Below, piece by piece: positions 1 through 44,453 of a DNA stretch of 44,453 nt. Location: positions 1 to 44,453 of the forward strand of contig CAYHMC010000010.1 of assembly GCA_964357615.1 (NCBI GenBank), read 5' to 3'. This DNA comes from an uncultured Candidatus Saccharibacteria bacterium (lineage in GTDB: Bacteria; Patescibacteriota; Minisyncoccia; UBA6257; JACOXY01). The notes under the pieces were generated by a model. It did no database searches. It saw only the letters and a program-made list of their open reading frames with translations, and was not told where the DNA came from. The translations under genes were made by a program, and so were the position numbers. The first letter of the stretch is position 1; every line of letters begins with the position of its first letter.

Positions 1-359
1 CAAGAAATGACAAAGACTATTCTAAAGGAATGAGTAAAAAAATGAAGCGAGTTGCTTTGGCATCAGCACTTTCTGAATATGTCAGAAAGGGAAAGTTAAA
101 GGTTATAGATTCTTTAAAAGTTGATGAACCAAAAACTCGTGAGGCACAAAGAATTCTCATTAATTTTTTTGGTCCCAAAAAACGACCAAGTGTTCTTATG
201 ATTCCATCAAGAAATGAGAAAAATATGGTTCAGGCATCGCGCAATCTTCCAAAAACTGAAGTGGCTTCAAGTGATGCACTAAATACTTATAATTTAATGC
301 AACATACAACAGTTTTAATTGATAAAGAAGCAATTGCAGAAATCGCTAAATTCTATTAA
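1..359 (+). CDS. rplD: 50S ribosomal protein L4, C-terminal part (5' end lies outside the window)
   Basis: ORF 30..359 continues in frame to the window edge. The C-terminal motif (ASSDALNTYNLMQHTTVLIDKEAIAEI) and its position just upstream of rplW are typical of uL4. Confidence 0.8.
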   Translation, partial: RNDKDYSKGMSKKMKRVALASALSEYVRKGKLKVIDSLKVDEPKTREAQRILINFFGPKKRPSVLMIPSRNEKNMVQASRNLPKTEVASSDALNTYNLMQHTTVLIDKEAIAEIAKFY

Positions 360-381
360 AATATATTGCTAATTTATAACC

Positions 382-666
382 ATGGAAAAATTTATTATAA
401 AAAATCCAATAATTACTGAAAAAGCTGGTTTCGCAAGTCATATTAATAAATATATTTTTAAGGTTGCAAAAAATGCATCAAGCGCAGAAATTCGAAAAGC
501 CGTAAATGATATATATAAAGTCCATGTTGTTAAAATTAATATTATAAATATTAAAGCAAAGCATGGATATTTTAGGGGGGTGCCAAATTCACTTAAAAAA
601 CAAGGTTTTAAAAAAGCCGTTGTAACAATTAAAGAGGGTGAAACTATAGATGTAATAGCTAAGTAA
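382..666 (+). CDS. rplW: 50S ribosomal protein L23
   Basis: 94 aa with a uL23-like sequence, placed between rplD and rplB. Confidence 0.85.
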   Translation: MEKFIIKNPIITEKAGFASHINKYIFKVAKNASSAEIRKAVNDIYKVHVVKINIINIKAKHGYFRGVPNSLKKQGFKKAVVTIKEGETIDVIAK

Positions 667-667
667 T

Positions 668-1489
668 ATGAAAACGTATAAACCAACAAGTCCGGGCATA
701 CGCCAAAAAACCACAGTAGATTTGAGCGAACTTTCCAAGTTGCCTCCAATGAGGTCAAAATTGAAGCGCCTTAAATCAAGGTCTGGAAGAAATAGTGCAG
801 GACGAATCACTGTGCGTCATCAAGGTGGAGGTCACAAAAAACTTTATCGTATGGTGGATTTTAAGCAGATGAAATTAGATGTACCAGGAAAAATTGAGGG
901 TATAGAATATGATCCATATCGCGCAGGATTTATTGCGAGAGTTTTATATAAAGATGGTAGTAGGGATTATATTTTGGCTGGCGAAGGCATGAAAGAAGAT
1001 GATGTTATAATTGCGTCAGAGAAAGCAGAACTTAAAAAAGGAAATAGATTACGCTTAAAAAATATTCCAGTAGGTACAGAGGTTTATAATGTTGAATTGG
1101 AACCAAATAACGGTGGTAAAATTGTAAGGTCTGCAGGTTCACGAGCAATTGTTTTAGCTCAAGAAGAGGGATATACAAATTTGCAGATGCCATCAAAGGA
1201 AGTCAGAAGAATTCTTTGGAATTGTTTTGCTACTATTGGTCAGGTTTCGAATGCTGAGCATTTACTTACGAATTTTGGTAAAGCAGGAAGGTCTAGGTGG
1301 CTTGGTATTAGGCCTACAGTTCGCGGTACTGCTATGAATCCAGTTGACCATCCATATGGAGGAGGAGAAGGTGTTCAGCCAAGAGGAACCAGAAAACCTA
1401 AGACTATGTGGGGTAAAGTTACTGGAGGAAGAAAAACAAGAAATAAGAAAAAGTGGTCGAAGAAGTTAATAGTTAAAAGAAGAAAATAA
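668..1489 (+). CDS. rplB: 50S ribosomal protein L2
   Basis: 273 aa with the conserved uL2 core ([19 protein letters not shown] ... HPYGGGEG). Confidence 0.95.
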
Positions 1490-1490
1490 A

Positions 1491-1799
1491 ATGTCACGAT
1501 CATCAAAAAAACAACCATTTATAGACGAAAAACTTCTTAAAAAAGTTTTAGCAGCTAAAGCAATAAAATCACAAGAACCAATTAAAACTTGGTCGCGTGA
1601 TAGTGAAATTTCACCTGAAATGGTAGGCATAGTTTTTGCCGTTCATAATGGAAAGGATTTTATTACTGTTAGAGTAAACGAAGATATGATTGGTCACAGG
1701 CTTGGTGAATTTTCACTTACAAGAAAATTTACTAGACATGGAGGTAAGTTACAAAAAGCAGTTGAAGAAGGTACAACAAAACCAGCTACAGCTAAATAA
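1491..1799 (+). CDS. rpsS: 30S ribosomal protein S19
   Basis: uS19 motifs ([20 protein letters not shown]); its start is 2 nt after the rplB stop. Confidence 0.95.
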
Positions 1800-1814
1800 A
1801 AATTTAATTATAAA

Positions 1815-2330
1815 ATGGCACAACAAATTGCAAAACTAAATTATTTAAAGATGGCACCACGCAAAGTGAGGCTTCTTGCAAGTGCCCTAAAGGGTCTTTC
1901 TGCAAATGAGGCTGAAGCATATCTCTTGATGCAATCTCGTAGACCAGCAAAAGCACTTTTAAAACTTTTAAGAAGTGCAGTTTCTAACATAAAAAACAAC
2001 CAAAAGCTTGACACCACTAATTTTTATGTGCAAAGTATACGAGTTGATGGTGGTCCAATGCTTAAACGTAGTTTGCCTCGTGCTCGAGGTACGGCTTCTC
2101 CTATTCAAAAGAAGATGAGCCATGTTATTTTAGTACTAGAAGAATCATTAAAGCCTAAAAAGAATCGCTTTCAAATTGTTATTCCAAAAAAGATAAAAGA
2201 TAAAGATTTGAGGGATAAACCAAAATCAAAGAAAATTGAATCAATTGATAAAGAGAAAGAGTCGAAAGAGCAAGCAAAAGAAAAGCCTGGCTTTACAAAG
2301 AAGTCATTCTTTAGAAGAAAATCAATTTAG
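1815..2330 (+). CDS. rplV: 50S ribosomal protein L22 with a lysine-rich C-terminal extension
   Basis: The N-terminal 110 aa are uL22-like (MAPRKVRLLASALKGLSANEAEAYL). The last ~60 aa form a K/E-rich tail. Confidence 0.85.
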   Translation: MAQQIAKLNYLKMAPRKVRLLASALKGLSANEAEAYLLMQSRRPAKALLKLLRSAVSNIKNNQKLDTTNFYVQSIRVDGGPMLKRSLPRARGTASPIQKKMSHVILVLEESLKPKKNRFQIVIPKKIKDKDLRDKPKSKKIESIDKEKESKEQAKEKPGFTKKSFFRRKSI

Positions 2331-2343
2331 TTATTAAATTTGT

Positions 2344-3126
2344 ATGGGACATAAAATAAATCCAAATTCATATCGTTTAGGAATAAATAAACCATGGCAA
2401 TCACGATGGTTCTTTCGAAAGAATTTCCGAGAATTTTTAGAGCAGGATGAAATAATTCGTAAAGCAATTTATGAAAAAATTGCAACAGCAGGAGTTGTTG
2501 GCATTGATATCGAAAGAACATCTGGAAAATGTAGAGTAACAATTAGAGCTGCAAAACCAGGAATTGTAATTGGAAGAGGCGGAAAGGGAATCGAAGAATT
2601 GCGTGATAAAATAAATCACTTAGTTGTTTCCTCGCTAAAGAAAAGAAGGGTGAAAATTGAAAAATTAGATGGTGTTTCTTTGGCGATTGAAGAACTAAAA
2701 CGGTCAGAGGTTTCGGCTTCATATATTGCTCAACAGATTGGATGGGATATGGAACGCCGATTACCATGGAGGAGAGCAGTTAAAAAATATCTTGAGCAAA
2801 TAATGCAAAATAGAGATGTTAAGGGCGCAAAAATAAAAGTTGGTGGACGACTTGATGGAGCTGAAATTGCTCGCAAGGAATGGCTGGCCAAAGGTAGCTT
2901 ACCTCTTCAAACACTTAGGGCTAATATTGATTACGGAACTGCAACTGCTTTTACTACTTATGGAACAGTAGGAATTAAAGTTTGGGTGTACAAAGGAGAA
3001 GTATTTTTAGAAAAAAATGAGTCAACTGCTGATAAGAAATCAACTAAGGATTCTGAATTTAAATCGGCGCACAATAAATCAATGAATAATTCGGATGAAA
3101 TTAATTCAGTGAAAGAAGCAGTTTAA
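2344..3126 (+). CDS. rpsC: 30S ribosomal protein S3 with a C-terminal extension
   Basis: uS3 N-terminus (GHKINPNSYRLGINKPWQSRWF) with KH-like and S3-C regions, followed by a ~45 aa S/K/N-rich tail. Confidence 0.9.
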   Translation: MGHKINPNSYRLGINKPWQSRWFFRKNFREFLEQDEIIRKAIYEKIATAGVVGIDIERTSGKCRVTIRAAKPGIVIGRGGKGIEELRDKINHLVVSSLKKRRVKIEKLDGVSLAIEELKRSEVSASYIAQQIGWDMERRLPWRRAVKKYLEQIMQNRDVKGAKIKVGGRLDGAEIARKEWLAKGSLPLQTLRANIDYGTATAFTTYGTVGIKVWVYKGEVFLEKNESTADKKSTKDSEFKSAHNKSMNNSDEINSVKEAV

Positions 3127-3138
3127 AGTAAATATTTT

Positions 3139-3549
3139 ATGTTAATTCCAAAAAAAGTAAAACATCGAAAATGGCATAAAGGTAGGTCTAGAGATAGACT
3201 TGTTGAAACACGCGGAACAACGCTTTCTTTTGGATCGTTTGGTTTAAAAGCACTTGAGCCTGGATGGCTTAATTCTCGTCAAATTGAAGCAGCTAGAAAA
3301 ACAATAACAGGCTTTATAAAACGAGAGGGTAGAGTGTGGATTAGAATTTTTCCAGATAAACCAATAACCAAACAAGCACCAGAAAAAACCTTAGGTGGTG
3401 GTAAAGGTAATGTTGATCACTATGTTTTCGTGGTGCGACCAGGTAGAGTTTTATTTGAGATGGATGGAGTGGATAAAATAGTAGCAACCGAAGCATTGCG
3501 ATTAGCTGGTCATAAATTGCCGGTAAAAACCAAAATGGTAACCAAGTAA
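3139..3549 (+). CDS. rplP: 50S ribosomal protein L16
   Basis: uL16 motifs ([16 protein letters not shown] ... [11 protein letters not shown]). Confidence 0.95.
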
Positions 3550-3558
3550 GATATCTAT

Positions 3559-3756
3559 ATGAAAAATAATGAATTTAAAGAATTAAAAAATCACAACATT
3601 GAAGACTTAAGAAAAAAATTGATTGAAAATCGACTCCAGTTGCAGTCTTTGAGGTTTGATTTGGCGGCTGGGAAAATTAAAAATGTTTCAATGATTCATA
3701 AGACCAGAAAAAGTATAGCTAGAATTTTAACGATAATTAACACAAAACAATCCTAA
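3559..3756 (+). CDS. rpmC: 50S ribosomal protein L29
   Basis: 65 aa, sits between rplP and rpsQ, with uL29-like helical sequence. Confidence 0.85.
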   Translation: MKNNEFKELKNHNIEDLRKKLIENRLQLQSLRFDLAAGKIKNVSMIHKTRKSIARILTIINTKQS

Positions 3757-3765
3757 TTCATATTT

Positions 3766-4047
3766 ATGGAATTAAATACAAATAAAACTAAAAAATCAAG
3801 AAAATTAGAGGGCGTCGTAGTTTCTCATAAAATGAATAAAACACGAACGGTTATTGTTAGTTGGTTTAAAAAGCATCCCAAATATCATAAATACTACAAG
3901 CAGAGTACTAAATTTAAAGCCCACGATGAGAACAATGAATACAAAGAAGGTGATAAGGTTGTAATTGCAGAAACAAGACCACTTAGCAAAGATAAAAGGT
4001 GGATTATTATTGAAAAATTAGAAAATACTAAAGTTACTACTAAATAA
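3766..4047 (+). CDS. rpsQ: 30S ribosomal protein S17
   Basis: uS17 OB-fold motifs ([16 protein letters not shown] ... [18 protein letters not shown]). Confidence 0.9.
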
Positions 4048-4052
4048 ATTAT

Positions 4053-4421
4053 ATGATACAAGAACGATCCATACTTAAAGTTGCTGATAATTCTGGCGCA
4101 AAAATTGTGCGTTGTTTTCGTGTGCTTGGTGGGTCTAAGAGGCGATATGCAGAAATGGGTGATATTGTAGTGGCGTCTGTTCAGGTTGCTGAGCCAAGAA
4201 AAACTCTGAAGAAGAAAGATATTGTGAAGGCGCTAATTGTTAGACAGCGAAAACCAATTCGAAGAAAAGACGGCTCTTATATTCGTTTCGATGAGAATGC
4301 TGTAATTATTGTAGATGCCAAAAAAGAACCAATCGCAACAAGAGTATTTGGACCAATACCAAGAGAATTAAAAGATCTTGGATATGAAAAATTAATGAGT
4401 CTTGCAGAAGAGGTTGTATAA
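4053..4421 (+). CDS. rplN: 50S ribosomal protein L14
   Basis: MIQERSILKVADNSGAK ... highly conserved uL14. Confidence 0.95.
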   Translation: MIQERSILKVADNSGAKIVRCFRVLGGSKRRYAEMGDIVVASVQVAEPRKTLKKKDIVKALIVRQRKPIRRKDGSYIRFDENAVIIVDAKKEPIATRVFGPIPRELKDLGYEKLMSLAEEVV

Positions 4422-4446
4422 ATAATTTAAACAATAATAGATAAAC

Positions 4447-4758
4447 ATGATTACCCATTTAAAAAAAGGAGACACAGTAAAAATAATTACAGGAAAAGAT
4501 CGTGGTAAAACAGGAAAGGTATTAAAGGTTTTTGGAGAAAAATCACTTGTTTCTGTTGATGGCGTAAATGTTTACAAAAAACATGTTAAACCCAAAAAAC
4601 AAGGGGAGAAGGGCGAAGTTATTAATTTATCAAGACCACTTAAAGCATCAAATGCTCAACTAGTGTGCCCATCTTGTTCTAAGTCGGTTAGAATTGGATT
4701 TAGATTAGAAGGAGAAAAGAAAGTTAGATATTGTAAGAAATGTAATGCCAGTATCTAA
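4447..4758 (+). CDS. rplX: 50S ribosomal protein L24 (KOW domain) with a C-terminal CxxC...CxxC zinc-ribbon-like extension
   Basis: KOW motif (KKGDTVKIITGKDRGKTGKV), then CPSC ... CKKC in the last 30 aa. Confidence 0.85.
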   Translation: MITHLKKGDTVKIITGKDRGKTGKVLKVFGEKSLVSVDGVNVYKKHVKPKKQGEKGEVINLSRPLKASNAQLVCPSCSKSVRIGFRLEGEKKVRYCKKCNASI

Positions 4759-4772
4759 TTCAATTTCAATAA

Positions 4773-5303
4773 ATGATTTTTATGAAAAATATAAAGATAA
4801 ATAAAATTGTAATAAATGTAGGAGTAGGAAAACTTAGTCAGTTGCCTAATTTTAATGATAAAATTTTGCCTACAATAACTGCTGAGTTGTCTCGTATTTC
4901 TGGTCAAAAACCAAAAACAACAACCTCAAAAAAATCTATTGCAGGTTTTAAATCTCGCGTTGGTCAAATAATTGGCATAGTGATTACTCTTCGTGGCAAG
5001 AGAGCAATTGATTTTGCAAGCAGGCTTACAATTACAGCCTTGCCTCGTGTAAAAGATTTTAGGGGGCTCAATATTGAAAATGTTGATAAAAACGGGAGTT
5101 TGAATATTGGTATTAGAGAGCATGTAGTTTTTCCAGAAATTAAGGCTGAAGATTCACCGTATAATTTTGGTTTGCAAGTTACAATCGTGTTGTCTGGAAC
5201 TACGGATCGAAATGAAGCAATAGAATATTATCGAAAGATTGGCATTCCATTAAAAAAACATGAAATTAATATTAAGGGTGGAAAACATAAAAAAGCCAAG
5301 TAA
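4773..5303 (+). CDS. rplE: 50S ribosomal protein L5
   Basis: uL5-like sequence in the expected position; the true start may be the ATG at 4782. Confidence 0.9.
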   Translation: MIFMKNIKINKIVINVGVGKLSQLPNFNDKILPTITAELSRISGQKPKTTTSKKSIAGFKSRVGQIIGIVITLRGKRAIDFASRLTITALPRVKDFRGLNIENVDKNGSLNIGIREHVVFPEIKAEDSPYNFGLQVTIVLSGTTDRNEAIEYYRKIGIPLKKHEINIKGGKHKKAK

Positions 5304-5358
5304 ATATTGATTTTTTCTAATATTTGGGTTATAAGTTAGTGACTATAAATTATTCTAT

Positions 5359-5544
5359 ATGGCAAAACAATCTGTTATAGCGCGAGCACAAAAGGTACCA
5401 AAATTTTCATCACGAATAGTGAGGCGTTGTTTTCGCTGTGGTAGAAAGCATGGATATATAAGAGATTTCGGATTGTGTCGTATTTGTTTCCGTGAGATGG
5501 CATCAAATGGACAGATTCCAGGAGTAAAAAAATCGAGTTGGTAA
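5359..5544 (+). CDS. rpsZ: 30S ribosomal protein S14, zinc-binding type Z
   Basis: 61 aa with CFRCGRKHG ... CRICFRE, the Cys4 pattern of short-type uS14. Confidence 0.9.
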
Positions 5545-5567
5545 TTAAGTTAAAATAAATTATTTAA

Positions 5568-5942
5568 ATGTACACAGATTTACTTATTAGAATTAAAAAT
5601 GCAGAGGCAGCAAAAAAACCTTCTTTGAAGGCTCCTTATAATCAGCTTGATTATTCGGTTGCTTCTGTGCTTGCAAAACATCACTTTATTAAGCAAGTAG
5701 AGAAGAAAGGCAGGGGACCAAAGCGAGTAATGGAAATTACTTTAAGTACTAATAAGCGTCAAATCGATGGCATAAAGTTTATAAGTAAACCATCAAGAAG
5801 AATTTATTCTGGTTATAAAGATTTTACTTCAGTTAGGCGTGGTTTTGGAATTGCAATAATATCAACACCGATGGGAATTATTGATAGTAAAGAAGCTAGA
5901 AAAAATAAAGTTGGAGGAGAGGTATTATTTGAAATTTGGTAA
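5568..5942 (+). CDS. rpsH: 30S ribosomal protein S8
   Basis: MYTDLLIRIKNA ... uS8 signature. Confidence 0.9.
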   Translation: MYTDLLIRIKNAEAAKKPSLKAPYNQLDYSVASVLAKHHFIKQVEKKGRGPKRVMEITLSTNKRQIDGIKFISKPSRRIYSGYKDFTSVRRGFGIAIISTPMGIIDSKEARKNKVGGEVLFEIW

Positions 5943-5949
5943 AATTATT

Positions 5950-6495
5950 ATGTCAAAAATAGGTAAACAACAAATTAAAATACCAGAAGGGGTAACAATT
6001 AGTCTTAATGATGATGTTATTTCTGTTACGGGACCAAAGGGTAGTCAAGACACTCCAGTTTTAAAGTATGTGGATTTTAAAATAACTGATGGAGTTTGCA
6101 TTGCAACAATTAATACAGAAAGCAAGCAGGCGAGCGCTAATTGGGGAACAACAATCTCGCTTCTTCAGAATGCAATTTTAGGTGTAACCGAAGGCTATTT
6201 AAAAATTTTAGAAATAGAAGGCGTTGGTTATAGAGCTGCGCTCGATGGCAAAGATTTAATGTTAAATGTCGGATATTCTCATCAGGTTCGTTTTACCCCC
6301 CCAGAGGGAATTACGATTGTAGTAGAAAAAAATGTTATCAAAGTAAGTGGTATTAATAAATATTTAGTAGGAGAATCAGCCGCTGGTATTAGAGCTATAA
6401 AAAAACCAGAACCATACAAAGGTAAGGGAATACACTATCGGGGTGAGGTTATTGTTCGCAAGGCCGGTAAGAAAGTTGCTGGTACAACATCTTAA
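5950..6495 (+). CDS. rplF: 50S ribosomal protein L6
   Basis: The tracked ORF starts at 5881 but overlaps rpsH. The in-frame ATG at 5950 (MSKIGKQQIKIPEGV) lies 8 nt after the rpsH stop and is the typical uL6 start. Confidence 0.9.
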   Translation: MSKIGKQQIKIPEGVTISLNDDVISVTGPKGSQDTPVLKYVDFKITDGVCIATINTESKQASANWGTTISLLQNAILGVTEGYLKILEIEGVGYRAALDGKDLMLNVGYSHQVRFTPPEGITIVVEKNVIKVSGINKYLVGESAAGIRAIKKPEPYKGKGIHYRGEVIVRKAGKKVAGTTS

Positions 6496-6517
6496 TTTTA
6501 TAAAATAATTTTTATAT

Positions 6518-6880
6518 ATGTTAACTAAGAAAATAAATAAAATAAGAATATTGCGCAAAGCTAGATCAAGGTCTAGAATTTTTGGCACAGCAGAATTGCC
6601 AAGACTATCAGTTTTTAGAAGCAACAAATATATATCAGCTCAACTTATTAATGATCTAAATGGAAAGACACTTGTTTCAGCAACATCTTTTAAGTTTAAG
6701 AAAGAGAAGAGCAAGGCAATTAAGAAAAGCGATTCCGCGTTTTTAATTGGAGAGGAAGTTGCTAGTAAGGCGAAATCAGCTGGCATTACAGGTGCAGTTT
6801 TTGATAGAGGTAGTTATAAATATCATGGTCGTGTTAAAGCAGTTTGCGAAGGAGCAAGAAAAGGTGGACTAAAGATATAA
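6518..6880 (+). CDS. rplR: 50S ribosomal protein L18
   Basis: uL18 N-terminal R-rich motif and GxxGxxFDRG C-terminus. Confidence 0.9.
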   Translation: MLTKKINKIRILRKARSRSRIFGTAELPRLSVFRSNKYISAQLINDLNGKTLVSATSFKFKKEKSKAIKKSDSAFLIGEEVASKAKSAGITGAVFDRGSYKYHGRVKAVCEGARKGGLKI

Positions 6881-6919
6881 ACGACAACTGATTTTTAAAA
6901 GAAGCGAATTAATAAATTT

Positions 6920-7480
6920 ATGGAACAACATCAACAAAATAAAAGAGGTCAAAGAAATCAACCCCGAAATGATAGGCGTCGTGGTAAAAATGATTACATC
7001 ACAAAGGATGCATTTAAAGAGCAGGTGCTTGATTTAAGGCGCGTTACGCGTGTTGTGGCGGGTGGAAAGCGTTTTCGTTTTAGAACAACGGTGGTTATTG
7101 GTGATGGCTTAGGGACTGTTGGTGTTGGCGTCGCAAAGGGAGCAGATGTTCAGCAATCAATTGGAAAAGCCAAAGAAGATGCAAAAAAGAACTTGATAAA
7201 AATTCCCTTGAAGGGCTCTACGATACCTCATGATGTTCAAGCAAAATACAGCGCAGCTAGAGTTTTAATTAGACCCGCACCAAAAGGTAATGGATTAAAA
7301 GCTGGTGGAGCCGCCAGAGTTGTGCTTTCTTTAGTTGGAGTTAAGGATGCCACTGCAAAGTGTCTCGGTAGAACAAAGAATAAACTTACAAATGCAATGG
7401 CCACTATTGAAGCTCTAAAACAACTAAGGTCAAGAGATAGAAATATTAATGTGGAGGGGTCAAAAAAGGTAAATAACTAA
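6920..7480 (+). CDS. rpsE: 30S ribosomal protein S5
   Basis: uS5 dsRBD (VLDLRRVTRVVAGGKRFRFR) and C-terminal domain. Confidence 0.9.
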   Translation: MEQHQQNKRGQRNQPRNDRRRGKNDYITKDAFKEQVLDLRRVTRVVAGGKRFRFRTTVVIGDGLGTVGVGVAKGADVQQSIGKAKEDAKKNLIKIPLKGSTIPHDVQAKYSAARVLIRPAPKGNGLKAGGAARVVLSLVGVKDATAKCLGRTKNKLTNAMATIEALKQLRSRDRNINVEGSKKVNN

Positions 7481-7488
7481 TTTTTTAT

Positions 7489-7905
7489 ATGCATAATTTA
7501 CTTAAACCAAGAACAAAACTTAGGTCAAAAAAACGAATTGGAAGAGGAGGAAAGCGTGGTACAACTTCTGGACGAGGACAAAAGGGTCAAAAATCTCGTT
7601 CTGGTCACAAAATGAGGCCTGCTTTTAGAGATACATTGATAAGCATTCCAAAGTTAAAGGGTTTTAGAAACAAACCGCTTTCTAAAAAGTCTCAAGTTAT
7701 TTCTCTTGATGTTTTGGCAAATTTAAAAATTAATGATATTACGCTTCAATCTTTGGTTGAAGTTGGTCTTATTAAAAAAAGCCATGGTGGCGCTGTTAAA
7801 ATATTGGGAAATGGCAAGATTAATAGACCCATAACTATACATAAAATTACTATTTCAAAGTCAGCTAAAGAAAAAATTGAAAAAGCTGGCGGAAAGGTGT
7901 TATAA
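7489..7905 (+). CDS. rplO: 50S ribosomal protein L15
   Basis: uL15 G/R-rich N-terminus. It starts 8 nt after rpsE, so there is no room for an L30 gene. Confidence 0.9.
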   Translation: MHNLLKPRTKLRSKKRIGRGGKRGTTSGRGQKGQKSRSGHKMRPAFRDTLISIPKLKGFRNKPLSKKSQVISLDVLANLKINDITLQSLVEVGLIKKSHGGAVKILGNGKINRPITIHKITISKSAKEKIEKAGGKVL

Positions 7906-8001
7906 TATTGTTGCTGAAAAAGGATTTGTAGTTGATATATAAATTAATCACTAAAATTAATTGCTTGGGCGTTCTTACACCCTGCTTCATATGGGATGTA
8001 T

Positions 8002-8119
8002 CCCGTTAGAAATCGCGGACGCATATAAAAGTTTATGATAAATAAAAAAAATTTGCCAAATATATTTAAAACAATAGCTCGCATAACGCTTTCTGCGTCT
8101 GCGTCCTATTTCTAATGGG
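8002..8119 (+). mobile_element. MITE-like palindromic element, copy A. Terminal inverted repeats are CCCGTTAGAAAT / ATTTCTAATGGG. It is flanked by ATGTAT / ATGAAT, and the 3' copy is the secY start codon.
   Basis: Inverted termini plus an extended imperfect stem (CGCGGACGC / GCGTCTGCG). It is homologous end to end with copy C and shares termini with copies B and D. Confidence 0.45.
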
Positions 8120-9415
8120 ATGAATAAAATATTGAATCTTTTTAGAATTCCAGATATTCGCAAAAAATTATTTATAGTTTTGGGCTTACTTATTGTTTTT
8201 CGTCTTTTTGCCTCTATTCCGATTCCTGGAGTAAATTCAGAAGCATTGACTGCATTTTTCGGTAGCAGTCAGCTTTTAAGTTTCATAAATGTTTTGTCTG
8301 GAGGCGGACTTACTAATTTATCTATCGCAATGTTGGGCGTTGGTCCTTATATAACTGCCACTATCATAATGCAACTCCTTACGATGATTTTTCCAAATTT
8401 GAAGAAACTTTATTATGAAGAAGGTGAGCAAGGAAGAGCCAAGTTTAATCGTATATCAAGGTATATAACTGTTCCTCTAGCATTCATTCAGGGATTCGCA
8501 TTTTTAAACCTTTTGATGTCAGAGAATGTTATTCCTCAGTTAGATAAGTTTTCATTTGAAATGATTTCTAACATTATAATTATTACTGCCGGAACTTTGA
8601 TTTTGGTCTGGATTGGAGAACTAATAACCGAACAGAAAATGGGCAATGGTATTTCTTTAATTATTTTCGCCGGTATTATTTCTAGTCTTCCACAATTTAT
8701 AGCTCAGGAAGCTTATAAATACATTGGACCTACTGCAACAACTACAGATTTGCCGACCCACCTTGCATATTTAGCTGTAGGATTAATTGTTATAGCTGGT
8801 GTTGTGTTTATTCAGCAGGGAGAAAGAAAAATTCCAGTTTCTTATGCTCGTAGAGTTAGAGGAAATAAAATATATGGTGGAGTTGCTTCTTATCTTCCGC
8901 TTAAAGTAAATCAAGCTGGAGTTATACCGATAATTTTTGCAATTTCGCTTCTTCTATTCCCACAATTTTTTGCACAAATTATAGCTTCCTTAATTTCTCC
9001 AGAACTTGGAACAAAAGTTGCAGAAACATTAAGCAGGTTTATGTCAAACCAATTGTACTACGGAATTGCATATTTTGTTTTGGTTGTAGCTTTTACATAT
9101 TTCTACACAGCCGTAACATTTGATCCTAAAGAAATCTCTAAAAATCTTCAAAAAAGCGGAGGTTTTATACCTGGAATTAGACCTGGAGAATCTACTGGTC
9201 AGTTTCTTGCTAAAATCATCAATAGAATAACTTTATTTGGTGCATTGTTTTTGGGTGCAATCGCGGTTTTACCAAATGTAGTTCAGGCAATAACTGGGTC
9301 TACTCAGTTAAGTATCGGCGGAACTTCTCTTTTGATTGTTGTTTCGGTTGCGCTTGAAACCATGAATCAAATTGATTCTCAGCTTACTATTCGTGAGTAT
9401 GAAGGTATTAGTTAA
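8120..9415 (+). CDS. secY: Preprotein translocase subunit SecY
   Basis: 431 aa, 10 predicted TM segments, typical SecY N-terminus and position after rplO. Confidence 0.95.
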   Translation: MNKILNLFRIPDIRKKLFIVLGLLIVFRLFASIPIPGVNSEALTAFFGSSQLLSFINVLSGGGLTNLSIAMLGVGPYITATIIMQLLTMIFPNLKKLYYEEGEQGRAKFNRISRYITVPLAFIQGFAFLNLLMSENVIPQLDKFSFEMISNIIIITAGTLILVWIGELITEQKMGNGISLIIFAGIISSLPQFIAQEAYKYIGPTATTTDLPTHLAYLAVGLIVIAGVVFIQQGERKIPVSYARRVRGNKIYGGVASYLPLKVNQAGVIPIIFAISLLLFPQFFAQIIASLISPELGTKVAETLSRFMSNQLYYGIAYFVLVVAFTYFYTAVTFDPKEISKNLQKSGGFIPGIRPGESTGQFLAKIINRITLFGALFLGAIAVLPNVVQAITGSTQLSIGGTSLLIVVSVALETMNQIDSQLTIREYEGIS

Positions 9416-9457
9416 TCGACCTAAGGTTCTTTAGTTGATATAATTATAAAGATGAAT

Positions 9458-9560
9458 CCCGTTAGAAATTATTGTTGTTTCTTGCGGAGATTATATGTAT
9501 TAATTACAAACTAACTAAGCAAGCTTGAATTTTCAGTTATTTGAGTTTGCTTCTAATGGG
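9458..9560 (+). mobile_element. MITE-like element, copy B. TIRs are CCCGTTAGAAAT / GCTTCTAATGGG, with perfect 6-bp direct repeats ATGAAT on both sides; the 3' repeat is the adk start codon.
   Basis: Same termini as copies A, C and D; the interior differs. Confidence 0.45.
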
Positions 9561-10238
9561 ATGAATATCGCAGTTATTATTTATGGACCTCCAGGGTCAG
9601 GAAAGGGGACGCAGGCCAATTTGCTTTCGCGTTTTTTTAATTTAATTCACTTTGATACGGGTAAATATTTGGAATCGGTTGTTCACGACCCTAAAAATTT
9701 AAATAATCCTAAAATACAAAAAGAGCGCGCGCTTTTTGACTCTGGAATATTACTTACGCCAAAATTCGCGCTTGATGTTGTAAATGCTAAGGTTACAAAA
9801 TTGGCAAAATCTGAATTTGGAGTTGTGTTTAGCGGTTCGCCTAGAACCTTGTTTGAAGCTAAGGGTTTTATGCCAACACTAGAGCGAATATATGGCAAAA
9901 AAAATATTATACCAATTGTTCTTAGCATTAAAGATAGTACAGCTATAAAAAGAAACAGCGCGAGAATGGTTTGCAGTTTGTGTGGTAGTACCATAATTAA
10001 AACTTTGCTTTCAAATAAATATAATCATAAAATGTGTCCTGTTTGTGGTGCTGATTTATATAAGAGAACGCTTGATAACCCAAAGGTTATTAAAGTAAGA
10101 CTTAAGGAATATCGAGAACGAACTAAACCAATTTTTTCTTTTTTAAAAAAGCGCGGTTATCAATTATGTGAAATAAATGGAGAAGCAAAGCCAGAAGACG
10201 TTTTTGAGCTACTTAAAAGTAAAATTATCGAAATGTGA
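9561..10238 (+). CDS. adk: Adenylate kinase with a Cys4 zinc LID
   Basis: GPPGSGKGTQ P-loop, CSLCG ... CPVCG lid. The ATG at 9561 is chosen rather than the ORF-track start at 9525, which would run into the repeat element. Confidence 0.9.
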   Translation: MNIAVIIYGPPGSGKGTQANLLSRFFNLIHFDTGKYLESVVHDPKNLNNPKIQKERALFDSGILLTPKFALDVVNAKVTKLAKSEFGVVFSGSPRTLFEAKGFMPTLERIYGKKNIIPIVLSIKDSTAIKRNSARMVCSLCGSTIIKTLLSNKYNHKMCPVCGADLYKRTLDNPKVIKVRLKEYRERTKPIFSFLKKRGYQLCEINGEAKPEDVFELLKSKIIEM

Positions 10239-10317
10239 TTCTTCACACAATAATTTTCGTTGCTAGATTTTGAAATTTTAGCAGAATAGTTATTGTGTAA
10301 AGGGTCGCTAAATCCAA

Positions 10318-11079
10318 ATGATTGAGCGTAAAAATGAGGAAGCTATTCGTTTAATGCGGGAGGGCGGTGCAATTCTAGCAAATATAATTCATGAGGTGGG
10401 ACAAAATGCGCGAGAGGGAATTTCACTTTTACAGCTGGATCGTCTTGCCCATCAGTTAATTTTAAAAGCCGGAGCAAAACCTGCCTTTTTGGGTTATAGG
10501 CCAGAAGGCGCTACTAAACCATATCCAGCCACAATATGTGCATCAGTAAATGCCGTTATAGTTCATGGAGTACCAACAAAGTATAAGTTACAGCCTGGGG
10601 ATTTATTGAAATTAGATTTTGGTCTATATCATAAGGGTTGGTGTGTAGATTCCGCAATAACTGTTGCGATTCCTCCAGTTTCAGATTTATCCGCAAAGCT
10701 TATAAAAGTTACTAAGGAGGCATTAGAGCATGGTATTAGAGCCATGCAACCAGGTAATCGACTTGGAGACATCGGTTATGCCATTGAGAAGCATGTTAAA
10801 AGCAACGGATTTAATATTGCGCGTGGACTTACTGGCCATGGAATTGGCAAGCGACTTCACGAAGACCCATCAGTTTTTAATACTGGAAAACGCGGTAGAG
10901 GTGAAACTTTAGAGCCGGGAATAGTTTTGGCATTAGAACCAATGGTAACCGAAAAAACTGACCAAATAAAACAACTAGAAGACGAAAGTTATGTAACAGC
11001 AGATGGTAAATTATCTGCCCATTTTGAGCACACTGTTGCACTTACTAAAAATGGCCCTCAAATTTTAACAATTTTATAA
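10318..11079 (+). CDS. map: Methionine aminopeptidase type I
   Basis: Pita-bread fold and metal-ligand pattern (VHGVP ... D ... D ... HGIG ... E ... E). Confidence 0.9.
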   Translation: MIERKNEEAIRLMREGGAILANIIHEVGQNAREGISLLQLDRLAHQLILKAGAKPAFLGYRPEGATKPYPATICASVNAVIVHGVPTKYKLQPGDLLKLDFGLYHKGWCVDSAITVAIPPVSDLSAKLIKVTKEALEHGIRAMQPGNRLGDIGYAIEKHVKSNGFNIARGLTGHGIGKRLHEDPSVFNTGKRGRGETLEPGIVLALEPMVTEKTDQIKQLEDESYVTADGKLSAHFEHTVALTKNGPQILTIL

Positions 11080-11092
11080 ATTTGTGTTATAG

Positions 11093-11821
11093 TTGATTCA
11101 TATGGCAAAGCCATACCTTTCAATTATTGTGCCCGTAGCAGAAAATACAGAACTTGATTCGATGTTAAGTACGATGAAGGCTGATTTTTTATTAAAGGAA
11201 GCCATGTTTGATTATGAGCTTTTGATTGTTACGCCTGAGTTAAATTCCACTTATGATTCTATGTTAAAATTTTCTTCTGTTTTGCATAATGCTAAATGCA
11301 TTAAAGCTCCAGAGGGTGATATAAAAGGATTATTGCACTTCGGATTAATGCACGCCACAGGAATGCTTCGAGCTTTTGCTTTTAAAAATGATTTTCGATT
11401 TTTGAAACATTTTTCAGATTTTATCCCACTATTTAAAGAGAATGAAGTTGTCGTTGGTCCAAAATTTAATTTATTAGGAGCAAACGCAATTCCCCAGTTC
11501 ATCTCAGCCGTAGTCCATTCCCCGTATCAATTTCAAATTCTTAACGAAGAAGTTATTTCTGTGCTTAACTCTAGTCTTCGTAGTAAAGATTGGGAATTTT
11601 TTACAGAAGCACATATGAGACTGTCGCTTGCTGGTAAAAAAATAGAGTCAGTTAATGTGGCGTCACTTCCAATACAATATCAATTCTTCGACTTGCAACT
11701 TTGGAAGGAAGCATTTACAATTCGTATACATTATTTACTCATATTAATTCGAAATGTGTCATGGTTTTTAAATAGAAAAATTATGAGTGTTTATGATGCA
11801 ATAATTTCTAAATATTATTAA
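11093..11821 (+). CDS. Hypothetical protein, weakly GT2-like at the N-terminus (LSIIVPV ... YELLIVT)
   Basis: Long ORF in operon orientation; no secure family call. Confidence 0.45.
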   Translation: MIHMAKPYLSIIVPVAENTELDSMLSTMKADFLLKEAMFDYELLIVTPELNSTYDSMLKFSSVLHNAKCIKAPEGDIKGLLHFGLMHATGMLRAFAFKNDFRFLKHFSDFIPLFKENEVVVGPKFNLLGANAIPQFISAVVHSPYQFQILNEEVISVLNSSLRSKDWEFFTEAHMRLSLAGKKIESVNVASLPIQYQFFDLQLWKEAFTIRIHYLLILIRNVSWFLNRKIMSVYDAIISKYY

Positions 11822-11934
11822 ATTTTAATTTTAAATACTTTATTGGCAATATATAACATCACTAAAAGTTTTAAAAATTACAAAATAAACTTTAGTATTC
11901 TTATTAAATTGCTTATATAAAAATAATTATAAAT

Positions 11935-12393
11935 ATGAATCAGGCATACTTAACAAAAGAACGCCATGCTGAATTGCAGGCAGAATTTAAAAATTTAAAA
12001 ACAGAAGGAAGAAAGGCGGTTGCTGAAAGACTTAAAAAAGCAAAAGAATATGGTGATCTTTCTGAAAACTCTGAATATGCTGAAGCCAAAGAAGAACAAG
12101 ATCGTCTTGAGCGAAGAATATTTGAATTAGAGGATATGCTTAAAAATGCATCAATTATTGAGAAACCGGTTGGAAAAGATGAAGTATTTGTTGGCGCAAC
12201 AATTAAAGTAATGAAGGGCGGTGTAGAAATTTCTTATCAAATCGTGGGCTCAAATGAAACTAAGCCTGAAGGGGGCAAAATATCAAACGAATCACCACTA
12301 GGCATGGCTTTTCTTGGTAAAAAAATTGGAGATGTCGTTAAAGTAAAAACTCCGATAGGCGAAGTTGAATATAAGATTACTGCAATTGAATAG
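11935..12393 (+). CDS. greA: Transcription elongation factor GreA
   Basis: N-terminal coiled coil (YGDLSENSEYAEAKEEQ) and C-terminal FKBP-like domain. Confidence 0.85.
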   Translation: MNQAYLTKERHAELQAEFKNLKTEGRKAVAERLKKAKEYGDLSENSEYAEAKEEQDRLERRIFELEDMLKNASIIEKPVGKDEVFVGATIKVMKGGVEISYQIVGSNETKPEGGKISNESPLGMAFLGKKIGDVVKVKTPIGEVEYKITAIE

Positions 12394-12439
12394 CACTGAA
12401 TTTTTTCGATAAATTAAATCTTAATAAGATAAAATGGAT

Positions 12440-12555
12440 CCCGTTAGAAATTACGGACGCAATAAAAAATTATGGTGAGCATAAAAAATTTATTATTATA
12501 TTTAGCACAGTAGTGCGTATAGCGCTTTTCGCGTTTGCGCCCTATTTTTAACGGG
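12440..12555 (+). mobile_element. MITE-like element, copy C. TIRs are CCCGTTAGAAAT / ATTTTTAACGGG, flanked by perfect direct repeats ATGGAT; the 3' repeat is the start codon of the next gene.
   Basis: Collinear with copy A through its interior (…CGGACGCAATAAAAAATTATG … CGCTTTTCGCGTTTGCGCCCTATTTTTAACGGG). Confidence 0.45.
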
Positions 12556-13122
12556 ATGGATACACTAGAGCCAGGAAGATATTATCAGTTAGGGTCAAAA
12601 ACTTTTTGGCTAATATTGCTAGAGCGAACATTGCCAGCTTTTGTTCTTATGATTTTATCTTTTGGAATTTTATTATTTCCAGAGGGCGAGATATTTGCTG
12701 GTTATCTTCAAATTGCAGGTTCTTTTGCGATATATGTATTTTTATTGGCTATTTTAATATTGCTTGCTTCAATTGCAATAGCTTTTCTTGAGTATAAAAC
12801 ATCTCGAGTTATGATGGACAATCACACATTTCATATTGTTAGGGGAATTTTAAGTAAACATGAAATTTCGATTCCTTACCGTAGAGTCCAAAGCGTCGAA
12901 ATTAAACAATCTTTTTTATTTCGCATTTTAGGATTAGCTCGAATTGTAATATCAACAACTACTGATTTTGATCAAGTCACTCATGTTGTAAATGATGAGT
13001 TTAATGATGAAGTTATAAGAACCTTAGATTATACTCTCGCAAGCTTAATAGAAAAAACATTAACAAGTAGAGCTGAAGTTGAGCGCATAGAAATTAAAAA
13101 AGCATTAGGTGAAAAAGTGTAA
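12556..13122 (+). CDS. Membrane protein with a bacterial PH domain (bPH_2/DUF304, YdbT-like)
   Basis: Two N-terminal TM helices, then HTFHIVRGILSKHEISIPYRRVQSVEIKQSFLFRILGLARIV, typical of bPH_2. Start taken at the ATG at 12556. Confidence 0.55.
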   Translation: MDTLEPGRYYQLGSKTFWLILLERTLPAFVLMILSFGILLFPEGEIFAGYLQIAGSFAIYVFLLAILILLASIAIAFLEYKTSRVMMDNHTFHIVRGILSKHEISIPYRRVQSVEIKQSFLFRILGLARIVISTTTDFDQVTHVVNDEFNDEVIRTLDYTLASLIEKTLTSRAEVERIEIKKALGEKV

Positions 13123-13146
13123 TAATATAATTTTGATTTATAAAAA

Positions 13147-14598
13147 ATGCTAGATAATATAATAAACGATAGATTAAAAAAATTAAAAGAACTACGCGAT
13201 AATGGAGTTAACCCTTATCCCGCCAGAGTTAAGCGTACTATAACTGCTAAAGCAGTGGTTTTAGATTTTAGTAAACTTTCAAAATCAAAAAAGAAAGTGT
13301 TTTTAGTTGGCAGAATACTGGCGTTTAGAGATCAAGGAAATCTTATTTTTTGTGATTTATTGGATGAATCAGGTAAAATTCAGTGTATTTTAAAAAAGGA
13401 TACGCTAAAAAACTATACTTTACTAAAAAAAGGTTTGGATATAGGGGATTTTATTCAGGTTGGCGGTGTAGCATTTTTAACAAAAAAGGGAGAGAAAAGC
13501 ATCGAAGCAAGAGAGGCAGGTATTATCGCTAAATCACTTTTGCCACTTCCTTCCGAGTGGTATGGAGTTAAAGATATTGAAACAAGGCTTAGAAAGCGAT
13601 ATTTAGATATTCTTTTAAATCCAGATGCAAAAAATATATTTATTAGTAAAGCAAAATTTTGGAATACATTTCGTAGAAGACTAAATGAGACAGGATACTT
13701 AGAGGTTGAGACTCCAGTATTAGAAAGTATTCCTGGAGGAGCGGAAGCGGAGCCATTTAAAACACATCACAATGCGTTAGACGAAGATTATTATCTTAGA
13801 ATCTCATTAGAACTTCCCCTTAAGAAACTCCTAGTTGCTGGTTATGATAAGGTTTTTGAAATTGGAAGAATATTTAGAAATGAAGGAATAGACAAAGAGC
13901 ATCTTCAAGATTATACACAGCTAGAATTTTATTCTGCTTACGAAGATTATAATGACTTAATGAAATTCGTTGAAAAATTATACAAGGAAGTAATAAAAAA
14001 TACTTTAGGTAAACTTAAATCTAATTATGAGGGAAATGTTATTAATTGGGGTTCAAAGTGGATGAAGGTTGACTATGTTAGTGAATTTAAAAAAGCAAAT
14101 AAAATTGATCCATCTAATACCACAAAAGAAGAGTTAATAAATCGCGCTAAAGAATTAAAAATTGAATTCGATAATCAAATTGGAGTCGGGCGACTGATAG
14201 ATTTGATTTTTAAAAAAACCGTAAGGTCAAAACTCATTCAACCGTGTTTTTTAATAAATCCACCTGTTGAAATTGAGCCACTCGCAAAGAGAGCAGAGAA
14301 TAATTCTAAAGTTGTAGAAAGAATGCAGGTTATAGCTGGTGGCACAGAGCTTGGAAAAGGATTTTCAGAGTTAAATGACCCAGCTGATCAAAGACAAAGA
14401 TTTGAAGATCAAATGAAACTAAGAGAGAGTGGAGATAAAGAAGCACAGATGCTTGATAATGATTATCTGGAGGCAATGGAATATGGAATGCCACCATCTG
14501 CTGGGTTTGGTGTCTCCGAAAGGCTTTTTGCCGTAATAATGGATTTGCCAGTACGCGAGACAGTCATTTTCCCATTAATGAGAAAAAAAGAGAATTAA
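13147..14598 (+). CDS. lysS: Lysyl-tRNA synthetase, class II
   Basis: OB anticodon-binding domain plus class II motifs 1-3 (FRNEGID ... GGTELGKGFSELNDP ... GMPPSAGFGVSERL). Confidence 0.95.
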   Translation: MLDNIINDRLKKLKELRDNGVNPYPARVKRTITAKAVVLDFSKLSKSKKKVFLVGRILAFRDQGNLIFCDLLDESGKIQCILKKDTLKNYTLLKKGLDIGDFIQVGGVAFLTKKGEKSIEAREAGIIAKSLLPLPSEWYGVKDIETRLRKRYLDILLNPDAKNIFISKAKFWNTFRRRLNETGYLEVETPVLESIPGGAEAEPFKTHHNALDEDYYLRISLELPLKKLLVAGYDKVFEIGRIFRNEGIDKEHLQDYTQLEFYSAYEDYNDLMKFVEKLYKEVIKNTLGKLKSNYEGNVINWGSKWMKVDYVSEFKKANKIDPSNTTKEELINRAKELKIEFDNQIGVGRLIDLIFKKTVRSKLIQPCFLINPPVEIEPLAKRAENNSKVVERMQVIAGGTELGKGFSELNDPADQRQRFEDQMKLRESGDKEAQMLDNDYLEAMEYGMPPSAGFGVSERLFAVIMDLPVRETVIFPLMRKKEN

Positions 14599-14668
14599 AT
14601 TATTATTGACTATAGCATAATTTTTTGTTAACTTTACCCCAGTCTTTTGAATGGCATGAGGTAGAACA

Positions 14669-15001
14669 TTGATTGTTATCCATTCAATCGTATTTCTTAT
14701 TATATTGCTAATCCCGTCATCTTTGCTTTCGGTTGCAATATATTTTCTTGCAAGACACCACAAAAACGCTGTTCCAGAATATCTAAATACATGGTTTGTT
14801 ATTAGGATTACTGCAATACTTTTTGTCGCTGATTATTTCGCACTAGACGCATTTGAGCCTGGTCCGTCATTACTATGGGGTTTCATTGTTGCAACATTCA
14901 CCAGCTTAATAACACCTTTTCTTGCTAATCGCTTTCCGTATGAAATAGAGGATAAAAATGATAAAAACGATAGACCAAATTTTAGAATCCGCCCAGCTTG
15001 A
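14669..15001 (+). CDS. Hypothetical small membrane protein (3 TM), TTG start
   Basis: Hydrophobic ORF; GAGGT lies 5 nt upstream of TTG, and a terminator follows. Confidence 0.35.
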   Translation: MIVIHSIVFLIILLIPSSLLSVAIYFLARHHKNAVPEYLNTWFVIRITAILFVADYFALDAFEPGPSLLWGFIVATFTSLITPFLANRFPYEIEDKNDKNDRPNFRIRPA

Positions 15002-15012
15002 GGCGGTTTTTT
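14989..15012 (+). terminator. Rho-independent terminator (CCGCC ... GGCGG then a T-run)
   Basis: Hairpin plus TTTTTT seen in the sequence. Confidence 0.45.
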
Positions 15013-15059
15013 ATAATATAAAAAATAGTAAATAAATTGACTTTTGAGTGGAATATTGA

Positions 15060-15181
15060 TAATATGTACACACGGTCCAAAGAAAGTAGGCAGTGAAATT
15101 ATTCACAGAAGACCTATCGAGGATAATAATTCTTTGCGACCCCGAAAGGTCGTTTTTAGTTAGATAAAATCTTTCTAGATT
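15060..15181 (+). promoter_or_regulatory. Putative L10 (rplJ) autoregulatory leader
   Basis: Structured 5' UTR directly upstream of rplJ with hairpin GCGACCCCGAAAGGTCGT. Assigned by position, in line with the known L10 leader. Confidence 0.3.
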
Positions 15182-15685
15182 ATGTTAACAAAACAACAAA
15201 AAATAGAAAAAGTTGAAGGTGGAGTAAAAGATGTTAAAGCATCAAAAACAATACTTTTTGGTGATTTTAGTAGAGTAAAAGTTTCAGAAATTAGCGTACT
15301 TCGAAGTGAGCTTAGAAAAATTGGAGCAAAATTTCAAGTTATTAAAAAACGCTTACTTAGAATAGTTTTTGAAAAATCTGGAATCGATTTCAATCCTGAG
15401 CAATTTGATTCTCAAGTTGGTACAATTTTTTCTGATAAAGAAATCCACGAAGCAGCCCAAATTATGTTTAAGTTCTCTAAGGGAACTGTAGGCGAGGATA
15501 AAAAAGAGCGCTTTCAGATTTTAGGAGGTTTAAATGTATCAGAGAAAAAATTTCTTGATGGAGCATTTGTAAAAGCAGTAGGCTCTCTACCATCTCTCGA
15601 TGTATTACGCGGACAGCTTTTGGGAACACTTGTTGGTCCGGCAAAATCTTTTCTCTATATATTAAGTGAAAAGTCGAAAAAGTAA
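15182..15685 (+). CDS. rplJ: 50S ribosomal protein L10
   Basis: uL10-like sequence followed by rplL. Confidence 0.9.
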   Translation: MLTKQQKIEKVEGGVKDVKASKTILFGDFSRVKVSEISVLRSELRKIGAKFQVIKKRLLRIVFEKSGIDFNPEQFDSQVGTIFSDKEIHEAAQIMFKFSKGTVGEDKKERFQILGGLNVSEKKFLDGAFVKAVGSLPSLDVLRGQLLGTLVGPAKSFLYILSEKSKK

Positions 15686-15705
15686 TTAAAAAATAAAATA
15701 AATTT

Positions 15706-16068
15706 ATGGAAAAATATCAAAATCTTATAACTGAATTAGAAAAATTAAATGTAGTAGAAGTTGCTGAGCTCGTAAAAGCTCTTGAGGAAAAATGGGGAAT
15801 ACAAGCAGCAGCTCCAATGGCAGCAGGCGCAGGTGCTGGTGCGGTAGTTGAAGAAAAAGATGAATTTACAGTTGTCTTAAAATCAGCTGGAGTAAACAAA
15901 ATCAATGTTATTAAAGCAGTTCGCGAAGCGACTGCCCTTGGTCTTAAAGAAGCCAAAGATTTAGTTGATGGTGCTCCAAAATCAATTAAAGAAGGCCTAA
16001 AGAAAGCAGATGCTGAAGAACTAAAGAAGAAGTTAGAGGATGCTGGCGCAGTTGCAGAATTGGCATAA
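15706..16068 (+). CDS. rplL: 50S ribosomal protein L7/L12
   Basis: Ala-rich hinge ([17 protein letters not shown]) and conserved C-terminal domain ([27 protein letters not shown]). Confidence 0.95.
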
Positions 16069-16094
16069 CATCCAATCATTCAAAGATTAAAAAT

Positions 16095-16130
16095 ATCCCA
16101 ATTAAACTTGGGATATTTTTATATATTAAA
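16095..16130. terminator. Bidirectional hairpin terminator between rplL and the convergent deaminase gene
   Basis: ATATCCCAA ... TTGGGATAT flanked by A/T runs. Confidence 0.45.
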
Positions 16131-16140
16131 AAACGGAGTA

Positions 16141-16638
16141 TTACTCCGCAAGGCACAATTTTACAAGAGGATTATTTCTGTCCTTCCAGAATTTTTGTTT
16201 TGTGCCGAGAAAAAATTCTCTAAAGACACTACGAGCTTCTTCTCGCAATATCCCTTTGATTATTTTTGGATGTTCGCCACGATGTCTCTGTGGTAATAAC
16301 TCGTGTGGCAAATAACTAATACCACCAAATGAATCTTCTACTGAATATACTATAGTTCCTATTCTGCAATTAAGGAGAGTTCCAAAACACATAATACATG
16401 GCTCGAGTGTCGTATAAATCGTCATTTCATCTGCCCACTTGTGACTCAATATGTCCATGCAATGCCTAAGGACTTTAATCTCAGAATGATCAAGGCGGGG
16501 ATTATCCTTGCTAGTTTTGTGGCTAATACTTATAATTTCATTATTCCAAACCATTACTGCTCCAACCGGCAGTTCATCCTCTGTAATCGACAATCTGGAT
16601 TCCTCTATGGCATATCGCATAAATTTTTCGTGGCTCAT
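16141..16638 (-). CDS. CMP/dCMP-type zinc deaminase, tRNA adenosine deaminase (TadA)-like
   Basis: H(S)E ... PCxxC zinc motif (DHSEIKVLRHC ... LEPCIMCFG). Confidence 0.7.
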   Translation of the reverse strand: MSHEKFMRYAIEESRLSITEDELPVGAVMVWNNEIISISHKTSKDNPRLDHSEIKVLRHCMDILSHKWADEMTIYTTLEPCIMCFGTLLNCRIGTIVYSVEDSFGGISYLPHELLPQRHRGEHPKIIKGILREEARSVFREFFLGTKQKFWKDRNNPLVKLCLAE

Positions 16639-16728
16639 TTTCGCCTTCCTATTTTGTTGCTATTTTTAACTTAACAAAGGTGATGTGAAATTGCAATAAA
16701 AATAGTTCTATTCTATATTATTCATATT

Positions 16729-16800
16729 GCGCGCATAGCTCAGGGGTAGAGCGTTCGATTCACATTCGAAAGGTCCCTGGTTCGAGACCAGGTGCGCGCA
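16729..16800 (+). tRNA. tRNA-Val (anticodon CAC)
   Basis: Cloverleaf folded by hand: acceptor GCGCGCA / TGCGCGC, D-arm GCTC / GAGC, anticodon stem TTCGA / TCGAA with loop TTCACAT, T-arm CCTGG-TTCGAGA-CCAGG. No encoded CCA. Confidence 0.85.
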
Positions 16801-16864
16801 CAAAATAAATATTATGTTTTGTAGCCATGATTGACATTTGTATGGTCTTATATAAAATAGAATT

Positions 16865-17035
16865 ATCTCCTTGAAAATAGAATATTATCAAGAGTGAGCC
16901 GAGGGTATTGGCCCTATGACGCTCCAGCAACCTGCCTTATGGTAAGGTGCTCCCAACCCGTTTGAAGCGGGGAAGATAGTATTCTGTTCGAAAAGAACTG
17001 CTTACAAAAACATCCGCTTCGAGTGGGTGTTTTTG
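16865..17035 (+). ncRNA. Candidate structured RNA or leader of unknown class, ending in an intrinsic terminator. It follows a TTGACA promoter at 16831.
   Basis: Several short hairpins (GAGGGTATTGGCCCT, CCCGTTTGAAGCGGG). The terminator is CATCCGCTTCGAGTGGGTG followed by TTTTTGTTT. Confidence 0.25.
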
Positions 17036-17059
17036 TTTAACCGAGAGGAAAAGGAAAGT

Positions 17060-17521
17060 ATGAGTGAAAAAGAAAAAATTGACCTTAGGTCGTTAAATCC
17101 ATCAGAATTTCCAATAGGTACTAGATTGCAAATAGCTCAGCTCTGCGAGTGCCTAATATGTGGATTCCAAACTTCGGATATAGAAATTGATAACAGGGGA
17201 AAGTGGGGTATGAAAAGGGATCCCTATATCTTTATTAAATGTGAGAATATTTTTAAAGAATGGCATAGTAAAATTATTGGAAGTATAGATTGGTTACATA
17301 ATCACCCACATCCAAAATCATACAAAGTATCAATGGCTAGAGAAATTAAAAAAATGCGAAAGAATTGTTTTCTGAAATACATAACTAAAATTGAACCCTC
17401 AGCTCCACCCAGTCGTATAATATATTTTGCGTCGTCTCTTCATATCTGTTCGTTATCCGACTTCGATATTTCCTTAGGTCCAATTTCAGTTGATCAGAAA
17501 AAATATTGGGTATTGGATTAA
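17060..17521 (+). CDS. Hypothetical protein (Cys/His-rich, CECLICGF ... HNHPHP)
   Basis: ATG at 17060 preceded by GGAAAGG; a terminator follows at 17554. Confidence 0.45.
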   Translation: MSEKEKIDLRSLNPSEFPIGTRLQIAQLCECLICGFQTSDIEIDNRGKWGMKRDPYIFIKCENIFKEWHSKIIGSIDWLHNHPHPKSYKVSMAREIKKMRKNCFLKYITKIEPSAPPSRIIYFASSLHICSLSDFDISLGPISVDQKKYWVLD

Positions 17522-17553
17522 AGCTAAATTCTAATCGATAACTAATGGCGCAT

Positions 17554-17590
17554 ATTAAACATTGCGCCTTATTTTTTTATTAGATACAAA
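17554..17590 (+). terminator. Rho-independent terminator (GGCGCA ... TGCGCC then TTATTTTTTT)
   Basis: Seen in the sequence. Confidence 0.5.
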
Positions 17591-17673
17591 AAATATTTAC
17601 CAAGTTTTGAATAGTAAAAAATAGACACACCTGCAGGACGCACAAAAATAAAAAAGCACCAATTTTATAGGTG

Positions 17674-17892
17674 CTAGTTAGGAAATAATTGCAACAAAAT
17701 ATAAGTAATCGTAATAATCGAAGGCAGGGCTATTGTAATGGCAAGTAGAATGCCCTGAATAATGTATTTGGTCTTCTTTGATACTCTTGGCGTACGCGGG
17801 CGCGATGCCGTTAGATCTTGATGTGGGATAAATATATCTTCGGAGCGAATTGGGCCTCCAGGACCTGCTTTTGTGACCATAATTAGTTCCAA
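17674..17892 (-). CDS. Small tail-anchored membrane protein, hypothetical
   Basis: C-terminal TM helix; a hairpin terminator for the minus strand lies at 17648..17672. Confidence 0.4.
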   Translation of the reverse strand: MELIMVTKAGPGGPIRSEDIFIPHQDLTASRPRTPRVSKKTKYIIQGILLAITIALPSIITITYILLQLFPN

Positions 17893-18004
17893 TCGTTAAT
17901 TCTAAGATTTACTGCCAATACTTTAAAATAAAAGCTCAATAAAAGCAAATTTAATTTTCAAAAAATTATCTTGCTAAAAATTGAATTTTATTGTAATGTA
18001 TAGA

Positions 18005-18076
18005 CGCGGGGAAGTGTAACGGTTGCACGCGGGGCTCATAATCCTGAGGTAGTAGGTTCAATTCCTACCCCCGCAA
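18005..18076 (+). tRNA. Initiator tRNA-fMet (anticodon CAT)
   Basis: Acceptor CGCGGGG / CCCCGCA with a C1·A72 mismatch, anticodon loop CTCATAA, T-arm GTAGG-TTCAATT-CCTAC. This is nearly the E. coli tRNA-fMet pattern. Confidence 0.85.
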
Positions 18077-18354
18077 CAAGTGAGCGAAGGCGAGCGGTAG
18101 TTGAGGAGCGGAGGCGACGAAATGTCAAAAATAGTAATTGTGGTATGCCCAGCGCCAGTAACCGAGAAAAGAGCGAGGAAATACTAAGTGTAGCAACACG
18201 CATGTGCAGGCGGCGGGTACCACACGACGGAACAACAAAAAGGACTCCAATGGGGTTCTTTTTGTGTTATATCTGAATGTGGAGGGGTAGGAATTGAACA
18301 CAAATAGGCCTGCCCGCTGGTAGGTAGGACATAGGAAGGTAATTCATCCTTAAA

Positions 18355-18383
18355 TTGACATTATGATATAAATATGCTATAAT
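18355..18383 (+). promoter_or_regulatory. Consensus sigma70 promoter TTGACA-N17-TATAAT driving GC-rich cassette 1
   Basis: Exact -35 and -10 hexamers with a 17-nt spacer. Confidence 0.5.
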
Positions 18384-18453
18384 TTATGAAGCAAATTGTA
18401 ATCCCCATAAGTCCTGACCGCAAGGAAGGCGGGGAGTAGGAAAGGCAAAACCG

Positions 18454-18828
18454 ATGAGTTTCAAACAAGAGTTTGGCATCAAGGGTTCGACCTTCGTGCT
18501 CTGGTGCGTCGTCGCTTCCGCGATGATTCTCGGGCTCGCGTGGGTTGGCCAGGGAAGCGACTTCTTCCTCTACAAGGTCTTCGCGCCGAAGTACGAGGCC
18601 GTGCGTCGCGATACCTTCGAGCAGTCGAAGGCGTACAACCAGGGCATGATCCAGGAGCTCCAGAACATGCAGTTCGAGCATGCGAAGGCGCATCCGGGGC
18701 AGAAGGATGCTCTTGCGTCCATCATCCTGCATCGGGCCGCCGACTACGACCTGAACGACCCGCGAGTTCCCGCTGAACTCCGGCAGTTCGTCCAGAGCCT
18801 CCGACAAGAACGATCGAGCGCTCGCTAA
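18454..18828 (+). CDS. GC-rich (~60%) hypothetical protein with one N-terminal TM helix
   Basis: Strong GC3 codon bias on the + strand; GGAAAGG lies upstream. The minus-strand ORFs here are high-GC shadows. Confidence 0.6.
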   Translation: MSFKQEFGIKGSTFVLWCVVASAMILGLAWVGQGSDFFLYKVFAPKYEAVRRDTFEQSKAYNQGMIQELQNMQFEHAKAHPGQKDALASIILHRAADYDLNDPRVPAELRQFVQSLRQERSSAR

Positions 18829-18853
18829 GAGCAAGAAAGAAGGAGACCAAGAG

Positions 18854-19378
18854 ATGAAACAAGCGAAGATTCTTGCAGTTGCAGTGTTCGCACTTTTCGC
18901 GGCCTGCGCTCCTCCTCCCACGAGTAGTGATGTCCAACGGGACCGTCAAGAAACGATGGTCGCTGAGGGCGTCTCTCAAGTCGGCGTTCCCGCCATCGTG
19001 AACTTTCGCGAGTACAAGCTTGCGAAGGACATCTACGAGATGCGGGACCAGACCGGTCTCGTGACTTACACCTACCTCTGGAGTGACATTCAGGGTAAGC
19101 TCCTCTTCTTCTGCGATTCCATCGGCTACCCGATTCCGTACGCCACGCAGTTCTCGGCGCCGGAATCGGTTCAGCGTTTCTACCTGCCGGGACGAGGAAA
19201 TGTTCCTCGTGAGTGGGGCAAAGAGAAACTGCCCCAAGCCGAGCCGAACGGACTCTTCACTCCCAGCTCTGCCGAAGGCACCTGGGTCATGTGCAAGGAT
19301 CCGAATGGCAAGGACACGCGGCCGACCTATGTCGAGCCTCGAGTCATCGTCACGCAGTTCAAGCTGACGACCGACTAA
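18854..19378 (+). CDS. GC-rich hypothetical lipoprotein (signal peptide with LFAAC lipobox)
   Basis: AAGGAG Shine-Dalgarno, GC3 bias, N-terminal MKQAKILAVAVFALFAAC. Confidence 0.6.
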   Translation: MKQAKILAVAVFALFAACAPPPTSSDVQRDRQETMVAEGVSQVGVPAIVNFREYKLAKDIYEMRDQTGLVTYTYLWSDIQGKLLFFCDSIGYPIPYATQFSAPESVQRFYLPGRGNVPREWGKEKLPQAEPNGLFTPSSAEGTWVMCKDPNGKDTRPTYVEPRVIVTQFKLTTD

Positions 19379-19414
19379 CGGTAGCGGGTTCAAAAATCCC
19401 GCGATGAGTACACG

Positions 19415-19460
19415 CCCCCGACGGAAAATGCGCCATGCGCAAATTCTGTCGGGGGTTTTT
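19415..19460 (+). terminator. GC-rich intrinsic terminator (CCCCCGAC ... GTCGGGGG then TTTTT)
   Basis: Seen in the sequence; it closes cassette 1. Confidence 0.6.
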
Positions 19461-19521
19461 CAATTGTAAAAATTGAGTTAATCGGCAGTTCTTTTGAGTT
19501 AGAGAGTAATTTGATAGAATT

Positions 19522-19878
19522 ATGGCTATGGCTATTAAAAATAAATCATCACATGTAAAAGCTTTGGAAAAGAAAGTAAAAATTGTAATGAAAAAATATC
19601 AGCTTGAATATCCGGATGTCAAAGTAGATAGAGATTACTATCCTTTTAAAATTACCGAGGAGTGGGGAGAGTGTTTACAAGCATTTCTTATGTTTACTGA
19701 CCGTGGGCGTCAAAAAGGGAAAAGCAAAAAAGAAATTAAAAATCTCCTAGAAGAAGAATTAGCGGATGTTTTCGGGTATATGTTGCTTTTTGCTCAAAAT
19801 GAAAATATTGACTTGGAAAAAGCATTAGACAAAAAATGGTTTACATATCTAAGTAAATCTCAAAATAATTTGAAATAA
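19522..19878 (+). CDS. MazG-like nucleoside triphosphate pyrophosphohydrolase
   Basis: EExGE ... EELADVFGYMLLFAQ ... IDLE motif pattern. Confidence 0.55.
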   Translation: MAMAIKNKSSHVKALEKKVKIVMKKYQLEYPDVKVDRDYYPFKITEEWGECLQAFLMFTDRGRQKGKSKKEIKNLLEEELADVFGYMLLFAQNENIDLEKALDKKWFTYLSKSQNNLK

Positions 19879-19960
19879 TATAATCATATTTCACTAGAAA
19901 TATCAGCATCAAATAACCTTATAATGAGGCTGTTTTTTATTAACAGTTCAACTACTTGAC

Positions 19961-19980
19961 TATACCCCTAGGGGGGTATA
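19961..19980. promoter_or_regulatory. Putative CsoR operator palindrome TATACCCC-TAGG-GGGGTATA, overlapping a TTGACT -35 box
   Basis: GC-tract pseudo-palindrome of the ACCC-N-GGGT type bound by CsoR-family repressors, sitting directly upstream of csoR-copA. Confidence 0.55.
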
Positions 19981-19990
19981 TCATTTACTT

Positions 19991-20266
19991 ATGAAATATA
20001 TGGATGATAAAAGTAAATATAAAATTATTAAGCGCCTCAAGCTTATCGAGGGTCAGGTACGCGGACTTCAGCGAATGATTGATAATAATATTTATTGTAT
20101 AGATGTAATTACTCAAACTTCCGCAGTAAAACAAGGACTCTCAAATGTTGAAGATTTATTACTTGAAAACCATCTCGGTGGTTGTATTTTAAACCAGATT
20201 ACTTCAGGGCAAATAGAAAAAGCAAAAAAAGAAGTTCTTAAGGTTTATAAACTAAAGCGTAAATAA
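19991..20266 (+). CDS. csoR: CsoR/RcnR-family metal-sensing transcriptional repressor
   Basis: RLKLIEGQVRGLQRMIDNNIYCIDVITQTSAV ... HLGGC, with the C-H-C ligand pattern. Confidence 0.8.
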   Translation: MKYMDDKSKYKIIKRLKLIEGQVRGLQRMIDNNIYCIDVITQTSAVKQGLSNVEDLLLENHLGGCILNQITSGQIEKAKKEVLKVYKLKRK

Positions 20267-20280
20267 TTTTTATAAATAAC

Positions 20281-22602
20281 ATGCATACACAAACTTACAA
20301 AGTAAAAGGAATGCACTGTGCCTCGTGCTCATCGATAATTGAAAAGGCGTTCAAGAAGGTTGAGGGTGTTCATTCTGCTGAAGTTAATTATGCAACTGAA
20401 AAAGCTAAAATTTCATTCGACTCTACTAAAACAAACCCACACGAACTTTCTAAAAAAATTGAGCCACTTGGTTACACTCTCGATCTTTTGCAGGATAACC
20501 CTCACAAACTTAGCAATCAGTCAGCTGAAGAAATGGGTATGTCGACCGAAGAACATGCGGCGCATTTGGGGCTTAATCAATCAAAAAACGAAAAACTTGC
20601 CGAAGTTGCCGACATGAAAACTAAAGTAATCTCTGCTATTCCTTTAGCAATTTTTGCTGCTTTGATAATGGGATGGGATATTCTTGTTGAATATGATGTC
20701 GTTCCTCCAATGAGTGTTACGACAAAGGAATTTATTCATCATCTTTTGCCTATATTTGCAACCTACACGCTCTTTGTGGTCGGAAAGCCATATCTTATGG
20801 GATTTTACAGATTTCTAAGGTATGGAAAAGCAAACATGGACACGCTAATTGGTATTGGAACTGTCGCCGCCTTTTTATATAGCTTTGCAGTTACAGCTTT
20901 TGAAGAAACACTGCGACCTTTCATAAATGTTGATTACCAATACTATGATGTTACAATCGTGGTTATTGCTTTTATTACGCTTGGAAAATATTTGGAAGCA
21001 CGGTCGAAAATAAAAACAGGTGACTCTATAGAAAAGTTACTAAATCTTCAGGCTAAGACAGCTCTGGTAATTAGAAATGGAAAAGAAGTTGAGATTTCTG
21101 TAAATGATGTTATTCATGGAGATTTGATTATTGTAAAACCGGGAGCGAAGATACCGGTGGACGGAATTATAACCGAAGGCAGTTCTTTTATTGATGAATC
21201 TATGGTTACCGGCGAACCAATGCCCACGCAGAAAAAAATCGGAGACAGCATTGTATCCGGAACTATTAATACAACCGGCTCATTTACATTTAAAGCTACA
21301 AAAGTAGGATCTGAAACACTGCTTGCTCAGATCATAAGGATGGTAGAGGATGCTCAGGGCAGTAAAGCTCCAATTCAGGCTTTGGCAGATAAAATATCCT
21401 CAATTTTTGTGCCAATTGTTCTAGTGATCGCATTTTTTACTCTTGGTGTTTGGATTATTGTCGGTTCACAGTATCTAGGGTTTTCCCAAGCACTATCTTT
21501 TGGTCTCGTATCTTTTGTAGGAATTTTAGTTATTGCATGTCCTTGTGCTCTCGGTCTCGCTACGCCCACTGCCATCATTGTTGGAGTTGGTAAGGGAGCG
21601 AAAGAGGGTATTTTAATTAAAGATGCCGCTACCTTAGAAAAACTTCATAAAGTAGATACGGTGATTGTAGACAAAACAGGCACAATTACCATTGGTAAAC
21701 CTACGCTTGTCGACATTCAGAACTTCTCCAATTTAAAAGATGATGAGCTTTTATCCATACTTGCGTCACTTGAGAAAAAATCAGAGCATCCGATTGCTCA
21801 TGCGATAGTAAGCTACGCACTTGAGAAAAACCTTCCCATTTTTGATGTTTTAAATTTTGAAGGGATTCAAGGAAGGGGACTAAAGGGGACAATTAATGGT
21901 TTAGAATATTTTGCGGGTAACGCAAAGCTTATTAAAGAGTTTGGTGTGGCATTCGATACTTCAAAGCTCGAACAATTTACGGCTCAAGGAAAGACGCCCG
22001 TTATTCTTTTTACTAAGAAAGAGGTGTTGGGTTTTGTTATGGTTGCAGATGAAATAAAATCCGAATCCAAACAAGCAGTTACTGAACTTCATAAATTAGG
22101 AATTAAAGTGGTAATGCTTACCGGTGATGATGAAAAAGCCGCAAAGTACATGGCGTCATTGGTTGGTATCCGCGATGTAGTTGCTCATGTCTTGCCCCAA
22201 GATAAATTAATGAAGATAAAAGAGTTGCAGTCGCAGGGTAGAATTGTTGCAATGGCCGGTGATGGTGTAAATGACGCCCCGGCACTTGCTCAAGCAGATG
22301 TAGGTATTGCAATGGGTACGGGCACTGATGTAGCGATAGAATCAGCCGGCATCACACTCCTCGGTGGAGATATTTCAAAGCTCGTGAAAGCAATCAAGCT
22401 TTCGAAAATAACTATGAGAGGAATCAAACAAAACCTATTCTGGGCGTTTATTTATAACATCGTGGGTATTCCACTTGCGGCTGGGGTTTTATATCCGGTC
22501 TTTGGATGGCTTTTGAATCCAATCTTTGCTGGTTTTGCCATGGCAATGTCGTCGGTGTCAGTGGTATCAAATTCACTCCGCATTAAAGCAAAAAAACTAT
22601 GA
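20281..22602 (+). CDS. copA: Copper-translocating P1B-type ATPase
   Basis: N-terminal HMA (GMHCASC), TM CPC motif, DKTGT, GDGVNDAP. Confidence 0.95.
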   Translation: MHTQTYKVKGMHCASCSSIIEKAFKKVEGVHSAEVNYATEKAKISFDSTKTNPHELSKKIEPLGYTLDLLQDNPHKLSNQSAEEMGMSTEEHAAHLGLNQSKNEKLAEVADMKTKVISAIPLAIFAALIMGWDILVEYDVVPPMSVTTKEFIHHLLPIFATYTLFVVGKPYLMGFYRFLRYGKANMDTLIGIGTVAAFLYSFAVTAFEETLRPFINVDYQYYDVTIVVIAFITLGKYLEARSKIKTGDSIEKLLNLQAKTALVIRNGKEVEISVNDVIHGDLIIVKPGAKIPVDGIITEGSSFIDESMVTGEPMPTQKKIGDSIVSGTINTTGSFTFKATKVGSETLLAQIIRMVEDAQGSKAPIQALADKISSIFVPIVLVIAFFTLGVWIIVGSQYLGFSQALSFGLVSFVGILVIACPCALGLATPTAIIVGVGKGAKEGILIKDAATLEKLHKVDTVIVDKTGTITIGKPTLVDIQNFSNLKDDELLSILASLEKKSEHPIAHAIVSYALEKNLPIFDVLNFEGIQGRGLKGTINGLEYFAGNAKLIKEFGVAFDTSKLEQFTAQGKTPVILFTKKEVLGFVMVADEIKSESKQAVTELHKLGIKVVMLTGDDEKAAKYMASLVGIRDVVAHVLPQDKLMKIKELQSQGRIVAMAGDGVNDAPALAQADVGIAMGTGTDVAIESAGITLLGGDISKLVKAIKLSKITMRGIKQNLFWAFIYNIVGIPLAAGVLYPVFGWLLNPIFAGFAMAMSSVSVVSNSLRIKAKKL

Positions 22603-23207
22603 TAAAAAAATTCCTCTCATTATTTCTTCTCACAAGCGTCCTAGTAATAGGAGTTTTTGGCTTCGCTTCAATAAATCATGGAGTTGGTCATAACATAAAA
22701 TGCACCGCGTCTATTTTAAGTAATACTCAGTGTCCGGAAAATATCACTGCGATGTTGATTCATCATATGCAAGCATTTGCATCATTTTTTAACATAGTTC
22801 CGTCCATTCCGCTTGTCTTTCTATTTTCAGTATTTTTAAGTATAGTTTTTTTCTATACAAAACATCAGGATTCAATTCTGGATAGTCAGACGTTTTGGCA
22901 TTTCCGATGCAATCTTGAACATAAGCGGACGCGTTCGTGGAAAATTGATCGCTGGCTCTCATTATTTAAAAATAGTCCTCCATTGAATAGGATTTCCATT
23001 ACTATTTCTAATCTCAAAAATTTATGCAAACAAAAACATTTAAAAATAATGAAAAACATACAAGCATCTATTCGACAAAGGCATTCGATCTTGTTTGCGG
23101 AATGGAGCTTGATGTGGATAAAATTAAGACAGGCGCAGATTATAAGGGCAAAACCTATTACTTTTGTGCTATCCACTGCAAGAATCACTTTACGGCCGAT
23201 CCCGTGA
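22599..23207 (+). CDS. Hypothetical membrane protein. The first ~100 aa are convincing. The C-terminal half is doubtful because it overlaps the YHS gene in another frame.
   Basis: Two TM helices and His/Cys motifs at the N-terminus. The distal part is low-complexity K/I/R-rich. Confidence 0.3.
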   Translation: MIKKFLSLFLLTSVLVIGVFGFASINHGVGHNIKCTASILSNTQCPENITAMLIHHMQAFASFFNIVPSIPLVFLFSVFLSIVFFYTKHQDSILDSQTFWHFRCNLEHKRTRSWKIDRWLSLFKNSPPLNRISITISNLKNLCKQKHLKIMKNIQASIRQRHSILFAEWSLMWIKLRQAQIIRAKPITFVLSTARITLRPIP

Positions 23208-23224
23208 AGTATATTGGAGAATAA
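23024..23224 (+). CDS. YHS-domain (TRASH-like) metal-binding protein
   Basis: DLVCGMELD ... YKGKTYYFCAIHCKNHF matches the YHS consensus. Confidence 0.7.
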   Translation: MQTKTFKNNEKHTSIYSTKAFDLVCGMELDVDKIKTGADYKGKTYYFCAIHCKNHFTADPVKYIGE

Positions 23225-23249
23225 ATTACTAAACTAAAAATAAAAACAA

Positions 23250-23894
23250 ATGAACAACATTCAAAACAATAAAATAATTTACGGAATTGGAGGGGTAGTC
23301 GTTGGAATCCTCCTAGTGTCATTGTTTACTCCAATGATGCGATATGGTGGCTTTGGAATGATGAATTGGCGAAATAACACAGTGCCGGATCAAAGAATAA
23401 ATGGAAATGTTCAAACAGCCGGTACAATAGACAAACACTTTATAGAACAGATGATTCCTCATCATGAAGGAGCGATAGCTATGGCAAACCTTGCACTTCA
23501 AAAAGCTAAGCATTCCGAAATTAAAACTTTAGCTCAGGAAATTCTTAAAGCGCAGACTTCAGAAAATCAGGAAATGCGTTCATGGTATCAAGATTGGTTT
23601 GGGGGCACTGTTCCGAAAGTAAACACAGGGATGATGGGCGGAGGTATGATGTCGCAGAGCGGTATGCATATGGGCGGACAAGAAGACATGACAGCACTAG
23701 AAAATGCATCTGATTTCGATAAGACATTCATCGAAGAAATGATCCCACATCACCAGTTAGCAATCATGATGGCGAATATGCTTCAATCTGGAACAAATCG
23801 CCCTGAGATGCAACAGCTTGCAAAAAATATTATTTCTTCACAATCAAAGGAAATACAGCAAATGCAAGCATGGTATGTGCAGTGGTATAAGTAA
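23250..23894 (+). CDS. DUF305-family protein with two MIPHHxxAIxMA repeats, associated with copper resistance
   Basis: N-terminal TM, then duplicated FIEQMIPHHEGAIAMA / FIEEMIPHHQLAIMMA. Confidence 0.7.
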   Translation: MNNIQNNKIIYGIGGVVVGILLVSLFTPMMRYGGFGMMNWRNNTVPDQRINGNVQTAGTIDKHFIEQMIPHHEGAIAMANLALQKAKHSEIKTLAQEILKAQTSENQEMRSWYQDWFGGTVPKVNTGMMGGGMMSQSGMHMGGQEDMTALENASDFDKTFIEEMIPHHQLAIMMANMLQSGTNRPEMQQLAKNIISSQSKEIQQMQAWYVQWYK

Positions 23895-23924
23895 ATAATT
23901 AAAAACTATTAAGCATAAAAACAT

Positions 23925-24140
23925 ATGAAAAAATCATCATTCATCCACGGAGCTTCAATTGTAGTTGCAATCTGGGGAGTTCTTGCGCTTATTGGTGCAT
24001 GGCTTGCAGGTGAGAATGGAACCATATTTGGCTTTTCTCAATCACACTGCTTCAATGATGCAATAGTACTTACACTAATTTCTATTTCAGCAGGTATTTG
24101 TGCCATATATAGAAGAGAATTGGAGAAGGAAACAAAATAA
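23925..24140 (+). CDS. Small membrane protein (2 TM), hypothetical
   Basis: Hydrophobic 71-aa ORF in operon orientation. Confidence 0.4.
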   Translation: MKKSSFIHGASIVVAIWGVLALIGAWLAGENGTIFGFSQSHCFNDAIVLTLISISAGICAIYRRELEKETK

Positions 24141-24206
24141 TATAAATTATAAACCTCATTAGAAATCTCATAGATTTACTCATGTGGTTTATTAATATCA
24201 ACTAAT

Positions 24207-25250
24207 ATGACGAAGCAGATTTCTAACTGGGCAAAAACATATACATTTCATGTAAATGGCATGCACTGTAATGCGTGCGTAGTTTTAACCGAAAGTGAAC
24301 TATCTGAATTAAGAGAGGTGTCGCATGTAAAAGCTTCATTAAAGCACTTAAATGTTGAGATTACTGGAGATTTTGGTGATAAAAATCCCGAACACATTGC
24401 TCAGGATTTAAGTGAAGTATTAAAACCGCACGGATATACACTTTCGCTGGAGAAGCAAAAACATGATGTTAAATGGTCTGATTTTAACTTTGCCTTACCC
24501 ATTGCTCTTGGGTTTATTGCATTTTTTATTTTTCTGCAAAAACTTGGAATAGTAAATTTAGTAACAGCGACAAATCTTGATTTAGGAACTGCTTTTGTAA
24601 TTGGTCTAATTGCATCGGTCTCTACTTGTATGGCTGTAGTTGGAGGTTTAGTTCTTTCTATGTCCGCTACTTTTGCAAAGGAGGGGGACAAGTTTAGGCC
24701 ACAGATTTTATTTCATGTTGGTCGCATAGTTTCGTTTTTTGTTTTGGGCGGAGTTATTGGGGCATTAGGTTCGGCTTTTTCCCTAAATACTCGAATGACT
24801 TTTATTTTAGGTATTGTTATAGGTATAGTGATGTTTATTTTAGGAGTCAATCTTTTAGATATATTTCCTAAAGCAAAGAAATTGCAATTTGCTATGCCTA
24901 AGATTATTTCTAAATATGCGATTAATGTTACAAAATTTAATCATTCATTTACACCACTACTAGTGGGAATTGCAACATTTTTTTTGCCATGTGGCTTTAC
25001 GCAGTCAATGCAAATTTACACCCTTTCTACCGGAAGTTTTTTAAAAGGCGGAATGACAATGCTTGCATTCGCTTTGGGAACATTTCCGGTCCTTGCTTTA
25101 ATTAGTTTCAGTTCTTTTAGTATTAAGAATAATTCTAAATCGGGTATATTTTTTAAAACCGCAGGACTTATTGTAATTGCATTTGCATTGTTTAATCTAA
25201 TAAACAGTTTTGTGGTTATTGGTGTTATAGATCCGATTTTTGAATTTTAG
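24207..25250 (+). CDS. HMA-domain-fused polytopic membrane protein, putative metal/thiol transporter (CcdA/DsbD-like TM cysteines)
   Basis: N-terminal GMHCNAC HMA fold, followed by ~6 TM helices with STCMAV and FFLPCGFT motifs. Confidence 0.55.
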   Translation: MTKQISNWAKTYTFHVNGMHCNACVVLTESELSELREVSHVKASLKHLNVEITGDFGDKNPEHIAQDLSEVLKPHGYTLSLEKQKHDVKWSDFNFALPIALGFIAFFIFLQKLGIVNLVTATNLDLGTAFVIGLIASVSTCMAVVGGLVLSMSATFAKEGDKFRPQILFHVGRIVSFFVLGGVIGALGSAFSLNTRMTFILGIVIGIVMFILGVNLLDIFPKAKKLQFAMPKIISKYAINVTKFNHSFTPLLVGIATFFLPCGFTQSMQIYTLSTGSFLKGGMTMLAFALGTFPVLALISFSSFSIKNNSKSGIFFKTAGLIVIAFALFNLINSFVVIGVIDPIFEF

Positions 25251-25262
25251 TATAATATATTT

Positions 25263-25658
25263 ATGAAGTCTTATGCTTTACCGGTCTTTATTTTGCTTAC
25301 CGCAGTTTTAATTGCAGGAGTTACATTATTTTCAGGCGAACGTGTAGTCGATGACTCTGATGTTCCAATAAATAATGTGAGCATTATTGATGGCAAACAA
25401 ATAATCGTGATAAGCGCAAAGGGCGGATACCAGCCAAGAAATAGTGTAGCTAAGGCAGGTATACCAACTATTTTGCGCTTTAACACCAAGGGTACTTTTG
25501 ATTGTTCGTCATCCGTTGTAATTCCCAGTTTAAATATAAGTAAAAATCTTCCTCCTTCTGGAAACACAGATATAGATCTTGGTAGTCCACAGCTCGGAGT
25601 ACTTCAAGGAACATGCGGAATGGGTATGTATAGATTTCAGATTAATTTTGGCGGATAG
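25263..25658 (+). CDS. Small exported protein, possibly metal-binding (GTCGMGMY)
   Basis: Signal/anchor sequence, Cys/Met motifs, copper-locus context. Confidence 0.4.
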   Translation: MKSYALPVFILLTAVLIAGVTLFSGERVVDDSDVPINNVSIIDGKQIIVISAKGGYQPRNSVAKAGIPTILRFNTKGTFDCSSSVVIPSLNISKNLPPSGNTDIDLGSPQLGVLQGTCGMGMYRFQINFGG

Positions 25659-25764
25659 TTTGTATGAAATTTATATCTGAATTATTTTTTAAATAGTAGC
25701 TTTATTATTTGACAATATGCCAACTAAGTTGTATTGTTTTTTAAGTTAGGAAAGTGAGGTTCGC

Positions 25765-26238
25765 GTGTCTAGGCGACGCTACAAATGTAGTTTGAGCAAG
25801 GAACAGATTATTGATTTAAGAGCAAGGGGATTATCTTTTGATAAAATTGGAGAAATAGGCGGAGTTACTGGTACAAGCATCAGAGCATATTTAAATCCAG
25901 ACGAATTTAATCATCGCGCCAGTGAATACTATCGAAGGCTAAAGGGCAAAAAGCGTGCCAAGTTTTTGAAAAAAGAAAGAGATAAAGCAAAGGAATCTCA
26001 AGCAATTTCGATGGAAGAAAAGCCAAAGAATGCCACTTTTGGTATCGAGTGGACACTTAAGGAGTTGAAATACTTGAGAGATAATATTAAGACTAAGACA
26101 ATACTGGAGCTGGCCATAGATTTAAGAAGAACATTTCACTCAACAAAACATACAGTTTTAAGGTTTGGAATATCCGCCAGACCAAAAGCAAAACCTTCAC
26201 CCGTATTAGAACTTATGCGTTTTGTAAGCGGACATTGA
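25765..26238 (+). CDS. HTH-domain protein (GTG start), hypothetical regulator
   Basis: N-terminal LSKEQIIDLRARGLSFDKIGEIGGVTGTSIRAYL helix-turn-helix. A TTGACA-N17-TATTGT promoter-like site lies at 25711 and a terminator at 26276..26305. Confidence 0.45.
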   Translation: MSRRRYKCSLSKEQIIDLRARGLSFDKIGEIGGVTGTSIRAYLNPDEFNHRASEYYRRLKGKKRAKFLKKERDKAKESQAISMEEKPKNATFGIEWTLKELKYLRDNIKTKTILELAIDLRRTFHSTKHTVLRFGISARPKAKPSPVLELMRFVSGH

Positions 26239-26337
26239 GATTATCAATTTAATTTCATATGCCAGTAAATTCAATAAACCTCGCATTGCGAGGATTTTTT
26301 ATTCTTTAAGTTTCTATAATAATTTTATATTAATATA

Positions 26338-26844
26338 CTAGAAATAGCTTAACAAAAGTAGGGCTGGTAATTTATATAAACTTAAAACCATTATAAATAC
26401 AATAATTGAAAATAAAATCATTATAAAAAATAACGCTTGTAATATAGAAAACCATATCTCACCTAGCTCAATGTCATTATAAAAATTACCGAGAGCTTGT
26501 TTTTTTGCCCCACTCAGTTGGCTATCATTTTTAAGATAATATCCAGCACCCACATAAGTTATTAAAGATAAAAATGAGGCTGCATAATTTAGAGTTAAGC
26601 TATCAACATTCAGATCTGAACTTGCAAAGACTAATGCAGTATAAATTGGAAAAGAACCAAAATTAATTGATATTAAGGACAATATTAAATATATAATGTG
26701 TTTGCATATAAAAATATAAAGTTTGTATTTAGCTTTGTCTGTCTGGATAGAATGTAAGCTTTTTACATAAATTATGTGCTTAAAAAAAACAGCTAACGCC
26801 CCTAGTAGAAATAGCGATAATGGCAAGAAGATATATAGCTCCAT
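26338..26844 (-). CDS. Hypothetical polytopic membrane protein
   Basis: 168 aa, 5 predicted TM helices. Confidence 0.45.
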   Translation of the reverse strand: MELYIFLPLSLFLLGALAVFFKHIIYVKSLHSIQTDKAKYKLYIFICKHIIYLILSLISINFGSFPIYTALVFASSDLNVDSLTLNYAASFLSLITYVGAGYYLKNDSQLSGAKKQALGNFYNDIELGEIWFSILQALFFIMILFSIIVFIMVLSLYKLPALLLLSYF

Positions 26845-26964
26845 GTTAAAATTTTAACTAATAAATTGAAATTAACAAGTATATTAAAAATATGTAGTCA
26901 ATAATTCTGCTGGTTTTTATTTCTAAAATAAAAATCCGCTATTAATTTAGCGGATGTAGTTTAC

Positions 26965-27061
26965 CCCGTTAGAAACATAATTACACCCCCGCTTGTCTTT
27001 GGGGTATGACTCTAGTTTTTTTGGGCTCGTGGTTTAATAACCTACATGAGCTTCTAATGGG
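26965..27061 (+). mobile_element. MITE-like element, copy D. TIRs are CCCGTTAGAAAC / GCTTCTAATGGG, flanked by GTTTAC / GTTTAG; the 3' repeat overlaps the P450 stop codon.
   Basis: Same termini as copies A-C. Confidence 0.4.
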
Positions 27062-27063
27062 GT

Positions 27064-44453: not shown

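Follow-up and report, generated by a model that had tools for sequence, protein, structure and literature searches.

A probable phage-moron-like cassette of a membrane-protein and a lipoprotein gene beside the initiator tRNA gene of a low-GC Patescibacteria-like chromosome

The window, i.e., the whole stretch of 44,453 nucleotides that was analyzed, belongs to the low-GC chromosome (approximately 36% GC) of a groundwater Patescibacteria-like (CPR-like) organism. Its context is chromosomal, as seen from tRNAs, a SAM riboswitch, and a CsoR-type repressor gene, while short co-oriented ORFs over positions 1–8000 read as a putative ribosomal-protein cluster. Within this window, a two-gene cassette occupies the intergenic space between a tRNA-fMet gene, whose C1×A72 acceptor mismatch can be read directly off the sequence and is an initiator feature, and a MazG-like gene (Table 1). 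Further neighbors are a 164-aa ORF, a gene for a CsoR-type metal-sensing repressor, and a 773-aa P-type ATPase-like gene. An earlier note on this DNA had described a jump in GC content after the tRNA 3' end, genes for a transmembrane protein and a lipoprotein with a strong GC3 bias, a perfect TTGACA-N17-TATAAT promoter, a GC-rich terminator, and a 16-nt inverted copy of the 3' part of the tRNA inside the island; all of these observations were borne out.

Table 1. Features of the cassette and its left neighbor, with positions in the window.
Feature	Position	Strand	Evidence or remark
tRNA-Met(CAT), initiator-like, left neighbor of the island	18005..18077	+	ARAGORN; Rfam tRNA 53.8 bits
Purine-rich non-coding spacer, GC 0.40–0.68, differing from AT-rich host intergenic DNA	18078..18234		No plausible ORF
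14-bp hairpin between A-tract and T-tract	18235..18265	+	Terminator scan; fold −18.5 kcal/mol, z = −5.0
Exact 16-nt inverted copy of tRNA T-loop, T-stem, and acceptor-arm start	18284..18299	−	Minus strand reads GTTCAATTCCTACCCC(TCCA)
Predicted sigma-70 promoter of the cassette, TTGACA-17-(TG)TATAAT	18355..18383	+	12/12 positions, TG extended −10
5' UTR with GGAAAGG Shine-Dalgarno-like site	18384..18453	+	Fold z = −1.1
Gene for 124-aa single-pass membrane protein	18454..18828	+	950 homologues; one hydrophobic helix
Gene for 174-aa lipoprotein	18854..19378	+	Signal peptide, lipobox LFAAC; two nearly invariant Cys
GC-rich intrinsic terminator (nested hairpin, then TTTTT) closing the cassette	19414..19460	+	Hairpin 19414–19456, z = −4.7
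AATCGGCAG motif just 3' of the terminator	19480..19488	+	Significance uncertain

The cassette has a GC content of 0.58, compared to 0.36 in the remainder of the window, and the GC3 values of the membrane-protein gene (0.78) and the lipoprotein gene (0.69) lie approximately 8–9 host standard deviations above the median of host ORFs (0.245, standard deviation approximately 0.06). Along the sequence, GC content is 0.15 across the 40 nt preceding tRNA-Met and 0.68 at 18080–18119; it is patchy (0.17–0.60) on to 18453, steady at 0.57–0.59 across 18450–19450, and at most 0.30 past 19460. By its composition, the cassette is foreign and recent. It could be argued that the pair is native and vertically inherited, with its high GC content kept by selection, e.g., on mRNA structure or expression, and the lipoprotein gene indeed averages 4–5 GC points above its flanks, both across 92 loci and in phages. 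However, this excess amounts to just +0.047 ± 0.046 in viral contigs, so that the +0.22 at the window locus is not intrinsic to the gene. Moreover, highly expressed genes within the window, those for ribosomal proteins included, reach a GC3 of just 0.13–0.27, amelioration is seen in the cassettes of other low-GC hosts (e.g., GC3 0.27 at a flank GC of 0.31–0.35), and the locations of the pair are non-syntenic, which together with the GC3 offset leaves a native origin scarcely credible.

The predicted promoter of the cassette is one of only two 12/12 consensus promoters in the whole window, and TTGAC-type promoters were found 5' of 28 of the 57 screened relatives (lipoprotein identity of at least 48%). 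The UTRs of relatives differ, and the window UTR is without conservation. A hairpin and T-run equivalent to the terminator closes the cassette in every relative inspected, and the entire layout of promoter, UTR, membrane-protein gene, lipoprotein gene, and terminator recurs in relatives. The AATCGGCAG motif has one other exact copy in the window, at 43391–43399, after the stop codon of a second high-GC cassette, and several relatives carry CGGCAG-like motifs after the lipoprotein stop codon. A T-arm-like hairpin that follows this stop codon in the window (19384–19402) was discarded as a candidate, as relatives are unrelated in this region except for the loose CGGCAG-like motif. Upstream of the promoter, the spacer has no Rfam match and no likeness to any fetched locus, and the hairpin that follows it looks like a bidirectional intrinsic terminator. 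A non-coding RNA in 18078–18453 was rejected as well, since Rfam searches at gathering and E-value thresholds came back empty and the fold z-scores stem from the terminator hairpin. It should be noted that two features speak against random insertion, as a simple model of it explains neither the exact inverted tRNA fragment of 16 nt nor the GC-rich spacer of 157 nt.

For the lipoprotein, 1,882 homologues were found, which form 805 clusters at 50% identity. Its predicted signal peptide and lipobox (MKQAKILAVAVFALFAAC) include Cys18, which at least 90% of 57 homologues retain, and 26 columns are invariant across phage and CPR sequences. Cys87 and Cys147 are conserved as well, and the ectodomain is probably an alpha/beta domain with a disulfide bond. 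The AF2 model of the membrane protein (pLDDT 89) comprises a continuous helix over residues 9–78 and two further helices. With dN/dS values of 0.08–0.20 for the lipoprotein gene and 0.14–0.32 for the membrane-protein gene, the pair is strongly conserved and under purifying selection. Neither protein has a match in Pfam or a fold match in the PDB, no domain fusions were found, and a search with PADLOC models returned no hits at E ≤ 1.

Both proteins match families of phage proteins whose genes are adjacent, phrog_24725 for the lipoprotein (3.7e-27) and phrog_26268 for the membrane protein (a weak profile match, 0.0075), and the pair thus belongs to these PHROG families. It was found in Synechococcus phage S-SRM01, in Clostridium phage phi3626, and in dozens of Patescibacteria MAGs, with homologues also in Vibrio phages, and the lipoprotein is carried by 306 IMG/VR viral contigs. 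Gp45/Gp44 of phi3626 and QPX48103/QPX48102 of S-SRM01 are direct homologues, alike in gene order and sizes. The lipoprotein is 54% and the membrane protein 50% identical to the S-SRM01 counterpart, and for the module as a whole, identity of a cyanophage and a CPR-like bacterium goes up to 53%. The membrane protein matches phi3626 Gp44 with an hhalign probability of 92%. In phi3626, the pair adjoins genes for an SSB, a SpoIIID-like transcriptional regulator, and a putative recombinase. In 63 of 82 loci, a membrane-protein homologue was detected in the neighborhood of the lipoprotein gene, nearly always immediately 5' of it; among viral loci, 79 of 80 have one. The locus L137 encodes an HNH endonuclease and a methyltransferase along with PHROG families, and another Hainich genome has a 5'-truncated remnant; no homologue was found on plasmids. 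Overall, the pair is enriched in Patescibacteria and common to phages of very different hosts.

The chromosomal sites of the pair are always different, e.g., between fusA and tuf (L005), beside mreB (L008), or after a tmRNA gene (L012). No integrase, transposase, or third conserved gene was found beside the pair in approximately 115 chromosomal or metagenomic loci; apparent third-gene families in chromosomal loci turned out to be overlapping shadow ORFs or GTPase paralogues. Likewise, blastn and tblastx comparisons of both flanks with all loci revealed no conserved flanking DNA or att site. The closest relative (P0002/P0243, 86% and 80% identity) is on a 1,694-nt JGI contig of sample 3300071358 with 368 nt upstream, and within the clade of the window cassette (at least 63% identity), the flanks have a GC content of 0.36, 0.42, 0.47–0.55, 0.66 (a viral contig), and 0.69. 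The occurrence of such close relatives in backgrounds of 36–69% GC implies that transfer is frequent. With respect to an actinobacterial or other high-GC donor, no named best hit is actinobacterial, and those relatives that have a name are Patescibacteria; among high-GC carriers, an IMG/VR viral contig of 66% GC (67% identity) and a Myxococcota MAG contig (63% identity) come nearest. Taken together, the GC3 offset, the non-syntenic homologues, and the range of relatives, including viral contigs, strongly support a recent horizontal acquisition of the cassette, and the earlier proposal of a horizontally acquired mini-island stands in this respect.

A compositional break of this kind may also arise if a high-GC segment of another organism is misjoined to a low-GC genome at a conserved tRNA gene, as tRNA genes are classic misjoin points. 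Independent Hainich assemblies cover 16515–18039 and 18151–19877, but none of those retrieved spans 18040–18150, and an exact look-up of the neighboring gene, the membrane-protein gene, and the junction-spanning ORF returned no contig across the left junction, which is therefore represented by the window assembly only. By contrast, the right junction, where the high-GC terminator gives way to the low-GC MazG-like gene, was reproduced by a Logan assembly (100% identity, 18613–19877) and an ENA single-sample assembly (18338–19529); among the loci, L003 (100% identical) and L004 (a single SNP and an N-gap) cross it. Hence, the cassette is physically in this genome, and of the two junctions that the earlier note wanted checked for a chimera, the right one passed, while the left one did not gain independent support. 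All supporting contigs have a coverage of 1–3x, which leaves some room for a misjoin; on the other hand, cassette and host contigs from the same samples are covered similarly, and insertions of like kind occur in many other CPR genomes. We consider an assembly chimera very unlikely. When the MazG-like neighbor was used to look for a sister genome or an empty site, neither was found; the best relative is 71% identical and not syntenic.

The position directly after tRNA-fMet had led to the suggestion that the tRNA 3' end served as an integration site. In this scenario, an element targeting the tRNA would have lost its integrase and most of its length, leaving behind two genes and a tRNA-fragment scar. 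The fragment itself is exact, with 16/16 complementary positions between 18056–18071 and 18284–18299 (BLAST E 0.002–0.013 within the window), its minus strand reads like the final 20 nt of a tRNA, and in the minus-strand direction it is followed by the bidirectional-looking terminator. Furthermore, 4 other loci (L007, L012, L016, and L025) likewise have a tRNA or tmRNA gene on the same strand immediately 5' of the pair, and tRNA or tmRNA genes within 500 nt of the pair were observed 8 times compared to an expectation of 3.8 (Poisson p = 0.04), i.e., an approximately twofold enrichment. However, this enrichment is marginal and in part expected, because insertions have to land in intergenic DNA; most cassettes lie away from any tRNA, and the genes beside the others all differ (Gln, Glu, Arg, Lys, Ser, Pro, and tmRNA). 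The 16-nt copy is inverted instead of direct, and among 126 loci, a tRNA fragment is seen at the window locus alone. Alignment of the tRNA with its inverted copy detected no likeness past 16 nt, and the idea that the 16-mer is a decayed second tRNA was dropped, since only this core matches. At the far boundary, the tRNA 3' end is not repeated in direct orientation; all that comes close is a T-arm-like match of 12/14 positions (19380–19393) with compensatory T-stem differences. A candidate target-site duplication, TAAAAATTGA(A/G)TT at 17975 and 19467, was judged to be due to chance, as this AT-rich 13-mer has a third copy at 19577 and overlaps the tRNA promoter. Finally, no recombinase gene is present in or next to the island, which has only two genes, just as none accompanies the approximately 115 relatives. 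Without a recombinase or a direct repeat, and with tRNA adjacency only about twofold enriched, a tRNA-targeted integrative element or its remnant is not supported, and we regard the scenario of a largely deleted element as unlikely.

We conclude that the event is an ordinary gene transfer and not a tRNA-targeted island, and that 18355–19460 is likely a self-contained, horizontally acquired, phage-moron-like transcription unit whose gene pair circulates between phages and Patescibacteria (CPR). The cassette may have come out of the phage/CPR gene pool via a relative of 55–66% GC, and its entry was presumably not site-specific, e.g., by illegitimate recombination following phage infection or DNA uptake; in that case, the tRNA is a neighbor rather than a target. 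Judging from the promoter sequence, the cassette would be transcribed constitutively, and both proteins may act jointly at the outer face of the cytoplasmic membrane.

In total, the window contains 3 GC-anomalous units (18355–19460, 28434–29065, and approximately 42700–43450), and its only two perfect consensus promoters head 2 of them. For the protein of the second high-GC cassette noted above, no homologues were found in phage collections. It is conceivable, albeit speculative, that small autonomous promoter–gene–terminator units of the phage pool repeatedly seed Patescibacteria chromosomes without a recombinase and that the pair constitutes a new envelope system. If so, this system would be very widespread, would be without a relative of known structure or function, and could serve phage exclusion or the interaction of episymbiont and host cells. 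While the acquisition itself is ordinary horizontal transfer, the locus is an example of the way in which reduced CPR genomes acquire genes, namely in mini-units that are ready to be expressed and lack the machinery of mobile elements. Moreover, the two proteins of the cargo make up a strongly conserved membrane module without fold or domain relatives. Phages share this module, and it is enriched in Patescibacteria, a group whose cell surface and dealings with phages are little understood.

With regard to the function of the pair, we tentatively favor an envelope module of phage origin that keeps other phages out or modulates their entry (superinfection exclusion). Spanin genes of the Rz/Rz1 type are arranged with the gene for a membrane protein with a helical ectodomain first, followed by that for a lipoprotein. 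The phage-borne pair resembles this order and might accordingly be a two-component spanin-like lysis module (i-spanin and o-spanin) or another phage lysis accessory. However, its lipoprotein has 174 aa with a conserved globular domain, in contrast to the short, proline-rich o-spanins, and there is no Pfam Rz/Rz1 match. One of the phages with the pair, phi3626, has a Gram-positive host and no lysis gene annotated nearby, and CPR chromosomes keep it stand-alone, with predicted constitutive promotion and under purifying selection. A role in lysis is thus highly improbable, and superinfection exclusion remains the reading that we tentatively prefer.

Phage morons are autonomous promoter–gene–terminator units that were described in the lambdoid phages HK97 and HK022. 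The window unit resembles morons (reviewed in PMC3714127) in having its own predicted sigma-70 promoter and intrinsic terminator, a composition off that of its flanks, a position between unrelated genes, an envelope-protein cargo, and a presence in many phage genomes. It differs from them in lying among housekeeping genes of a bacterial chromosome and not in a prophage; therefore, "moron" denotes an analogy of architecture and not a homologous family. Unlike the window copy, the phage copies of phrog_24725/phrog_26268 have a host-like GC content and lie inside phage genomes, and 33 of 80 viral loci have a third small membrane protein after the pair that is absent from the window cassette. With tRNA-targeted islands, the window island shares the position directly 3' of a tRNA, the foreign composition, and a short internal copy of the tRNA 3' part, but it has no integrase, an inverted repeat, and two cargo genes, and its relatives insert at many non-tRNA sites. 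In contrast to two-component spanins, the pair is unlinked to lysis genes and occurs in phages of monoderm hosts as well as in CPR chromosomes. Lastly, superinfection-exclusion lipoproteins are represented by Ltp of the Streptococcus thermophilus phage TP-J34 (PMC3952083) and Llp of phage T5 (PMC9586334). While the window lipoprotein, lacking a Pfam family and a PDB fold, has no sequence or fold similarity to them and comes with a membrane-protein partner, it shares with Ltp and Llp the pattern of a phage-encoded surface lipoprotein that has its own promoter and is retained by the host cell.

Every element that had been described at this locus proved to be real, since composition, promoter, terminator and the inverted tRNA copy were each confirmed. 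The tRNA-Met(CAT), initiator-like by its C1xA72 mismatch (read directly from the sequence), marks the claimed jump in GC, from 0.15 directly before it to 0.68 directly after, though the island remains patchy (0.17-0.60) up to 18453; GC is steady at 0.57-0.59 over 18450-19450 and ≤0.30 past 19460. The two island genes, TM (transmembrane protein) and LP (lipoprotein), show the strong GC3 bias that had been noted (0.78 and 0.69, compared to a median of 0.245 and an sd of ~0.06 for ORFs of the window). The claimed promoter is indeed perfect, one of only two 12/12 sites in the entire 44-kb window, and the GC-rich terminator is likewise present. Furthermore, all 16 nt of the inverted copy match the tRNA 3' part (18056-18071 versus 18284-18299).

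Features of the cassette and of other units and neighbours in the window
Feature	Position	Evidence or remark
SAM riboswitch	16882-16982	62 bits; upstream of Cys-rich ORF
Cys-rich ORF	17027-17521	153 or 164 aa; no Pfam or PHROG match
tRNA-Met(CAT)	18005-18077	ARAGORN + Rfam
Purine-rich spacer, 157 nt	18078-18234	
Promoter TTGACA-17-TATAAT	18355-18383	12/12 positions; extended -10 TG
TM gene	18454-18828 (+)	
LP gene	18854-19378 (+)	
Terminator, nested GC-rich hairpin then UUUUU	19414-19456	z = -4.7
Cytochrome P450 gene	27064-28308 (-)	
Perfect promoter TTGACA-17-TATAAT	28434-28462	third unit
160-aa ORF	28514-28996	third unit; no Pfam or PHROG match
Vault-domain gene	29203-31797 (+)	864 aa; Major Vault Protein shoulder + Vault_3 domains
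37-aa hydrophobic ORF	~42802-42915	second mini-cassette
144-aa basic ORF	42958-43392	second mini-cassette; GC by codon position 0.65/0.50/0.76

Support for the junctions was sought in independent assemblies of Hainich groundwater samples, in which all contigs have 1-3x coverage. A Logan assembly matches 18613-19877 at 100% identity, an ENA assembly matches 18338-19529 apart from one SNP and an N-gap, and further independent Hainich contigs cover 18151-19033 and 18257-18866. As independent contigs cross the right edge, this junction is supported, which ties the cassette to the low-GC MazG-like gene on that side. The host side is reproduced by an independent Hainich contig over 16515-18039. The left junction was not reproduced, none of the retrieved contigs spanning 18040-18150, and a look-up of the junction-spanning ORF gave no match; the placement of the cassette immediately 3' of the tRNA is based on the window assembly alone.

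The LP product (174 aa) carries a signal peptide and the lipobox LFAAC and matches phrog_24725 at 3.7e-27. Its 1,882 homologues in a set of 5.8 billion proteins (805 clusters at 50% identity) all have a single domain and range over roughly 115-275 aa, with most at 160-230 aa. The TM product (124 aa), for which 950 homologues were found, is modelled as one transmembrane helix running into a long helical stalk, with two more helices (AF2, pLDDT 89). In 63/82 chromosomal or metagenomic loci a TM homologue was detected close to the LP gene (in nearly all of these 63, directly 5' of it); among viral loci, the count is 79/80. From phage to CPR, 26 alignment columns are invariant, the lipobox Cys and two further Cys are nearly so, and dN/dS versus the closest relatives is 0.08-0.32. 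Judged by these sequence data, the pair is a functional, co-inherited two-protein module.

Among phages, the pair is carried by Synechococcus phage S-SRM01 (54% and 50% identity) and, as Gp45/Gp44, by Clostridium phage phi3626 (36% identity; hhalign probability 92%), and an LP homologue is present in Vibrio phages, where the check covered LP only. LP was found in 306 IMG/VR contigs, the best match being a locus (L137; 67% identity, 66% GC) that encodes an HNH endonuclease, a DNA methyltransferase and PHROG families. In 33 of the 80 viral loci, the pair is followed 3' by a third, conserved gene for a small membrane protein (135 aa; e.g., L155 6480-6887 and, in S-SRM01, L001 3405-3812), which lacks a Pfam match and is annotated as "membrane protease subunit" in S-SRM01.

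A GTDB scan with one genome per species returned 78 loci, ~32 of which belong to named Patescibacteria lineages (including Saccharibacteria, Doudna-, Wolfe-, Vogel-, Kaiser-, Uhr-, Berkel- and Peribacteria) and ~10 to "bacterium" MAGs, the remainder being scattered across other phyla and archaea; at least one contig of this remainder (L019) is the same as an IMG/VR viral genome (L139). Chromosomal copies have no common locus: they lie between fusA and tuf (L005), adjoining mreB (L008) or 3' of a tmRNA gene (L012), sites that are unrelated to one another. Clustering of all flanking ORFs returned the two cassette genes as the only recurring families, and no integrase, transposase or third partner recurs beside the chromosomal pair. 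A TTGAC-type promoter, often of the TGnTAxxxT type, lies ≤260 nt upstream in 28 of 57 relatives screened (LP identity at least 48%), and a hairpin with T-run marks the 3' end of all relatives inspected; the mobile unit is thus promoter-UTR-TM-LP-terminator. A 5'-truncated LP remnant in another Hainich Patescibacteria genome (L131 1-330, same in L130 and L083) shows that the unit is also lost and is evidence for the decay of cassettes; it begins right after the preceding gene's stop codon and retains the terminator and 53 codons from the end of LP (76% identity). LP may have a tandem paralogue in a contig of Doudnabacteria (isolate name with "viral-cat"), where another lipoprotein-like ORF lies immediately 3' of it (L007 4664-5221). 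One subclade (L032, L035, L074) has a conserved ~90-nt 5' UTR upstream of TM (...ctgaccgtatttt...aaaatgcggtcatggtgatcgcagg...), absent from the window's cassette, which may be a regulatory RNA.

Across 92 loci, LP GC follows flank GC (slope 0.67, r = 0.72), lying >5 points above the flanks in 40 and >5 points below in 9. The intrinsic excess in viral contigs is only +0.047 +/- 0.046, and the +0.22 of the window is the largest among all loci examined. In the neighbour-joining tree, viral copies are intermixed everywhere with cellular ones, and the clade to which the window belongs (≥63% identity) unites carriers with flank GC of 0.36, 0.41-0.42, 0.47-0.55, 0.66 (viral) and 0.69. These observations bear out the proposed horizontal acquisition, and the cassette has arrived recently, out of a pool in which movement outpaces amelioration. 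None of the named best hits is actinobacterial, and therefore the donor cannot be named.

The earlier note had further suggested, from the position at a tRNA 3' end, a mini-island or the remnant of an integrative element. In 122 loci, a tRNA or tmRNA gene was observed no farther than 500 nt from the pair 8 times, versus 3.8 expected from the density of such genes there (p = 0.04), and the tRNAs adjoining cassettes all differ from one another. The 16-mer is unlikely to be a chance match (BLAST E 0.002-0.013), and the similarity does not extend beyond 16 nt. As the tRNA-fragment motif lies close to the cassette in the window only, among the loci compared, and neither a direct repeat nor a recombinase was found with the cassette, a tRNA-targeted integrative element is not supported. 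Read on the minus strand, the 16-mer resembles the final 20 nt of a tRNA (GTTCAATTCCTACCCCTCCA) and is followed by an A-tract/T-tract hairpin (18235-18265); a second, convergent tRNA gene or some older event could have left it as a scar.

The window contains two more promoter-ORF-terminator units of anomalous GC. The unit at 42700-43450 (GC up to 0.67 versus ~0.33 in the flanks) has a promoter-like site, TTGCAT-17-(TG)TATAAT, and the stop codon of its 144-aa ORF runs directly into AATCGGCAG, beyond which lie a GC-rich hairpin and a T-run; searches of Pfam, PHROGs, IMG/VR, the phage collection and the fetched loci gave no homologue. There are exactly two copies of the 9-mer AATCGGCAG in the window (19480-19488 and 43391-43399), both at the 3' edge of high-GC cassettes, and CGGCAG-like motifs lie 3' of the LP stop codon in four loci (L005, L009, L011, L021); the recurrence may reflect a common 3' signal or coincidence. 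The unit at 28434-29065 has elevated GC (~0.50) and a hairpin with T-run terminator. The window's only two 12/12 promoters stand at the start of this unit and of the TM-LP cassette. This genome may regularly gain genes in the form of such units. Further genes of note in this CPR-like genome encode a cytochrome P450 and the vault-domain protein (see table); a gene resembling the latter occupies L087 6831-9386.

As to function, neither protein matched Pfam, NCBIfam or PADLOC, PDB holds no sequence relative, BFVD matches are uncharacterised phage proteins only, and the TM-protein model matches generic helical folds only. LP is evidently an extracytoplasmic, membrane-anchored protein, and we infer that the helical domain of TM lies on the same side and that both act together at the envelope. 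Because phages of monoderm, diderm and CPR hosts carry the module and, in cells, it is maintained behind a constitutive-looking promoter of its own, we favour, with low confidence, a role benefiting phage and host, such as superinfection exclusion; a spanin-like lysis role for the pair fits poorly.

The features tested do not place the cassette in the tRNA-island, Ltp/Llp, spanin or PADLOC families, and its genes belong to PHROG families without assigned function. It resembles a phage moron, an autonomous promoter-gene-terminator unit of phage genomes, in its own promoter, own terminator and deviant composition, but differs in residing in a chromosome and not in a prophage. The acquisition itself is ordinary; the interest lies in the cargo, a large, conserved and uncharacterised family.
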